From NCBI GenBank assembly GCA_034669905.1, contig JAXMOL010000004.1, forward strand, positions 32,001-96,000: a DNA stretch of 64,000 nt, read 5' to 3'. Every line of letters starts with the position of its first letter. The first letter of the stretch is position 1. The stretch is from Candidatus Hydrogenedentota bacterium (GTDB lineage Bacteria; Hydrogenedentota; Hydrogenedentia; Hydrogenedentales; JAEUWI01). The translations under genes were made by a program, and so were the position numbers. Below the pieces are notes generated by a model. The model was not told the DNA's origin. It saw only the letters and a list, made by a program, of their open reading frames with translations, and searched no databases. Shown piece after piece: positions 1 through 64,000 of the stretch.

Positions 1-1110
1 CTCCTGGGTACGGTGCGGGATTTCAAACAGCATGGAAACTGCGGGGCCTGGGTGTCGGAATGTCTTCCCCACACCGCAGGTATTGTCGATGATATTTCCT
101 TCCTGAAGACCGTGGCCACCGACGTGCCCAATCATGCCCCTGCCAAGATCTTTATGAATACCGGTTCAGGCCAGTTCGGACGTCCGAGCATGGGGGCCTG
201 GGTGAACTACGGCATCGGCAGTGAGTCCCAGAATCTTCCCGGCTTCGTCGTCCTTCAGTCGGGCCCCCGGGGGCCCCGTGGCGGCCAGCCCAACTGGGGG
301 AGCGGTTTTCTGCCAGCGGCCCACCAGGGCGTTCCCTTTCGGTCCACCGGGGATCCCATCCTGAATCTGAGTACACCCGAATCCATCTCTGCGGATAGCC
401 AGCGTCGCGTCATTGACGCGGTCAATGGCCTCAATCGCGCCCGACTGGACGTGACTGGGGACGGCGAAATCGCCGCCCGTATCAGTTCCTATGAAATGGC
501 GTACCGCATGCAGAGCAGTGCCCCTGAATTAATGGACCTCTCCAAAGAGAGCCAACATACCCTTGATCTCTACGGTGCGAAAGTCGGGGAGCCGTCCTAC
601 GCCATGAATTGCCTGCTCGCCCGGCGGCTCGTGGAGCGGGGGGTACGGTTCATACAGCTTTACCACACCAACTGGGACCACCACGGGGGCAACTCCGAAA
701 ACCTTTCGAACAGCCTCGACGAAGTCTGCCACGATGTGGACCAGGGTTCCGCTGCGCTGGTGAAGGATCTTAAACAACGGGGGCTTCTTGAAGATACGCT
801 GGTAATCTGGGGGGGCGAGTTTGGAAGAACCCCCATGGGAGAGATTCGCGATACGGTGGGACGTAACCACCATATTGAATGCTCCACCATGTGGATGGCC
901 GGAGGCGGTGTAAAGGCGGGCTATACCCTCGGCGAGACCGACGAACTGGGTTTCAGCCCGGTGGATGCGCCCGTCCATGTCCACGATCTGCAAGCAACGA
1001 TTTTACATCAACTGGGAATTGATCACGAAAAGCTGACCTACCGATTCCAGGGGCGCGACTTCCGCCTCACCGATGTGGCCGGTCATGTGCAACACGATCT
1101 ACTTGTTTAG
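1..1110 (+). CDS. DUF1501 domain-containing protein (5' truncated by window)
   Basis: Open frame from window start; DUF1501-type motifs RPSMGAWVNYG, CLLARRLVERGVRFIQL, WDHH, WGGEFGRTP, HVHDLQATILHQLG, GRDFRLTDV. Confidence 0.85.
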   Translation, partial: LLGTVRDFKQHGNCGAWVSECLPHTAGIVDDISFLKTVATDVPNHAPAKIFMNTGSGQFGRPSMGAWVNYGIGSESQNLPGFVVLQSGPRGPRGGQPNWGSGFLPAAHQGVPFRSTGDPILNLSTPESISADSQRRVIDAVNGLNRARLDVTGDGEIAARISSYEMAYRMQSSAPELMDLSKESQHTLDLYGAKVGEPSYAMNCLLARRLVERGVRFIQLYHTNWDHHGGNSENLSNSLDEVCHDVDQGSAALVKDLKQRGLLEDTLVIWGGEFGRTPMGEIRDTVGRNHHIECSTMWMAGGGVKAGYTLGETDELGFSPVDAPVHVHDLQATILHQLGIDHEKLTYRFQGRDFRLTDVAGHVQHDLLV

Positions 1111-1124
1111 GGGGATACGGTATC

Positions 1125-2048
1125 GTGCCTGTAAGTATTCAAGTTCAGATAACCACCTGTGTTACGAAAATCGTGGCTACGGAGCCAGCGTCCGTCCTCG
1201 ATGTGGGCTGTGGCTTCGGAAAGTGGGGCTATCTATGCCGGGAATACCTCGATGCCTTTAACGGGCGGTGGCGTCCGGAAGATTGGACCACCCGCATTGA
1301 TGGGATTGAGTTTTTCGAACCCTATATTCTCGCCCATCAGCGGGCCCTGTACAGCAACATCACGATTGGAGATATTCGGGATCTGTGCCATAGCATCGAC
1401 GAATACGATCTCATTATTGCCGGTGATGTAATTGAACACATGCATAAAGATGAGGCCGAGGAAGTGGTCGAAACCCTCTATGCAAAGGCGCGGAAGATGC
1501 TCATCGTCAATATCCCCCTGGGCAAGGGGTGGGATCACCCGGCCCAATACGGCAACCCTGCGGAATTGCATCGCAGCGAATGGTACACGGAAGATTTCGA
1601 GGGCTATGCCACCGAGCGTGAGACCTATCGTTTGCCGGCGGGAATTGACTACGGTTCCTTCTATTGTGAGAAGGGACTCGATCCCCATGTGCGTATCGCG
1701 GGCTTTGTCAATGCGTCCCTCTTTTATGACAAACAAGGCGACTCGGCAAACGCCCTCCGGTATCTGGAACGGGCCCAGCGTGTAGAGGCGGAACCGCTGG
1801 AATCTACCTTGTTACTCGCAGATACAATGATTCAGTTGGGGAAAGTGGAAATGGCGCAAGAGCGCCTTGGCTGGGCGATAGAACAGTTACCGGAAAACGG
1901 GATGCTACGCCTCTTTCTTGCAAAGCTGTTGTACGCCCGGGGGCAGCAACGCGAAGCGCTGATTACCCTGCAGGAAGTGGCAGCATTGGAAAACCTGGAG
2001 CCCGCGTTAAGGCAGGAAACGGAAGGCTTGATGGCAAGCTGGACGTGA
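1125..2048 (+). CDS. Class I SAM-dependent methyltransferase with C-terminal TPR-like repeats
   Basis: VLDVGCGFG motif I, GDVIEH motif; C-terminal helical TPR-like segment; GTG start with G-rich RBS. Confidence 0.75.
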   Translation: MPVSIQVQITTCVTKIVATEPASVLDVGCGFGKWGYLCREYLDAFNGRWRPEDWTTRIDGIEFFEPYILAHQRALYSNITIGDIRDLCHSIDEYDLIIAGDVIEHMHKDEAEEVVETLYAKARKMLIVNIPLGKGWDHPAQYGNPAELHRSEWYTEDFEGYATERETYRLPAGIDYGSFYCEKGLDPHVRIAGFVNASLFYDKQGDSANALRYLERAQRVEAEPLESTLLLADTMIQLGKVEMAQERLGWAIEQLPENGMLRLFLAKLLYARGQQREALITLQEVAALENLEPALRQETEGLMASWT

Positions 2049-2054
2049 GCCGGG

Positions 2055-3077
2055 TCAGGCCTTGTTCTGGACGATTTCTTTGACCAGATCTTTGCGTACG
2101 GAATAGGAGCGCTTGCCGTACTGGATGAAGTAGTAGGGATCCTTGTCTTCGATCTTGTCGGCGGGCTGTGTCAAGCCGCTGTGGAACTGGATGACGTAAG
2201 GATAGCCACCGCCAAGGGGCTGACCGGGGCCGGGACGTTTGGGTGTGGCGTCCTTTTTCGACCCGTCGCTACGGCCATGGGTGGCCCGTGACGCCGTCAT
2301 CTTCGGGAAGCGGGGACGGGTCAGGGTGCTCGTGTCCCCTGCATATTGCTTTACACGAACCACATACTCCCGCGTCTCTTTGAAGGGCGGAACTCCGCCG
2401 TGTTTCTTTACATTGCCCGGGCCAGCATTGTAGGCGGCCAACGCCAGGGTCGTGTCGTTATCGAATAGTTCCAGCATCTTTGCGAGATACTGGGTGCCGC
2501 CGGCGATGTTCTGTGCGGGGTCAAAGATATCCGAAACGCCCATGTCCCCCGCGGTGCCCGGCATGAGCTGCATGAGACCACAGGCCCCTGCACTGGATCG
2601 GGCATTGGGGTTCCAATTGCTTTCGGCCTTGATCACCGCGTAGACCAACGTATCATCCACGCCGTAAAGTTTAGAATAGTGAGAAACCAGTTTGGAGTAG
2701 TCGTTGGAGCTATACCCCGTAGGTTTTCGCGCCTTGCGGTATTCCGGGTGGATTACGATGGGGTCAAATTTCAGTCGGTCCTCACGAAAATCCGGGTGCC
2801 GCTTATACTTCGAGATGCGGTTGGTGAGGGTGGGCGTCCCGGAACTGCTCTTGAACCGGCGCATCCCCAACTCACTACGGCGCTTTGTGGCCGAGTTTCG
2901 CCGGTTGACCATGTGTGATTTGCCAATGGTCTTGGGGGCCACTTCCTCCTCGGCAAGGCTTGCAGAGGGCCAGCCGAGCCCAGAAAACAACCCCGTTACC
3001 ATCAGAATGGCAACAGGCAGACACTGGGTCCGGAGCCGGTCAAGAGAAACCGGTTTTTTCAAGATTGCATACATCAT
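2055..3077 (-). CDS. Lytic transglycosylase (SLT domain), exported
   Basis: [36 protein letters not shown] motifs; N-terminal hydrophobic signal; start uncertain. Confidence 0.85.
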
Positions 3078-3213
3078 CGTCAATAGTATACGTGTCCCTT
3101 TGAGAAAGCACAAGGCAAAATACCGCCCAATCCAGCCCGGCTACGATTTGCCCTTGCGTGACTACCGGTACCAGTGATACCGTTGTGCCAACCTCCAAGG
3201 AAGCTCCCTGCCG

Positions 3214-3690
3214 ATGGCCGATTCTATCGAAGCCCAGATCATACAATATCTTGATGAAACGAAAAAAACCGTGGCTACGGCCGAATCCTGTAGCGGTGGT
3301 CTGATTGCGCACCGCCTCACCAACGTTCCCGGCTCATCAGGCCCATTCCCGGGCGGTCTGGTGGCCTACAGCAATGACGTCAAGAAGGCGTTGCTTTCCG
3401 TTCCAGAAGAAACCTTATCTGTCTACGGCGCCGTAAGTCAACAGACGGCCATCGCTATGGCGGAGGGTGCGCGGGCACAATTCGGTACCGATTACGCGGT
3501 TGCCGTAACCGGCATTGCGGGCCCGGGTGGTGGCACCGAGGAGAAGCCGGTCGGGCTGGTGCACATGGCGGTTGCCCGTGCTGCGGCAACCGAGGCATGC
3601 CATCACCACTTTGAAGGTGACCGGGAAATTATTAAACTGAAAACATCCGAGGCCGCTTTGGCCCTCTTGTGGGAGAACATACGTAAATGA
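3214..3690 (+). CDS. cinA: CinA C-terminal family protein / NMN deamidase (PncC-like)
   Basis: ATAESCSGG, GAVS, TGIAGPGGGTEEKPVGLV motifs; 4-nt overlap with dnaE. Confidence 0.85.
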   Translation: MADSIEAQIIQYLDETKKTVATAESCSGGLIAHRLTNVPGSSGPFPGGLVAYSNDVKKALLSVPEETLSVYGAVSQQTAIAMAEGARAQFGTDYAVAVTGIAGPGGGTEEKPVGLVHMAVARAAATEACHHHFEGDREIIKLKTSEAALALLWENIRK

Positions 3691-6600
3691 GTTCCGGATT
3701 CGTCCATCTTCATGTCCATTCGGATTACAGCGTGCTGGATGGTGCCTGTAAGACCAAAGAGCTGTTGGATCGCTGTGAGCAGTACGGCATGAACGCCTGC
3801 GCCCTGACGGATCATGGCAATCTCTTTGGTGCCGTTGAGTTTTACCAGATGGCGAAGTCTCGGGGCATCAAGCCGATTATCGGTTGCGAGTTGTACGTCG
3901 CGCCCGCCGATCGAAAAGATACGAGTACCAAGTATCTGGGCTCCTACAACAACCATTTCCTGCTCCTGTGCGAAAATGAAGCCGGGTACCATAATCTCTG
4001 CAAATTGAGTTCCAAGGGGTATCTCGAGGGCTTTTATTACAAGCCACGGGTCGACGATGAGTTGCTGGCCAAGCATTCCGAAGGGTTGATTGCGACGACT
4101 TCCTGTCTGGCGGGCCGCGTGCCCCAGGCCATTATGCAGGACAACATGGATCTGGCGGTTTCCCAATTGGAGCGCTATATCGAGATCTTCGGCAAGGACA
4201 ACTACCTCGTCGAACTCATGCACCACGGTATTGAGGAGCAGGAGAAGGTGAACCCTGTGCTTCAGCAGTTGGCGGAAGACTATGGGCTCATGTTGGTCGC
4301 CACCAACGACTGCCACTACATTGACCAAAGTGATTCCGAAGCCCACGAGGCCTTGCTCTGTGTGCAGACGGGTACGACGCTGGAAGACGAGAAACGCTTT
4401 AAATTCCCCACCCAGGAATTCCACTTCCGCACCGAAGAAGAAATGCGGGAAGTCTTTAAGGATTGTCCCGAGGCCGTCGACAATACGGTTAAGGTGGCAG
4501 AGCGCTGTAACCTCGAGATTCCTCTGGGCGAAAGTCTGATCCCGGCATACCAGCCCGACGGGGGCTATGTGGACGGGGCGACGCCTCTGAGCTACCTGAC
4601 GGAGCTCGTCATGACCGGCGTCGAGCAGCGCTACGGCACACCGCCCCCGCCGGAATACGTCGAGCGGGCGGAGTTCGAGCTCAGTGTTATCGAGCGCATG
4701 AAGTTTGTCGATTATTTCCTCGTGGTATGGGATTTGATTAATTTCGCCAACCAGGAAGGCATCCCCGTAGGCCCAGGGCGTGGTTCGGGTGCCGGTAGTA
4801 TCGTGGCTTACGCGCTCAAGATCACCAATATTGATCCCATGCGCTACAACCTCCTGTTCGAGCGCTTCCTCAATCCCGAGCGGGTATCCATGCCCGATTT
4901 CGACATCGATTTCTGCTACAACCGCCGGGAAGAAATGATCGCCTATTCGTATGAGAAGTACGGACGGGAGAATGTCAGTCAGATTATTACCTTCGGCCGT
5001 ATGCTCGCCAAGAACGTGATCCGTAATGTGGGCCGCGTCCTGGGGATGAGCTACGGGGATGTGGATCGTATTGCCAAACTGGTGCCCGACGAGCTGAAGA
5101 TCAAGCTTCAAGACGCGGAAGACCGGGTCGAGGAGTTGCAACAGCTTATTGAGCAGGACCCACAGATCCGCAAGCTCTGGGGACTGGCCAAGCGCCTTGA
5201 GGGGACGATCGGTAACTGCGGCACCCACGCGGCCGGTGTGGTGATATGTGACCACGACCTGACGGACCACGTTGCCCTCTATAAGGCAAGCAATTCCGAC
5301 ACGGTCGCGACCCAGGTGGAGATGAAGTGCGTGGAGGAGGTGGGACTCCTCAAGATGGACTTCCTCGGACTCCGTACCCTCACGGTGGTGCATGAGGCCG
5401 TACGCCTGATCCGCGAGGGACGCGGGATCGAAATTGATATCGATAATATTTCCTGTGATGACGACACGACCTACAGTCTCCTGCGTTCGGGCCAGACCAC
5501 GGGAGTCTTCCAGTTGGAAAGCTCCGGTATGCGTGATTTGGCACGGCGTATCGGGTTGCAGAGCCTGGAAGAGATGAGTGCCCTCGTGGCCCTCTTCCGA
5601 CCCGGTCCCATGCAGTTCATCGATACCTATATCGAGGGTAAGTACAACCCGGAAACGATCAAATATGACCACGAACTGACCCGCTCCATCCTGGAAGAAA
5701 CCTACGGTATTGCCGTTTATCAGGAGCAGGTGATGCAGCTGGTACAGGCCTGTGCCGGATTCAGCCTGGGACAGGCAGACATCGTGCGTCGTGCCATGGG
5801 TAAGAAAAAGAAGGATCTGCTCGATGAGCAGAAGGCCAAGTTTATTGCGGGGTGTGCCGAAAAGGACATCGATGCGAAGCTGGCCGGGGTCATTTGGGAC
5901 AAGATTGAAACCTTCGCGGGGTATGGCTTTAACAAATCTCACAGTGTGGCCTATGCCTTCGTGGCCTACCAGACCGCTTATCTCAAGGCGAATTATCCGG
6001 TAGAGTTCATGTGCGCCCTGCTGACCAGTGAATCGGGGAACCTGGATAAGGTGGCCATGTACGTCGATGAATGCCGACGGATGGGTATCGATGTGCTGCC
6101 ACCCGACATCAATCACAGTTGGAATTATTTCGCCGTGGACGGTCAGTCCATTCGCTTTGGCATGGGTGCCATTAAAAACGTGGGGGAGGGGCCCACCGCA
6201 GAGATTACCCGGGAGCGCACCGAGAATGGTCCCTTTGAAGATCTCTTCGACATGTGCAAACGGGTAGATACGCGCATCGTGAACCGTCGGTGTATTGAAA
6301 GCCTCAACCGTGCCGGTGCCTTTGTTGGAATGGGCTGGAATCGGAAACAGGTCGAAGCGGTGCTTGACCAGGCCCTGGGCGAAGGGCAAAGCGCCCAGCG
6401 GGACCGGGATGCCGGCCAGTTCTCACTCTTCGATATGGATGGCATGGCCGACACAATGGCCACCATGCACCAGAAGCCCGAGCTGCCGGAATATCCCGAC
6501 CATGAAGTGCTTCAGATGGAGAAAGAACTGCTGGGGCTCTATATCAGCAGCCACCCCCTCGATCCCTATCTGGATATCATCGACCGCTTCGGCACGGTCA

Positions 6601-7220
6601 ATCTGATCAACCTTGCGGAATACAAGGAGGGCCAGATGATCAATGTGGCCGGGTCGGTCAGTACGGTGCGCATTCACGTCACGAAAACGAACAAGCGTAT
6701 GGCCTTCCTCGGGTTGGAAACGCGCCAGGGCCTGATCGAGGTGACGGTGTTCTCCGACACCTTTGAGCAGAAGGCCGGGCTCCTCGCCCAGGACATGATC
6801 GTCATGATTCAGGCGCGGGTCAATTATCGCAACGATGAACCGGGCCTGGTGGCAAACGATGTGTTCGCTATCGAAGATGCTGAGCGTCAACTGGTGAAGG
6901 CGGTTCACATCACGCTGGAAGGAGAGGCGCTCCAGGAAGAGCGGGTGGAGAAACTGGCCGAACTGCTTGGAAACGCCAAGGGGGAATGCGACGTCTATCT
7001 CCACTGCACGACACGTCAGGGCAAGAAGGTAGTCATTCATGCTACCGAAGCCTGCCTGGTTCCGGCCACCCGTCAGTTTTCCTATGCCATTGAAGAAATT
7101 GCAGGCATGGATAGTGTCTGGTTTTCTGCCGGTATGGGGCTTCCGACCCACCGTCCGGAGGAGATTAAAGTTCGGGAACCCAAGCCGTGGGAACGGAAAA
7201 AGAAGAGCCAGCCCGCGTAA
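3687..7220 (+). CDS. dnaE: DNA polymerase III subunit alpha
   Basis: PHP domain HLHVHSDYS/TDHG, GPGRGSGAGS, ERVSMPDFDIDF, THAAG, LLKMDFLGL, FAGYGFNKSH, C-terminal OB fold. Confidence 0.97.
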   Translation: MSSGFVHLHVHSDYSVLDGACKTKELLDRCEQYGMNACALTDHGNLFGAVEFYQMAKSRGIKPIIGCELYVAPADRKDTSTKYLGSYNNHFLLLCENEAGYHNLCKLSSKGYLEGFYYKPRVDDELLAKHSEGLIATTSCLAGRVPQAIMQDNMDLAVSQLERYIEIFGKDNYLVELMHHGIEEQEKVNPVLQQLAEDYGLMLVATNDCHYIDQSDSEAHEALLCVQTGTTLEDEKRFKFPTQEFHFRTEEEMREVFKDCPEAVDNTVKVAERCNLEIPLGESLIPAYQPDGGYVDGATPLSYLTELVMTGVEQRYGTPPPPEYVERAEFELSVIERMKFVDYFLVVWDLINFANQEGIPVGPGRGSGAGSIVAYALKITNIDPMRYNLLFERFLNPERVSMPDFDIDFCYNRREEMIAYSYEKYGRENVSQIITFGRMLAKNVIRNVGRVLGMSYGDVDRIAKLVPDELKIKLQDAEDRVEELQQLIEQDPQIRKLWGLAKRLEGTIGNCGTHAAGVVICDHDLTDHVALYKASNSDTVATQVEMKCVEEVGLLKMDFLGLRTLTVVHEAVRLIREGRGIEIDIDNISCDDDTTYSLLRSGQTTGVFQLESSGMRDLARRIGLQSLEEMSALVALFRPGPMQFIDTYIEGKYNPETIKYDHELTRSILEETYGIAVYQEQVMQLVQACAGFSLGQADIVRRAMGKKKKDLLDEQKAKFIAGCAEKDIDAKLAGVIWDKIETFAGYGFNKSHSVAYAFVAYQTAYLKANYPVEFMCALLTSESGNLDKVAMYVDECRRMGIDVLPPDINHSWNYFAVDGQSIRFGMGAIKNVGEGPTAEITRERTENGPFEDLFDMCKRVDTRIVNRRCIESLNRAGAFVGMGWNRKQVEAVLDQALGEGQSAQRDRDAGQFSLFDMDGMADTMATMHQKPELPEYPDHEVLQMEKELLGLYISSHPLDPYLDIIDRFGTVNLINLAEYKEGQMINVAGSVSTVRIHVTKTNKRMAFLGLETRQGLIEVTVFSDTFEQKAGLLAQDMIVMIQARVNYRNDEPGLVANDVFAIEDAERQLVKAVHITLEGEALQEERVEKLAELLGNAKGECDVYLHCTTRQGKKVVIHATEACLVPATRQFSYAIEEIAGMDSVWFSAGMGLPTHRPEEIKVREPKPWERKKKSQPA

Positions 7221-7300
7221 TCTCTTTGCAAAAATCCGCTTTTCTACGGTAAACTTTAGGCTGGGTATACCTAACGTACTACTCTTGAGGTACTTAAGAT

Positions 7301-7942
7301 ATGTTTTATGCAATGCTCCTTACGCTCGCGGGACTCGCAGCCACCATGGAAGTCTCCAATGAACCCGTCGCCTTTGTGGTGGACTATGGGGAGATGAAGG
7401 ATATTTCCCTCACCGCCCAGGATGTGTTGGTGTTCTCCTTCGACCTTCCGCAGGTGAGGACCATCGAAAACAGCCAGGTGACCTACGCCAAGCGGAGCAT
7501 GGCCGAGATGATGGCCGCCATCGTCCCTGTCGAACCTCCGGATAGCAAACCTACCTTGCCCAATGAAAGCCGCAAGAAAAAGCGTCTGGACCATACGCCA
7601 CCCTTTACGGGCACGGTCACTGGGGACGTGACGATCCTGAAAAGTGCGGTCAACCAGCGCATTATTCTGGTTTCCAACATTCAGGGCGATGGGTTGATGC
7701 AGGTCCTGGTGCGGGGGAACACGGCGAAAAAGGCTGATGGCGCCGAAGCCAAGGCCCTCTTGAATACGCCGTTGGTCATTGTGCGCAATTCCAAAGCAGC
7801 GACCGAGGTGGTCGTCGATGGCGCTAAATCACAGAAGATCGAAGACGTGGCGCCCGCAGTGAAATCGTCGCTCACCTCCCATTTCAACGGAGCGCTTCCC
7901 GAAAACCTGCGGATCGTGGAGCAGACCATCACGGTAGAGTAG
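7301..7942 (+). CDS. Hypothetical exported protein
   Basis: 213-aa ORF with N-terminal signal-like segment, GAGG RBS and upstream TTGCAA-18-TAAACT promoter-like sequence. Confidence 0.6.
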   Translation: MFYAMLLTLAGLAATMEVSNEPVAFVVDYGEMKDISLTAQDVLVFSFDLPQVRTIENSQVTYAKRSMAEMMAAIVPVEPPDSKPTLPNESRKKKRLDHTPPFTGTVTGDVTILKSAVNQRIILVSNIQGDGLMQVLVRGNTAKKADGAEAKALLNTPLVIVRNSKAATEVVVDGAKSQKIEDVAPAVKSSLTSHFNGALPENLRIVEQTITVE

Positions 7943-8080
7943 GCCGTCCCCGTCGGAGTGTACTCGGCCCCAGTCCAACGTGTCTGCAGTCGTGCCGAAA
8001 GCGCCGTCAGGTTGTAGTACCGATTGAGTTTCCCCATTGCGCGTTGCGCGAGCCCCCCGTCCAGGGGACCCGCTACCGGA

Positions 8081-8109
8081 TTGACGGCATGGGGGATTTT
8101 TGCTAAACT
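8081..8109 (+). promoter_or_regulatory. Putative sigma70 promoter for the MinD-like/bactofilin operon
   Basis: TTGACG-17 nt-TAAACT with extended -10 TG. Confidence 0.55.
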
Positions 8110-8153
8110 CAAGGCAATCAACTGGATACAACTATGAGGTCCTGTCTGCGCTT

Positions 8154-9095
8154 ATGGGACTGAATCCGATAGATCGCTCGAAAGAGCAACGCCCTCAAAC
8201 GGCCTCACCAGAGATCCTGGTCATTGGTGGTGGCAAGGGCGGCGTGGGAAAGACCTGCTTCTCCGTCAATACGGCCGTGGAAGTGGCCCGCCGTGGCTGG
8301 CGCGTTATCCTGCTTGATGCCGATCTCAGCTGTTCCAATATTGAAACTGTGCTGGGTTTTCGTTCGGAAAAACGCCTGGATGATTTCTTCCTGCAGAAGG
8401 GCAAGAAACAACTCCAGGAAATCGTGTGCCAGACGCCCTATCCGAATCTGAGCCTCATACCCGGCACCAGCGGCCTGATGGATGCCGCCAATCCCCGCTT
8501 TCAGCAGAAGGTAGCGCTTATCCGGGAGTTGCGCCGGCTGGACGCCGATCTGGTCATGGTGGACTTGGACGCCGGTGCCCATCTGAACACCCTGGATTTC
8601 TTCCTGATGACCAATACCAACGGGGTCCTGGTCATTACCCCCGAGCGAACCAGTATCGACAACGCCTTCAAGTTCTTACGGGCTGCCTTATTTCGGCGCA
8701 TCGAGCGCTTTTATCGGAGTCCCGAAGTGGGCTTTCTCCTCAAGCGCAATGAAACCCTGACGGATTTTCTGATATCGATCAAGAAAGCGGACTGTTTTAA
8801 GACGTCCGTGAAAAAGCAGCTTTGTGATGAGTTGCTCGCCCTGGCGGCGGCATTCCGGCCCAAGATCGTGGTGAGCAAAGCCAGTAACGCCCATGAAGCC
8901 AAGATAGCGGCCACCATACTCGCCAAGTTCGCACGACAGCATCTCTGTATTGAGACGGAGAATCTGGGCTTTGTCTATTTTGATAAGTACGTTTCCGAAG
9001 CGGTAAACTCCGGGGTACCCTTCGTGGTGGGAAAACCACAACTGAAGATTTCAGGCTGCATCGTCGACATGGCGAACCGATTAGGATATTTTTAA
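8154..9095 (+). CDS. MinD/FlhG (FleN)-like ATPase
   Basis: Deviant Walker A GGGKGGVGKT, LLDADL, VDLDAG, VITPERTSI; ATG at 8154 lies downstream of the predicted promoter. Confidence 0.85.
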   Translation: MGLNPIDRSKEQRPQTASPEILVIGGGKGGVGKTCFSVNTAVEVARRGWRVILLDADLSCSNIETVLGFRSEKRLDDFFLQKGKKQLQEIVCQTPYPNLSLIPGTSGLMDAANPRFQQKVALIRELRRLDADLVMVDLDAGAHLNTLDFFLMTNTNGVLVITPERTSIDNAFKFLRAALFRRIERFYRSPEVGFLLKRNETLTDFLISIKKADCFKTSVKKQLCDELLALAAAFRPKIVVSKASNAHEAKIAATILAKFARQHLCIETENLGFVYFDKYVSEAVNSGVPFVVGKPQLKISGCIVDMANRLGYF

Positions 9096-9097
9096 TT

Positions 9098-9808
9098 ATG
9101 GCGCAAGATGACGTGAAAAAGGCCGAAAACACCCCCTTGGAACTCGACTTTGAGGCAGATGATGATTTCGACAAGCTGGACAAGGCCGGAAAGAAGGGGC
9201 TCTTGGGCCGCTTTAACAGCCGCTTTAATGACAAACTTCAGACCAGCCGAGGCCACGAACGCCAGCGGGATGCCGTTGCTGAAACGGCCAGCGCACCCAG
9301 TGCCAACGTGGATGAGCTGGCGATGCGGCGGGCTCGTACCGTGAGCAGTCAACGCATGATCATCCCCGAAGGGGTCATTATTGAAGGTTCGCTCAGCAGT
9401 GCCTCGGACACCGAAATCGGTGGACGGATCGAAGGTAATATCACCATTGAGGGACGCCTGCACCTCGGGCCCAGTGCCCTGATTTCCGGCAACGTACGGG
9501 CCGGTGCCTGCAAGATTGAAGGGCTGGTTGAAGGCAAGGTGGAGTGCTCGGAAGATCTCGAATTGGGACCCACCGGAAGATTAAATGCCGATATTCTTGC
9601 CGGGAAGCGAATACATATTGCAGGTCAGGTGTATGGTAATGTGACGACGCCCGGCATCTTGCGTCTGGCCGCCACGTCCGCCATTCATGGCGACGTTCGT
9701 GCCCGCAGCCTCGCGATGGAGGAAGGGGCAACCTTGAATGGCCAGTGTGTGATGCGTGCGCCGTCCCAGCAGCAACCGCAAACCGAAGGCAGTAAAAAGA
9801 AGAAGTAG
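9098..9808 (+). CDS. Bactofilin (polymer-forming cytoskeletal protein) with extended beta-helix
   Basis: Repeating I-x-G-x-I-x-G-N-V beta-helix rungs at aa 87-219 ending MEEGATLNGQCVM. Confidence 0.85.
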   Translation: MAQDDVKKAENTPLELDFEADDDFDKLDKAGKKGLLGRFNSRFNDKLQTSRGHERQRDAVAETASAPSANVDELAMRRARTVSSQRMIIPEGVIIEGSLSSASDTEIGGRIEGNITIEGRLHLGPSALISGNVRAGACKIEGLVEGKVECSEDLELGPTGRLNADILAGKRIHIAGQVYGNVTTPGILRLAATSAIHGDVRARSLAMEEGATLNGQCVMRAPSQQQPQTEGSKKKK

Positions 9809-9814
9809 CACACC

Positions 9815-10495
9815 ATGTATTTCGATCCACTCTATATGCTCATTATTTTCGTCACGATGGGCCTCTCTCTCTGGGCCCAGGCCAAAGTAAAAGGTGCCTA
9901 CAACAAGTATTCCCAGATCGGAAGTCGTTCCGGGATGACGGGCGCCGATATCGCCCAGTGGATGATGGACCGGGAAGGTATTCACGATGTGGCGCTGGAA
10001 CAGGTGGCCGGTGAGTTAACCGATCACTATGACCCCGCTGCCAAGGTGGTTCGTCTGTCCCAGGGCGTCTACAGCGGACGGAGTATCGCGGCCCTTGGGA
10101 TCGCCGCCCACGAGGTGGGCCATGTGATTCAGCATGCCCACGGCTACGCTCCCTTGCATCTTCGTTCCATTATGTATCCCACGGCAAGCATCGGTACGAA
10201 ATTGGCCTTCCCGCTGATCTTTATCGGGATCATTGCCGCGCCCCTGCACTTCCTCACGACCGTGGGCGTACTCTTGTTCGCGGCGGCGACGGCGTTCACG
10301 TTGGTGACGCTCCCGGTAGAGTTTAATGCCAGCAGCCGGGCTCTCCATGCCCTGGAAAACGGTAACATCCTCACTGCGGACGAAATGCCGGGTGCCCGCT
10401 CTGTGCTGGGTGCGGCCGCCTGGACCTACGTGGCGGCAGCCGTCGCATCGGTCTTGATGCTTTTGTATTACATCTCACTGGCGAACCGGCGATAG
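9815..10495 (+). CDS. Membrane neutral zinc metallopeptidase (YugP-like)
   Basis: LTDHYDP, AAHEVGHVIQH (HExxH), LPVEFNASSRAL, AAAWTYVA motifs; hydrophobic helices. Confidence 0.88.
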   Translation: MYFDPLYMLIIFVTMGLSLWAQAKVKGAYNKYSQIGSRSGMTGADIAQWMMDREGIHDVALEQVAGELTDHYDPAAKVVRLSQGVYSGRSIAALGIAAHEVGHVIQHAHGYAPLHLRSIMYPTASIGTKLAFPLIFIGIIAAPLHFLTTVGVLLFAAATAFTLVTLPVEFNASSRALHALENGNILTADEMPGARSVLGAAAWTYVAAAVASVLMLLYYISLANRR

Positions 10496-10520
10496 CGCAC
10501 GTAGCAGAAAACGGGGCCTT

Positions 10521-11651
10521 GTGAACCTATTTCGAAATGTACTGTGTGGCTGGAGCATCGTCCTGATGCTCCAGCTTTGCCTTTCTGCGGCGGCCGCTGA
10601 GGGTGAGTTGCGCCTGCGGGTGCGGGGTTCCGCTGCGGGGGTCGGTTTCGCCGCCCACCGGGAAGCCGTGGTTGCGGCCCAGCACGAAGTCATGCGGGAG
10701 ATTCTACGTTCCAAAGTGGCATCGGGCGACCTCCGTCCATTCCGTAGCATGATCCGCAAGGCGGAGCACTATGTGACGCGGGTGGAGGAGCTCCATATCG
10801 ACAACCACGAGGGCGAGACCCGGGTGGAAGTAGATGCCTACGTGGATATGGCCTCTGTGGAGCAGGATCTCGCCACGCTCGTATTGCCCCGGCTGCCCAC
10901 GCCACCCACCGTATCCTGTCTGATCGCCATCGAAACGGGCGGTGCGGTGGAGGTAGAGTCTCCGGGTACGACCGAAGAAGCCCTGGTAAAGGGGCTGGAG
11001 AACCTGGGCCTCGATGCACGGGCCCACACCGCCCACGACGCCCTGTTTTCCACCTCCGATTACCACGATGCCGTACTGGGGGATCTGACGGCAAGTGCCC
11101 GGTACGCCCGGGAAACCCTGGCAGACGTGGTATTGATTGGGGTGGTTTCGCTTGAGCGGAGTGAATCTCAAGACGGTGGCACAGCCGGTAGAACGCGGGC
11201 CAGTCTTAATCTTAAAGTCTTGCGGGGAAACGATGGGGATTTGCTGGACGTCTTTGCCCGCTCTGCCGCGATTACGGGCCTCGATCCTCAAAGTTGCCGG
11301 GAAGAGGTGCTCCGTGACGTGGCCGCAAAGGTGGTGGGGGATGTTACCGTGTCGACCGTGCTCTCCGTCCTCAGCATGCAAAAGCAGGACGAGGTGCTGA
11401 TCACGGTCCAGAATCCGGGAGCCCGCTCTCGCCTCGCGGCGTTTACGGAAGTCTTCCAGCGGGAGCCCCTGATCGATTCCATATCGGAGTCCTTTTTCTC
11501 GGAACGACTGGCCCGGATACGGCTCGGCTACACGGGGAGTCTCGCCTACCTCGTCGACCAGATTGACCAACAAATCTATGAAGGGTGGCGCCTCGAGGTC
11601 AACGAAGTCGTCGGCCGCGAGATGACCCTGTCATTCATCCCCCAGGAGTGA
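10521..11651 (+). CDS. Hypothetical exported protein, weak resemblance to FlgT N-terminal domain proteins
   Basis: Signal peptide ending AAAA; VRGSA..AHREAVVAA N-terminal pattern; ADVVLIG mid-domain. Confidence 0.5.
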   Translation: MNLFRNVLCGWSIVLMLQLCLSAAAAEGELRLRVRGSAAGVGFAAHREAVVAAQHEVMREILRSKVASGDLRPFRSMIRKAEHYVTRVEELHIDNHEGETRVEVDAYVDMASVEQDLATLVLPRLPTPPTVSCLIAIETGGAVEVESPGTTEEALVKGLENLGLDARAHTAHDALFSTSDYHDAVLGDLTASARYARETLADVVLIGVVSLERSESQDGGTAGRTRASLNLKVLRGNDGDLLDVFARSAAITGLDPQSCREEVLRDVAAKVVGDVTVSTVLSVLSMQKQDEVLITVQNPGARSRLAAFTEVFQREPLIDSISESFFSERLARIRLGYTGSLAYLVDQIDQQIYEGWRLEVNEVVGREMTLSFIPQE

Positions 11652-12705
11652 GTGGGCCGATCCCGTAGGGTTCTATTTGGGCTGCCGGGTGTTCAGAAGG
11701 CGACATGGTCCCCAGCGTTTCAAGGTCCGCAGCCGCGGCAGGATCCAGGTAGAGCTCATTCCAATACCGTAGCGCCATCCCCCTTGTAACCAGGGGAAGT
11801 TCCTCTGGACCGGTCCCCAGCAAAAGGTCCAGTCCAGCCGAGACTTCCCGGTACCCGAAGTGACTGCGGATAGGGGTCGTACCCGAGTACCGGGGATTTA
11901 TTTCAAAACAAACCGGGCCCCGGGGGGTATCCCTCAGCTGGATGTTACAGGGGCCAAGGGGCCGTAGTTTTCCCACGATACGCTCTGCCTCGGCACGAAC
12001 GGCAGAGTATTCACCCAGTGATGCCCGATAGGTGGTACCCGCGAGGAGTTCCCGTTTCATGCAGCAACTGGGGGCAAGGGTGCCATCGCCATAGTGAAAA
12101 CAGCCCACCGTGTATTCGTCGTCTTCAGTGCCCAACATTTCCTGGATAAGATAGTTGTCCTTCCCCAGGACATAGTCCAGATCCCGTTGATTGACAACCT
12201 CAACGAGTCCCCGGGAACCACCGCCCCGCCGGGGTTTGGCGATCAGGGGAAAGCCGCACTGGGCGACCAACGTCTCAACGGCCTGCTGGTCGGAAACTTC
12301 GGCATAGGCAGGATGGGCCAGACCGTGTTGCGACAGCCAGTGGCAGGTACGTAGCTTGTCGTCGCCGATTTCCATCACCGCTTCCGAACTGCAGAGGATA
12401 CGTGCCCCCGTCTCGTCTTCGATCCGGTGCTTGTGACGGGCCATCGCCATCAAGACGGGTTCCGCCCCGGAGAGGATGACCGATACGGATTCCGCCTTTA
12501 CACATGCGAGCAGCCAGGGAAGAAAATCGGGGTCATGGGCCCAAGGAGAAACGAACGCCTTGTCGACCGTATAGAGGCCCATCTGGGGCGGCGAAATGTC
12601 GGCGCCCAACACCCGCATGGGCCGTCCGTCGTGTCGCAGTCCCTTCAGAATGCCTTGACTCACGTTGCCGCCCACCGCCAGCACGAGTACGGTCGGATTG
12701 CTCAC
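11635..12705 (-). CDS. ATP-grasp domain protein (carbamoyl-phosphate synthase-like ligase)
   Basis: DDKL, FPLIAKPRRGGGSRG, IQE, EYTV, GPCNIQ, FEINPRYSG; GTG start overlaps upstream stop (GTGA). Confidence 0.8.
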   Translation of the reverse strand: MSNPTVLVLAVGGNVSQGILKGLRHDGRPMRVLGADISPPQMGLYTVDKAFVSPWAHDPDFLPWLLACVKAESVSVILSGAEPVLMAMARHKHRIEDETGARILCSSEAVMEIGDDKLRTCHWLSQHGLAHPAYAEVSDQQAVETLVAQCGFPLIAKPRRGGGSRGLVEVVNQRDLDYVLGKDNYLIQEMLGTEDDEYTVGCFHYGDGTLAPSCCMKRELLAGTTYRASLGEYSAVRAEAERIVGKLRPLGPCNIQLRDTPRGPVCFEINPRYSGTTPIRSHFGYREVSAGLDLLLGTGPEELPLVTRGMALRYWNELYLDPAAAADLETLGTMSPSEHPAAQIEPYGIGPLTPGG

Positions 12706-13670
12706 GGGCCGGTTTCCTCTCGAATCACGAAGTAGGGCTTGGCCTGTACCTCGATATAGATACGCCCTACATATTCGCAGAGCAGACCGGTGGCCACCAA
12801 TTGGCAACCAGAGAGGAAAAAGAAGATGGCCACCACCGAGCCCATCGTATTGATGTCGCCCACGGTCAGACGGATATAGGCCACCCATAGGCTCATGAAG
12901 AACCCGATGGCGGCAAAGCCCCAGCCCAGAAGGCCTATAAACTGCAAGGGCGCTGCGGAGATGCTGGTCACCAGGTCGAAGGCCGTACGCACCAATTTCA
13001 ACAGGCCGTATTTGCTCGTTCCATGGCTCCGTTCATCGTGCCGGACTTCCACTTCGGCCACCCGGCCGCCGAGGGCTGCCGCATCCACGGGAAGGTAGCG
13101 GCAGCGGTGGGTGAGAGTCAGCATGTGCTCCACCATCTCACGGCGAAAGGCCTTGAGCGCACAGCCATAGTCATGGAGGGGCACCTTGGTACTCTTCGCA
13201 ATATAGTGATTCAGGATGCGTGACGCGCCCGTACGGAAGAGACTGTCCTTGCGCTGAGAACGCCAGCCACTGACCATGTCGTAGCCTTCGTCCAATTTGC
13301 CAAAAAGGACGGGGATATCCTCCGGATAATTCTGAAGGTCGGCGTCCAACATCGCCACATAACGACCCCGTGCACGGGAAAATCCGGCATAAAGCGCAGG
13401 ACTCTGGCCAAAGTTACGCGTGAACACAATGACGCGGATAGCTTTTTCCCGCTCAGCCCATTCCTTCAATCGGACACTACTACCGTCACTGCTACCATCA
13501 TCCACGAAGATCACTTCGTAGGAGCCTTCCATCGCCGCGAGGGTGTCTAAGAGTCGTCTCACGAGTTCGTCGAGTGTATCGATTTCGTTAAAGACGGGTA
13601 CGACCACCGAATAGTCCGGTGTTGGAGCCGTTTTCGTGTGGGATGGGGTGGGGTCAGTGGGTGTCGTCAT
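12702..13670 (-). CDS. GT2 polyprenyl-phosphate glycosyltransferase (ArnC/GtrB-like)
   Basis: SVVVPVFNE, FVDDGSSD, RNFGQ, MLDADLQN, two C-terminal TM helices, EYVGRIYIEV. Confidence 0.88.
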   Translation of the reverse strand: MTTPTDPTPSHTKTAPTPDYSVVVPVFNEIDTLDELVRRLLDTLAAMEGSYEVIFVDDGSSDGSSVRLKEWAEREKAIRVIVFTRNFGQSPALYAGFSRARGRYVAMLDADLQNYPEDIPVLFGKLDEGYDMVSGWRSQRKDSLFRTGASRILNHYIAKSTKVPLHDYGCALKAFRREMVEHMLTLTHRCRYLPVDAAALGGRVAEVEVRHDERSHGTSKYGLLKLVRTAFDLVTSISAAPLQFIGLLGWGFAAIGFFMSLWVAYIRLTVGDINTMGSVVAIFFFLSGCQLVATGLLCEYVGRIYIEVQAKPYFVIREETGP

Positions 13671-13789
13671 GTGCCAGAGCATAGTACAGGATTCTCCCAT
13701 TTTGCAACGGACCCACACAGCGGGACAGCAATTCACCTCGGGAAGCATCCGAGGTGCGGGATTTACGGGGTCGTCGCATCGCAATATGC

Positions 13790-13818
13790 TTGACCAATTC
13801 GAGCAGATCGCCTATCCT
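13790..13818 (+). promoter_or_regulatory. Putative sigma70 promoter
   Basis: TTGACC-17 nt-TATCCT upstream of the CDS at 13904. Confidence 0.5.
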
Positions 13819-13903
13819 GTTCAGACTGTGGGGTGTGCGTTACCGGCGTGTGGAGTGAGCCCGGGCGCTACCCATCGTCACCACCAGGAAGGATGGACGC
13901 ACG

Positions 13904-15409
13904 ATGGTAAGATACGGGGTACTTGTGGCGATTGCGCTGCTGGCGGGCAGTACGGTCGCCGAACTGCAGCAGGTGGAAGTCGGCGGCGAAATTCGGATTC
14001 GCGGACGACACTGGAACAGCAATTACAGCCGCAGCTTCATCGGGGTCGGCACGCCGCGCTATGAAAACTACCATTTTGCAGCCCGCCCTTTGGGGCCATT
14101 CGGTTTGCTGAGTCGTTTCGATTTCGACAATCGCGGAGACGATTTTACCTTTGTCGAACACAATACCCGGCTCTTTGTGAAGGCCGATTTTACCGATGAC
14201 GTCACCTCCTTCGTAGAATTTGAAAGCTTCAATATCTGGGGTTCCGATTTTCGAAGCAACTATCTCTCCGGGCAGGATGTATCGGGGGGCAGCGATGTGC
14301 AGCTCTATCAGGCGTACCTCGAAACCCGTCACCTCTTCGGCCTTCCGATTCGGGTGCGGGCCGGACGGCAGGAAATGCAGCTTGGAAAGGGATGGCTGGT
14401 GGGGGACAGTATTACCCCGGCCCTGGGTGTCAGTTTCGACGGTATCCGACTCACCTACGAGAATGCCGGGTGGGTCCTGGATGGCTGGTGGCACAAACTC
14501 GAGGAACGTAACCGGGGGGATGGCGATGTGGATTTTTATGGGATTTACGGTACCTATAGCGGCTTGGAATCGGTCAACCTGAGCGCCTATTGGCTGCTTG
14601 TACGGGATGGAGCGGTCCCCGTGGACACGACCGGCAGTCTCGGCACCGAGTGGCTAGAGGATCTCTTGGGTCTGGATGACTACGACTCCACCTGGTTACA
14701 CACCGTGGGCACCCGTCTGTGGGGTGCTCATGGAGCATTTGACTACGATTGGGAGCTCTCCTATCAGTTTGGGGAAGCCGACGCCGTCGGGGCCCAGTTT
14801 AACCCCCTGGTCTATGGGGATGACGGGGCCACCTTTGATGCCATCGGGACGGATTTAACCCTGGGATATACCCTCGACCTGCCCTGGTCACCCCGTGTCT
14901 ATGTGGGGGCGGCCTATCTGGAAGGTGAAGACAACCGGGACTTTCGATTTGGCGATAGGCTCTTGCATGGCCTGCGGGACACAGAATCCAGCATCTCCTT
15001 CAATCGTTTATTCAGTGACTATGGATATGGTTTGCTGTTGGATATCAATTCGGAGCTCTCCAACTTCCGCCAGGTACGGGCGGGATTTACGGTGAAACCG
15101 ACGGAAAAGCTCTCTGGAGGTCTCCGCGTGGCTTATTGGGAATTCAACGAGACCTTTGCCACGCCCGTCGTTCCGTTTCTACCGTTCTGGAATCGCGCGC
15201 ATGATGATAGCCTGGGATGGACGACCTTCCTGGTGGGCAAGTACCGATACAGCGACGACCTATCCTTTGGCCTGATCTGGGAGCATCTCTTTACAGGAAG
15301 AGGTCTGGAGGAGGGTAATTTTCTTTCCCGCAATGCCCTGGAGTTTACTGGCGGGACGGATGATGAGGATGCGGACTATATTCACTTTGACATTCATGTC
15401 ACCTTTTGA
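13904..15409 (+). CDS. Alginate-export family outer-membrane beta-barrel (paralog 1)
   Basis: Signal peptide, LYQAY, RAGRQEM, SFDGIRLTY motifs; C-terminal Phe. Confidence 0.75.
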   Translation: MVRYGVLVAIALLAGSTVAELQQVEVGGEIRIRGRHWNSNYSRSFIGVGTPRYENYHFAARPLGPFGLLSRFDFDNRGDDFTFVEHNTRLFVKADFTDDVTSFVEFESFNIWGSDFRSNYLSGQDVSGGSDVQLYQAYLETRHLFGLPIRVRAGRQEMQLGKGWLVGDSITPALGVSFDGIRLTYENAGWVLDGWWHKLEERNRGDGDVDFYGIYGTYSGLESVNLSAYWLLVRDGAVPVDTTGSLGTEWLEDLLGLDDYDSTWLHTVGTRLWGAHGAFDYDWELSYQFGEADAVGAQFNPLVYGDDGATFDAIGTDLTLGYTLDLPWSPRVYVGAAYLEGEDNRDFRFGDRLLHGLRDTESSISFNRLFSDYGYGLLLDINSELSNFRQVRAGFTVKPTEKLSGGLRVAYWEFNETFATPVVPFLPFWNRAHDDSLGWTTFLVGKYRYSDDLSFGLIWEHLFTGRGLEEGNFLSRNALEFTGGTDDEDADYIHFDIHVTF

Positions 15410-15659
15410 GATAGTCCGCAGGAGAAGTAATCCCCCCCTTTGAACGTTGATTCTACCGCAGGATTCGACTAGGATATTGATGTGGGAAGAAGGGGCGCGT
15501 GGAACCGCAAATCGGGAGTTTGCATCCGCGCGCATTCACGTTCCTATTGCATCGCAGGACGGCTGTCGTGGGCTTCATGCGATGTGCTTTGAAGCTGTCT
15601 TTGTCGGCGTGTCTCCGACTTCCATACGCTGGTCTCTACCTAATGAAAGCAGGAAGAAT

Positions 15660-17168
15660 ATGACAAAGAGACTCATGTTGTGTCTGGCCCTCCTTGGATT
15701 GACAACGGGTGCCGTTGCCGAACTCCAATCGGTGGAGGTCGGGGGGGAAGTGCGAATACGCGGTCGCTTCTGGAACGACAACTACAGTAACGCGGTCGGG
15801 GGACCGGCGACGCCGCGGTATACGGGGTCGAATTTTGCCGCCCGCCCGCTTGGGCCCTTCGGGCTTCGTAGCCGCTTTGATTTTGATGATCGGGGGAGCG
15901 ATTTGGCCTATGTCGAGCATCGTACACGCCTGAACGTGAAAGCAAACTTCACCGATGACGTCAGCACGCTGGTTGAATTCGAAAGCTTCGACATCTGGGG
16001 CAGCGACTTCCGCAGCAATTATATCTCCGGCTTAGATGGGGCGGGGGGATCGGATGTGCAACTTTATCAGGCCTATATGGAAACCCGAAACACCTTCGGA
16101 TTGCCGCTGCGAATGCGTGCCGGCCGCCAGGAGATGAAGCTTGGAAAAGGATGGCTGGTCGACGACATCACGACTGCCATTATTGGACGTTCCTTCGACG
16201 GTATCCGTCTGACGTATGCGCAAAACGGCATTGAAGTGGATGGTTGGTGGACCAAGCTTTCCGAGACCTTTTCAGGCGATGATGACGTCGATTTCTACGG
16301 CCTCTACGGCACCTATAGCGCCCTGGAAAGTGTCAATGTCTCCCTCTATTGGATGCTGATTCGGGATGGCGTGACCGCCACCGATACGACACTCGGACCG
16401 GGTGGTGAGTGGGTGGAAGACCTCTTTGGTGTGGATGATTACAGTCCCACCACCTTACATACCATCGGCACGCGAATCTGGGGCGACGTGGGTTCCTTTG
16501 ACTACGATTGGGAACTGGCCTATCAATTTGGCGAAGCCGATAACGTGGGGGCTTTGTTTACCCCAATCGTGTACGGTGATAATGATGCCAACTTCGATGC
16601 AATTGCCACCGACCTGAGTCTGGGCTACACCTTCGACACGACGTGGAATCCCCGGGTTTACCTTGGGGGCGCGTTCTTCGAAGGGGAAGACAATCGGGAC
16701 TTTCGTTTTGGTGACCGACTTCTCAGCGGTATTCGAGGCACCGAATCCAGCGTATCCTTCAACCGCCTCTTCCCGGGAAAACCCTACAGTCTGATCCTCG
16801 GAATCAATCAGGAACTGTCTAATTTCTGGCAGCTCCGCACCGGCGTGAACCTGAAGCCTACCGAGAAGATTTCACTGGCCTTTAAGGTTGCCTATTTCCA
16901 GATTGACGAGGCATTTGAAACCCCCGTTATTCCTTTCATCGCCCCTTGGACAAGAGAAAATGATGAGGAACTGGGGTGGACGACCTTCCTGATGACGAAG
17001 TACCAATACAGCCAGGATGTGTCTATCGCGGTCATTTGGGAGCACCTCTTCACCGGCGACGGTCTTGAGGAAGGAAACTTCTTCGCGCGAAATGGCCTCG
17101 AATTTGTGGGGGGGACCGATGACGACGACGCCGACTACGTCCACTTCGATTTGCAGGTAAAGTTCTAG
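15660..17168 (+). CDS. Alginate-export family outer-membrane beta-barrel (paralog 2)
   Basis: Collinear and highly similar to 13904-15409; ATG after AGGA RBS; C-terminal VKF. Confidence 0.75.
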   Translation: MTKRLMLCLALLGLTTGAVAELQSVEVGGEVRIRGRFWNDNYSNAVGGPATPRYTGSNFAARPLGPFGLRSRFDFDDRGSDLAYVEHRTRLNVKANFTDDVSTLVEFESFDIWGSDFRSNYISGLDGAGGSDVQLYQAYMETRNTFGLPLRMRAGRQEMKLGKGWLVDDITTAIIGRSFDGIRLTYAQNGIEVDGWWTKLSETFSGDDDVDFYGLYGTYSALESVNVSLYWMLIRDGVTATDTTLGPGGEWVEDLFGVDDYSPTTLHTIGTRIWGDVGSFDYDWELAYQFGEADNVGALFTPIVYGDNDANFDAIATDLSLGYTFDTTWNPRVYLGGAFFEGEDNRDFRFGDRLLSGIRGTESSVSFNRLFPGKPYSLILGINQELSNFWQLRTGVNLKPTEKISLAFKVAYFQIDEAFETPVIPFIAPWTRENDEELGWTTFLMTKYQYSQDVSIAVIWEHLFTGDGLEEGNFFARNGLEFVGGTDDDDADYVHFDLQVKF

Positions 17169-17226
17169 GGTACCTTCAACTGCCCATCACCCACGACGGG
17201 GTGCGACAATTCGAAGCATGATATCT

Positions 17227-17260
17227 GTGGCCGCAATGGGGCTTCTCCCATTGCGGTCAC
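17227..17260. terminator. Hairpin, probable terminator between convergent genes
   Basis: GTGGCCGCAATGGG / CCCATTGCGGTCAC 14-bp stem (one G-U pair), 6-nt loop. Confidence 0.6.
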
Positions 17261-17303
17261 GTGTTGTTTAGCGGACAACGAATGGGTGAGACGGGTCGCA
17301 CGC

Positions 17304-18239
17304 TTAGTCTGGCTGGGGAATAGACGTGAGGTTCAGCACGCCCGGCAGGAGGGTAAACGTTGCGGGGAGATAGCCCACAAACTCACCGTCGGCTTCGATC
17401 TCTACGGCATCGGGGCTTGTGACCTCAATTGACACTCCGCGAAGATAACGCACCAGATCCCGACGTTCACTCAGGCGGCCGGCATAGAGTTTGGGCAAAC
17501 TGCGCAGTGCGTCCCAAAAGCCCACCGGGCCGATGTGGTAGCAGTCAAAGAGGCCGTTGTCGAGCCGTGCGTGGGGGGCCATACGCATGCCTCCGGCGTC
17601 ATAACACCCCTTGGCGACGGAGAAGTCTTTGGTGAGACTGTGTGTCGCATCACGTCCGTCGATCGTGATATGGAGCACACTATCGCGGTAGGTCGCCAGC
17701 GTCACCAGGATGGCGCGAAGATAGGATAGGAAGCCCCCGAGGGCCTTGCTGTGTTCGTTTACGTAGCGACAGGCGCTGGCACCAATGCCAACGCGGGCCA
17801 TATTGAGAAAATAGACCGGCTGCGGTGCGTCGGAATGGGGAGGGCGGCATGTTATGCAGCCGACATCGGCCTGCAGGACGGTCGCATTGCCTAAGGCCTC
17901 GATGCCCTGTATTCCCGGGAAGATACCCAGCGAGCGGGCAAGATCCGAACCCGTGCCCATGGGTAGAATCGTGAGGCGGGCATCCCGGTTTATGGGGACG
18001 CCCGCCGAAAACCATCCGTTAATGACTTCAAAATGGGTGCCATCGCCACCAGCGGAAATTATATGGGTGAACCCTTCCCGGAGCAATCCGCGCGTCAAGT
18101 CCGTGGCATGACCCGGTGCGTCAGTGGGGCAGTATTTCATTGGGCCCACCACCGTGCGCAAGGCGCCCTGTAGGGACTGCCAACGCCGGAGGCAGCGGCC
18201 CTGCCCAGCGTGCGGGTTGATGATGATGGCCGTCTTCAA
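17304..18239 (-). CDS. Diacylglycerol/lipid kinase family protein (YegS/DagK-like)
   Basis: IINPHAG, AGGDGTHFEVING, LPMGTGSDLAR, EADGE. Confidence 0.85.
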   Translation of the reverse strand: MKTAIIINPHAGQGRCLRRWQSLQGALRTVVGPMKYCPTDAPGHATDLTRGLLREGFTHIISAGGDGTHFEVINGWFSAGVPINRDARLTILPMGTGSDLARSLGIFPGIQGIEALGNATVLQADVGCITCRPPHSDAPQPVYFLNMARVGIGASACRYVNEHSKALGGFLSYLRAILVTLATYRDSVLHITIDGRDATHSLTKDFSVAKGCYDAGGMRMAPHARLDNGLFDCYHIGPVGFWDALRSLPKLYAGRLSERRDLVRYLRGVSIEVTSPDAVEIEADGEFVGYLPATFTLLPGVLNLTSIPQPD

Positions 18240-18251
18240 GCCCCGGGTACC

Positions 18252-19682
18252 CTAGACGCGCACGTCGGAGGCGACGCCCAGTCGGTCCTGGTTGCGGGCC
18301 AGAATGGGATCCACTTCATCTTCGATGAATTCCACCACCTGCATGGGGGCCCGTCCAACGAATTCATCCATGTCGAGGCTATTGTGAATTTCTTCCAGGG
18401 TCATTCCGATGGCCGGATCATTGGCCAGGCGTTCCAGCAGATCATTGTCTTTGCCTTCCTGCTTCACGACGGCACCGGCTGCGTGGCTGTGGGTGCGGAT
18501 GACCTCATGTAAATCCTGGCGGTCGCCGCCCTTTTTCACACCGGCCATGATGATGTTTTCCGTGGCCATAAAGGGCAGCTCGGCCCACAGGTGCTTTTCG
18601 ATAACCTTGGGATAGACCGCGGGGTTTTCCATGACATTCAGGTAAAGATTGAGCACGCCATCGGCGGCAAGAAAGGACTCCGGCAAGCTGAGACGCCGTA
18701 TCGCGGAGTCGTCGAGGGTCCGTTCAAACCACTGGGTCGCTGTGGTAAATTCACTGTGGAGGGGCTGGACCATGAGAAAACGGGAAAGGGCACAGGCCCG
18801 TTCACAGCGCATGGGGTTACGTTTATAGGCCATGGCCGAGCTGCCTACCTGGGTCTTTTCGAAGGGTTCTTCGATTTCTTTGAGATTCTGCAACAGGCGC
18901 ATATCGGTTGCAAACTTGTGCACACTCTCGCCAATGCCGGCCAGGACCCGCAGCACCAGTGTATCCACCTTACGGGGATAGGTCTGACCGGTGACGCCGT
19001 AGGAGCTCTTAAAACCAAGCCGTTCGGCGACCAACTGGTCCAATTTCCGGACCTTGTCAGAATCGCCCTCAAAAAGGGCCATGAAGGAGGCCTGGGTGCC
19101 GGTCGTGCCTTTGACACCACGACAACGGAGGCGTGCCAGAATATCCTCCAGGTCTTCCACATCCATCGCGAGATCCTGTGCCCAGAGGCAGGCCCGCTTT
19201 CCAACCGTCACCACCTGGGCAGGCTGATAGTGGGTGAATCCGAGGGTGGGGAGGTCTTTCCATTTCAGGGCGAATTCTTTCAGGCGCTCCAACACCGCAA
19301 CGGCTTTGGTCAGGATGATCTCGAGGGACTCCCGAATCTGAATCAGATCGGTGTTGTCGCCCACGAAACAGCTCGTGGCACCCAGGTGGATGATTGGTTT
19401 GGCCTTCGGAGCGATATCGCCCAAGGCATGGATATGGGCCATGACATCGTGGCGCGTCTCCCGCTCATAGGCACGGGCCTTTTCGAAATCGATGTCTTCC
19501 AAATGGGCTTTGAGCTCTTCAATCTGTTCATCCGAGATGTCCAGACCCAGTTCCTGTTCCGCTTGTGCCAAGGCCAACCAACAACGACGCCAGGTGGAGA
19601 ATTTCTTTTGTGCGCTCCATACTTCCGCCATTTCGCGGGTTGCAAAGCGTTCCACCAGGGGAGAGGTATATACGTCGTTCAT
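18252..19682 (-). CDS. purB: Adenylosuccinate lyase
   Basis: [35 protein letters not shown] signature. Confidence 0.95.
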
Positions 19683-19791
19683 GAGATTTCCTTTTGAAAC
19701 TATAAGACAGAAGCGGAGGGGCGAACACGGCTTGCGTTCGGCCTGCTGCTATTGTAATTGGAACGGTAGCAGACTACGAATTGGACGCCAA

Positions 19792-20442
19792 TCAGGCGGA
19801 GGGCGCAGCATCTTCTGCACGAAGATCGAAGCCAGAACCATTGTCCAGGGCGGCGACGGCCGTCACCGGATTGGTCCGTTCTGCGAAAACGCCCCCGCCG
19901 AGAATGAAGGCACACGCTTCTTCGGTGTTGGTGGCCGAGTACGCGCCGCCCTGCTCCAGGGTAATCGAGTTTTCTTCGTAGGTGGCGACGTAGAAGAACG
20001 TGCCCGGCTTCATGGGCAATTGACGCACCTCGATACCATCGTGGCGAACCGTCGCAAGCCAGGCGGAATTATCGCGCTTGTCGGCGACCGCACTGACCCG
20101 GGGCGTGTTGTAGTCATCTTTCTCGTAGTCCAATGCCAGGCTGGTCAGGGCAAGTGCGTCACGGACGGGAAGCCCCTGGGCGATTTTTTCGGCAATGGGG
20201 TCCGTCTGAGAACCATTGGTCACCACGGCGACCTGGCCATCGCAGACCACCTGCACGCAATTGTAGGCGATATAGGGATTCTTGTGGATGTCCCCTTCGT
20301 GGCCCGCTTTGGGCACAATGGAAACCTTGGTCTCGGCCGGGACCGCCGTCCGATTGGGAAATGAACGGCTGGAGACGCGGTATACGGCACCGAGTTTACC
20401 TTCGGGCGTCTGAACCACACTGACAATACGACCAATATACAT
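19792..20442 (-). CDS. purO: Archaeal-type IMP cyclohydrolase
   Basis: MYIGR start, YRVSSRSFPNR, NPYIAYNC, TNGSQTD, DYEKDDYNTPR match PurO signatures; adjacent to purB. Confidence 0.88.
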   Translation of the reverse strand: MYIGRIVSVVQTPEGKLGAVYRVSSRSFPNRTAVPAETKVSIVPKAGHEGDIHKNPYIAYNCVQVVCDGQVAVVTNGSQTDPIAEKIAQGLPVRDALALTSLALDYEKDDYNTPRVSAVADKRDNSAWLATVRHDGIEVRQLPMKPGTFFYVATYEENSITLEQGGAYSATNTEEACAFILGGGVFAERTNPVTAVAALDNGSGFDLRAEDAAPSA

Positions 20443-20563
20443 GCAAAGGGCTCCTGGTTGGGGTGTTTTCGGGGAATTGGATGGGAGGTAGTATACCCAA
20501 TTCCACATTCGACACGCTACCCGAAAGCCAAAAGTCGTGGCCCCGCGCGTGGTGGCACGGGGC

Positions 20564-23400
<2,837 letters not shown>

Positions 23401-23404
<4 letters not shown>

Positions 23405-24585
23405 CGGCTACTCAATTCTGCCCAGGAAAAGGGTACTACCTTGCCGCTGCGCAATACAGTAGGCCACACCTGATGGCAGGCCTGGTGCATCTCCGGTCCC
23501 AGCGCGAGCGGCGTGCCGAGACCGATATCAAAACTCCCCAGAGATTCCAGTCCATCGATAATGGATTCACGGGTCAGGGGGCCCTCTACAGTTTCCAGGC
23601 CGCGTGTCAGAATCTGACCAACAATATAGCCTTCCAGCGACCCGAAGGTGGGTGCAGGCGGTGTATCCAGGGCTGCCAGGGCCGCGTGATAGACCTGCAC
23701 GACAGGCAGGTCGGCATCAAGATGAGGAACGACCTGGGTAACGATTACACCGTCTCCCTGGGGGCCCAAGGCCTCCGCAAGGGGGGCAGAACCCACGAAT
23801 GAGACATTCAGGAATACCGCATCAAGCCCGATGTCCCGGGCAAGTCTTATGAAGGCCGCACAGGGTTCATACGCACCCACCATGATGACGGCCCGGACAG
23901 GAACTGCCGCAGCGAGAATATCGGCCAACCCGTTTTCTACGGCATCCGTGTTGCGCTCGTAACGCCCATGTGCGACCCGGATGTCATCCACCAGCCCATG
24001 ACGCTTCAGGGCCTCCAGGCCCCCTACATAGCCTGCGTCCCCATAGGAATCCCGCTGGGTGAAAAAGCCGATTTCGGAAACATCGATACCCCCTTCGGTA
24101 ATCAGTCCATCGACCATAGCGGCGGTCTCTTCCGCATAACTCGCCCGATAGTTAATGACGTAGCGGTCTGGGGGGGTGCGACGCAATACGCCTGCTCCCG
24201 TGTAGGCGCCGAACAACAAGGTTTTCTCACGATTTGCGATTGGCACCGACGCCACGGCAGTGGGTGTACCCACATTGCCGACCACTGCGAGCACCTTGTG
24301 TTCTTGTATGAGGGTCTGCATATGGGGGGCGGTGCGGCTCGGCTCGTACCCATCATCCAGCGCAATGAGTCGAAGTGTTCTGCCGTCTATTCCGCCCTTA
24401 CGGTTTGCTTCTGCCAAGGCGGCACGGACGCCGTCCAGCATGTTGAGCCCCAGTTTGGCGGCAGGGCCGGTGAGGGCGGTGGACATCCCAAGGGGAATTT
24501 CATTCTCAACCTGTGCCTGGACAGACCACCCAAGTAACACCGTAGCTGAAAGCAAGCAACGTAGCATGGACCCTTTTGCACGCAT
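23401..24585 (-). CDS. Periplasmic ligand-binding protein (type 1, LivJ-like)
   Basis: [33 protein letters not shown] motifs; signal peptide; ATGA overlap with the kinase. Confidence 0.85.
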
Positions 24586-24821
24586 AGAATTCCTCGTCGG
24601 GAAGGCGCACTGGGGCTTTCGTGCCCTGGCAAAAGACTGAAATGCCCGAAGTTACCTGTCCACTTCGTAATTAGCGACAATGCCGTACGAGTTTTTGACC
24701 GCTTTCAATATAACATGAATTACGCCAATATCGAAGACAATTAGAGCATGATAGTGGAAAAAGAGTGAAACCTGTGTTCCAAACAGAGACCGCGCGTCAA
24801 AGCTGGCCCCGGAGAGATACG

Positions 24822-24861
24822 AAAAAACCGACTGTCCAATTGCTTGGCTGGACAGCCGGTT
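24822..24861 (-). terminator. Rho-independent terminator of the spondin-domain gene
   Basis: Minus strand AACCGGCTGTCCA...TGGACAGTCGGTT stem running into a T tract. Confidence 0.7.
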
Positions 24862-24914
24862 ATTGACGGGAAAGGTTCCAAACCTATTCCGTCTGGAATA
24901 GGATCGATAAGCCG

Positions 24915-25682
24915 TTACAGGGCTGTAATGGTAATGAACGTCACCGGGCCGGACCAATCAAACGCCGCGGGGATATCACCTGCGCCGGTGATGCCAGTGT
25001 GGGCACTGATGGTGCCAACCGGATTGGTGCCCACGCGCTCATTGTCGCCGGGAACGTCATCGTCGGGCTCGTCTCCGGGAATAACCGCGGGCCCAAGAAT
25101 GGAGGCGCCATCATCAATGTTTTCGTCGAGCTCGTCGTTTTCTTCCGTTCCTGCGTCAAAACCCAGTCCAAAATAGAGCAGGGTGCCGCCCGGTGAGGGC
25201 AGGTTAACGCTGTCGACACCCCAGAAGCCGTCGTTGGTGCCGATTAACATGCTGGCCATCGATATGACGTCGCCGGGAACACCGTCGATAGTCACGATCT
25301 GCGTGTCCACGAGGTCGGCGCCGCCATCATCAAAAGGCCCGAAGCGGGGGACCGTCCGCCCCATGGACGGGAAAGGAATGCCCGAATTGACCACATCCGA
25401 TACATTGGCGGCCGCGTTCATTTCAGCCACCAATGTCGCGGGTGAGCCCAGTTCGGCCACTTCCTGAATTCCGGCACTGGCCGCCTCTCCATTGGTCCAG
25501 AAGCTGGTGGAGGCGGCGTGGGTGGCAAGGGCAACGGGCCCAAGGGGCTGGTTGCTGATATTACGGATCGTAATGACGTAACGGGTACTTCCGGGTGCGG
25601 GACAGCCCACGAGTGTGGCGGCGATACCAAGCGCCACGCAACCGGCAAGGGCACTTCGAAACACATTCTGTACGGGGAGCAT
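24915..25682 (-). CDS. Spondin_N domain lipoprotein
   Basis: Lipobox LVGC; QPLGP, ASAGIQEVAELG, SMASMLIGTNDGF, FDAGTE motifs. Confidence 0.78.
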   Translation of the reverse strand: MLPVQNVFRSALAGCVALGIAATLVGCPAPGSTRYVITIRNISNQPLGPVALATHAASTSFWTNGEAASAGIQEVAELGSPATLVAEMNAAANVSDVVNSGIPFPSMGRTVPRFGPFDDGGADLVDTQIVTIDGVPGDVISMASMLIGTNDGFWGVDSVNLPSPGGTLLYFGLGFDAGTEENDELDENIDDGASILGPAVIPGDEPDDDVPGDNERVGTNPVGTISAHTGITGAGDIPAAFDWSGPVTFITITAL

Positions 25683-25765
25683 CGTAGTTGATTCCTTCTA
25701 GGTAAGAACAAGGGTTAACTAGTGCATCATACTACGAAATACTTGGGTAATCTGTAAAGGATTAA

Positions 25766-26752
25766 TTACTTCTTTGGTGCCACCGTGTTTACCGGGCTCG
25801 GTGGCGTGGCCCCCTGGAGTACCGCAATAATGTTATCTGCCGCCAGATTGGCCATGGCCGCCCGGGTCTCCAGGGTGGAACTGCCGATATGGGGTAGCAA
25901 CACGATATTCTCCTGCGCGAGTAGGCCCGGATGAACCGTTGGTTCGTCTTCGAAGACATCCAGCCCGGCGGCGAAGATGGTCTTTTCCGTTAATGCGCGC
26001 GCAAGGGCATCTTCATCGACGACCGGTCCACGGGTTGTGTTGACGAATACGGCAGAGGATTTCATCGCGCGGAAGGTATCGCCGTTAAAGAGGTGGTGCG
26101 TTTCGTCAGTCAGGGGGCAATGGGGCGACACGATATCTGACTCAGCGAGGAGGGTGGGGAAATCCACATAGGTCAGGCCCAGGGTCTTTTCTTCCGCAGA
26201 TGAAAGTCGGGTGCGCGAGTGGTAGAGGACCTTCATATTGAAGGCAGCGGCGCGTCGGGCCACCGCTTTTCCGATTCGGCCGAGTCCATAAATGCCGAGC
26301 GTCTTCCCGAATACATCGACGCCGAGCATGAAGGTGGGGGACCAACTGGACCACGCGCCGGAGCGGAGGAAGTGCTCGGATTCCGTGAGTCGGCGGCAAG
26401 TGGCGAGAATCAAGGCGAAGGTAAGGTCGGCCGTGGTTTCCGTTAGTACATCGGGCGTATTGGATACGACAATGTGACGTTCAGTAGCGGCGTCCACGTC
26501 GATGTTGTTATACCCCACCGCCATGTTGGCGACGACACGCAATCCTTCACCCGCCATATCGAAGACTTCGCCATTCATGGATTCCGTTAACATGGACAGG
26601 ATGGCATCGGCCCCGGGGACACGGGCGATCAATTCATCACGCTGGATCGGTCGATCTTCGGGAAAGACGTCGACGCTGTCTTTTCCGAAAGCAGCCTCGA
26701 GCCGCTCAATGGCACTTTCGGGAGGACGACGGGTAATGAAAATCTTGGGCAT
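25766..26752 (-). CDS. D-glycerate dehydrogenase / glyoxylate reductase (D-2-hydroxyacid dehydrogenase)
   Basis: AVGYNNID, NTPDVLTETTAD, GLGRIG, NTTRGPVVDE, DVFEDEP, LPHIGS. Confidence 0.9.
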   Translation of the reverse strand: MPKIFITRRPPESAIERLEAAFGKDSVDVFPEDRPIQRDELIARVPGADAILSMLTESMNGEVFDMAGEGLRVVANMAVGYNNIDVDAATERHIVVSNTPDVLTETTADLTFALILATCRRLTESEHFLRSGAWSSWSPTFMLGVDVFGKTLGIYGLGRIGKAVARRAAAFNMKVLYHSRTRLSSAEEKTLGLTYVDFPTLLAESDIVSPHCPLTDETHHLFNGDTFRAMKSSAVFVNTTRGPVVDEDALARALTEKTIFAAGLDVFEDEPTVHPGLLAQENIVLLPHIGSSTLETRAAMANLAADNIIAVLQGATPPSPVNTVAPKK

Positions 26753-26846
26753 GGAATTCTCCTACTGTCAGGCACGTGTGAGGAATCGTAGAGCGCACAG
26801 GGTGACACAACGAATCGGCGTGGCTCAAGCTATGGCATGGAAAGAC

Positions 26847-27419
26847 TCACGAAGGGTCTTCTTCGAGTTCCAGGAAGGCCTCTACACGGGACACGGCGAG
26901 CGCGGCATCGGATTCCGAGGAAAAGGCGCGTTTGGGAATGATGAAGGCATTGATCCCGCCCATGAAGAGATAGATGGCCTCCGGGGTTTCCGCGATGTCA
27001 GCGACATTTTCCCAATCCAGACGCCCGATCCCCCGGTGGGTTTCGACCGTCATTCCATCGGTCTCCAGCTGTATATCGGTTTCGGTGAACATTCCCTTCT
27101 GCGGCGACATTCTCAAGGCCGCCTGGGCGATGCTGGGCCAGAGGCGGGTAATGCCATACCAATAGCCACCGCCAAGCAGAACCCCGGATATAACCATGTA
27201 GGCCGCGAAGTAGCCCGGGTGAGCGATCCCGAATTTCGGATGATCATACTCCCGCCATACGAAGAGCAGGAAGGCCGCCACACCGATAGCGTAGAGCCGT
27301 CGCATATGCCGACGGCCCGTCATCGTATGGGCGTAAAAATAACGCAGGTATTGCTCGTAATCCGTCCCCGTCAGGGTGAATCGGGCCGTAATTTCGCGCG
27401 CAGGGTCATCTGGAGCCAT
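26847..27419 (-). CDS. YcxB family membrane protein
   Basis: Two TM helices followed by W...ET...IIPKRAF motif. Confidence 0.7.
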   Translation of the reverse strand: MAPDDPAREITARFTLTGTDYEQYLRYFYAHTMTGRRHMRRLYAIGVAAFLLFVWREYDHPKFGIAHPGYFAAYMVISGVLLGGGYWYGITRLWPSIAQAALRMSPQKGMFTETDIQLETDGMTVETHRGIGRLDWENVADIAETPEAIYLFMGGINAFIIPKRAFSSESDAALAVSRVEAFLELEEDPS

Positions 27420-27434
27420 ATCAGTACCTCTATG

Positions 27435-27468
27435 AACAACGCCCCAGAGGGCTCTCCGGGGCGTTGTT
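27435..27468. terminator. Hairpin downstream of gnd
   Basis: AACAACGCCCC / GGGGCGTTGTT perfect 11-bp inverted repeat. Confidence 0.6.
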
Positions 27469-27491
27469 GTTCGCATGAAACTATCGTAACA

Positions 27492-28949
27492 CTATACGTT
27501 ATAGGTCGTCGAAGCCGTATCGCCACCACGTCCCGTCCAATTGGTGTGGAAGAACTCGCCACGGGGCTTGTCCAGGCGCTCATAGGTGTGGGCACCGAAG
27601 TAGTCCCGCTGTCCCTGGAGCAGGTTCGCCGGGAGAACCTCTGCCCGGTAGCTGTCGTAGTAGGAAATGGCGGAGGAAAGACAGGGCATGGGAATGCCGG
27701 CCTTTACCGCTTCGGAGACAACCCACCGAAGTGCCGGCTGGGCTTTGTCCACCGCGTCCTTGAAGTACGGCACCAACAGCAGGTTTACGCAGTTGGGATC
27801 GTTATCAAAGGCCTTCTTGATTTCATCCAGGAACTGGGCCCGGATGATGCAGCCGCCACGCCACATGAGGGCGATATCACCGTAATTGAGGTCCCAGCCG
27901 TTTTCTTTGGCAGCGTACTGGATGAGCTGATAGCCCTGCGCATAGGAGCAGATTTTGGCCATGTAAAGGGCCAGGCGAAGATTCTCCAGGGCCTCGGCCT
28001 TGTCGACGGAGAGTGTCGTGCCTTCGGGACCGGTAAGAATCTTGGAGGCCGCTACGCGCTCGTCTTTCACCGCGGAAAGGCAGCGGGCGAACACGGCTTC
28101 CGCAACGGTGGGTACCGGCGCACCGAGGTCGAGACCGCTGGTGGAGGTCCACTTCCCCGTACCCTTCTGGCCGGCCGTATCCAGGATGACGTCCACCATG
28201 GGCTTTCCGGTCTCATCATCGGTCTTGGCCAGAATCTCCGCCGTGATCTCGATGAGATAGCTGTCCAGTTCGGTCTTGTTCCATTCGGCAAAAACTTCCG
28301 CCTGCTCAGAAGCCGACATGCCCAGGAGGTTTTTCATGACGGAATAGACTTCGCAGATCATCTGCATGTCGCCATACTCGATGCCATTGTGCACCATTTT
28401 CACATAGTGGCCGGCACCGTCGGCGCCGATATACTCGCAGCAGGGGGAGCCGTCAGCCACTTTGGCGGAAATGGATTGGAAGATGTCCTTTACGTGCGTC
28501 CAGGCTTCTTTGGAGCCACCGGGCATGATGGAGGGCCCCATGAGCGCGCCTTCTTCGCCACCGGAGACGCCGGTACCGATAAAGAGTAAGCCCTTTTCTT
28601 CGAGGTACTTTGCACGGCGAATGGTGTCGGGGAAGTAGGTGTTACCCCCGTCAATGATAATATCCCCCTTCTCAAGGTGGGGGATAAGCTGTTCGATAAA
28701 GGCGTCGACCGCATCACCGGCCTTGACCAGCATCATGACGCGGCGCGGCCGTTCCAGGCTGGCGCAGAGCTCTTCGATGCTGTGGCATCCCTTGATGTTC
28801 TTGCCCTTGGCACGCCCCTCTACAAAGGCATCTACTTTGGCTACGGTGCGATTGTACACCGCCACGCCATAACCGTTGCGCTCCATATTGAGCACCAGGT
28901 TTTCGCCCATAACTGCCAGGCCGATCAGGCCGATATTCATTGTATCCAT
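27492..28949 (-). CDS. gndA: 6-phosphogluconate dehydrogenase, decarboxylating (NADP+)
   Basis: [58 protein letters not shown]. Confidence 0.96.
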
Positions 28950-29064
28950 TGGTATCCGATCTCCGGGTTTTCGTCTGGTTGGTGGTTTCCTGTGGGCGCA
29001 CATACAACCGGTGTCGCGGCGCACCACATGCCGTATTGTTGTTCAACCCCGACGTATTGCGTGA

Positions 29065-29283
29065 TTAGCTTGGCTGAAAGCCTGCGGCGCGCTGCCGTTC
29101 TGCGGGGCGCCGAAAGTGGTGGACGATACAGGTCGTCTTGCTTTCCAACTCCAGCGGTGTGACATGCGAGAGCTCCCAACCCTCCTGTCCCATCGCGTTC
29201 AACTGTTCGTCCATCGTGTCATCATGAACGTGACCGTTGAACACGTTGATGGGCAATGTCTTATATTCCCAACCTTGAGGCAT
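29065..29283 (-). CDS. DUF4177-like small protein
   Basis: WEYK..LNAMGQEGWEL..FRRP pattern; GGAG RBS. Confidence 0.7.
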   Translation of the reverse strand: MPQGWEYKTLPINVFNGHVHDDTMDEQLNAMGQEGWELSHVTPLELESKTTCIVHHFRRPAERQRAAGFQPS

Positions 29284-29298
29284 GTGTTTTCTCCCAAT

Positions 29299-30591
29299 CT
29301 ATCCCTGTTCGCGTGCGGCCTGCAACTCATAGGCAGGTAGTTTCTTGTCGGCGAACTTCTTCACAAAACGCGTAAAGCGTTGACGTCCGCCGATGACGGG
29401 TACACTGGGCCAATCCTCGCCGATGAGGGGCGTAGCATAGTCCAGAAATTCATCGGTCACATCGATTTTATTGTCGGCGATCCACTCCGCCGGGAAGGTG
29501 CGCTCTGAGTTGGCGACCTTCTCCAGGGGAACCTTATCATATTCCACATTGTAGATCAGACCCGGTGCGCGGAGGATGGTCGACATCCAGCCGTTCTCCC
29601 CACTGGCTGCGATCTCCGCCGCTTTCTGACCGACACGGTAGGCTTCGTCCAGGTCGACGATGGATGCATACGCGCAGGTATCGCGCTGATCACACCCGGG
29701 AACCTGGCCCCGTGCCGCGCCACGGGCGGCGAGACCTTTGTCATTCAGCAGGTTAACAACCTTCTGGGCTACGGTCAATTTGGAGGCACCAAACTGGGCG
29801 TGTCCGAAGGAGTCTTTTACTTCGCCGAGATCGCCCACATCAAAGCCTTCACTGACGACCACGACACATCGGCCATCGGTCTTCAGTTGGTCATTGATAT
29901 TGTCGCACATTTCTTCGGGGCTCACATCCGATTCGCGCATATAAATCTGGAGGGGCATCTCCCGCTTCGGGTCGGCCAATCGGGCGGCTGCCGGGATATA
30001 GCCAATCTTGCGGCCCATAGCCTGCAACACCAGGACCGGGTCAGCAGGGCAGGAGCCGGCATTTTCTTCGTTCGCATTCTGAACGATGCCCATCCAATAG
30101 CGGGCCACACTGCCGTAACCGGGCGTGTGATCAATGAGCTTGAACTCCGAATCGCCCACATCGTTGTCGATGGTTTTCGGGACGCCCACCGCAATGAGGT
30201 CCAGCCCTTTTTCCTTGGCGAGGAGAGCGACCTTGTTGGCCGTATCCATGGAATCGTTGCCGCCATTGTAGAAGAAGTACCCGATGTCGTGGGCCTTCAT
30301 CACCTCAATAAGCCGATCGAAATCTTCGTTTTGATGATCTTTGAGCTTGTATCGGCAGGTTCCGATCGCGCCCGCCGCGGGCGTGTAGCGGAGCAGGGCT
30401 ACTTCATCTTCACTCTGCGCCGAAAGATTGAGCAACTCTTCTTTGAGCACCCCTTCAATTCCGTGCCAGCCGCCGTATATCGTCCCAAAGGTATCGGGGA
30501 AGGCCTTACAACCGTCGATGACACCGCGTAGCGAGCTGTTGATTACCGGACTGGGACCGCCGGACTGCGCCACGATTACGTTTTTTCCCAT
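29299..30591 (-). CDS. PfkA-family phosphofructokinase, probably pyrophosphate-dependent
   Basis: QSGGPSPVIN, GTCR, GGNDSMDT, PKTIDND, MGR motifs. Confidence 0.88.
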   Translation of the reverse strand: MGKNVIVAQSGGPSPVINSSLRGVIDGCKAFPDTFGTIYGGWHGIEGVLKEELLNLSAQSEDEVALLRYTPAAGAIGTCRYKLKDHQNEDFDRLIEVMKAHDIGYFFYNGGNDSMDTANKVALLAKEKGLDLIAVGVPKTIDNDVGDSEFKLIDHTPGYGSVARYWMGIVQNANEENAGSCPADPVLVLQAMGRKIGYIPAAARLADPKREMPLQIYMRESDVSPEEMCDNINDQLKTDGRCVVVVSEGFDVGDLGEVKDSFGHAQFGASKLTVAQKVVNLLNDKGLAARGAARGQVPGCDQRDTCAYASIVDLDEAYRVGQKAAEIAASGENGWMSTILRAPGLIYNVEYDKVPLEKVANSERTFPAEWIADNKIDVTDEFLDYATPLIGEDWPSVPVIGGRQRFTRFVKKFADKKLPAYELQAAREQG

Positions 30592-30669
30592 GGTCAACTT
30601 CCTTTCCGCTATTTGGCAGACCAGGTGTCTGCCGGAGGCGAAGTGGCCGACACCGCTTCGTCTTCGTTA

Positions 30670-31317
30670 CTACTCTGACTTCACATCTTCCTGCGGTGGG
30701 CCCGTTTCCGAATGGGCGCCCCCGTCGGAAAACCAACGCATCAAAAAGCCTCGGTTCTTATCCAACATACAGGCCTTAACATAGTGGGCTGGCGGATAAT
30801 CTGGAAACTCGGCCAGCACGTGATTGATGGCTTGAACTCCGGCCAGTTTGCCATCACGCAAATATACCGCCACCGCCTCATAAAGACGTAATTCGGGCAC
30901 CAAATCGGCAGAAGACGCCCGCTTGGCTATGCCCGTAAGGGTGCGATCATAGGCCAGATTGGCGGCTTCCCGGTTCCCCAACTGGTCCCATAGTATACCT
31001 TCCAGCAGGTGGGCCTGTACATAGGCGGGCGATCGGGCGCCGAGTTTGGAACAAATCTCCAGCGCCTCTTCAACCCGTCCCGTGCGTCCGAGCAGGGTGG
31101 CGTAGACCCAGGCCGCCTCATCATAGTCGGGGTCCGTATTGCAGGCCGCACCGGCCAGCGACGTAGCCTCTTCGACCTTCCCCGAGGCCAGCTCTAATGC
31201 CGCCCGCTCGAGGAGTCGCAGGGCTTCCTGTTTCGGCACATAGGCGGCGGGCTCGGCGTCTGGATAACAGGCGCCCAGCAGGGGCAGCAGGGCGAAAAGG
31301 ACCCACGGACGCGCCAT
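30670..31317 (-). CDS. TPR-repeat lipoprotein
   Basis: Lipobox LLGAC followed by TPR-like helices; start overlaps the LarA-family stop. Confidence 0.65.
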   Translation of the reverse strand: MARPWVLFALLPLLGACYPDAEPAAYVPKQEALRLLERAALELASGKVEEATSLAGAACNTDPDYDEAAWVYATLLGRTGRVEEALEICSKLGARSPAYVQAHLLEGILWDQLGNREAANLAYDRTLTGIAKRASSADLVPELRLYEAVAVYLRDGKLAGVQAINHVLAEFPDYPPAHYVKACMLDKNRGFLMRWFSDGGAHSETGPPQEDVKSE

Positions 31318-32570
31318 CAGGTCTCCTTAATCCGATAGAGGATTTCTCCCGCATTGTGGACGACAAGGATACCCTCGTCCTCCCGGTTCTCATAGGCGGC
31401 TACATCGATGGTAGTGATGTCCCGGTATCCCAGGTTAATGGAGGTGCAGACTTCTTCCGGAATCGAGGTCGCCAGGGTAACGTTGACCCGGGGGGTCTCC
31501 ACCCCGTCTTCATAGTGCCCCGCACCCTTCACGTGGGTGGAATGTGCCTTGATCGTGCCTGGAATATCTTTGAAGCGTTCGGTCTGTTTGGTGAAGTAAT
31601 CCCGCACGTGGTAGCCGACCTGCTTGATCAATTTGTCGTGGGTTACGCTGACCTCGTGGATGTGGTCTCCGTAGATAATCAGTTCTCCGCCATCGGCCAC
31701 CACCGGCTCCAGTTTGTACATGCACTTGCCTGCCACCCAGATCTCGTCATACATGGGCGGCGCCAGGGCCAGCACCGTGTGGAAGGGCTTATCTTTGTAG
31801 ACGATATGGGTCTCTTTGGAGAGATCGGCCGCGGCGCTCCAAGCGTCCAGCGGTTTCCCGTAAAAGACAGCACGGGTGTCTTTGCGTTTTACCGTGAGAC
31901 AGAAACATCGGGTATCCACGGGTACCAGACTGGCTGCCTTGTTGATCACCGCGCGCACGGGCGTGTCTTTTGTCCCGTTGATACTGTAATTGGTAATCAA
32001 CGCGCCCAGCCAGTGGAACACGTCCAGAATGGCTTCGCCTGCGATGCCGGGAAAGAAATACTTGAAGCCACCGCTGAAACCGACCACCTCGTGGGGAAAA
32101 ACCGGGCCCACAATACAAACGAGATCGTAATCGAGCACCCGCTTATTGATCGTTACGTCCACCGATTCCCGGAGCAAGCCACCAGAGATTTCTTCGATCT
32201 CATCTTCGCTAATCGTGCCTACCGTCGTGAGAGAGTCGGGGTCCTGCCAGGCGTGGTTATATACATCGACAGCGCCATAGGTGGTTTTCCGTTCCTCCGC
32301 AGTGACACCGAGCATGCGGTTGATAGCGTCTTCCGGCATGGGGGGATGGGTGCCCAAGGCGATGAGGTAGTCCATCTTACTGACTCTTTCGCCCAATTCC
32401 TGGTAGAGGGTACGGAAGAGCAGGGGGAGCGGCATGCTTCGGGTCGCATCGGGAATAATAAACAGGACCCGCTTTTCGTCCACATCCATTGCGGCGCAGG
32501 CCTCGGAGAAGACCGCGTGGATCTCGGACTCCGAGAGGAACTCGTTTTCGGCGACTTTTTGGATGAGCAT
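31317..32570 (-). CDS. LarA-family (nickel-pincer-dependent) hydroxyacid racemase/epimerase
   Basis: IPDATR, IALGTHPPM, YNH, PHEVVGFSGGFKYFFPGIAG motifs. Confidence 0.85.
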   Translation of the reverse strand: MLIQKVAENEFLSESEIHAVFSEACAAMDVDEKRVLFIIPDATRSMPLPLLFRTLYQELGERVSKMDYLIALGTHPPMPEDAINRMLGVTAEERKTTYGAVDVYNHAWQDPDSLTTVGTISEDEIEEISGGLLRESVDVTINKRVLDYDLVCIVGPVFPHEVVGFSGGFKYFFPGIAGEAILDVFHWLGALITNYSINGTKDTPVRAVINKAASLVPVDTRCFCLTVKRKDTRAVFYGKPLDAWSAAADLSKETHIVYKDKPFHTVLALAPPMYDEIWVAGKCMYKLEPVVADGGELIIYGDHIHEVSVTHDKLIKQVGYHVRDYFTKQTERFKDIPGTIKAHSTHVKGAGHYEDGVETPRVNVTLATSIPEEVCTSINLGYRDITTIDVAAYENREDEGILVVHNAGEILYRIKET

Positions 32571-32641
32571 AGGAGGATGCCTTTGTGGTGTTGTTTGCGT
32601 TGCGAATCTGGGATACTTCAGGAAATTCCCCGGGCAACGGG

Positions 32642-33775
32642 TCAGTCTATACGAAAACCAATGCCCTTGAGCTGTTCACGGAACGCGGAAGCGCAGTGGG
32701 CACAGGTTACGCGTGTATTGTAAAACTCCCGACGACGGGGGTACGTCTTTCGAAGCATGTCAAAGTAGGCCTTCCGACCTTCTGGCGACTCGTCTGCGAT
32801 GGCGCGCATGCGACCATCATCTTCCCGTATAGGATACAACGTGTCGACCAGGGGTTTGAGTGACGTCGTGTCGGCCGACGGACTCAAGACAGGGTGTTCG
32901 GGCTCCGGTAAGAGCGGGTCCGGATTCCAGGTGGCCGGGATGCCAAGATACTGGCAGGCCGCCTCATAGATTTGCACCGTTCCCTTTACCTTGCCGTCAA
33001 AGGAATACCCGGCGATATGGGGGGAGGCGAGGTCCACGGCCGCGAGTAGTTCCAAGTCCACTTCGGGCTCATATTCCCATACATCCAGCACGGCCCCCTG
33101 GATATGGCCTGACTTCAGCGCCGCAAGGAGCGCGTCATTGTGGACGACCGGACCCCGCGCGGTATTGATAAGGAATGAGCCGGGTTTCAGGGCCTTGAGA
33201 AAGGCCTCGTCCACCAGGTGGCGGGTTGCGTAGGGCCCGTCGTTGGTCAGGGGTACGTGGGTCGTGACGATATCGCAGTTCAGGATTGCTTCTAAGGGGC
33301 GAAATTGTGCGTCACCACTGGCCTCGGCCCGCGGCGGGTCGTTCAGGACGACCTTCATACCCAACGCCGCAGCCTTCTTGGCGACGTTAGAGCCCACATT
33401 GCCAACACCCACGATGCCGATCGACTTGTCCGCGAGTTCGAAGGAATAGGTCTCCGCAAGGTGCAGAAGCGACGCCACCAGGTACTCACCGACACTATTG
33501 GCATTGCAACCCGGCGCACTGGAGAAGCCAATTTGCTTACGCTCCAGGTATTCCCGGTCTATGTGGTCTTCACCGATCGTCGCCGTGGCGACGAAGCGTA
33601 CGGCGGAGTCCCGGAGCAGGGCCTCATTGACTTGGGTAACCGAACGTACCAGCAGCATTTCGGCATCCCGTACGTCCCCGGAAGAAATCTCCCGGCCCGG
33701 CCTCAGGGTGACCTCGCCCAGCCCTGAGAAAGCCTCAGCGACATAGCGAATATTTTCATCGGCAACGATTTTCAT
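32642..33775 (-). CDS. pdxB: Erythronate-4-phosphate dehydrogenase
   Basis: MKIVADENI, LLVRSVT, TATIGEDHID, APGCNA, GVGNVG, DVWEYEP, PHIAGYS, FDMLRKTYPRRRE. Confidence 0.9.
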   Translation of the reverse strand: MKIVADENIRYVAEAFSGLGEVTLRPGREISSGDVRDAEMLLVRSVTQVNEALLRDSAVRFVATATIGEDHIDREYLERKQIGFSSAPGCNANSVGEYLVASLLHLAETYSFELADKSIGIVGVGNVGSNVAKKAAALGMKVVLNDPPRAEASGDAQFRPLEAILNCDIVTTHVPLTNDGPYATRHLVDEAFLKALKPGSFLINTARGPVVHNDALLAALKSGHIQGAVLDVWEYEPEVDLELLAAVDLASPHIAGYSFDGKVKGTVQIYEAACQYLGIPATWNPDPLLPEPEHPVLSPSADTTSLKPLVDTLYPIREDDGRMRAIADESPEGRKAYFDMLRKTYPRRREFYNTRVTCAHCASAFREQLKGIGFRID

Positions 33776-33798
33776 AACGTTCCTAACCGCAATGCGGC

Positions 33799-34686
33799 CT
33801 ATTTCCAGGGGGGCGTGTCCGGGAGGTACTCTTCAAACTCTGCAATGACCGCCGCTTCGTAGGCACCGGCATATTCACCGGCAAAGAATTTGTCCAGCGC
33901 TTCGTCATGAAACCGTTTCCAGGACGCATCCTCGTGCCCGGGATTGATCGGGTAGAAAAGGGCTCCGTTGGCCTCGGCCGCCTTGCGGTCACCCGGTGCA
34001 TCACCGACCATGAGGATACGAGACTTCTCGTAGCGGCCTTCCGAGGCCAGGGCAATGTGTTCGTTTTTCTTGCCCTGTTCCTGACCGGCGATGGTGAAGA
34101 CGTACTTGGCGAGGTCCTGGCCTTCCCATTCTTCACGAAGGGCGCCCGTCGGGGTGGCCGAGCAGACCATCAGGTCGGCATGGGCTCCGGCTTTCTCCAA
34201 GGATTCGCGTACATAGGGGAAGGGGGGGAGCCCTTCGCCGACGATCTCGCCAACGGTCACATTAACCGCCTTGCTCCAGGCCAGGGCCCGGTGCATATCT
34301 TCATGATCGTGTTCCGCGCAGTAGGCTTCCAGGGCAGGATTGCCCAGCTTGGATTCAGTTTCCAGCCACTTGCGAAGATTGGGGATGTCCGGGAGGCGGA
34401 AGCCACGGGCCTGCACTTCCGGGCGCTCGATAAGGAGGTCGAAGGCATCGACCAGCGCGGGGAAGCGGTTAATGCCGCGCCACTTGGAGTAGAGATTGAC
34501 GAACTCAGCGGCTTCCCGGGCGTATTTGGAAACGGCCTGCAGGCCCCAGAATTTGATGATATTGGGGATGAAACACTCTTTGTGCTTCAACTCCATGGTG
34601 TCAAAGGCACAGCCGTCTGAATCGATGCAGATAAGAAATTCGTGACCAGGTTTGTGGTCGCGGAGGGGTTGGGTCGGATCACTCAT
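33799..34686 (-). CDS. HAD-superfamily hydrolase/phosphotransferase
   Basis: Motif I DSDG, motif II CS, motif III K, motif IV GDAPGD. Confidence 0.8.
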   Translation of the reverse strand: MSDPTQPLRDHKPGHEFLICIDSDGCAFDTMELKHKECFIPNIIKFWGLQAVSKYAREAAEFVNLYSKWRGINRFPALVDAFDLLIERPEVQARGFRLPDIPNLRKWLETESKLGNPALEAYCAEHDHEDMHRALAWSKAVNVTVGEIVGEGLPPFPYVRESLEKAGAHADLMVCSATPTGALREEWEGQDLAKYVFTIAGQEQGKKNEHIALASEGRYEKSRILMVGDAPGDRKAAEANGALFYPINPGHEDASWKRFHDEALDKFFAGEYAGAYEAAVIAEFEEYLPDTPPWK

Positions 34687-34739
34687 GGGGAAAACCTTTC
34701 TTCCAGACTGCGCCAGGCGCAGCACACATAATCTTAGGG

Positions 34740-35570
34740 CTAGACGCCCGAAAAGGCAGAGAAACCACCGTCGACAGGAATCATCGTGCCGGTGACAAAT
34801 TTGGAGGCATCGCTGGCAAGCCAGATGGCGGCGCCCTTTAATTCATCCGCATCGCCATAGCGCCCCATGGGGGTGTGGTCGATGATGCTCTTACCCCGCG
34901 CCGTGGGCGCACCGGTCGCTTCGTCGGTCAGGAGAAAACGATTTTGTTCGGTGAGGAAAAAACCGGGAGCAATGGCATTGACGCGGAACTTCGGATTGTA
35001 TTCCTGGGCCATATGTACCGCGAGCCACTGGGTAAAGTTGCTCACGGCGGCTTTCGCCGCGCTATAGCCCGGGATACGGGTAAGGGGCCGAACGGCATTC
35101 ATGGAGGTAATATTAATGACATTGCCACCGTGCTCGTTTTTCAGCATGGCCTTACCAAAAATTTGGGTCGGAATAATGACCCCGCCGGCCAGGTTCAAAT
35201 CCATAATACGGGATATGGCATCATCGGGAATCTGGAAAAAGGACTGTTCCGGGGAGGTCGTCGCCTCCTTCAAGTTACCGCCAACCCCATTTACCAGGAT
35301 GTCGATGTGCTCAAAATCGGCCAGGATGGCGCTTTTACAATCCTCTGTGATGCTCGCACAATGGACATCGAGTGCGTAGGCATGGGCTTCACCGCCTGCG
35401 GCGACAATCTTGTCCGCAACCCGCTTGGCGTTGTCCACATTGCGGCTCGTAACCGCCACCCGTGCGCCGGCCTCTGCGAGACCTTCGGCAATGGCACCAC
35501 CGAGGGTGCCGCCACCACCGGTTATAATTGCGGTTTTACCGGTCAGATCGAAGAGAGGATGAGCTTGCAT
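34740..35570 (-). CDS. SDR oxidoreductase, D-mannonate oxidoreductase (UxuB)-like
   Basis: TGGGGTLG, NGVGGN, SMNA, PLTRIPGYSAAKAAVSNFTQWLA, APGFFLTEQNRFLL, HTPMGR. Confidence 0.8.
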   Translation of the reverse strand: MQAHPLFDLTGKTAIITGGGGTLGGAIAEGLAEAGARVAVTSRNVDNAKRVADKIVAAGGEAHAYALDVHCASITEDCKSAILADFEHIDILVNGVGGNLKEATTSPEQSFFQIPDDAISRIMDLNLAGGVIIPTQIFGKAMLKNEHGGNVINITSMNAVRPLTRIPGYSAAKAAVSNFTQWLAVHMAQEYNPKFRVNAIAPGFFLTEQNRFLLTDEATGAPTARGKSIIDHTPMGRYGDADELKGAAIWLASDASKFVTGTMIPVDGGFSAFSGV

Positions 35571-35794
35571 GAAATTCCTAGCATTAAGTTAGTGATACAC
35601 TGTCGTGGAAGGCACCATCGAATTAGCCGACGAAAAGGTCCCGGGGCGTACCTTAGCCTACGGGATTCCAATCGAAAACGTGGCCAGCAACATGGGGTGG
35701 AGCGAGGTGTTCTGCACACCGAGAACCCGGAAAATCGTAGCACATGGCCCCCATTGGCGACAAGGCGCGGCTCAATCCCGCTAGAGGGAGTTGC

Positions 35795-36565
35795 ATGATG
35801 ACGTTACGCATTGGCATGGGACAGATGACCGTTGTGGGTGGTGATTCGGAAGGAAATCTCTGCCGTGCGGAGGCGATGATTTCGGCGGCCGCGTCTTCCC
35901 AGTGCGATATGGTCGTTTTGCCGGAGTGTCTGGATTTGGGGTGGACCCATCCCACGGCTGCGACAGAAGGAGCGCCTGTTCCGGGACCCAGAACCGAGCG
36001 CCTCGGGCGTGCCGCCCAAAAACACGGGCTCTATGTCGCCGCCGGGTTAACGGAATGTTCCGGGCGGGAAGTCTACAATGCGGCCATATTGCTTGGTCCA
36101 GACGGTGACCTGCTCCTGACCCATCGAAAGATCAATGAACTGGCTATTGGGCGCACTCTTTATGGGGTAGGGGACCGCCTTTCAGTCGCCGAAACACCGT
36201 GGGGGCGGGTAGGCCTGCTGATTTGCGCAGATAACTTTTCAGATGCATCCACGCTTGGAAGGAGCCTGGCCACTATGGGCGCGGGACTCGTCCTTTCACC
36301 CTGCGCCTGGGCGGTCCCGGCAGATCATGATCCCGTGACGGCCCCGTACGGGGACCTGTGGAAAGAGGCCTACGGCAGTCTTGCCCGTGAAGTGAAGCTC
36401 ACCACGGTGGGCGTCAGCAATGTGGGGTATTTGGAAGACGGGCCATGGAAAGGACGCCGCTGCATTGGCTGTTCCCTCGCAGTCGGGGCCGATGGCCAGA
36501 CGGTCGTACAAGCCCCGTACGGCGTCGATGCCGAAGGGCTATATGTCGTAGACTTGAACCTGTAA
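35795..36565 (+). CDS. Carbon-nitrogen hydrolase (nitrilase superfamily)
   Basis: Glu-Lys-Cys triad in LPEC, HRK, ICAD. Confidence 0.85.
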   Translation: MMTLRIGMGQMTVVGGDSEGNLCRAEAMISAAASSQCDMVVLPECLDLGWTHPTAATEGAPVPGPRTERLGRAAQKHGLYVAAGLTECSGREVYNAAILLGPDGDLLLTHRKINELAIGRTLYGVGDRLSVAETPWGRVGLLICADNFSDASTLGRSLATMGAGLVLSPCAWAVPADHDPVTAPYGDLWKEAYGSLAREVKLTTVGVSNVGYLEDGPWKGRRCIGCSLAVGADGQTVVQAPYGVDAEGLYVVDLNL

Positions 36566-36591
36566 ATCGGGGGGCATCGTTGGGGAACGCA

Positions 36592-36620
36592 TTGAATTGA
36601 AAACGTCGGTGCGCTACCAT
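36592..36620 (+). promoter_or_regulatory. Putative sigma70 promoter for the GT4-WecB pair
   Basis: TTGAAT-17 nt-TACCAT. Confidence 0.45.
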
Positions 36621-36700
36621 CAGGCAAATATTTTTTGCAGCGTCTCTCGGACGAATACCGTGGCGGCCTTCAGGTCGTTTCTTGATTGGAGTTGAAGCGG

Positions 36701-37873
36701 ATGCGAATCCTGGTGACGACCTTTGGCGGGGACGGTGGGAAATCTGGCGTAAGCCAATATATCATTCAATTTCTGCGCTACTGCCGAAGCTGTGCGCCCG
36801 ATATGACCTTTGACGTAATTCTCTACGAAGATGAGAAGGCCGTCTATACGGACCAGGACCCGGCGTTCGAAACTATCTGCCAGGCCGAATGGTTGCGCTC
36901 GGCGTCGGTCAATATTTTATGGCATCAATGGGGACTTCCCGCTCTCTGCAGGAAAAACGGCTATGATGCGGTTTTTATCCCTGGGGGAAACCGACGGTTG
37001 CCGTGGCGACTGCCCTGTCCGACGGTGGTGACGTGTCACGACCTGGGCATCCTCCATGTCCCGGATAAATACGATGCGGTTCACCGCTTTTACAACCTCC
37101 GCATCTTGCCCCATCTTCTCAAACGTCAGACCCGTATCCTGACGGTGAGTGAGACGAGCAAAGAAGACATCGTTTCTTACACCGGCGTACCCGACGAGCG
37201 GGTGACGGTCACCCTCAATGGTGTGGACCATGAAACTTATCAGCCCGGTGATGTCGAAGAAGCACGGGCGCTTGTCGCGAAGAACTACGGGGTAGAGACG
37301 CCCTATCTGCTCTACATCGCCCGAATCGATCACCCGGGCAAGAATCACATCCGGCTCATTGAAGCCTTTGCACGCCTGAAGGCCGAGACCGACTTACCCC
37401 ATACTCTGGTGCTCGCGGGTAGCGACTGGAGTCGCGCCGAAGAAGTCCACCAGGTAGCGGAATCTTCGAGCGCGGCGGAACACATTGTGTTCACGGGGTT
37501 TGCACCCAGCGAAGATCTGCCAGCCCTCTATCGGGGGGCCGATTTGTTCGTTTTTCCCTCCCTCTTTGAGGGCTTCGGTATTCCCATCGTCGAGGCGATG
37601 AACTGTGGTACCCCCGTGGCCTGCGCTGACATTTCCTGCTTGCCCGAAATTGCGGGCGATGCGGCTGTTCTCTTTGACCCCTACGATACCGCTGCCATGG
37701 CAGAAGCCCTGGAGCGGGCCCTTACAGACGACGCGCTTCGGGCCCAGTGCATCGAGCGGGGTAAGGTCCGGGCCAAACGCTATAACTGGGAGGATACGGT
37801 TCAACAGACCGTGGACATTATCCGCGAAGTGGCCACGTCCCACGGCGCAACAGAGAAACAAGATCATGAGTGA
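36701..37873 (+). CDS. Glycosyltransferase family 4
   Basis: HDL, TVSE, KN, FPSLFEGFGIPIVEAM motifs. Confidence 0.9.
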   Translation: MRILVTTFGGDGGKSGVSQYIIQFLRYCRSCAPDMTFDVILYEDEKAVYTDQDPAFETICQAEWLRSASVNILWHQWGLPALCRKNGYDAVFIPGGNRRLPWRLPCPTVVTCHDLGILHVPDKYDAVHRFYNLRILPHLLKRQTRILTVSETSKEDIVSYTGVPDERVTVTLNGVDHETYQPGDVEEARALVAKNYGVETPYLLYIARIDHPGKNHIRLIEAFARLKAETDLPHTLVLAGSDWSRAEEVHQVAESSSAAEHIVFTGFAPSEDLPALYRGADLFVFPSLFEGFGIPIVEAMNCGTPVACADISCLPEIAGDAAVLFDPYDTAAMAEALERALTDDALRAQCIERGKVRAKRYNWEDTVQQTVDIIREVATSHGATEKQDHE

Positions 37874-38690
37874 TTCGACGCCGAAAAATGGGGAAGTGCC
37901 CCGCTGCGCTGTAGACGGCCTGGAAACGGTCAGTCTCTTCAATATGCCGATCAATAATCTGACCCTCGAGGAAACCCTGACCGCGATGGGCGCCCATATC
38001 ACGGCGGGAAAGCAGGGCTACGTGGTGACACCCAATGTGGATCACGCGGTGGAATATGCGGAAAACGAACGCTTTCGCAAAGCCTACCAGGAAGCGAGCT
38101 TCGTATTGGCCGATGGGGTTCCGATTCTCTGGGCGGGCAAACTCTTCGGCAAGCCAATCAAGGAAAAAATCAGTGGCTCCGACCTCTTGTATTGGTTGTC
38201 GGAATACGCCGCTGAACATGGTCACGCGGTCTTTCTGCTGGGAGCCGCAGAAGGGGTAGGAGCGGAAGCCGGTCGAATTCTGGAAGAAAAATATCCCGGC
38301 CTGAAAGTGGCCGGAACCTATTCGCCGCCCCTGGGTTTTGAAAAAGATCCCGTGGAAAATCAGAAAGCCATTGACGCCATCAAGGAATCTGGCGCGGCCA
38401 TCTGTTACACCGCATTAGGCGCGCCCAAACAGGACCTGTGGAATTGGCGCTATCACCAGGAGACCGGCGCCAATCTCTGTCTTGGAATCGGGGCCTCCCT
38501 CGATTTTGTGGCCGGTCGTGTGAAGCGGGCCCCCGTCTGGATGCAACGCTGTGGGCTGGAATGGACCTGGCGCATTCTTCAGGAGCCGGTACGCATGGGG
38601 AAGCGATACCTGATCCGGGATGCGTATTTTCTGGTGCTGCTCTGGCGGGAGTGGCGTCATGGCAGTCGCACATGGAGTACAGAAGATTAG
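37866..38690 (+). CDS. WecB/TagA/CpsF family glycosyltransferase (GT26)
   Basis: VTPNVDH, ADG, GSDL, LGAPKQ, RAPVWMQRCGLEW; 8-nt overlap with GT4. Confidence 0.88.
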   Translation: MSDSTPKNGEVPRCAVDGLETVSLFNMPINNLTLEETLTAMGAHITAGKQGYVVTPNVDHAVEYAENERFRKAYQEASFVLADGVPILWAGKLFGKPIKEKISGSDLLYWLSEYAAEHGHAVFLLGAAEGVGAEAGRILEEKYPGLKVAGTYSPPLGFEKDPVENQKAIDAIKESGAAICYTALGAPKQDLWNWRYHQETGANLCLGIGASLDFVAGRVKRAPVWMQRCGLEWTWRILQEPVRMGKRYLIRDAYFLVLLWREWRHGSRTWSTED

Positions 38691-38773
38691 ATAGCAGAAC
38701 AGAAGTTGTTATTCTTGTGGGGCGGCCATTACAATGGTTATGTATTTTCAGGGGACGTGCGATTCGCAGCGCA

Positions 38774-39880
38774 ATGCAAACGCGGACGAAGCATAAAACA
38801 CCGAAGGGAGAACGTATTGTGACCCATTGGGCCACTGCGTACGCTGCTCACATCACGGAGCACATGACCCAGGCACTCCTGGTCACCGATGCACACTTTC
38901 GTGTGCTGCATGCCAGTCAGCGGGCCGCAGAACTATTGCAGGTCCCCGATGTCGCCGAGTTGATAGACACGTGCCTTTCGTCCACGGCGAGCGAGGAAGC
39001 GATTGGGGTTACGCCTGATTTTTACAGAGATTCCTCGGACGCAGTGGTCGACGGTCGCTACCACGTCCTGGCACCTGGGGCGAATGAGGTGGAAGTCCAT
39101 ATCACCTTTGTCGCGACGAGAGAGCCGCAGGAAGGCTATCTTATCCTTCTCGAGAGGGTGGCCGTCATAGATGCCATCGACGCGGAGGTTTTTCAATCGG
39201 AAAAACTCGCGGCGATGGATAACATTGTGGCGGGAGTGGCCCATGAGCTGAATAATCCCATGACGGCCATTCTCGGCTATTCGGAACTGCTTCTTCAGAC
39301 GGAACAAAATGCCCGCCGCAAACAGCGAATTGCCCTTATCGCGGAAGAAGCGGATCGCTGTGGGAAGATCATTGCTAACATGCTTTCCTTCACCCGCAGT
39401 TTCGGCAATGACTATGAGATGGCCAATATCGGACTGCTCCTGGATGAAGTCATATCGCTCCGCGCTTATCAGATGCGGGTGGATGGTGTGGCCTTGAACA
39501 TCCAGGTCGCACGGAACATTCCCATGAGTGCGGTGCAACCCTCGGCCATTCGCCGACTTTTCCTCAATATCGTTCACAACGCCCATCAGGCCCTTCAAGA
39601 GGTTCCGACTACCGCGCGCCGCTTTGATGTCGACCTCGCCTGTGAGAACGATCGGATTCAGATTCGTATGAGTGATACGGGGCCGGGTATCCCGGAAGAG
39701 GTGCGCTACAAAATATTTGACCCCTTCTTTTCGACACGCCCTTTCGGCGAAGGTATGGGATTGGGGCTGAGCGTCGCCTATGGCATCGTACATGAGCACA
39801 AAGGAAAAATCTGGATGGAGCCCCGCGACGGGGGCGGTACGAGCATCCATATAGAGTTCCCGATTAATCAGCCGTCGTAA
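38774..39880 (+). CDS. Cytoplasmic PAS-like sensor histidine kinase (orphan)
   Basis: SEKLAA..AGVAHELNNP, DTGPGI, FDPFFST, GMGLGL; alternative GTG start at 38819 has a GGAG RBS. Confidence 0.85.
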   Translation: MQTRTKHKTPKGERIVTHWATAYAAHITEHMTQALLVTDAHFRVLHASQRAAELLQVPDVAELIDTCLSSTASEEAIGVTPDFYRDSSDAVVDGRYHVLAPGANEVEVHITFVATREPQEGYLILLERVAVIDAIDAEVFQSEKLAAMDNIVAGVAHELNNPMTAILGYSELLLQTEQNARRKQRIALIAEEADRCGKIIANMLSFTRSFGNDYEMANIGLLLDEVISLRAYQMRVDGVALNIQVARNIPMSAVQPSAIRRLFLNIVHNAHQALQEVPTTARRFDVDLACENDRIQIRMSDTGPGIPEEVRYKIFDPFFSTRPFGEGMGLGLSVAYGIVHEHKGKIWMEPRDGGGTSIHIEFPINQPS

Positions 39881-39920
39881 TTGTCTTACGGAATGATAGC
39901 ACCTTGATGGGAAACGAGAA

Positions 39921-40976
39921 ATGGCTCGGGTAGACACACTGAATACCTGTACGATAGCACCGGAAGAACTGGTATTTCGCGACACAGAGGAGCTGGCCCG
40001 ACACCTGGATCGCACTCCGGATGTGACCGTATCGACGCTCGGCCAATCTCGGTCGGGCCAATCCCTCTATGGTTATACGATGGGAACGGGCCCCCTGACC
40101 GTGTCGATAACGGCCGGGTGCCATGCCGATGAGCCTGCGGGGCCCATGACTGCCCAGTTGTTGCCCTTGCTCTTGCGGACCTATGCCCCTGATCTTCTGG
40201 CGCAATTTTCCTTTCGGGTGGCCCCCCAGATGAACCCCGACAACGCCGACCGAAACCGGCCCTGGTTTTCCGACGCACCGGATTTTCTCACCTATCTGGC
40301 CCACGCACACCGGGAAATGCCGGGAGACGATGTGGAGTTTGGCTTTTCCGAGAGCCCGGAAGCCCGACCGGAATGCCGCGCGGCCATTCCTTTCTTGTGG
40401 CATCACGCGCCGGTGGTGGCCCACTTTTCGCTCCACGGTATGGCGTGGGCTGAAGGGGCGTGGTATCTCCTCAACGCGCCCTGGGCAGAACGCAGCCAAG
40501 CCCTGCGCGAGCAGCTCTATGCCATCACCGCAGCGCAGGGTATGGGGCTCCATGAGATTGACCGCAAGGGGGCGAAAGGCTTTACCCGTATTGCCGAAGG
40601 GTTCGCTACCACCCCCAGCAGTGTGGCCATGCGGGCCTTCTTCGAGGATGAGAATGATCCGGAGATGGCAAAAAAATTCCTGCCCAGTTCCATGGAGGTG
40701 GCGATGGCGACGGGCGACGATCCCCTTTGTATGGTAAGTGAGTTACCGTTGTTTTTGCTCGACGTTCCACCATCTATCGACGATCCCGTTCTGTTTCGCT
40801 TTCGCGATGCCCTCAATGGGGCCCGTGCGGCAGGAGATAAGGAATCACTGGAGCGATTGATAGAAAACTTTCGCGTCACACCGGTTCCCTTCGCAACCCA
40901 GGTTCGACTCCAGTTTGCCATGGTCGTCTGCGCCTTGGATCAGGTGGCGTCTCGGCGCGCCTGGGCATCGAGATAG
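39921..40976 (+). CDS. M14-like zinc carboxypeptidase/deacylase
   Basis: AGCHADEP (HxxE), PQMNPD, RPE, SLHG. Confidence 0.72.
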   Translation: MARVDTLNTCTIAPEELVFRDTEELARHLDRTPDVTVSTLGQSRSGQSLYGYTMGTGPLTVSITAGCHADEPAGPMTAQLLPLLLRTYAPDLLAQFSFRVAPQMNPDNADRNRPWFSDAPDFLTYLAHAHREMPGDDVEFGFSESPEARPECRAAIPFLWHHAPVVAHFSLHGMAWAEGAWYLLNAPWAERSQALREQLYAITAAQGMGLHEIDRKGAKGFTRIAEGFATTPSSVAMRAFFEDENDPEMAKKFLPSSMEVAMATGDDPLCMVSELPLFLLDVPPSIDDPVLFRFRDALNGARAAGDKESLERLIENFRVTPVPFATQVRLQFAMVVCALDQVASRRAWASR

Positions 40977-42388
40977 GCCAGCAGGGCGCAGTCTTTGCAG
41001 CTCGGATTACTCTTGCACCAGTCTTCGTGTAATTGAAGCACGCCTTGTTGCCGCTGAAATCCGAAGCGGAGTTTATGGTCTCCCAGAATACGGGGCAGCA
41101 TGCGCTTGTAGATGTGGTTGTCGGGTTCCATGGGCAGGCGGTGGTAGAAATCCAGTATCTGTTCTTCCCAACTGCGTTGACCGGACGAGCGCGCCCGGGC
41201 CAGGGCGAGGGGCACGAATACGTTCCCGATTATGGAGCGCACCCGACCCGTGCCAACCGGTGCGGTGCGGACCTTCATCGCGGCACGGTCTATGCGATAA
41301 TGATTCGCCCAGAAGCCCATGGGCGCAGGAAAAAGTCCCTCGAACGCACGCCGCAACGCCACGGTGTTATCCGCGGATTTCCAATAGCGGTCCAGTGATT
41401 CGACCAGGCCATGGCGGCTGGTCCGGCTTACGAGGGCAGCGAGGCCCGCGATGCGCCGGCCCGGATAGTTATTGGGCCGCACCCCGGCCATTTTCCAATC
41501 CATTGCCAGGGGGCGCATTTGAGGGAAATGGCGTGCCCGAAGCGCGATGAGACGTTCGGCGTGGGGGGCAGGCGGATTCTCCCCGTCATCCGCATCAGGT
41601 AACAGATCAGCCAGGTAAAGCAAGGCGGCCTCCAGGAGAAAGGGTTCCTGATGGGCCAACTGTACGGCCCGGTCATAGGGGAGCGCCCGGGCCAGGCGCT
41701 CGAAGTGTTCTGTAAACCGACTATAGCCCAACGCACGGGCAATGAGTTCATAACTTGCCTGGTTGGCCCCAACGGCCTTGATGCGTTCGTGAATGTAGCG
41801 CGTCTTATTCAGCAAGCGCCAATCCCCAGAGAGGCGCAGAAAATCGGTGAGTATCTCGGCCTGGCCTTCTGCGACAAAGCGGTTGCAACTACCGTGACAG
41901 CGTGGCGCCAGATCAGGCGCCACTTCCACATCGGCCAGGGGCTTCAACCTGCCCCGCTCGATACGACACAGGGCGTCCAGACAAAGGTGGGGGAGGGCCT
42001 GGCCGGAAGCGGTCTCTACGCGGGTCTTCGGATCAGGCGGTGGATGGAGCAATACATGGAGCAACACCTCATTGTACCGTTCGTCACGATGGTGACCATG
42101 CTGATACCAGGCGGATTGCTCCAAATGAATTTCGACATCCCCCGTGTAGAGGACCCCGTTAAATTCGAGTTGGGCGCCCTGGAAGTCCGGGCCGGCGCAA
42201 TGGTTCCACCAGCCGGGTGAAAGGACTTCCACACGATGCCCTTCCAGGGTCTTCACGGGCCCGGCCGCTACCGCATGGTCATACCAGAATTGCTGGACCA
42301 CCTGTTCGGGGAGGCCGGTCTCCCGGTCTTCCCGCACCACGAAAGATCGGGCGGCATCGTAGGCTGCCAATTCGTATTCGATTCCCAT
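40940..42388 (-). CDS. DUF2851 family protein
   Basis: PGWWN..GPDF, GDVEIH, WYQHGHH.D..YNEVLLHV, RPNNYP, C-terminal CxxxxxCxxC. Confidence 0.8.
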   Translation of the reverse strand: MGIEYELAAYDAARSFVVREDRETGLPEQVVQQFWYDHAVAAGPVKTLEGHRVEVLSPGWWNHCAGPDFQGAQLEFNGVLYTGDVEIHLEQSAWYQHGHHRDERYNEVLLHVLLHPPPDPKTRVETASGQALPHLCLDALCRIERGRLKPLADVEVAPDLAPRCHGSCNRFVAEGQAEILTDFLRLSGDWRLLNKTRYIHERIKAVGANQASYELIARALGYSRFTEHFERLARALPYDRAVQLAHQEPFLLEAALLYLADLLPDADDGENPPAPHAERLIALRARHFPQMRPLAMDWKMAGVRPNNYPGRRIAGLAALVSRTSRHGLVESLDRYWKSADNTVALRRAFEGLFPAPMGFWANHYRIDRAAMKVRTAPVGTGRVRSIIGNVFVPLALARARSSGQRSWEEQILDFYHRLPMEPDNHIYKRMLPRILGDHKLRFGFQRQQGVLQLHEDWCKSNPSCKDCALLAYLDAQARRDAT

Positions 42389-42416
42389 CTATGGCCCCAC
42401 TGCGGTTCTGGTGATT

Positions 42417-44651
42417 TCAGTTGTCTGCCGGCCGCAGCTCCACGGCGTAGCCGTTCAACACTGCGTTTCCGGAATGATAGTCCAGACGGGTCGCATCCAC
42501 TAACTCATTGACGTTGGAGCCCGCGTGTCGCGCTGCCACTGCCATGCGGGTACCATCCACGCCGTGTCCCCATCCATGGGGCACACTCACCACGCCGGGC
42601 ATGATATCTTCCGTCACTTCGACCGTCACTTCGATTTGGCCTGTATCGGTCGCGATATGGGCCCGTCCCCCGTCCACAAGCTGTTTCTCAGCGGCCGTAT
42701 CGGGGTGTACCAGGACCGTACAGCGTTCGCGACCACGCACGAGACTGGGCACATTGTGCATCCACGAGTTGTTGGAACGGAGATGACGACGGCCCACGAG
42801 CAAGATGGAAGCATCGCCATTTCCACGGTGGAGCTTTTCGGCCAGCCCGGCAAGGTCCGACAGGAAGACCTCCGATACCAACTCAATGCGACCGCTGGGG
42901 GTACGCAGTATCTCTGGTAAGCGGGGTTCTAAGGGACCCAAATCAATGCCTTCGGGGTGGGCTTCGAGTTGGGCCAGACTTAAACCGTCGGCACGGTCAT
43001 CAAAGGCATCCCCATAGGGGCCAGCGCGCAGCATAAAGTCTACAATCCGTTCCGGCCCCCGACGGGAACCTAATTTCGCAAGGATTCCGTCGACATTCAA
43101 GTGAGCGATTCGAGAGGCCGGCTGTTTGATCTCTTTCTGTATGACTTGACGGAGCCCCTGTTCATCCAATTGTTCCAAGTCCGCATCCGGCCCCATGCCC
43201 GCTGCAATACCGATGAGTTGGAGCAAGACCTGCCACCCCGCGGGTCGGTCCGTCGGGGGCATAATCGCTGGCGCATAGCGTGCGAAATTGTGGACCGTCA
43301 ACTGGTTAAAAATGAGGTCGTAGTGGGGACGTTCCAACGGGGTAATATCGGGCAAGATGACATGGGCGTGACGGGTGGTCTCGTTCAGATAAATATCAAA
43401 GCTCACCATAAAGTCGAGGGAGGCGAAGGCCTGGTCCAGGGCGCCGCCGTCCGGCGTACTCAAAACGGGATTGCCACTTACCGTCAACATGGCTTTGATT
43501 TGTCCTGGGCCCGGGGTCTGTATTTCTTCGGCCATGGCGCCGCAGGGGAATTCGCCCATCACTTCCGGATAGCCACGGACCCGACTCTTTCGCCGTCCTG
43601 TAACGAACCCTTTGCCTATTCCGGGGGTTCCCTTGGTGTTAGTTCCTCCGTGAGCGACGCGGGTAAACATGACCCCACCGGGCCGATCCAGATTGCCGGT
43701 CAGGATATGGATAATATCCACCAGCCACGAGCTGATGGTGCCATAATCTTGCGTGGTGGTGCCCATACGGGCATGAATCGCCGCCGTCGGGGCGTCGGAA
43801 AGTTCACGGGCGAGCCTTCGGATGGATTCGGCATCTATACCGCAATGGGTGGCCACCTTTTCGGGGGTAAAAGGCGCGACGGCCTCTTTGAGTGATTCCA
43901 GGCCTTCAGAAAGCGTAATTGCCCCGTCCGCAACCACCCGCCCTTCGGCGAACAGGGTCTGCACGATGGCCGCGAGGAAGAGGGCATCCGTCGCCGGCCG
44001 AATCGGGAAGTATGCGTCGGCCATCTTGGCCGTTCGGGTGCGGCGGGGATCGACCACCACAATGCGGCCCCCACGACGCTGGATGGCCTTGAGCCGCTCG
44101 GGCAAATCGGGCGCCGTCATGAGGCTGCCATTGGATTCCAGGGGGTTGGCGCCCAGAATCAGGAGGTAGTCCGTGCGGTTAATGTCGGGAATGGCAATAG
44201 ACATGCCATCGCCGAATAGCTGTCCCGTAGACACGTGTTTCGGCATTTGGTCGGCCGTACTTGCCGAAAAGATATTGGGCGTACCCAGCATTTTGAATAG
44301 GGGGAAGCCATAGCTCTGGATACCCAGGTTGTGGGAAGATGGATTGCCCAGGTAGACGCCCAGTGCCTCTTTCCCATAGGTCTTCCAGATCTTTTTCCAA
44401 CCGGCATCGACGGCCGCGAAGGCTTCGGCCCACGTCACCGTGCGCCACGTCTCACCTTCTCGGATCATGGGTTCACGGATGCGATCCGGATCGTCCGCGA
44501 GCTCGTGTAATGCGACCCCCTTGGGACAAATGTACCCCCGGCTGAAGAGATCCTTCTCGTCACCGCGCACGGCAACAGGGCGCCCCGCATCCAGGGTGAC
44601 CTGGACGCCACAGGTGGCTTCACAGAGGGGGCAGATAGTACGCATGACCAT
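42417..44651 (-). CDS. Molybdopterin-dependent oxidoreductase with N-terminal 4Fe-4S cluster
   Basis: CPLCEATCG..CPKG, GANP, VDPRRT, DIYLNETT, NNSWMHN, PHGWG. Confidence 0.88.
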   Translation of the reverse strand: MVMRTICPLCEATCGVQVTLDAGRPVAVRGDEKDLFSRGYICPKGVALHELADDPDRIREPMIREGETWRTVTWAEAFAAVDAGWKKIWKTYGKEALGVYLGNPSSHNLGIQSYGFPLFKMLGTPNIFSASTADQMPKHVSTGQLFGDGMSIAIPDINRTDYLLILGANPLESNGSLMTAPDLPERLKAIQRRGGRIVVVDPRRTRTAKMADAYFPIRPATDALFLAAIVQTLFAEGRVVADGAITLSEGLESLKEAVAPFTPEKVATHCGIDAESIRRLARELSDAPTAAIHARMGTTTQDYGTISSWLVDIIHILTGNLDRPGGVMFTRVAHGGTNTKGTPGIGKGFVTGRRKSRVRGYPEVMGEFPCGAMAEEIQTPGPGQIKAMLTVSGNPVLSTPDGGALDQAFASLDFMVSFDIYLNETTRHAHVILPDITPLERPHYDLIFNQLTVHNFARYAPAIMPPTDRPAGWQVLLQLIGIAAGMGPDADLEQLDEQGLRQVIQKEIKQPASRIAHLNVDGILAKLGSRRGPERIVDFMLRAGPYGDAFDDRADGLSLAQLEAHPEGIDLGPLEPRLPEILRTPSGRIELVSEVFLSDLAGLAEKLHRGNGDASILLVGRRHLRSNNSWMHNVPSLVRGRERCTVLVHPDTAAEKQLVDGGRAHIATDTGQIEVTVEVTEDIMPGVVSVPHGWGHGVDGTRMAVAARHAGSNVNELVDATRLDYHSGNAVLNGYAVELRPADN

Positions 44652-44759
44652 TATCTCCAGAGCTGCGCCGCATCAAACAGATGATGTGCCGGTTAGCGCA
44701 ATGGTACTATACGGCTTTTCGGGGCACAAATTGATACATTCGACGGAAGGAAGCATGCT

Positions 44760-45740
44760 ATGGAATACAATCGACTGGGAAAAACAGGCCTCCTTGTTTC
44801 AGAACTTTGCCTGGGCACCATGACCTTTGGCAATGAAGCCGATGAAAAAACTTCGCAGGGCCTCATGGAAGCCGCCCTGGAAGCAGGTATCAACTTTTTC
44901 GATGCGGCACACAATTACAACCTGGGCAAAACCGAAGAGATCGTGGGCCGCTGGATAGGCCCCCACCGGGATCAGATTATTCTCACCTCCAAGGTGTTCT
45001 TTCCGTCGGGCGGGGGCATGAACGATGAGGGCATGTCGCGCCGCAATCTCATTCGCTCGGTCGAAAAGTCACTCCAGCGACTCAAGACCGATTATCTCGA
45101 CATCGTGTATTTGCACCATTGGGACGACAATGCGGCCATCGAGCAGTCCATGGCCGCCATGAACACCCTGGTCGAGCAGGGCAAGGTCCACTATGTGGGT
45201 GTCTCCAACTTTTCCGCGTGGCAGACCATGCGGGCCCAGGCGGTCGCAGAGCAACGCAACTATGCGCCCATTTCCGTGGTCCAGCCCATGTACAGTCTCG
45301 TAAAACGGCAGGTCGAAGTAGAAATCCTGCCCATGGCGGAATACGAAGGCTTTGCCGTGGTGCCCTACAACGCCTTGGGCGCAGGATTGCTTACCGGCAA
45401 ATATCTGGAGGGCGGTACGGGACGGCTCGACGAAGCGGCCATGTATAAGCAGCGCTATGACAACGCCCAATATGTAGAGATTACGAAGAAGTTCGTCGCC
45501 CACGCGAAGGAGAAGGGGGTGTCACCCGCCGCACTGGCCCTGGCCTGGGTGAATAGCCATCCCCTGGTGAATTCCGCCATCTTTGGTGCCCGCAATCTGG
45601 ATCAGTTCAAGAACACCCTGACCTGTCTGGATCACAAGCTCAGTTTGGAAGAGCGCAGGGCCGTATCCGCCCTGTCCATTGACCCACCCCGGGCCACCGA
45701 CCGGGAGTCCATGGACGCCATGAAACAGCGGGGTTGGTAA
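44760..45740 (+). CDS. Aldo/keto reductase
   Basis: LCLGTMTFG, FFDAAHNY, SLQRLKTDYLD, GVSNF, GLLTGKY. Confidence 0.9.
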   Translation: MEYNRLGKTGLLVSELCLGTMTFGNEADEKTSQGLMEAALEAGINFFDAAHNYNLGKTEEIVGRWIGPHRDQIILTSKVFFPSGGGMNDEGMSRRNLIRSVEKSLQRLKTDYLDIVYLHHWDDNAAIEQSMAAMNTLVEQGKVHYVGVSNFSAWQTMRAQAVAEQRNYAPISVVQPMYSLVKRQVEVEILPMAEYEGFAVVPYNALGAGLLTGKYLEGGTGRLDEAAMYKQRYDNAQYVEITKKFVAHAKEKGVSPAALALAWVNSHPLVNSAIFGARNLDQFKNTLTCLDHKLSLEERRAVSALSIDPPRATDRESMDAMKQRGW

Positions 45741-45763
45741 CCGTCCACCACGGCAAATCCATC

Positions 45764-45810
45764 AAAATAAAGACGCGGCCCCGTAGGCCATTACGGGGCC
45801 GCGTCGTTTT
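45764..45810. terminator. Bidirectional Rho-independent terminator
   Basis: Perfect 14-bp stem GACGCGGCCCCGTA / TACGGGGCCGCGTC flanked by A-rich and T-rich tracts between convergent genes. Confidence 0.8.
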
Positions 45811-45824
45811 AGTGCGTTGCAACT

Positions 45825-46940
45825 TTACAGCTGGGTCGCGCCCCGCTCGCCCAATGCCTGTACCGCCTTCTTCACGTCTTCCGTTCGCTCTTTGGGGACC
45901 ACCAGCACGGCGTCTTTTGTGGCGACCACGACCACGTCGGTCATGCCTACCACGGCCACGGCCCGTTTCTCCGCGCCCTCATCGTTGTAGACGATACATC
46001 CCGTACTGTCGATGAGGACCGGGTCACCGTTAATGACATTGCCGTTTTCGTCATCATTACCAGCACGGTCAAGGGCTGACCACGTGCCGATGTCATCCCA
46101 TGGGAAGGTGGCGTTAATCATGACCACCCGCTCCGCTTTCTCCATCAGCGCATAGTCGATGGAGATGCCTTTAAGATCGTTGAACACCGAATTGACGGTC
46201 GCTTCGTCATTGGCCGACATGGCGGTGGCCATGGCATGAATGGCCTTGCCATAGGCCGGGTCTGCTTTTTCGAACTGACTGACAAAGGTGCCCACACTCC
46301 AGAAGAACATACCGCTGTTCCAGAAGTAATTGCCTTCGGACACATACTGCTCCGCCACGTCTTTCGGGGGCTTCTCTTTGAAAGAAGTCACGGGAAAGGC
46401 CTGCGGGGTGCTGTCCAATTCCGCGGTGCCGTCGGGAAGGGAGGCCTGAATATACCCGAAGCCCGTAGAGGGCCGCGTGGGGGGGATACCAATCGTGCCC
46501 AGGGCTGGCTCCGATTCCACCGTCTCCAGCGCTTTGCTCAGGGTAGCGATGAATTGTTCGGGTGCACCAATGCGATGGTCCGCCGTTACGACCGCCATGC
46601 TGATTCCGGACCCGTCATTCTTGTAGCGGGCCATCATGTAGGCAGCGGCATAGGCAAGACAGCCCGCCGTATTACGTCGGCACGGTTCGGCGATAATGTT
46701 GGCCTCGGGAATACCCAGGGCGGCGGCCCGAATGGCGGGTACCAGCTCAGGGCTGGTCTGGACGTAGATGTGTTCCGCAGGGATCAGGGGCATCAGACGA
46801 TTGACTGCCTCGTGCAGCATGGTATCGGTGGGGCTCGTGAGGCGCAGTAGCTGTTTCGGGTTTAGACGACGGGATACCGGCCAGAACCGTTCGCCAGAAC
46901 CTCCGGCCATGATTACGGCGACACGTTGATGGGAAGACAT
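45825..46940 (-). CDS. manC: Mannose-1-phosphate guanylyltransferase
   Basis: IMAGGSGERFWPVSR..PKQ, EPCRRNTA, FKEKP, WNSGMF, SIDYALMEK, WDDIGTW; no PMI domain. Confidence 0.9.
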   Translation of the reverse strand: MSSHQRVAVIMAGGSGERFWPVSRRLNPKQLLRLTSPTDTMLHEAVNRLMPLIPAEHIYVQTSPELVPAIRAAALGIPEANIIAEPCRRNTAGCLAYAAAYMMARYKNDGSGISMAVVTADHRIGAPEQFIATLSKALETVESEPALGTIGIPPTRPSTGFGYIQASLPDGTAELDSTPQAFPVTSFKEKPPKDVAEQYVSEGNYFWNSGMFFWSVGTFVSQFEKADPAYGKAIHAMATAMSANDEATVNSVFNDLKGISIDYALMEKAERVVMINATFPWDDIGTWSALDRAGNDDENGNVINGDPVLIDSTGCIVYNDEGAEKRAVAVVGMTDVVVVATKDAVLVVPKERTEDVKKAVQALGERGATQL

Positions 46941-47189
46941 TCGGTAAAACTCCATTCTTTCTACAAGGCCCATAGGGATCAGGCCATGCAGACAGGGTTC
47001 AAACTTTCACGATAATGTAAATAGTTTACGCGAGTAGTGCGCCCGTTTGCGAGGTCATCGGAATGAATCGCTGATTTACCTGCGCCATACTACATCCGGA
47101 ATTGCGCTATTTTCTGCCTGAGTGGTAGGATACACCCCGTTTCAATCCCCTTATAGCAACGCGCGTTGCCCCGTGAAAGTATCCATCCT

Positions 47190-49076
47190 ATGTCCCGTGA
47201 TTCCCGTATTTTCTACCTCCTACTTCTACTCGCCTTCACCGTATTTGCCGCCAATATCGGTGGCTATGATGTGTGGCCACCCGATGAGCCCCGTTATACC
47301 GAGGTGGCACGGGAGATGGTGGAAAGCGGCGACTACCTGGTGCCCCGTGTAAATGGTGAGGTCTATTTCGAAAAGCCGCCCATGTTGTTCTGGCTCATGG
47401 CCCTGGCTTCCGTGCCGTTCGGAGAGGTCAATGAGGTGGCCGCCCGGCTACCCTCGGTCCTTTGTGCCGTCTATATTGTCGGCCTGACCTATGCCTTGGC
47501 GGCACGACTTTTCACCCGCCAGGTAGCCATCTGGGCAGCCCTCTTGCTCATTACCTGCTTTCGCTTCTGGTACCAGGCCCGCAAAGGGCAGATTGATATG
47601 GTGCTCACGGCAGAGATGCTCACGACCCTCTATGCCTTCTGGCGCTGGGATGAATCGCGTCATACGAAGTGGCTCTTCCTCGCCTATGGGGGTGTCGCGC
47701 TGGGACTCCTCACGAAGGGGCCACCGGCCCTGGTGTTCCCCGGCCTTTTTCTCATCGCCTACTATTGGGGCAACCGGGAGGGACGGGCCTCGACCCGCTG
47801 GGTGTGGGGCTTCCTCGGAGCCATCGCGGTGGTCGCCTTATGGTATGTGCCCGCCCGTATGGCGGGCGCCGATACGGCCGCAGAGGCGGTCCAGAGTGGG
47901 ATGGGTTCCAACCTTTTTCGCAACACCATTGGCCGTGCGCTCATGGGCGTCAGCAAGGCCCAGCCACCGTGGTATTACCTCAAGACCCTGCCGGTGGACA
48001 TGCTCCCCTGGAGCTTTATCTGTCCGCCCATACTGTATTGGGCGTGGAAAGGGCGCAAAGACAACCAGGCCATGCGCTTTCTCTGGGCATGGATCGGGCC
48101 CGCCCTCATCTTTTTCAGCGTCATTATCGGTAAGCGGGAACTCTACCTGTTACCCCTCTTTCCCGTCTTTGGGATTTTGTTCGCGGCCGCCATTGTACAT
48201 CTCAAGGAAACAGAGAATTACCGTTGGATGCGGCGTGGGGGGATGGCGTGGTCCGTCGTGCTGATAGCACTGGGATTTTCCCCCCTCGCACTGCCCTACA
48301 TCCCCTATACATTGGAGTCCAACCTCCATCTATACATCGTGGCCGGCGTGGCCCTGGTGGCGGGTAACGCGGGACTGTTCTACCTTCGAAAATCCTCAGG
48401 GAGCGTCGTTCCGGCGACCTTGGCAACGCAAACAATACTCGTATTTACCGTCGCGGTATTTACCGTGTTCCCGGAGATTGATACCTTTAAGTCTGCCCGA
48501 GACATCTGCGCACCGGTACGGCAATTGGTGGAGGAGGGAGAAGACCCAACCATCTATTCAGCCGGGTTCTCTCGGGAAGAATACGTGTATTATTCTCGCC
48601 ACTTTCATGAACCCGTATTCACCGGGCTCATCGGCGACATTCACCCGGACAATCTGCTGGAGCAAGCCAAGCTGCAAAAGAAAGCCCAGCGACTCATTCA
48701 GCGGGCGGTTGAAGACGTTCCACTTGCCGACCTGGCCCAACCTACCGAGTCAGAACGGAAGGCCCTTCGGGCGGCCATCGACGCTGCCGTGGCGGAGTCT
48801 GACGAGATAGAGGCCATCGTCCATTTCGAAGATGAACTGCGTGTGGAAGTCAACGCCTTCTTTGCCAAGCTGGCTGCGGAATCGCCGGTGTTGTGTTTCG
48901 TCCAGGAAGAAGATTGGCGCTGGCTGCTCGCCTTCCTCGAAGGAGAACAGCCAACGTCCATCATCACGGAACAGGGGGTCGGCAGTCGTCACGTACTCTT
49001 ACTGGCCAATGACGCTGCCGTGGAAGCCCTTAAGACAGCCAATTCAGAATCATCGAAATTACCGTCGGGCCGGTAA
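47190..49076 (+). CDS. ArnT-family (GT83) membrane glycosyltransferase
   Basis: DEPRY, EKPP, ARLPS, DM, LTKGP, PWYY, KRELYLLP; many TM helices. Confidence 0.85.
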   Translation: MSRDSRIFYLLLLLAFTVFAANIGGYDVWPPDEPRYTEVAREMVESGDYLVPRVNGEVYFEKPPMLFWLMALASVPFGEVNEVAARLPSVLCAVYIVGLTYALAARLFTRQVAIWAALLLITCFRFWYQARKGQIDMVLTAEMLTTLYAFWRWDESRHTKWLFLAYGGVALGLLTKGPPALVFPGLFLIAYYWGNREGRASTRWVWGFLGAIAVVALWYVPARMAGADTAAEAVQSGMGSNLFRNTIGRALMGVSKAQPPWYYLKTLPVDMLPWSFICPPILYWAWKGRKDNQAMRFLWAWIGPALIFFSVIIGKRELYLLPLFPVFGILFAAAIVHLKETENYRWMRRGGMAWSVVLIALGFSPLALPYIPYTLESNLHLYIVAGVALVAGNAGLFYLRKSSGSVVPATLATQTILVFTVAVFTVFPEIDTFKSARDICAPVRQLVEEGEDPTIYSAGFSREEYVYYSRHFHEPVFTGLIGDIHPDNLLEQAKLQKKAQRLIQRAVEDVPLADLAQPTESERKALRAAIDAAVAESDEIEAIVHFEDELRVEVNAFFAKLAAESPVLCFVQEEDWRWLLAFLEGEQPTSIITEQGVGSRHVLLLANDAAVEALKTANSESSKLPSGR

Positions 49077-50454
49077 TGACCACCAGGAGGCCCGCAGCGA
49101 CACTGGTGACACCGCCCACGAGGAGCATATCCCGGTTCTCGATCTGCCCCGTGCCATAGGCAATGGCGTTGGGCGGGGTCGAGATGGGCAGCCCCATGGC
49201 AAAACTCGCCATGATGGCACACATGGCCGCGAGCACCTGGGTCTCTACGGTGGAGCTCCCCAGGCTGACCGCCATAGCGATGCCGATAGGCAATAAAATC
49301 ATGGTGGCAACACTATTGCTGATCACGGTGCTCATGGCCACAGCCAACACGCTGATGAGGGCCGCCAGACCGAAGAAGCCCAACCCTTCGCCGGGGAGTA
49401 CTTTCACGATCCAGGTGTCCAGTCCCGTGGACGTGATACCGTCCCCGAGGGCGATACCACCGGCAATGAGCATGAGGATATTCCAATCCAGGCGATTAAA
49501 GTCCTCTTTGGAAATCACCTGGGTAAGCGTCAGTACCGCGGCAGGTAAGATGGCCACCACGGCAGTGGGGACCCCGTGCCAGGACCCCGTGAGCCACAGG
49601 AGCACGGTCACCGCGAAGGTGGAGTAGACTACCGTGGCGTGTGCCGTCAGTTTGAAATCCTGCTCTACTTTCACCTCAAAGCGATCGCTACGCGGGTGAA
49701 ACAGTGTCAGGAGAAAGGCCCACATCACCGTCAAGGCGACCAGCATAAGCGGAAAGGCGAATGCCATCCACGTAAAGAAACTGATGCCAATACCGGCGTC
49801 TTCCAGTTGGGCCATGGCTATCGCGTTGGGAGGCGTGCCGATGGGGGTGCCAATACCGCCGATATTGGCGGCAAAGGGTACGGCCAGAATCAAGGCCTTC
49901 CGGAAGCGGTCACGGGCTTCTAAACGACTCAGAAAGGGTTGCACCATCACAATCATCATGGCCGTCGTCGCTGTATTGCTCATCCACATGCTGAAAATGG
50001 CGGTAATCAGCATGATCCCCCCGAGCACGGCCCAGGGTCGGGTCCCGAAGGCGCGGAGCAACAGGGCCGCCATCTGGACGTCAATCCGTTCTTTCTGCAC
50101 CGACTTGGCCAGAATGAATCCCCCCAGGAAAAGAAATATCACCGGGTTACTCAGGCTATTGAAAACGGTCTTGTATTCCATGGTCATGCCGAGGTCTTTC
50201 GGCACGGCCACCCACCAGGCCTCCAGGGCGATGACACAGAGACTGGTTGCAAAGAGGGGGATGGCTTCCGTTATCCAGAGGACGACCGCACCGGCAAATA
50301 TAGCCGCCATCCGCCGGGCACCTTCATCCATATCTTCTGGCATAAGCCAGTAACTCAGGGCCCCCGTCAACAGGGATAGGCCGCCCAGTGCCAGGTTCAC
50401 CCATACCGGGCGCAAGGTTGTTTCCACCTCTTCATTGGTTACTTCGTCACTCAT
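49030..50454 (-). CDS. DASS/SLC13 sodium-coupled anion symporter
   Basis: WITEAIP, SMWMSNTAT, GTPIGTPPN, SNSVA, PISTPPNAI. Confidence 0.9.
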   Translation of the reverse strand: MSDEVTNEEVETTLRPVWVNLALGGLSLLTGALSYWLMPEDMDEGARRMAAIFAGAVVLWITEAIPLFATSLCVIALEAWWVAVPKDLGMTMEYKTVFNSLSNPVIFLFLGGFILAKSVQKERIDVQMAALLLRAFGTRPWAVLGGIMLITAIFSMWMSNTATTAMMIVMVQPFLSRLEARDRFRKALILAVPFAANIGGIGTPIGTPPNAIAMAQLEDAGIGISFFTWMAFAFPLMLVALTVMWAFLLTLFHPRSDRFEVKVEQDFKLTAHATVVYSTFAVTVLLWLTGSWHGVPTAVVAILPAAVLTLTQVISKEDFNRLDWNILMLIAGGIALGDGITSTGLDTWIVKVLPGEGLGFFGLAALISVLAVAMSTVISNSVATMILLPIGIAMAVSLGSSTVETQVLAAMCAIMASFAMGLPISTPPNAIAYGTGQIENRDMLLVGGVTSVAAGLLVVITGPTVISMILNWLS

Positions 50455-50696
50455 GGTCCACTACTTTCTGTTGCGGGGGAGATTCACGTCCCCAATCGTG
50501 CTACACAACCGAGCGTGCAGGCATTGAGAACGACAGAGCATATTCTATGCCTGTTACGGGCTTCAACGTGTTTTTCCACTTCGCACCACCCCAAATACCC
50601 TGTAATGGCGACCGGCCTCCGCGAACGACGGGGGAGCGGGTAGCTGGTAACCGGTCATTACACAATCGCATCATGCGCAGATCTGGTCTTCGTGAT

Positions 50697-50708
50697 ACAC
50701 TAGTGTGC
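50697..50708. promoter_or_regulatory. Candidate enhancer (UAS) ACACTAGTGTGC, copy 1
   Basis: Contains the 10-bp perfect palindrome ACACTAGTGT; about 120 bp upstream of the predicted sigma54 start site; identical 12-mer at 58271. Confidence 0.55.
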
Positions 50709-50796
50709 AGTCCGGTCCTGCGCACCCAAGGGGAGCGCAAGTGTATTTGCGCCCATTATACGGGACGATAAACATGCCATGTCACAATTGTGCAAA

Positions 50797-50812
50797 TGGT
50801 ATGGGTCTTGCA
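50797..50812 (+). promoter_or_regulatory. Sigma54 (-24/-12) promoter of the kinase-activator operon
   Basis: TGGTATGGGTCTTGCA: GG-N10-GC with TTGCA. Confidence 0.6.
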
Positions 50813-50863
50813 TAAGTGACAGGCAGTAGAGTCCTACACCCCAACCCCACGAGGCCCACCGCG

Positions 50864-52423
50864 ATGTCGAACGACCCGGTTGAAGACATTCTCTTATCCA
50901 TGTCACTGCAAAAAGCCAGTGATGTGTGGGTCCGTGGTCTGGTTGAGAGCACGGTGGATGCCATTATCACGATCGACGAAGAGGCGACCATCCTGGAGGC
51001 GAACCTGGCCGCCCAACGAATGTTTGGCTACACCCGCAGTGAATTGCTTGGGGAGAATGTTCGTCTGCTGACGCCCCCCCATATTGCCCGCAACCACGAT
51101 ACGTACATCACCAACTATCTGGAAAGCGGTGTCCGCCGAATCATTGGAATCGGGCGCGAAGTGATGGCCCAACACAAGAATGGCACCGAGATCCCGGTAC
51201 ACCTTTCCATCAGCGAAGTGCGCATTGAAGGGCACCGGTACTTTTCCGGCATGCTGCGGGACATGACGGTTGAATTTGAGGCCCGTAAGGAGCAGGAGCG
51301 CTTGCTGGGCGAACTCAAAGAGCGCAACAAAAAGATCACCTGCCTCTACAGCGTGGGGGAGCTCATCCGGGAACAGGAAATCGCAACCGATTTGTTTCGC
51401 TCGGTCGCCCAGGTAGTGCGGCCGGCCTGCACCTTCCCCGAGATTACCCGGGCACGCATTCTCTTCGATGGGCAAGTCTATGAGGAAATGAGCGTCATAG
51501 AGACCCCCTGGGTTTGCAGTGCCCCCATCATCGTCGGTGGACGCAATCGAGGGTCATTGGAGTTGGTCTACCGGGAGGCCATTGAGCCCGTTGTACCCGG
51601 AAATCTTCTCCGGGAAGACGCGACCATGATTGAAGCCATCGCGCGGACGCTGGGTGAAGCGGTTGAGCGGCGGGAGGCTGAGGCCCAGGTTATACAGGCC
51701 TCCAAGCTGGCCTCGATTGGGGAATTAGCGGCCGGAGTGGGGCACGAGATCAATAATCCAATCAATGGGGTCATCAACTGCGTGGACATCCTCCTGGGGA
51801 ATCTCCCAGCGGATGCGCCGGATCGACAGTTTGCGGAGTTGATACGTTCAGAGGCCGAGCGGGTGGCGACCATTGTAAAAAACCTGTTGACCTTTTCCCG
51901 CCAGCAATACGAGCACTACTCCTATGCGAGTATGGCCGATATGGTCGATACGGTGCTCTCGCTGAGTGCCAAAAAAATGGAAAAGTCTTTCATCGACTTC
52001 GACGTCTTCGTACCCGAGGGTCTGCCCCGCATACGATGTCGGCCCGAGCAATTGGAACAGGTCCTGATGAATCTTATCATCAATGCCATCCATTCACTGG
52101 ATGAACGTTATCCGGCCGCCGCGCCAGAAAAGAAACTGTCTATCAGCGTTGAGTCGGCCACCGTACGCCAACGCAAGCACCTTGTGATGGTGGTGGAAGA
52201 CCAGGGCTGCGGGATGTCCGAATCAACCCTCCAACGAATTTTTGATCCTTTTTTCACCACCAAAGGCCGTGACAAGGGAACGGGCCTGGGGCTGTCGGTA
52301 TCCGATGGAATCGTGAAAGATCATGGTGGCTTTTTTGAAGTTACCAGTGAGCCGAATCGGTTTACCTGCTTCAAGGTCTATCTCCCTGTAGATGGCCCCG
52401 TCAAGTCAGGTACCCGCCGATAA
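50864..52423 (+). CDS. FixL-like heme-PAS sensor histidine kinase (NtrB-type transmitter)
   Basis: PAS with HDTYITNY and RIIGIGREV; degenerate GAF-like region; [24 protein letters not shown]; no TM helix. Confidence 0.85.
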
Positions 52424-52438
52424 TTCAGGGAGCGTGTC

Positions 52439-54208
52439 ATGCGTACCATATTAATCGTAGAAGACGAAGCTGTTTTACGCCTTACATTTGCCCGTTTCCT
52501 GGAAGAAGCGGGTTATGCCGTGGAATCTGCCGAAAACTATGACGACGCGGTCGCTTTCGTCGAACGCAATCACTTTGATGTAGTCGTCACCGACATCGTC
52601 CTCGGTGGTGAGACCGGCATCGATATCTTGCGTCACATTCGGGAAAAGTCCCCCGAAACGATGGTCATCATGATCACGGGAGAGCCCAGCGTGGAAACGG
52701 CCACGGAGGCGGTGCGGCTTGGTGCCTTCGACTATCTCTCCAAGCCGGTAACCGGGGAAGCGCTGAAACGGGTCGTACGCATGGCGGTTGACCGGGCCGG
52801 TCTCCTGGCAGAACGGGACGATTACGCCGCACGAATGGACGCCTATCGGCGGGAACTGGAGGCCCTCTTTCACGCGGTTAAAGAGGGGATCATCACCGTG
52901 GATGCAAATGGGAAGGTACGCCAGATAAATGCGGCGGCCGCCCAGATGCTTGGTGAGGACGTGCGCGAAATGGCCGGCACGTCGGCGGAGACACTTTTCT
53001 CGGGGCCCCTTCGAAAAGCCTACGACGCATTGCAGCGCACCCTGGAAACCCGCAATGAAGTGGAGGAATTCCACGTAGAAGCCACCCTGCCCCGCAGTGG
53101 GGAAAAGAGCTTTACCATGTCGACCACACCGTTGGATACCGGGGGAAAGGCGGCGGGCGGGGCCGTGTTGGTACTACGGGATTTGACCCGTATCAGCCGG
53201 CTCGAAAAGCAACTCGCGTCCACCCATCAGTATCAGAATATGGTGGGCAAATCTTCCCGTATGGCGGAAGTCTTCAATTTGATAGAGAACGTGGCGGAAA
53301 CGGATTCCACCGTACTCATCTATGGCGAAAGTGGCACCGGTAAAGAATTGGTAGCGGCGGCGCTCCACTATACGAGTCACCGCTCCAATGGTCCCTTTAT
53401 CAAGGTAAACTGTGCCGCCCTCGCCGAAGATATTCTGGAGAGCGAGCTTTTCGGCCATGTGAAAGGCTCCTTCACCGGCGCAGTCCGGGACCGGGTGGGA
53501 CGCTTTGAAGCCGCTAATGGGGGTACCATTCTCCTCGACGAGATCGGTGATATTTCCCCCCGACTTCAGTTGCGGCTGCTTCGTGTGCTCCAGGAGCGCG
53601 AATTCGAACGGGTAGGGGATACGCGACCGATCCAGGTGGACGTCCGTATTGTCGCCTCGACCAATCAGAATCTGGTTCAGAAGATTGAGGAAAATACTTT
53701 TCGGGAAGATCTCTACTACCGGCTGAACGTCGTCCGGATTGAACTGCCCGCGCTACGAGAACGGCGTGCGGACATTCCCCTGTTGATCGATCACCTGTGT
53801 AAGAAGTTCAATACAATCTTCAAGAAAGACATTGTTGGCCTCTCCTCCCAGGCACTGGAAATGCTGATGCACTATCCCTGGTTCGGCAATGTTCGGGAAC
53901 TGGAGAATTGCCTGGAGCGTTCCTTCATCGTATGCCACGATACTGTCATCCTGCCTGAACATCTCCCGCCAGAAATTGCGAAGCGCCCCCAACGTGCCAT
54001 GGCCCATACGCCGAGTCCCCACGATGCAGAGGCCGCGGTGGGCTATGCCCGACAGGAAGACGGCGAACGCATGCGCGTACTGGAAGCCCTGGAACGAACC
54101 GATTGGAATGTGGCCAAGAGCGCCCGCATTCTCGGCGTAGCGCGAAATACCCTCTATCAGCGCATTCGAACCTTCAAGCTAACCCGTCCCAACGGCAAGG
54201 GCTTCTAA
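52439..54208 (+). CDS. Sigma54-dependent response regulator (REC-PAS-AAA+-HTH)
   Basis: REC, PAS, GESGTGKE, ESELFGHVKGSFTGA, LLDEIGD, FREDLYYRL, WFGNVREL, Fis-type HTH. Confidence 0.92.
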   Translation: MRTILIVEDEAVLRLTFARFLEEAGYAVESAENYDDAVAFVERNHFDVVVTDIVLGGETGIDILRHIREKSPETMVIMITGEPSVETATEAVRLGAFDYLSKPVTGEALKRVVRMAVDRAGLLAERDDYAARMDAYRRELEALFHAVKEGIITVDANGKVRQINAAAAQMLGEDVREMAGTSAETLFSGPLRKAYDALQRTLETRNEVEEFHVEATLPRSGEKSFTMSTTPLDTGGKAAGGAVLVLRDLTRISRLEKQLASTHQYQNMVGKSSRMAEVFNLIENVAETDSTVLIYGESGTGKELVAAALHYTSHRSNGPFIKVNCAALAEDILESELFGHVKGSFTGAVRDRVGRFEAANGGTILLDEIGDISPRLQLRLLRVLQEREFERVGDTRPIQVDVRIVASTNQNLVQKIEENTFREDLYYRLNVVRIELPALRERRADIPLLIDHLCKKFNTIFKKDIVGLSSQALEMLMHYPWFGNVRELENCLERSFIVCHDTVILPEHLPPEIAKRPQRAMAHTPSPHDAEAAVGYARQEDGERMRVLEALERTDWNVAKSARILGVARNTLYQRIRTFKLTRPNGKGF

Positions 54209-54293
54209 GGTCTTTGCGCCTTCTTTGCAGCCTGTGTTAGGGTCTCCTCCGGTTTACGTTTCGCCCAAGGGCTTCACGACGGAGAGAGCACCT

Positions 54294-55259
54294 ATGAAGA
54301 CAAGCACCGGTATCTGGAAAACTACCCTCGCCCTCGTTGCGCTGGTGGCTGGCCTCGTTGCCTCAGCTGCGACCGCGGCCGAAAAGGCCCCAATACGTCA
54401 GGAGAGTGCCACCGGTATCCGCCACTCCCTCCTGATTACAGGGTCGACCGGTACCTACCTCTTCGATGAATCCAGCGCGCTGGTGTGGGAGACGCCGGGG
54501 TATTCCCGGGATGGATACGTGCTGGAAAACGGGAATATTCTCCTCTCGATCGACGACACAGCCCGGGAGTATGAAAAGGGGACACAAACGGTTGTCTGGT
54601 CCTATGCCCTGGATCCGGTGAATAAGGAATTGGGTACCGTTTATCGGCTCGACAATGGGCATACCCTTGTGGTGGAGCGGGGGAGCAAACCCCGAATTCT
54701 CGAAGTAACGACAGACGGCGCCATTGCCGTCGAAGTCCCGCTGCAGCCAGACACCGACAATGACCATATGCAGACTCGGATGGCCCGTAAGCTCCCCAAC
54801 GGTAATTACCTGGCACCGCACCTGCTGGCCTTCAAAGTGAAAGAATACACGCCAGAAGGCAAGGTCGTCCGGGAAATTCCAACAGACCTGCCCCTCTTTG
54901 GCAACCGGGACGACCACTCATGGCCTTTTACGGCCATTCTGCTGCCCAACGGCAATATCCACGCGAACCTGACCCACGGGAATCGGGTGGCCGAGTTCGG
55001 GCCGGATAATGAAGTCGTCTGGTATCTCGACAACAGCCACGTTGGTGGGCGACTCAGCGACCCCTGTGGAGGACAACGGATGCCCAACAACAACATGGTC
55101 ATCTGCAGCTACGCCCAGAAAGATCCGGCCATGCCAAAGGTCTTTGAAGTCACGCGTGATAAAGAAGTGGTCTGGGAGTTTTTCCACCCCACGGCACGTG
55201 CCCATGAGGTGCATATCATCACCACCGATGGCGAACGGGTGACTCCCCTGATGCGCTAG
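54294..55259 (+). CDS. Exported beta-propeller protein (arylsulfotransferase/PQQ-repeat-like)
   Basis: Signal peptide; repeated LxNGNxL and E.....G.VVW units. Confidence 0.6.
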
Positions 55260-58006
55260 TCGTTCAGCTCCAACACCACTTCCGTCGGCTCTCCAATAGA
55301 TTTCTGTAATTTGAAGCCTATCTTCTGGCATACGTGCAGCATGGAGCGGTTGTCGGCCAGGACGGTTCCCGTGATCCGTTGGAGCCCTTCGGCCCGCCCC
55401 ACATCCACGAGACGCTGGAGTAATTCGGAGCCCACGCCGTGCCCCTGCAACTCATCACTGACCACAATGGCGAATTCGCCATCGCCCCGACCATACTCTT
55501 TCATCAGGCGCCCCACGGCCACGATTTCAGAGACGTCGGTCGATTCGTTGTACCGCACGACGACGAGGGCGATTTGGCGATCATAGTCGATGAAGCAGAG
55601 GCGGGTGAGTCGCTCGTGGCTGACCCGCTGATCCAGGGATATCAATCCCAGGTAGCGGGAGTAGACCGTATCCGCGGACAAGGTCTTGTGAAAGTCCACC
55701 ATGAGGGGCTCATCTTCTGAGCGAATGGGGCGAATGTGGACCTTTTCTCCCTTTTTCGTTTCCCAATCCCCGCTGTATTCCAGGGGATAGGGACGTATGG
55801 CCAGCCGCGGCAGATCGGCTTCCTTCACATCGGGCTCATGGAGGAGTACCCGACCATCCAACGCAACCAATCCCATGGGCGATGCGAGGAGGGGGTTGAT
55901 GTCGATCTCTTTGATCCAAGGCTGCTCAACAACCAGCTTGCTGAAACGTACGAGCAGGAGCTCAAGGGCGTTCAGATCAACCGGGTCCCGTCCCCGAACC
56001 CCTTTCAGCGCGGTGTATATCCTGGTCTGTTCCATCATGCGCCGGGCAAGCGTCGTATTCAATGGCGGAAGTCCCAGGGCACTGTCTTTAAAGACTTCGA
56101 CCAATTCACCGCCGGCACCAAAGAGCAGTACGGGGCCGAATTGGGCATCGATGCTGCTCCCGATGATGATTTCGTAGCCTTCATGGCGCACCATGGGCTG
56201 CACGACCACGCCCTCGAAGTGCGCCGCGCCGGCCTTCTCGGTGACACCTTTCTGTATGCTCTCGAAGGCGCCAGAGACGGTCTTGGCCGATTTCAGATTC
56301 AACTGGACGCCACCCACATCAGTCTTATGGGTAATGGTGTTGGAATAGAGTTTCAGCACCACCGGATAACCCATCTCTTCGGCAATGGCTACCGCTTCTT
56401 CCGCACTGGTTGCGACTTCGGTCTTCACGACCGGAATGCCATACGCTTTCAGAATCTTCTTCGATTCGTGTTCGGGCAAGGTGGTATGACCGGCGTCACG
56501 GGCGTTCTTGATGAGTTCCGCAACCAAGGCCCGATCGGGGCCCTTTTCGTCCTCATCGGGCGGGAGCAGGGGCGTCTCGTAGAGCCCACGGAGGTTATAG
56601 TTGTAGCGCCACATCAGGTTAAAGACCCGGGCGGCGGCATCGGGATAATCAAACGTGGGGATGTCGTGCTCGTTCAATATGGCATCACCAGCTTCCACGT
56701 CGGCTCCACCCATCCAACTGGCCAGCACGGGTTTCTTTGTCGGCATCTGGACCTTTACCAGTTCCTCGGCCGTTTTGGTGGGATCGGTCATGGCCTGGGG
56801 CGTAAGTACCACCAACAGGCCATCACTATTGGGGTCCTGGGCGGCTATTTCCAGGGCCTGGGCGTAGCGTTTCGGATCGGCATCCCCCAGGATGTCGATG
56901 GGGTTTCCGTGGCTCCAGGCCCCCGGAAGGACGGCATCAAGTTTTGCGATCGTATCTTCCGACAACTGCGCCAGTTCGCCACCATCGCCGATAACGGCGT
57001 CGGTAGCCAATACACCGGGTCCCCCCGCGTTGGTGAGAATCGTCAGGCGTGGCCCACGGGGACGGGGCTGCTTCTCGAGCACTTCGGCCATGTGAAAGAG
57101 GTTATCAATGCTGTACACCCGAGAGACACCGCTCCGTCTGAAAGCGGCGGAGAGGACCCCGTCACTTCCCGCCAACGACCCGGTGTGGGAGGCAGCTGCC
57201 TGCGCTGCAGCTTCGGTCTGGCCAGCCTTTATGACAATAATGGGCTTGGTGAGGGCCACTTCCCGGGCCGCCGAGAGAAAGGAACGGGCATTGCCGATGG
57301 ACTCCATATAGATCACAATGCTCTTGGTATGCGGATCGTCTCCGAGGTAGTGGATGAGGTCGCCCCAATCCACATCCAGCATGGAACCAATCGAAACGAA
57401 AGCACTGAAGCCCACGTTCGTCTGGTGGCTCCAGTCGAGAATTGAGGTGCACAGGGCACCACTCTGACTGATAAAGCCGACGCTGCCGGGACGGGCAATG
57501 GTGCTGGCAAAGGTGGCGTTCATTCCGCTGATGGGGTTCATCACCCCGAGGCAGTTGGGCCCCACGATACGCATGTTGCCTTTTCGTGCCGCTTCGAGCA
57601 CCTCCGCCTCTAAGGCAATCCCCGCCTCTCCAACCTCCTTAAAGCCTGCCGAAATAATAATGGCACCCTTCACGCCGGAGGCGACACATTCCTGTACCAG
57701 TTGGGGGATAGATGCCGCAGGGGTCACCAGAATCGCGAGATCGATAGGCTCGGGAATCTCGGATACGGCGGGATAGGCCTTGATTCCCAACACATTGTTC
57801 CGGTTGGGGTTTACGGCATAGATCGTGGCGCCGAAGGGGTTGCTGATAAGGTTCCACAGTATCGTCCGGCCCACGCTACCCAGCTTTTCCGTCGCGCCGA
57901 TAAGCGCAACGGATCGCGGATTGAATATGGCGTCGATGGACCCGAAACGGTTGGAAGATCCAATTGGTACTCGATTTGAAGAAGATTCTTCCTGATGCTT
58001 CGGCAT
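55256..58006 (-). CDS. Acetate-CoA ligase (ADP-forming) family protein fused to GNAT acetyltransferase (Pat-like)
   Basis: [56 protein letters not shown]-terminal GNAT QGHGVG; GGGAG RBS before 58006. Confidence 0.9.
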
Positions 58007-58106
58007 GATGGTGCTTACTCCCGACGCGCTGTCATGATTTGCTGAATTGGAACACATTGATGCGTTCGTTTTGATACTATCACAGGATGTATGTTGAAGT
58101 GGAATG

Positions 58107-58123
58107 AGCAAGTAGAGTGCCAG
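58107..58123 (-). promoter_or_regulatory. Sigma54 (-24/-12) promoter of the ligase-GNAT gene
   Basis: Minus strand CTGGCACTCTACTTGCT, close to consensus YTGGCACG-N4-TTGCW. Confidence 0.8.
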
Positions 58124-58270
58124 TTTGTTGCGCGCTGCACACCCGTCCTGCCGCGCACGGAGTTATCGTATATAACAAGTTATAAACAAATATGTTACAA
58201 CTGCACCTCGCCCGCTGTTGCGCGCTACACGGCCCGGCCCGCTTCACAGATATGTTCAAGAAGAAATGCG

Positions 58271-58282
58271 ACACTAGTGTGC
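58271..58282. promoter_or_regulatory. Candidate enhancer (UAS) ACACTAGTGTGC, copy 2
   Basis: Identical to 50697-50708; about 180 bp upstream of the predicted start site, with an AT-rich tract in between. Confidence 0.55.
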
Positions 58283-58310
58283 GCTTAACCCCGATGGAGT
58301 CACTGCCTGG

Positions 58311-58925
58311 ATGAAAGTTATTGTCGTTCGCCATGGAGAAACCGACTACAACCGTGCCCGCCGTATGCAAGGCTACGGCGAAGTGCCACTCAACGACCGG
58401 GGAATCCGGCAGGCGGCCCAACTGGCCACGCATCTGGCCACCCAGGGCGTTGAACAAATCATCTGCAGCGACCTCCGCCGCACGGTCATGACGGGCTGCA
58501 TCATTGCATCACAGCTCAACGTGCACATCGAATACGACGCGGGACTACGGGAACGGGATCCGGGTGACTTCGTAGGGGCATCCTATGATGACGCACCGGG
58601 ATTCTTCAACGATCCCGATTTCGTCCCGCCCAACGGCGAAGGCGTGCCGGCCTTTCGGCAGCGGGTGCGCGAGACTTTTGCCAATATTAATGCCCGCTAC
58701 AGCGAAAGCACGGAGACCCTGCTCGTGGTAACCCATGGTCTGGTCTGTCATGCCTTTGTGGAGGAATTCTTTGGTCCCGCATTCAGTGCGGGGGTGGGGG
58801 CCGGGAACGGTACCCTGAGTATTGCCCGCGTGGTGGCGGGGGAGTGGCAACTGGAGAAAGCGACCTGCGATGCCCACCTGAGCGATAGGAGTGAGACGGT
58901 ACCGGGTGGTGCACAAGGTGCCTGA
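58311..58925 (+). CDS. Histidine phosphatase family protein
   Basis: VRHGET, SDLRR, LRE, PNGE, VTHG. Confidence 0.87.
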   Translation: MKVIVVRHGETDYNRARRMQGYGEVPLNDRGIRQAAQLATHLATQGVEQIICSDLRRTVMTGCIIASQLNVHIEYDAGLRERDPGDFVGASYDDAPGFFNDPDFVPPNGEGVPAFRQRVRETFANINARYSESTETLLVVTHGLVCHAFVEEFFGPAFSAGVGAGNGTLSIARVVAGEWQLEKATCDAHLSDRSETVPGGAQGA

Positions 58926-59007
58926 AGCTGGATCCCCGTGGCGCAGACCGGGTATCGTAAGCGCCGTAGTAACATGAACCGGTTGGAACGTCGGGAGGGA
59001 CTTCGTT

Positions 59008-59289
59008 ATGAATCGGGAAGAATCTGAGAAAAAGTTAGCGGCGGCATTGGAACACGTCAGCCCGGCCCACTTGCGCAGCCGTGCGCTCGTTACCAAACGC
59101 CTTACGTTTCGCATGCATGAAGAAGAATTCGAGGAGATTCGACGTACAGCGGAATCGTTGGATTTGTCGATTTCTGACTACTTTTGCGCCCTTCACCACT
59201 ACGCGGCAGCTCGAATCGAGGGCATCGACCGGGGTGCCGATTGGGTCCACCGTAATCCACGTCACCGTGAAGATTCGACCGAAGACTAG
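59008..59289 (+). CDS. Small hypothetical protein, ribbon-helix-helix-like
   Basis: TKRLTFRMHEEEFEEIRRTAESLDLSISDY pattern; GGAGG RBS. Confidence 0.5.
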   Translation: MNREESEKKLAAALEHVSPAHLRSRALVTKRLTFRMHEEEFEEIRRTAESLDLSISDYFCALHHYAAARIEGIDRGADWVHRNPRHREDSTED

Positions 59290-59335
59290 TCCGCGACAAC
59301 GCTGAACACATCGATACGAAGGTAGGAGAAACCCC

Positions 59336-61216
59336 ATGGCCGAGCCCGCGGCTCCGGAAGAACAAGCGGAATCTACGATACTCTCATTGGGGCTGGGCCT
59401 CATACTCGCCATCGTGCTGGGAGCAGCGAACGTCTATCTGGGACTTTACGCCGGGATGACGGTCAGTGCCTCGATTCCTGCGGCCGTGGTCAGTATGGCG
59501 GTATTGCGGGGTTTCTTTCGGCGGGGCACGGTGCTGGAGAACAACATTGCCCAGACGGTCGCTTCCACGGGAGAGAGCCTGGCCGCTGGCGCCATTTTTA
59601 CCCTGCCCGCGTTGATCATTGCGGAGGTTTGGGAGCAGTTCGACTTCTGGATTAGTACCGGTATTGTCCTCATGGGAGGCTTGCTGGGCATCGTGTTCAT
59701 GGTCCCCCTGCGAAAAGCCCTCATCGTCGATCGACCGGATTTGCGCTACCCGGAAGGCGTTGCCTGTGCCCAGGTGCTTCGCGTCGGACAGGGCGGGGCG
59801 ACGTCCGGCATCCGTGCGATCGCCATTGGGCTGGGACTCGGCGCCCTGTTCAAGTTTTTCGTATCGGGCCTGAAGCTCCTCTCGGGCACGGTGGAATATG
59901 CCTGGTTTCAGGGGCAGCGGGCCTTCTACATGGGTTCCGACATGAGTCCCGCGCTCCTCGCCGTCGGATATATCGTCGGCCTGGGGATTGCCTGCCAAAT
60001 TTTTCTGGGCGGCGTGATCGGGTGGCTCATTACCATCCCCTTTGCGGGACCCTACTATCAACTCGAGACCACCGATGCCCTGGAACACGCCTGGACCATG
60101 TGGAGTACAGAAGTCCGCTACCTGGGGGTGGGCGCCATGCTGGTGGGAGGCCTCGCTTCCATCTGGAATGTTCGTGCCGGATTGGTGGCGGGGATACGCA
60201 GTCTCCAGGGGGCCAGCGCCGAAAGCTCGGGAGAAGACGGGCGCACGGAACGAAATATTTCCCTTCAGGCCCTGCTATTTCTGTTGGCATTTACCCTGTT
60301 GGGTACGCTTGTGCTCTACTACTTCCTCATTCACCATCTTGGATTGGCCATCGTGGCACTCCTCGTCATGATACCGGCAGCCTTTCTCTTTGCGGCGGTG
60401 GCCACCTATATCGTGGGACTCGTCGGGTCGTCTAACTCTCCCGTTTCGGGCATGACGATCTGCGCGGTGTTGATGGCGGCCATCGTCATCAGTTTGACCG
60501 GGGGAACGGGGACTGGCGCCATATTGGCCACCTTGGGGGTAGCGGGGGTGGTTTGTTGCGTAGCCTGCACCGCAGGGGACGTCGCACAGGATCTGAAGAC
60601 GGGGCAGATCGTGGGCGCCACGCCGGCCCGTCAGCAGTGGGCAGAAATCCTGGGGGTCGTTATCCCGGCACTCACCATGGCTCCCGTGCTCACGTTGTTA
60701 CACAACACCTATACGATTGGCAGTAAGGAACTGTTGGCTCCCCAGGCGACGCTCTTTGCCAGCCTCGTTTCTGGCTTTTTCGGCGAAGGAACGCTGCCCT
60801 ATCCCATGATTATAGCCGGGATGGGCGTTGGCGCGGGCATTCTATTGCTGGATGCATTCTTGCATAGCACCCGACCGGGCCTTCGCCTCCATGTCATGCC
60901 CATTGCCGTCGGGATCTACCTGCCCCTGGCCCTGTCCGTCCCAATCGTGCTGGGCGGATTGCTCCACGCCGGGCTCAAGCGTCTTTCGAAAGAGGACGAA
61001 GACAATCACCAGGGACTTCTCTTCGGCTCGGGTCTTATCGCCGGTGAAGCCCTCATGGGAATTGGTTTGGCGGTGCCCGCCACCCTGGGCATCACGCTCG
61101 CCCTTGATATGGAAAGCGTGTCACCCCTTCTCCGCGACGCGGTCTCGCTGGTGCTCTTTTTCGGGATAATCGTCGCCTATGCTTTCGTAGCACGACGCCG
61201 AAAGAACGGTTCCTGA
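59336..61216 (+). CDS. OPT-family oligopeptide transporter
   Basis: NVYLGLYAG, SASIPAAV, ENNI, YPEG, SSNSPVSG, QDLKTG, APQA, SGLIAGE. Confidence 0.9.
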   Translation: MAEPAAPEEQAESTILSLGLGLILAIVLGAANVYLGLYAGMTVSASIPAAVVSMAVLRGFFRRGTVLENNIAQTVASTGESLAAGAIFTLPALIIAEVWEQFDFWISTGIVLMGGLLGIVFMVPLRKALIVDRPDLRYPEGVACAQVLRVGQGGATSGIRAIAIGLGLGALFKFFVSGLKLLSGTVEYAWFQGQRAFYMGSDMSPALLAVGYIVGLGIACQIFLGGVIGWLITIPFAGPYYQLETTDALEHAWTMWSTEVRYLGVGAMLVGGLASIWNVRAGLVAGIRSLQGASAESSGEDGRTERNISLQALLFLLAFTLLGTLVLYYFLIHHLGLAIVALLVMIPAAFLFAAVATYIVGLVGSSNSPVSGMTICAVLMAAIVISLTGGTGTGAILATLGVAGVVCCVACTAGDVAQDLKTGQIVGATPARQQWAEILGVVIPALTMAPVLTLLHNTYTIGSKELLAPQATLFASLVSGFFGEGTLPYPMIIAGMGVGAGILLLDAFLHSTRPGLRLHVMPIAVGIYLPLALSVPIVLGGLLHAGLKRLSKEDEDNHQGLLFGSGLIAGEALMGIGLAVPATLGITLALDMESVSPLLRDAVSLVLFFGIIVAYAFVARRRKNGS

Positions 61217-61233
61217 AAAACTCGATGGGCCTA

Positions 61234-62652
61234 TTATTCAGGCACCACAACCGTCGCGTAGGGCCGGGCCTCTTTCTTCAAGGTCTCGTTGAAGGTGTCG
61301 ATTGCTTCGCGTAGTTCGGCTACCAGCTCAGGGTGGGCTTCCGCGACGTTCTGCTGTTCACCCGTATCAGACTTCAGGTTGAAGAGTGCCAGGGGCGTCT
61401 CAAGTTGCTTGTAGGGGGCCGGTAATCCGCCGGTACCTCCTTTGCCCCCATCAAGACTACGGTATGGATGGGGCAGGTGTAACTTCCAGTCCCCCTTACG
61501 CACCGCCATGGGCTGGGTGCCCCGATAAAAATAAAAGGTCTCGTGGAGGATGGTGTCGGGTTGCTCCCCGGAGAGAAGGGGCCACATATCCACGCCATCA
61601 AGCTTTCGTTCCCCGGAGAGGGGCACCCCGGCACGGCCTGCGACCGTGGGCAAAAAGTCGAAGTTGGAAACGACGGCATCACTCACTTGTCCCGCCGGAA
61701 TCTTACCGGGCCACCGTACGATGCACGGCACCCGATGGCCACCGTCCCACGTGGTACCTTTGCCCTCCCGAAGGGGCAGGGCCCTACCCGCGTGATCGCC
61801 GTAGCTCAGCCAGGGGCCATTGTCGGAAGTGAAGAAGACGATGGTGTTATCGTCCAGCCCCAATTCCTGAAGCGTGCGAAGAATCTCACCGGTCGACCAG
61901 TCGATTTCCATAATGACATCGCCATACATGCCCTGCTTCGATTTGCCCCGGAACTTATCGGAAACACCCAGGGGCACATGGGGCATGCTATGGGCCAGAT
62001 AGAGAAAAAAAGGCTTCTTCGCATTGGCCTGGATAAACGCCAGGGCATGTTCGGTATAGCGGGTGGTCAACTGATTCTGGTCGGGATTCTCTTCGATAAC
62101 CTCCGTGTCCTTCATCAGGGGCAGTTCCGGGTAACCGGTAGCCGTGGGGTGTTTGGGCCACATGTCGTTGGAGTAGGGGATGCCGAAATAAGAGTCGAAG
62201 CCCTGGTTGGTGGGGAGGTAGGGGACTGTGTCGCCAAGGTGCCACTTACCAATGCAGGCCGTGGCGTAGTCTTTCTCCTTCAACACTTCCGCGATCGTCA
62301 CTTCATCGGGATGTAGGGCCCGCAGTTGCTTGTTGGACTTTTTTTTCGAAGGGCCAAGCACAAACGGAATGCCGACGCGAACCGGATAGCAACCGGTGAG
62401 CAGCGCGGCGCGCGAGGGACTGCAACTGTTGGCTGGACAATAGAAATTGGTAAAGCGAATGCCTTCTTCGGCCATCTGATCGAGATGGGGCGTTTCGAAA
62501 TCGGTGGCCCCGTAGGCCCCCGTATCAGCATAGCCTTGATCGTCCGTATTGATGATGATTACATTGGGCAACGCGAAGCCAGCCGAGGACCAGCCAACCA
62601 TGCTGACAAGCAGTGGAAGGACGGCCGCCCCGATCAGGTTATGCCTCTTCAT
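61234..62652 (-). CDS. Exported Cys-type sulfatase
   Basis: DDQG, CSPSRAALLTG, GKWHLG, SDNG, KG motifs; signal peptide. Confidence 0.92.
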   Translation of the reverse strand: MKRHNLIGAAVLPLLVSMVGWSSAGFALPNVIIINTDDQGYADTGAYGATDFETPHLDQMAEEGIRFTNFYCPANSCSPSRAALLTGCYPVRVGIPFVLGPSKKKSNKQLRALHPDEVTIAEVLKEKDYATACIGKWHLGDTVPYLPTNQGFDSYFGIPYSNDMWPKHPTATGYPELPLMKDTEVIEENPDQNQLTTRYTEHALAFIQANAKKPFFLYLAHSMPHVPLGVSDKFRGKSKQGMYGDVIMEIDWSTGEILRTLQELGLDDNTIVFFTSDNGPWLSYGDHAGRALPLREGKGTTWDGGHRVPCIVRWPGKIPAGQVSDAVVSNFDFLPTVAGRAGVPLSGERKLDGVDMWPLLSGEQPDTILHETFYFYRGTQPMAVRKGDWKLHLPHPYRSLDGGKGGTGGLPAPYKQLETPLALFNLKSDTGEQQNVAEAHPELVAELREAIDTFNETLKKEARPYATVVVPE

Positions 62653-62935
62653 CTTCTTCCTCCCACGCCTCGATCAGCAAACTATGGCCAAATTCCCGGG
62701 CTTCTTTGACAAACTCCAGTGATTCATCATCGTCGTCGAGCGCGTCTTCAACCACTTCGAAATAGGACAGGGTATCGCCGGGCGCCCACCCGGACTCACG
62801 GATATAGAACCGGGCCAACTCCTCGGCACCAGCCGGTTCCTGGAAGTTGATCCACGCCGAAACATCAGCGCACTCGAAGCCTTTGTGTTCTTCATTGTCC
62901 GCATTAGGGGTGGCCGTGAGGGTAAACAGATACAT
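62639..62935 (-). CDS. Hypothetical acidic protein
   Basis: 98-aa ORF MYLFTLTATP... with AAGGAAG RBS; overlaps the sulfatase start. Confidence 0.55.
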   Translation of the reverse strand: MYLFTLTATPNADNEEHKGFECADVSAWINFQEPAGAEELARFYIRESGWAPGDTLSYFEVVEDALDDDDESLEFVKEAREFGHSLLIEAWEEEDEEA

Positions 62936-63109
62936 GGGTAACTTCCTTGCGCTTTGAGGTGTTTCGAAAAATGGGGATGCCCAGACGGGTAGTCTACCTG
63001 AGATTGTGGCTGTGGGCCAAACCCAACACGGGGCTCGAAGAGGATTGATCGCGGGCTTGCCCGGTGTCAGAATAGCGGCCACGTAAGCCCACAACGAGGA
63101 GCCCGGAAC

Positions 63110-63502
63110 ATGACACAACCAGCAGGTTTCAGCACGGTTACTCCCTACCTGTTCGTAGACGGCGCGGCAGGATATATCGAGTTTCTGAAAGCCGCTTTCG
63201 ACGCCGAGGAACTCGGTCGCCATCTCGGCCCCGGCAAGCGTATTGCCAATGCCATCCTGCGCATCGGCACCGCTTCCTTCATGCTCAGCGATTGCACCGA
63301 AGCCTTTCCTGCCATGCCTTCCGCCTATTACCTCTACGTGGAGGATGCCCATACGGCGATGGCACGGGCCCTTGAAGCAGGGGCCATCCAGGTGATGGAA
63401 GTGGGGGATATGCCCTATGGGGACCGGCAGGGGGGCGTGCGAGACCCCTTTGGAAATCTCTGGTGGATCTCCCAGCGGCTGGTCGACACCCCCTACTATT
63501 AG
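63110..63502 (+). CDS. VOC family protein (PhnB-like)
   Basis: TVTPYL, FLKAAFDA, YLYVED, YGDRQGGVRDPFGNLWWI. Confidence 0.85.
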   Translation: MTQPAGFSTVTPYLFVDGAAGYIEFLKAAFDAEELGRHLGPGKRIANAILRIGTASFMLSDCTEAFPAMPSAYYLYVEDAHTAMARALEAGAIQVMEVGDMPYGDRQGGVRDPFGNLWWISQRLVDTPYY

Positions 63503-63508
63503 CTGCCG

Positions 63509-63865
63509 CTACAGGTGTTGGAGAATGTTCACTACGTTACCATAGGGATCCACGACATAAAAGCGTCGCACTCCCCAGGCTTCGTCCGTGGGGCCGTAGG
63601 TTATTTCAAAGCCCGCTTCCCGCATTCGTGCGCAGGCCTCATCCACCTTATCGACTTCAATGGATACATCGGGAAGGGGCGTGCCCGCGCCCCCTTCTGT
63701 CGCCACACTGATCTGTATCGGCATGGAATCCGCTCCCATATAGGTCTGTATCCACCCCTGATCCATCTGGCAATCGAGTCCCAGGACGTCCTGATAAAAG
63801 ACATCCCCGGCTGACCGCTGCGGCTCGGTTGCTTTCAGGTTGGCGACGATGCGTTTAACCCGCAT
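63509..63865 (-). CDS. VOC/glyoxalase family protein
   Basis: FYQDVLGL, SIEVD, EAWGVRRFYVVDPYGNVVNI. Confidence 0.85.
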   Translation of the reverse strand: MRVKRIVANLKATEPQRSAGDVFYQDVLGLDCQMDQGWIQTYMGADSMPIQISVATEGGAGTPLPDVSIEVDKVDEACARMREAGFEITYGPTDEAWGVRRFYVVDPYGNVVNILQHL

Positions 63866-63867
63866 GA

Positions 63868-63999
63868 CTAAAGTCTTCTCACCCCAAAGCCGCCCCCCAC
63901 TTCGATAACCGCGCCCGTGGCATAGTCAAAGTAGCCTTCCGTGAAAGCCAATACTGCTTTACCCACATCCTCGGGCGTGCCCCAGCGCTTCTGTAGCAA
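63868..63999 (-). CDS. C-terminus of an SDR oxidoreductase (truncated by window end)
   Basis: Hand translation LLQKRWGTPEDVGKAVLAFTEGYFDYATGAVIEVGGGFGVRRL-stop; not in the ORF track. Confidence 0.7.
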   Translation of the reverse strand: MLQKRWGTPEDVGKAVLAFTEGYFDYATGAVIEVGGGFGVRRL

Positions 64000-64000
64000 G

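Follow-up and report, generated by a model that had tools for sequence, protein, structure and literature searches.

A conserved gene block of Hydrogenedentota combining a putative LarA-family hexonate epimerase, 6-phosphogluconate dehydrogenase and a PFK-family candidate sugar-acid kinase

Organisation of the gene block

The window, i.e. the whole stretch of DNA analysed here, comprises 64,000 nt, and the gene block under study extends from position 25766 to 35570 on its minus strand. Read along this strand, it begins with a gene for an SDR-type D-mannonate/fructuronate oxidoreductase of the UxuB/UxaD-like kind (34740..35570, 276 aa; NCBIfam PRK08277, 344 bits with a cut-off of 281), followed by genes for a capped HAD-superfamily protein of an unnamed family (33799..34686, 295 aa), predicted from its HAD motifs and a structure model to be a phosphatase or phosphotransferase, for the 4-phosphoerythronate dehydrogenase PdxB (32642..33775, 377 aa; PRK00257, 438.8 bits, cut-off 434), and for a putative LarA-superfamily hexonate 2-epimerase of group 19, i.e. 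GntE1-like (31317..32570, 417 aa), assigned by Pfam Lar_N, its residues and its signature. A TPR lipoprotein-like protein (30670..31317, 215 aa; TPR_19), which is a variable passenger, separates the latter from a pyrophosphate-type PFK-family kinase (29299..30591, 430 aa; PRK14072, 369 bits, cut-off 273) that is a candidate sugar-acid kinase. Next come a further variable passenger, a small DUF4177 protein (29065..29283, 72 aa; PF13783, 25.2 bits, cut-off 25), and the decarboxylating NADP-dependent 6-phosphogluconate dehydrogenase Gnd (27492..28949; TIGR00873, 761 bits, cut-off 427), for which the single match in the whole genome is the only copy found. A YcxB-like membrane protein (26847..27419; PF14317), again a passenger, and a loosely linked, glyoxylate-reductase-like D-2-hydroxyacid dehydrogenase (25766..26752, 328 aa), whose best match PRK13243 stays with 379.5 bits under the cut-off of 455, complete the block.

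The original prediction had described nine of these genes as a co-oriented, closely spaced cluster, and coordinates and family matches confirm this: all nine lie on the minus strand in the order given, with gaps of -1 to 118 bp. Its gene list was, however, incomplete, as it omitted the YcxB-like gene, which stands between gnd and the D-2-hydroxyacid dehydrogenase gene as the tenth gene of the block. The residues Ser156, Tyr169 and Lys173 of the SDR are invariant in 88/88 aligned homologs, and it carries Ser42-Arg43 at a position where 70 of the 88 have Asp. A scan of the block for promoters and terminators gave numbers at chance level (5 vs. 4.7 and 14 vs. 10.1).

Conservation and gene order

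These are genuine genes in a single orientation, and they are conserved across Hydrogenedentota. In all, 56 genomes were examined, comprising the relatives of this genome and 15 outside genomes, and LarA is retained in 38 of 41 related genomes. The relatives G016, G027 and G034 lack LarA, HAD and the block-type PFK together; as all three belong to one family, these joint absences may perhaps go back to one event. Among the best 80 of 516 LarA-anchored genome loci, many of them on incomplete contigs, pdxB was found at 60, PFK at 53, HAD at 48, SDR at 44 and gnd at 36, and since the partner genes recur in this way the arrangement is not due to chance. At the same 80 loci the D-2-hydroxyacid dehydrogenase was seen 14 times and the passengers 16 (TPR), 8 (DUF4177) and 5 times (YcxB-like). 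When the PFK was used as anchor, the best 80 of 296 metagenome loci contained HAD at 56, SDR at 55, LarA at 52, gnd at 42, and uxaC or uxaE at 25, and neither GntK nor an FGGY kinase at any of them.

With respect to gene order, SDR-HAD-pdxB-larA-pfk-gnd in this genome is replaced in other lineages by uxaC-SDR-pfk-HAD-larA-gnd, pfk-HAD-gnd-SDR-larA, TRAP-SDR-gnd-larA-pfk-HAD or pfk-HAD-gnd alone, and homologous operons in other lineages adjoin uxaC/uxaE. In Saccharobesus and Catenovulum records, GntK is either fused to a related epimerase or encoded next to one, which, together with the gntE-gntK pair of Thermotoga maritima, indicates that this position is normally taken by a kinase. Across several lineages and gene orders, the gluconate-kinase slot near uxaC/uxaE and gnd is occupied by PFK and HAD. 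Of the 15 outside genomes, only two, both labelled Verrucomicrobiota, carry GntK and lack PFK and HAD, eight carry the block-type PFK and lack GntK, and five have LarA and neither GntK nor the block-type PFK, one of the five with two PfkB kinases after larA.

The putative LarA-family epimerase

The catalytic residues D41, H75, H160 and K282 and the cofactor-binding residues R44, K170 and H186 are invariant in 92/92 close homologs. The group-19 signature (loop E161-V162, W278 in helix 11, A342 and S344-T345-H346 in helix 14) is present as judged by eye against the LarAH19 rows in Dataset S2 of PMC7583248. All the catalytic and cofactor-binding positions thus agree with GntE1/LarAH19 of Corynebacterium glutamicum, as do the Glu-Val loop and the helix-14 Ser-Thr-His (PMC7583248). 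On this evidence the assignment to the hexonate-epimerase type, which agrees with the C2 epimerase originally proposed, is supported at the sequence level, and activity on D-mannonate/D-gluconate is predicted. In addition, larB, larC and larE, for which a search had been suggested, are all present in the genome and above their cut-offs.

A match to PDB 4NAR (GntE2; E 7e-63) prompted the idea of a GntE2 ortholog, which was dismissed, as group 20 needs Glu-Ser and Val-Ile-Asn where the protein has Glu-Val and Ser-Thr-His. Group 18 (NF052594) is matched with only 189 bits against a cut-off of 500, and lactate and malate racemases were likewise rejected (79-91 bits against cut-offs of 460-500, with a group-19 signature). 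The genome encodes a further LarA outside the block, for which LarAH10 is the nearest group, with a score below the cut-off. Both GntE1 and GntE2, of groups 19 and 20, epimerise free mannonate, but GntE1 is poor on it (KM 120 mM) and its authors doubt that mannonate is the native substrate (PMC7583248).

Kinases and entry enzymes sought in the genome

The genome is 95.7% complete. GntK/IdnK was found neither here nor in any of 26 Hydrogenedentota tested, and none of the six FGGY kinases of this genome comes near the gntK cut-off. Two of its FGGY and several of its PfkB proteins are without family assignment; in the related genome G026, the four FGGY kinases are GlpK, XylB, a rhamnulokinase-like protein and ribulokinase. 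Because the route requires a kinase, a step that the original prediction had overlooked, and no GntK was found, the PFK-like and HAD genes become the candidates.

The proposed bypass of mannonate dehydration is in line with the absence of uxuA from the whole genome and with its detection in 0/41 related genomes. The reported lack of uxuA, kdgK and kdgA was thus extended to the genome for uxuA and for KdgK-like queries, which returned nothing, but not for the aldolase, as two Eda-family members are encoded elsewhere. Among uxaC, uxuA and gntK, for which a search had been proposed, none was found, which fits the claim in the case of uxuA and leaves the entry unsupported in that of uxaC. Indeed, no homolog of uxaC, uxaE, kduI, ExuT or DctP/DctM was found in this genome, so that hexuronate entry, as originally postulated, is unsupported here and the entry substrate unexplained. 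A xylose-isomerase-like gene follows gnd at 8 of the best 80 of 516 LarA-anchored loci and at 2 of the best 80 of 296 PFK-anchored loci, and has no more than a weak partial match in this genome. As zwf and pgl are present, Gnd also has another source of substrate.

The PFK-family, HAD and PdxB proteins

The PFK of the block belongs to a discrete PRK14072 subfamily with 97 members at no less than 63% identity, other PRK14072 proteins being mostly 30-42% identical. Its D113 and K139, which we take to be a pyrophosphate signature, are kept in 99/99 aligned sequences. The fructose-ring residues and two phosphate-site arginines are retained (D142, D144, M192-G-R194, E248, R294, R303), and therefore a cyclic ketose would fit better than linear gluconate. 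Other residues stand at the positions of Bacillus R162 and H249, but these positions vary in ordinary PRK14072 proteins as well. Peculiar to the subfamily are an insertion after D144 and nearly invariant substitutions next to the acceptor site (Q190, K195, T/C300, D301). Compared with the PRK14072 PFKs of PDB 3K2Q and 3HNO, it has the fold family, the D113 and K139 signature and the fructose-ring residues in common but forms a separate clade, distinguished by the insertion and by positions 190, 195, 300 and 301; it also coexists with an ordinary paralog, 32% identical in this genome, and is tied to sugar-acid operons. A sugar-acid kinase is the somewhat favoured prediction for this protein, gluconate as its acceptor a tentative one. 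Two apparent PFK-HAD fusions (P0318 and P0322) were discarded as they look like frameshift artefacts.

In a literature search whose scope excluded most subscription papers, we found no paper on a pyrophosphate-dependent gluconate kinase or on PRK14072, and none on PFK together with hexuronate and LarA; for fructuronate or mannonate kinase, PMC6978723 and, in one case, PMC5673643 were the only papers to match.

The HAD protein itself has no match in Pfam or NCBIfam or among PDB sequences, its homologs matching Pfam HAD_2. All four motifs (D22-x-D24, S176, K207, G228-D229-x3-D233) are invariant in 40/40 aligned homologs, and the model (pLDDT 94.6) displays a capped HAD fold with a C1 cap and a Rossmannoid core.

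PdxB probably serves DXP-dependent vitamin B6 synthesis, and pdxJ is present in the genome. A role as required pathway enzyme is weakened, since G027 and G034 retain pdxB without the rest of the block, and no pdxB was detected in G042, G043, G046, G048, G051 and G053, all of which have PFK and HAD. Possibly PdxB also removes an inhibitor of Gnd and so protects it: in Bacillus subtilis, 4-phosphoerythronate inhibits GndA and expression of PdxB relieves the defect, according to the part of PMC12445079 considered here.

Proposed pathway and alternative explanations

In the scheme that we favour, a six-carbon sugar acid would be converted into ribulose-5-phosphate of the pentose phosphate pathway. 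D-Mannonate would arise from fructuronate by reduction through the SDR, and the nickel-cofactor LarA would invert carbon 2 to yield D-gluconate. The PFK-family enzyme would then stand in for gluconate kinase, with pyrophosphate as phosphate donor, and Gnd would decarboxylate the resulting 6-phosphogluconate. The HAD might serve as a proofreading phosphatase clearing off-pathway phosphorylated acids, e.g. 4-phosphoerythronate, which PdxB would consume for vitamin B6. All substrate assignments at the locus, above all the kinase role, are ones that we infer. We assign the scheme as a whole a probability of roughly 0.4; the route through LarA to Gnd, taken by itself, is very probable.

Phosphorylation might alternatively come before reduction and epimerisation, the PFK acting on fructuronate or mannonate, the SDR giving 6-phosphomannonate and LarA being a 6-phosphomannonate 2-epimerase. 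Fructuronate has the fructose configuration. It would closely mimic fructose-6-phosphate in a site that retains its fructose-ring residues, and the common order SDR-pfk-HAD-larA-gnd, the weakness of group 19 on free mannonate and its polar Ser-Thr-His and Arg/Lys patch at the place of the Val-Ile-Asn of group 20 point the same way, as do mannonate kinase and 6-phosphomannonate epimerase activities of Lactobacillus suebicus extracts, described in the part of PMC6978723 considered here. Yet genomes with GntK have a LarA of this signature too (L113, 55% identical), group-18 LarAs accompany either GntK or PFK-HAD, the same SDR precedes uxuA, which needs free mannonate, at 3 loci, and Planctomycete pfk-HAD-gnd units have no linked SDR or LarA. 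We regard it as unlikely that the block encodes the first pyrophosphate-dependent PFK-fold kinase for fructuronate or mannonate, in an ATP-free and dehydratase-free route with a 6-phosphomannonate 2-epimerase, HAD proofreading and an unrecognised entry step in Hydrogenedentota. Slightly less credit still is due to an ordinary pyrophosphate-dependent fructose-6-phosphate/sedoheptulose-7-phosphate kinase that replaces transaldolase, with the HAD repairing side products and an unlinked PfkB or FGGY protein, of which some are without family assignment, as sugar-acid kinase. Transaldolase is absent here and was found in only 6/26 Hydrogenedentota, and the fructose-6-phosphate-site residues are largely retained; but the substitution is weakened by the second, ordinary PRK14072 PFK in nearly all relatives and by the distribution of the two enzymes, G016, G027 and G034 having neither transaldolase nor the block-type PFK, and G041, G042 and G043 both, and the subfamily's insertion and its nearly invariant substitutions next to the acceptor site likewise speak against it.

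The near-obligate pairing of PFK with HAD, seen at 56/57 of those PFK-anchored loci (best 80 of 296) whose flanks allow a call, could reflect a relay, in which the PFK uses pyrophosphate to form fructose-1,6-bisphosphate and the HAD transfers a phosphate via its aspartate to gluconate, only the pair acting as gluconate kinase. The HAD model is indeed close to beta-phosphoglucomutase and to the MtlD phosphatase domain, but at 12-16% identity and a TM of about 0.5 this similarity is generic, and little weight attaches to an 803-aa HAD-Gnd fusion seen in 4 records, which may be read-through, as its cluster also contains split forms. As, moreover, G041 has the PFK and no HAD, and the ordinary PFK could already provide the bisphosphate, the relay is improbable. 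Even less probable is a housekeeping role in Hydrogenedentota outside uronate catabolism, in which the block would salvage mannonate or phosphomannonate formed as side products and shield Gnd, although LarA in 38/41 related genomes contrasts with uxaC in only 7/41 and uxaE in 0/41, no transporter or regulator was found among the recurrent neighbours in Hydrogenedentota, and PdxB is embedded in the block: the same core lies within clear uronate operons in other lineages, and an isomerase might go unrecognised, e.g. the xylose-isomerase-like gene.

Relation to known systems and implications

The route itself was not a new idea, as the sequence from fructuronate through mannonate and gluconate to 6-phosphogluconate had been put forward in 2012 for T. 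maritima, and assays published in 2020 demonstrated GntE activity (PMC7583248). According to the parts of PMC3750489 and PMC6978723 considered here, the T. maritima UxaR operon reads aldH-pelB-gnd-uxaRED-gntEK (Rodionova 2012). Both blocks unite an SDR mannonate oxidoreductase, a LarA-family epimerase and Gnd, with entry into the pentose phosphate pathway proposed. However, as far as these sources show, T. maritima carries uxaE and gntK within the operon and also possesses uxuA, whereas this genome has no uxaE, uxaC, uxuA or gntK, its block contains PFK, HAD and pdxB instead, and its epimerase is of group 19 rather than 20. The neighbours of GntE1/LarAH19 in Table S1 of PMC7583248 are uxaC, LacI, SDR and lar genes, and no PFK or HAD appears in the neighbour lists of LarAH groups 18-20 given there. 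The L. suebicus route is alike in leading from mannonate to 6-phosphogluconate without a dehydratase; its activities in extracts are ATP-dependent, their genes unidentified, and the part of PMC6978723 considered here proposes gluconate-kinase homologs and names no PFK-family candidate. The new element of the present block is PFK and HAD in the slot of a gluconate kinase, whose role they are predicted to take.

Should the PFK-like protein prove to be a kinase of sugar acids, the phosphofructokinase label now given to a widespread clade would be wrong, and genomes without uxuA and gntK would possess a complete, ATP-saving uronate route. This would also supply gene candidates for the measured but unassigned mannonate kinase and 6-phosphomannonate epimerase activities, and could explain the weak activity of GntE1 on free mannonate. 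Finally, that the block is kept almost throughout Hydrogenedentota with no known uronate isomerase suggests that an entry enzyme has yet to be recognised.

Gene content and conservation of the block

The sugar-acid block comprises ten co-oriented genes on the minus strand, running from 35570 down to 25766 with intergenic gaps of -1 to 118 bp. An SDR gene (34740-35570), whose product exceeds the D-mannonate oxidoreductase cut-off, is followed by the genes for an unnamed capped HAD-superfamily protein (HAD), PdxB, a LarA-domain protein, a TPR protein, a PRK14072 phosphofructokinase (PFK), a DUF4177 protein, Gnd, a YcxB-like membrane protein (26847-27419) and a D-2-hydroxyacid dehydrogenase. The nine genes of the original prediction and their order were borne out, but the YcxB-like gene had been overlooked. 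A Spondin-domain protein (24915-25682) is encoded immediately downstream, and elsewhere in the window an IMP cyclohydrolase-like gene (Pfam IMP_cyclohyd, 19792-20508) adjoins adenylosuccinate lyase.

In the best 80 of 516 LarA-anchored genome loci, most of them mutually kin, pdxB was found in 60, PFK in 53, HAD in 48, SDR in 44 and gnd in 36, and less often the genes for the TPR protein (16 loci), the last dehydrogenase (14), DUF4177 (8) and YcxB (5), all being lower bounds because many contigs are short. Therefore, the conserved core is SDR, HAD, pdxB, larA, pfk and gnd. With respect to related genomes, LarA is present at 55% identity or more in 38/41 and PFK in 37/41, and HAD was detected in 23 of the 26 relatives examined out of 40. 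LarA, HAD and PFK are jointly absent from three genomes of one family (G016, G027 and G034), and G040, where larA reaches the contig end, lacks only PFK. The window's own genome is 95.7% complete, and the labels of close homologs assign it to Hydrogenedentota. Hydrogenedentota-like blocks also occur in four records labelled archaeon or Nitrospirales (L095, L051, L062 and L064), which are probably misbinned or mislabelled.

The block SDR carries Ser42-Arg43 at a site occupied by Asp in 70 of 88 homologs. Ser-Arg replacing Asp is commonly taken as a pattern of NADP(H) preference, which, judged from these residues, would balance the NADP-dependent Gnd.

The predicted epimerase and the probable route to 6-phosphogluconate

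Among solved structures, T. maritima GntE2 (4NAR; E 7e-63) is closest to the block LarA. The seven residues that PMC7583248 names for catalysis and cofactor binding are all kept and are invariant in 92/92 close homologs, and the substrate signature (loop Glu-Val, helix 14 Ser-Thr-His) agrees by eye with LarAH19/GntE1 and not with LarAH20 in Dataset S2 of that paper; the group-18 model scores 189 vs a cut-off of 500. As for the cofactor genes larBCE, larB and larC lie side by side on another contig, and the genome contains larE as well. A second LarA-family gene (L213:6594-7964), closest to LarAH10 but under the cut-off, has fatty-acid synthesis genes alongside.

The original prediction had mannonate converted to 6-phosphogluconate by way of this epimerase, and a route through LarA to Gnd is indeed likely. 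As an idea it is not new, since the GntE route was proposed in 2012, as recounted in PMC6978723, and mannonate entry is the probable GntE role according to PMC7583248; the prediction is therefore a rediscovery. The literature also describes the T. maritima operon aldH-pelB-gnd-uxaRED-gntEK (PMC3750489), a further GntE (PMC11770544) and, in L. suebicus extracts, a phosphorylate-first variant without gene assignment (PMC6978723). For GntE1, mannonate epimerisation has a KM of 120 mM, and its authors suspect a different native substrate (PMC7583248). Unlike the block, neighbours of groups 18-20 in Table S1 of PMC7583248 include neither PFK nor HAD.

Hexuronate entry, which was also predicted, is unsupported in the window's genome. 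Pfam profile searches of the window's genome found no UxuA, UxaC or UxaE, and tblastn searches that used homologs in related operons as queries gave no UxaC, UxaE, UxuA, KduI, KdgK, GH88/105 or the uronate transporters ExuT, DctP and DctM. As UxuA and UxaE were found in 0 and UxaC in 7 of 41 genomes, the block is retained almost throughout the order without a recognisable fructuronate-making step. The genome does encode zwf, pgl and two Eda-family aldolases.

A gene for a xylose-isomerase-like TIM-barrel protein comes after gnd in 8 of the best 80 of 516 LarA-anchored loci and in 2 of the best 80 of 296 PFK-anchored loci (L063:13091-13999; also L048, L060, L152 and L170). It is a candidate for a missing isomerase, but the window's genome has no more than a partial match to it, at 29%.

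The candidate kinase of the route

GntK/IdnK, likewise sought, was found neither in the window's genome nor in any of 26 relatives searched. Six of seven FGGY matches in the genome were classified (GlpK, XylB, rhamnulokinase-like, ribulokinase and two of no assignable type), all far from the gntK cut-off, and the FGGY kinases of G026, another genome compared, are of the same four assignable types only. Several PfkB proteins have no assigned type, so a hidden kinase is possible. In other organisms a kinase occupies this slot: a Saccharobesus record has a fusion of GntK with a group-18 LarA (L223:5509-7278, annotated as gluconokinase only) next to larB, uxaE and gnd, and in a Catenovulum record GntK adjoins a LarA of this group, with uxaC nearby. 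Two PfkB-family kinase genes after uxaE-SDR-gnd-larA (L104:9473-11723) may, from their position, represent a third way of filling the slot.

In our judgement, the kinase of the route is most likely the PFK-like enzyme (probability about 0.6). No paper assigning a PFK-type sugar-acid kinase was found in the literature searched, which excludes most subscription journals. In the best 80 of 296 PFK-anchored metagenome loci, which bear no taxon labels, HAD was found in 56, SDR in 55, LarA in 52 (27 window-like, 25 group 18), gnd in 42, uxaC or uxaE in 25, kduI in 13 and uxuA in 3, and a GntK, FGGY or KdgK-like kinase in none; 23 of the 24 HAD-less loci have flanks too short for a call. HAD follows PFK by 17-288 bp in 39 of these 80, and the 38 full-length PFKs from such loci form 18 clusters at 85% identity (largest n=20). 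At least five distinct gene orders occur, one of them a bare pfk-HAD-gnd unit; this is found in two of four planctomycete genomes, and the other two have pfk-HAD alone. Fifteen genomes of unstated completeness, reached via non-Hydrogenedentota records, divide into eight with PFK (HAD in 7/8, GntK in 0/8), two with GntK but neither PFK nor HAD, and five without any of the three; one of the eight, G055, is probably misbinned, since its block is Hydrogenedentota-like and its label archaeal. In 13 of the best 80 of 296 PFK-anchored loci (e.g., L196:4011-5000), a gene for a Gfo/Idh/MocA oxidoreductase stands between larA and gnd.

The subfamily is discrete: identity is at least 63% for 97 sequences, 51% for two and 47% for one, and mostly 30-42% for other PRK14072-like proteins; a FastTree clade of 103 tips (support 0.89) unites all 99 members with four more distant sequences. 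Asp113 and Lys139, which mark pyrophosphate use, are present, and D142, D144, M192-G-R194, E248, R294 and R303 are retained, corresponding to Bacillus D127, D129, M169-G-R171, E222, R243 and R252, which have ligand roles. Peculiar to the subfamily are an insertion after D144 and Q190, K195, T/C300 and D301. The equivalents of Bacillus R162 and H249 are changed, but since ordinary PRK14072 members vary there likewise, the sequence does not fix the acceptor.

The PFK-like enzyme would phosphorylate gluconate, which is put slightly ahead for two reasons: epimerases of the same groups are paired with GntK in some cases and with PFK-HAD in others, and gnd may be the only partner of pfk-HAD; fructuronate or mannonate, favoured on stereochemical grounds, is a close rival as acceptor. 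The alternative that the block PFK has an ordinary role, substituting for transaldolase, draws on the failure to find transaldolase in the window's genome, but is weakened by its equal absence from G016, G027 and G034, which lack the block PFK, and by the presence of both in G041-G043. An ordinary PRK14072 paralog occurs in the window's genome, where it is 32% identical to the block PFK, and in nearly all relatives. Of 26 Hydrogenedentota, only 6 yielded a transaldolase, suggesting that the ordinary PFK provides a bypass via sedoheptulose-bisphosphate.

HAD and PdxB

All 40 of 40 aligned homologs share the HAD motifs unchanged. The nearest folds to the structural model (pLDDT 94.6) are those of the MtlD phosphatase domain and of beta-phosphoglucomutase, both of low sequence identity to it. 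A HAD-Gnd fusion of 803 aa occurs in four records, with split forms in the same cluster. Besides Gnd, the fusion partners of the family include another HAD, of Cof type, and, for its more distant forms, a sulfatase and glycosidases of GH1, GH2, GH3 and GH88 (P0272; P0275-P0302; P0306-P0321).

PdxB is kept by itself in genomes without the rest of the block, six outside genomes with PFK and HAD yielded no PdxB, and pdxJ is present in 34 of 36 genomes examined; therefore PdxB is likely a vitamin B6 gene. In B. subtilis, according to PMC12445079, GndA is inhibited by 4-phosphoerythronate, gluconate triggers the toxicity and PdxB expression relieves it. By analogy, the position of PdxB within the block may be useful against Gnd inhibition, and we infer that HAD might exert a PdxB-like relief of 4-phosphoerythronate inhibition here.

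Follow-up and report, generated by a model that had tools for sequence, protein, structure and literature searches.

A predicted heme-PAS kinase and sigma54 activator pair as a candidate low-oxygen switch for fermentation in Hydrogenedentota

The adjacent genes encoding a FixL-type heme-PAS kinase and a sigma54 activator in a Candidatus Hydrogenedentota bacterium are best read as what is probably a low-oxygen switch for fermentation. At oxygen depletion the two proteins likely switch fermentation on, because the site predicted for the activator precedes genes for acetate-linked ATP formation, PFOR and Rnf. Falling oxygen would be sensed by the kinase, predicted to phosphorylate the adjacent activator (from His294 to Asp52), which in turn would bind tandem TGNNCA-N4-TGNNCA sites and switch on a fermentation and anaerobic-respiration regulon. 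Pyruvate would be converted to acetyl-CoA by PFOR, and acetyl-CoA to acetate and ATP by the ligase, the reduced ferredoxin being plausibly reoxidised by Rnf. By analogy with rhizobial FixL, the kinase may bind heme and O2 and be active in the deoxy form; DNA binding by the activator is suggested by sequence. Sequence comparison shows the domain layout, conserved heme residues, and conserved -24/-12 boxes and enhancers that co-occur with the activator. Conserved promoters and enhancer sites support the autoregulated heme-PAS/sigma54 switch controlling the ligase that had been proposed for this DNA. The original prediction is largely borne out; its operator was wrong, and most of the regulon, larger than then perceived, had been overlooked.

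The source genome (G000, 7.44 Mb) was compared to 40 relatives (G001 etc.; 41 genomes in all). The window denotes the whole stretch analysed, 64,000 nucleotides long.

Organization of the locus and its promoters

The sensor kinase gene (50864..52423, + strand) encodes a soluble protein of 519 aa with PAS, HisKA and HATPase domains, including the PAS string quoted in the original prediction. It is followed by the activator gene (52439..54208, + strand; 589 aa), where REC, PAS, Sigma54_activat and HTH_8 domains were found as claimed. The order kinase, REC-PAS-AAA+-HTH activator is observed wherever the contigs of the relatives extend far enough. The activator gene ends in a terminator-like hairpin (54195..54217, + strand), a consensus match only; matches of this type number 10, against 9.2 in shuffles. 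The ligase-GNAT gene (55256..58006, - strand; 916 aa) features CoA-binding, ligase, ATP-grasp and GNAT domains. The gene for a beta-propeller-like protein, predicted to be exported (54294..55259, + strand; weak PF22701 and PF14269 matches), lies between activator and ligase; none is found at the corresponding locus of G003, G011 and G022, and the gene is probably outside the core system. The divergent DASS-family anion symporter gene (49030..50454, - strand; TIGR00785 286.9 bits, over the cut-off) is a putative target with its own sigma54 promoter.

The -24/-12 promoters claimed for the kinase operon and the ligase gene are present, and both boxes are conserved in the genus. They correspond to TGGTATGGGTCTTGCA (50797..50812, + strand; predicted +1 near 50823) and TGGCACTCTACTTGCT (58122-58107, - strand; predicted +1 near 58096), the only matches to TGGYAY-N5-TTGCW in the window, where 0.20 are expected; two matches were reached in 1 of 100 shuffles. 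Counting G000, 8 upstream regions of the kinase operon are available in the genus, and GG-N10-GC is kept in each. The box of the DASS gene, AGGCATAGAATATGCT (50552-50537, - strand; predicted +1 about 50526), had been missed; it is conserved, and is accompanied by an enhancer in 7/7 genomes examined.

A predicted enhancer, TGCGCA-GATC-TGGTCT (50674..50689, score 11.6), is common to the divergent kinase and DASS promoters, and a second one, GATACA-CTAG-TGTGCA, is located at 50694..50709 (score 9.9). Within the genus, tandem sites recur at matching distances. A third site, ATGTCA-CAAT-TGTGCA (50779..50794, score 10.7), lies beside the -24 element of the kinase operon, is paralleled by a site at -37 in G001, G002, G006 and G008, and might possibly serve negative autoregulation. 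The ligase promoter has the strongest site, TGAACA-TATC-TGTGAA on the - strand (58243..58258, score 16.7), and a weaker second one at 58268..58283 (score 6.0). An AT-rich tract (58160..58200), which we take to be a possible IHF bending site, separates enhancer and promoter.

The original prediction pointed to a 12-mer, ACACTAGTGTGC, shared by the two upstream regions. It is indeed found at 50697 and 58271, and nowhere else in the 7.44-Mb genome. Both copies are on the + strand, and thus in opposite orientation relative to the respective promoters; at each promoter the 12-mer is part of the weaker palindrome copy (9.9 and 6.0, against 11.6 and 16.7). It was ruled out as operator because it is absent from the orthologous loci: even the exact 10-mer core is missing from the kinase and ligase loci of the 40 relatives, and its matches in 9 of these are on other contigs, or about 37 kb from the ligase homolog (G025). 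The likely operator is instead the degenerate 16-bp palindrome TGNNCA-N4-TGNNCA, about 90-155 bp upstream. As for NtrC-like systems, rpoN is present in G000, and the -24/-12 promoters have enhancers at about 80-150 bp upstream.

Kinase, activator and ligase

The kinase is made of a FixL-type heme-PAS, a GAF-like domain preceded by Cys160, a DHp domain (His294) and a catalytic domain. The best PDB matches of the PAS are FixL (1d06, E 2.2e-26) and DosP. Alignment to FixL, a check proposed at the outset, equates His78 with the proximal His (Bj His200) and Arg98 with the distal Arg (Bj Arg220); of 81 aligned homologs, 80 keep the His and 80 the Arg. Ile93, Leu114 and Ile116 correspond to the FixL hydrophobic triad Ile215, Leu236 and Ile238. 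At the FixL Arg206 position (Sm Arg200, a heme-propionate contact), reported as important for signalling (PMC10765370), the kinase has Asn84, and Arg is found in 20/81 homologs, which counts against an O2 switch. Cys160 is invariant (81/81). The homologs were searched with the PAS-GAF region, so PAS-bearing proteins are favoured in the set; one cluster of homologs bears the label 'FCB group bacterium'. The kinase scores 184.6 bits against the FixL whole-protein family NF041777, far below the cut-off of 850. A fold search returned generic PAS/LOV kinases and FixL PAS, and no match naming the middle domain; in the Atlas, clusters without a name scored 0.93-0.95 and GAF clusters 0.85-0.89, which is no more than a lead. 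No FixJ-type (REC-LuxR) partner is present at the locus, the next gene being the sigma54 activator.

All NtrC-like features were found in the activator: the REC Asp52, a Walker A motif (GESGTGKE), a GSFTGA loop, GAFTGA in most orthologs, and a Fis-type HTH (ARNTLYQ). Orthologs occur in 19 of the 41 genomes. All 19 encode a heme-copper oxidase, and none of the 9 genomes without oxidase has the activator. G000 encodes 24 sigma54 activators. Structure prediction of the kinase-REC complex gave a weak pass (0.52, best control 0.01; contacts agreed in 92% of cases or more, and the partner pLDDT was 85 or higher), in a range, up to 0.60, in which fell only 5 of 78 solved complexes but all 4 passing mismatches. 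Kinase-REC is also a textbook pair, which the predictor may simply have learned. Generic kinases dominated a metagenome scan; of the 80 loci kept, a single one, L272, held a true ortholog. No pair of heme-PAS-GAF kinase and activator was found outside Hydrogenedentota in 20 loci checked among the matches listed.

The ligase-GNAT protein is a predicted ADP-forming acyl-CoA synthetase fused to a GNAT domain. His274 (SHTG) and His560 (HKTD) are intact, as are the GNAT Glu844 and motif A. His274 aligns with 4xyl, 2csu and 8wzu, His560 with the HKSD of 8wzu. Among PDB entries, 9it0, a protein acetyltransferase without the SHTG His, matches best over the full length (E 1.4e-157); the TIGR02717 score is 554.8 bits against a cut-off of 567.15, and the acyl substrate is not readable from sequence. 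Both phospho-His motifs are shared with the ADP-forming acetyl-CoA synthetase of the Pyrococcus type, as described in PMC4500148, and the order synthetase-GNAT with type I Pat/PatZ GNATs (PMC8556138). The same source describes the synthetase domain of type I and II GNATs as inactive and missing the catalytic His; the present protein differs in keeping the histidines reported missing in Pat, next to an apparently intact GNAT. G000 encodes an AMP-forming Acs and a sirtuin, and no acetate kinase was found in it. With Acs there for acetate uptake, this makes the ligase the plausible acetate-forming route. The original prediction left the output between acetate-linked ATP and protein acetylation; ATP formation is the better supported, because the phospho-His residues are kept, no acetate kinase was found, PFOR/Rnf have a site and pta-ackA has one in G035. 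The two activities need not be mutually exclusive, and this Pat-like fusion may have retained an ATP-forming one.

The predicted regulon

The enhancer matrix was built from 25 sites in relatives; none of them came from G000. It ranked the ligase promoter first, and kinase and DASS joint fourth, among 379 sigma54-like boxes in G000. Of the 3040 genes of G000 that have a long upstream gap, only 14 combine a box of at least 7 with a site of at least 9. With a 4-bp spacer the score was 14.4; other spacers gave 4.5-9.0, and shuffles 2.3. Predicted G000 targets are the kinase-activator operon, ligase-GNAT, the DASS carrier, rnfB-PFOR-rnfCDGEA-FNR, a cytochrome c-FeS-NrfD-multiheme operon, the PEP carboxykinase gene pck (weak sites in G000, strong in relatives) and, less surely, an MtrC/NapC-like cluster. 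The PPDK gene adjoins the rnf operon.

Box and site precede rnfB in 12/12 activator-positive genomes, 12 non-independent cases from 3 families (9 from one), and in 0/5 negative ones. Figures for pck are 8/14 and 0/4, the failing positives including G000 (7.8, cut-off 9); rnfB and pck sites were both outside training. The ligase has box and site in 10/15 positive (7 in the training set) and 0/13 negative genomes; they are missing from the homologs of the positive G020, G021, G030, G036 and G040. Both histidines are kept in all 10 promoter-bearing copies, and the SHTG-type His is missing in 10 of 13 copies of activator-negative genomes. Of 13 cytochrome-NrfD loci examined, only 3 have a clear promoter, a fourth featuring a site and a weak box. 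In other lineages the same promoter design precedes genes typical of low oxygen: hemN (G029), pta-ackA (G035), HPF (G011) and a USP gene (L019). The hemN of G000 has no box or site nearby; pta-ackA has both in G035 only, and not in G029, G020 and G018. In the G037 stretch pta-ackA genes are not clearly visible.

The matrix also scores motifs of a second class, TGTACA-N4-TGTACA with a spacing of about 40 bp, which occur in activator-negative genomes; the C32-type hybrid kinase gene has TGTACA-type sites also in the activator-negative G017. Hits in G000 at C32:62675, C3:119797, C3:70598, C15:76710 and C33 PEP-CTERM genes were set aside as probably the motif of another activator. A histidine phosphatase gene (58311-58925) was rejected as target, no sigma54 box being found in 9/9 genomes examined. 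A single metatranscriptome contained 0.05 of the words; 19 short contig pieces aligned, most below 95% identity, so that neither expression nor start sites could be read from them.

Related systems and alternative readings

Wiring of a heme kinase to sigma54 is already published for NmpRSTU of Myxococcus xanthus (PMC11841059), where, as proposed here, a heme-dependent soluble kinase acts on an NtrC-like sigma54 activator. As described there, that system is autoregulated, is on in hypoxia, has USP and hemN among its targets and uses tandem enhancers with GCGCA/TGCGC half-sites. The activator was compared with NmpR through published descriptions. The Nmp sensor is a protoglobin that is active with O2, and its signal passes through an inverting relay (NmpU-NmpS-NmpR; PMC11841059), whereas a single PAS-GAF kinase lies here directly 5' of a REC-PAS activator, and neither a globin nor a hybrid kinase domain is present at the locus. 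The Nmp spacer is of 5 bp (GCGCA-N5-TGCGC, PMC11841059), against 4 bp here; half-site matrices, derived in the 4-bp frame, score 14.4 and 12.4 at 4 bp, and 6.4 and 5.5 at 5 bp. Nmp targets concern O2 scavenging (cbb3 oxidase, hemerythrin; PMC11841059), those predicted here PFOR, Rnf and acetate-linked ATP, so that this signalling would be extended to core fermentation. FixL-FixJ of Bradyrhizobium and Sinorhizobium (PMC10765370, PMC13327599) shares the proximal His, the distal Arg, the IIGIG loop, the distal-pocket Leu and Ile and, presumably, cytoplasmic O2-type sensing, but the present kinase has an extra GAF-like domain between PAS and DHp, its partner is a sigma54 AAA+ activator, and no FixK step is seen. 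In Vibrio cholerae the soluble PAS kinase FlrB phosphorylates the sigma54 activator FlrC (PMC12607845), as proposed here. Heme binding has been claimed for FlrB (bioRxiv 10.1101/2023.06.29.547052); its PAS is described as lacking the F-alpha and G-beta heme elements, with no modulation by heme in vivo and flagellar targets (PMC12607845).

No canonical FNR was found in G000 with the query used. FNR/ArcAB-type anaerobic regulons include fermentation, anaerobic respiration and hemN, and rely on other sensor chemistry and another sigma factor. The only CRP/FNR-family protein of G000 has Cys at 9, 88, 98 and 134 only, presumably not the pattern of the FNR cluster. A bolder proposal, rather doubtful as yet, is that the heme-PAS/sigma54 pair is the master aerobic-to-anaerobic switch replacing FNR/ArcA in much of the oxidase-bearing Hydrogenedentota, its main target being a bifunctional ligase-GNAT that would draw ATP from acetyl-CoA through its intact synthetase domain while its GNAT domain acetylated and silenced AMP-forming Acs, blocking a futile acetate cycle. 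Hydrogenedentota occur widely and are predicted to live as facultative anaerobes (PMC11406978). A literature search of mostly open papers, without supplements, yielded no description of the present sensor-target set and no paper on oxygen sensing in the phylum. Sensor, activator, DNA site and targets are concrete enough for tests in E. coli or in vitro without culture, and the 16-bp site could mark low-oxygen-induced genes in Hydrogenedentota metagenome-assembled genomes.

It is unlikely that a real regulon responds mainly to something other than O2 at the heme, either redox state or a metabolite sensed by the GAF-like domain with its Cys160, or NO or CO read by the heme. The variable Arg206 position and the invariant Cys160 fit this reading. 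The heme-PAS is missing from three kinases, those of G020, G030 and G036, all of which keep Cys160 (no FixL-type PAS was found in G020, G021, G030 and G036 at E <= 1e-15), and rnfB of G020 retains box and site, which counts against O2. However, His78 and Arg98 are almost always kept, with the caveat of a search selecting PAS-bearing proteins, and in G030 and G036, where the PAS is lost, the activator reads GAFTTA and neither pck nor the ligase has a site, a pattern resembling decay or repurposing. The regulon could also run in reverse, low O2 still being needed, for organic-acid assimilation: dicarboxylates would enter through DASS, the ligase would activate acetate, Rnf would drive PFOR in reductive carboxylation, and PEP carboxykinase would serve gluconeogenesis. 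Reactions of the ligase, PFOR, Rnf and PEP carboxykinase type are reversible, DASS and pck belong to the regulon and PPDK adjoins rnf; yet Acs is already there for acetate uptake, no acetate kinase was found, and the hemN, HPF, USP and multiheme cytochrome targets of relatives point to hypoxia and not to a carbon source, making this reading quite improbable.

There is a slim chance that ligase-GNAT is mainly a Pat/PatZ-type acetyltransferase, modifying Acs and other enzymes. The match to 9it0, the intact GNAT residues, the Acs and sirtuin genes and the slightly low TIGR02717 score agree with this; the catalytic His kept as in 4xyl and 8wzu, the histidines following the promoter across genomes, and pta-ackA in the same slot in G035 argue for ATP formation. 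It is very improbable that the enhancer is that of a different activator among the 24 of the sigma54 type, the adjacent pair being a mere neighbour or target. A similar motif class exists in activator-negative genomes, and the half-sites are not unique, since NmpR uses the same (PMC11841059). Against this, the sites follow the activator across families, and even within family f5, where G029 and G035 are positive and G018 is not, and precede its own operon in several families; its recognition helix is invariant, ARNTLY being identical in 13/13 orthologs read.

The kinase and activator pair

The feature is real, and its ORFs, domains and motifs are all present as had been read from the sequence. 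The kinase gene (50864-52423, + strand) most likely starts at ATG 50864, giving a protein of 519 aa which matches the form found among protein database entries. PAS, HisKA and HATPase domains are recognizable, a GAF-like domain is modeled between PAS and DHp (an Atlas match serves as a lead), and the predicted structure lacks membrane segments. The activator (52439-54208, + strand) consists of REC, PAS, AAA+ and HTH domains.

The likeness of the PAS domain to FixL was borne out by alignment, the best solved structure being rhizobial FixL (1d06, E 2.2e-26), followed by DosP. His78 and Arg98 of the kinase correspond to FixL proximal His200 and distal Arg220 (positions according to PMC10765370), and each is kept in 80 of the 81 aligned homologs, picked out of 120 listed as those spanning most of the PAS-GAF region. 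The FixL Arg206 position, Asn in the kinase, is variable in this set; Cys160, located just before the GAF-like domain, is invariant (81/81). The kinase scores 184.6 bits against the FixL family profile, the cut-off of which is 850. On these sequence comparisons it is predicted to be FixL-like in working, yet outside the FixL family proper. Prediction of the kinase-receiver complex gave a weak pass (0.52 vs 0.01 for the best control), to be read against a calibration in which values ≤0.60 were found in 5/78 solved complexes and in 4/4 passing mismatches, and kinase-receiver pairs may pass through likeness to solved structures.

Kinase and activator were found in at least 18 and at least 19 of the 41 genomes of the order, scoring the best 36 and 32 candidates per genome, respectively, and are neighbours in every genome whose contig reaches far enough. 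The nearest relatives that carry a name are Candidatus Hydrogenedentota. Synteny extends to relatives, as the convergent ligase-GNAT gene accompanies the pair in G001, G004, G006, G008 and G011, and with its 3' end only in G002. Divergent from the ligase gene is a histidine phosphatase family gene (58311-58925, + strand), kept in synteny within the genus and also in G011; enhancer sites stand just ahead of its start, and no sigma54 box was found for it. A small ribbon-helix-helix-like gene (59008-59289, + strand; weak NikA-like Pfam match), ahead of an OPT transporter, is shared by several members of the genus. Downstream of the pair in L019 (6411-14536), a Hydrogenedentota MAG that has a name, come two tandem-USP genes, more enhancer-plus-box promoters, and genes for Rrf2, a globin and a flavo-ferredoxin reductase.

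Predicted sigma54 boxes and enhancer site

The -24/-12 boxes predicted ahead of the kinase and ligase genes are the sole TGGYAY-N5-TTGCW matches within the window (0.20 expected; 36 genome-wide). The genome encodes a RpoN scoring above the family cut-off, with a strict box some 70 bp ahead of its gene (C23:30709). The 12-mer ACACTAGTGTGC, originally noticed at both promoters, is indeed there, and has just two occurrences in 7.44 Mb; at each promoter it turned out to be the weaker member of a palindrome pair. As an operator it was discarded, its exact core being absent from kinase and ligase loci of relatives. In alignments of orthologous upstream regions the -24 GG and -12 GC are conserved and the spacer drifts; a degenerate palindrome, TGNNCA-N4-TGNNCA, lies about 90-155 bp upstream, mostly as pairs 15-25 bp apart, and the 4-bp spacer between half-sites is clearly favoured.

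A matrix was built on 25 sites, all from relatives and none from the genome under study, and combined with a sigma54 matrix derived from strict matches of this genome and boxes of relatives. Over 379 sigma54-like boxes, the ligase promoter ranked 1st and the kinase promoter joint 4th by the site matrix. The matrix scan revealed also a divergent box (50552-50537) of the DASS transporter gene (49030-50454, - strand), which shares both kinase-promoter sites, an arrangement found in 7/7 genomes examined. The ligase promoter also hosts a direct repeat, TGTTGCGCGCT(G/A)CAC, at 58127-58142 and 58216-58230, about 89 bp apart and not evidently conserved in the alignment.

Predicted members of the regulon

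Other top matches in the genome precede two operons. One, rnfB-PFOR-rnfCDGEA-FNR (C45:45970-57209, L159; PFOR of 1624 aa), has a strong box and an enhancer at -108; PPDK and hyp genes lie on the opposite strand. The other (C36:27915-32191, L160) encodes a cytochrome c, a 4Fe-4S protein, a NrfD/DsrP-like membrane subunit and a multiheme cytochrome, and has a box and two sites; its promoter is clear in just 3 of 13 loci. Weaker matches precede the PEP carboxykinase gene pck (C2) and a divergent MtrC/NapC-like cluster (C1:141397-150738, L239), in which the enhancer site is present and the box is weak. The cluster encodes an OmcA/MtrC decaheme cytochrome, a NapC/NirT-like cytochrome and further multiheme proteins, which suggests extracellular electron transfer; a similar cluster in G035 (L233) has box and site.

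Neither rnfB nor pck belongs to the training set. Box and site were found before rnfB in 12/12 activator-positive vs 0/5 negative genomes (all 17 loci counted), and before pck in 8/14 vs 0/4 (2 of 20 loci, missing the 5' end, left out). For the ligase the figures are 10/15, seven being training sites, vs 0/13 (29 loci, one left out as too short); in G004 the script matched the site to a weaker box than that seen by alignment. As background, 14 of 3040 genes of the genome under study pass. The genomes are kin, the rnfB positives spanning three families with nine in one family; within family f5, G029 and G035 are positive and G018 is negative. PFOR follows rnfB in 17/17 loci examined. Box-plus-site promoters of the same design are found in other lineages: G029 has one at hemN, G011 at the gene of a ribosome hibernation factor, L019 at a USP gene and G035 at multiheme cytochrome genes. 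Some observations count against the model: the design was not seen at hemN of the genome under study, this genome encodes 24 sigma54 activators, and the site matrix cross-reacts with a TGTACA-N4-TGTACA class, found also in six genomes lacking the activator of the pair (G013, G014, G017, G025, G027, G037). In the genome under study such enhancers, about 40 bp apart, precede sigma54 boxes at C32:62551-62675, C3:119797, C15:76710, C33:78958 and C33:81191. A sigma54 regulon under the activator of the pair is very likely.

The convergent gene (58006-55256) encodes an ADP-forming acyl-CoA synthetase fused to GNAT. Over its full length it best matches 9it0, a protein acetyltransferase which itself lacks the SHTG histidine; the ligase keeps it, as ADP-forming ligases 4xyl, 2csu and 8wzu do, along with the beta-domain HKTD histidine. 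The ADP-forming mechanism is defined by a pair of phospho-histidines (PMC4500148), and Pat-type GNATs are reported inactive, the catalytic His missing (PMC8556138). Both histidines occur in 10/10 promoter-bearing copies; the first is missing in 10/13 copies of activator-negative genomes. Acetate kinase was not found in this genome (95.7% complete) nor in 14 further genomes of the family. No ligase ortholog turned up in G035; there pta-ackA comes directly after the activator, preceded by a box and two sites of its own. Since Acs and a sirtuin are present and the GNAT motifs intact, the enzyme may additionally acetylate Acs.

Oxygen as probable input, and known systems

Hydrogenedentota are described as facultative anaerobes (PMC11406978). 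The genome under study encodes two heme-copper oxidases; at least one is found in 19/19 genomes with the activator and in 13/22 without it, and the activator in 0/9 genomes lacking such oxidases. A single CRP/FNR-family protein scores above cut-off, and it lacks the Cys cluster typical of FNR. PFOR is O2-labile, and sigma54 activators act positively. HemN is O2-independent (PMC11841059). For these reasons the system is most likely on at low O2, like deoxy-FixL.

Some relatives speak against this model. Kinases of G020 (L112), G036 (L114) and G030 (L115) start at the GAF-like domain, without heme-PAS; neither these genomes nor G021 yielded a FixL-type PAS, and the rnfB promoter is still present in G020. 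Either such systems are in decay, or there is a second input. In G030 and G036 the activator has GAFTTA in place of GAFTGA, and that of G021 (L361) has no intact kinase upstream. O2 sensing through heme is probably the main input, and a low-oxygen switch for fermentation, operated by the heme-PAS/sigma54 pair, is on balance the favoured overall model.

FixL does signal through FixJ, as originally assumed; signalling from a heme kinase to sigma54 is however already published. In Myxococcus NmpRSTU, a protoglobin kinase acts via a relay on a NtrC-like activator binding GCGCA-N5-TGCGC, the targets being cbb3 oxidase, hemN and USP (PMC11841059). FlrB-FlrC offers less of a precedent, since control by heme was not supported in vivo (PMC12607845). 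No description of this system was found in the literature searched, mostly the main texts of open-access papers; the PAS-GAF kinase and REC-PAS activator family, the 16-bp site and the regulon of core fermentation genes appear to be new. A second FixL-type heme-PAS (HDGY...IIGTGR) is found in the same genome at C26:10778-14518, within a GAF/PAS hybrid kinase of 1246 aa.
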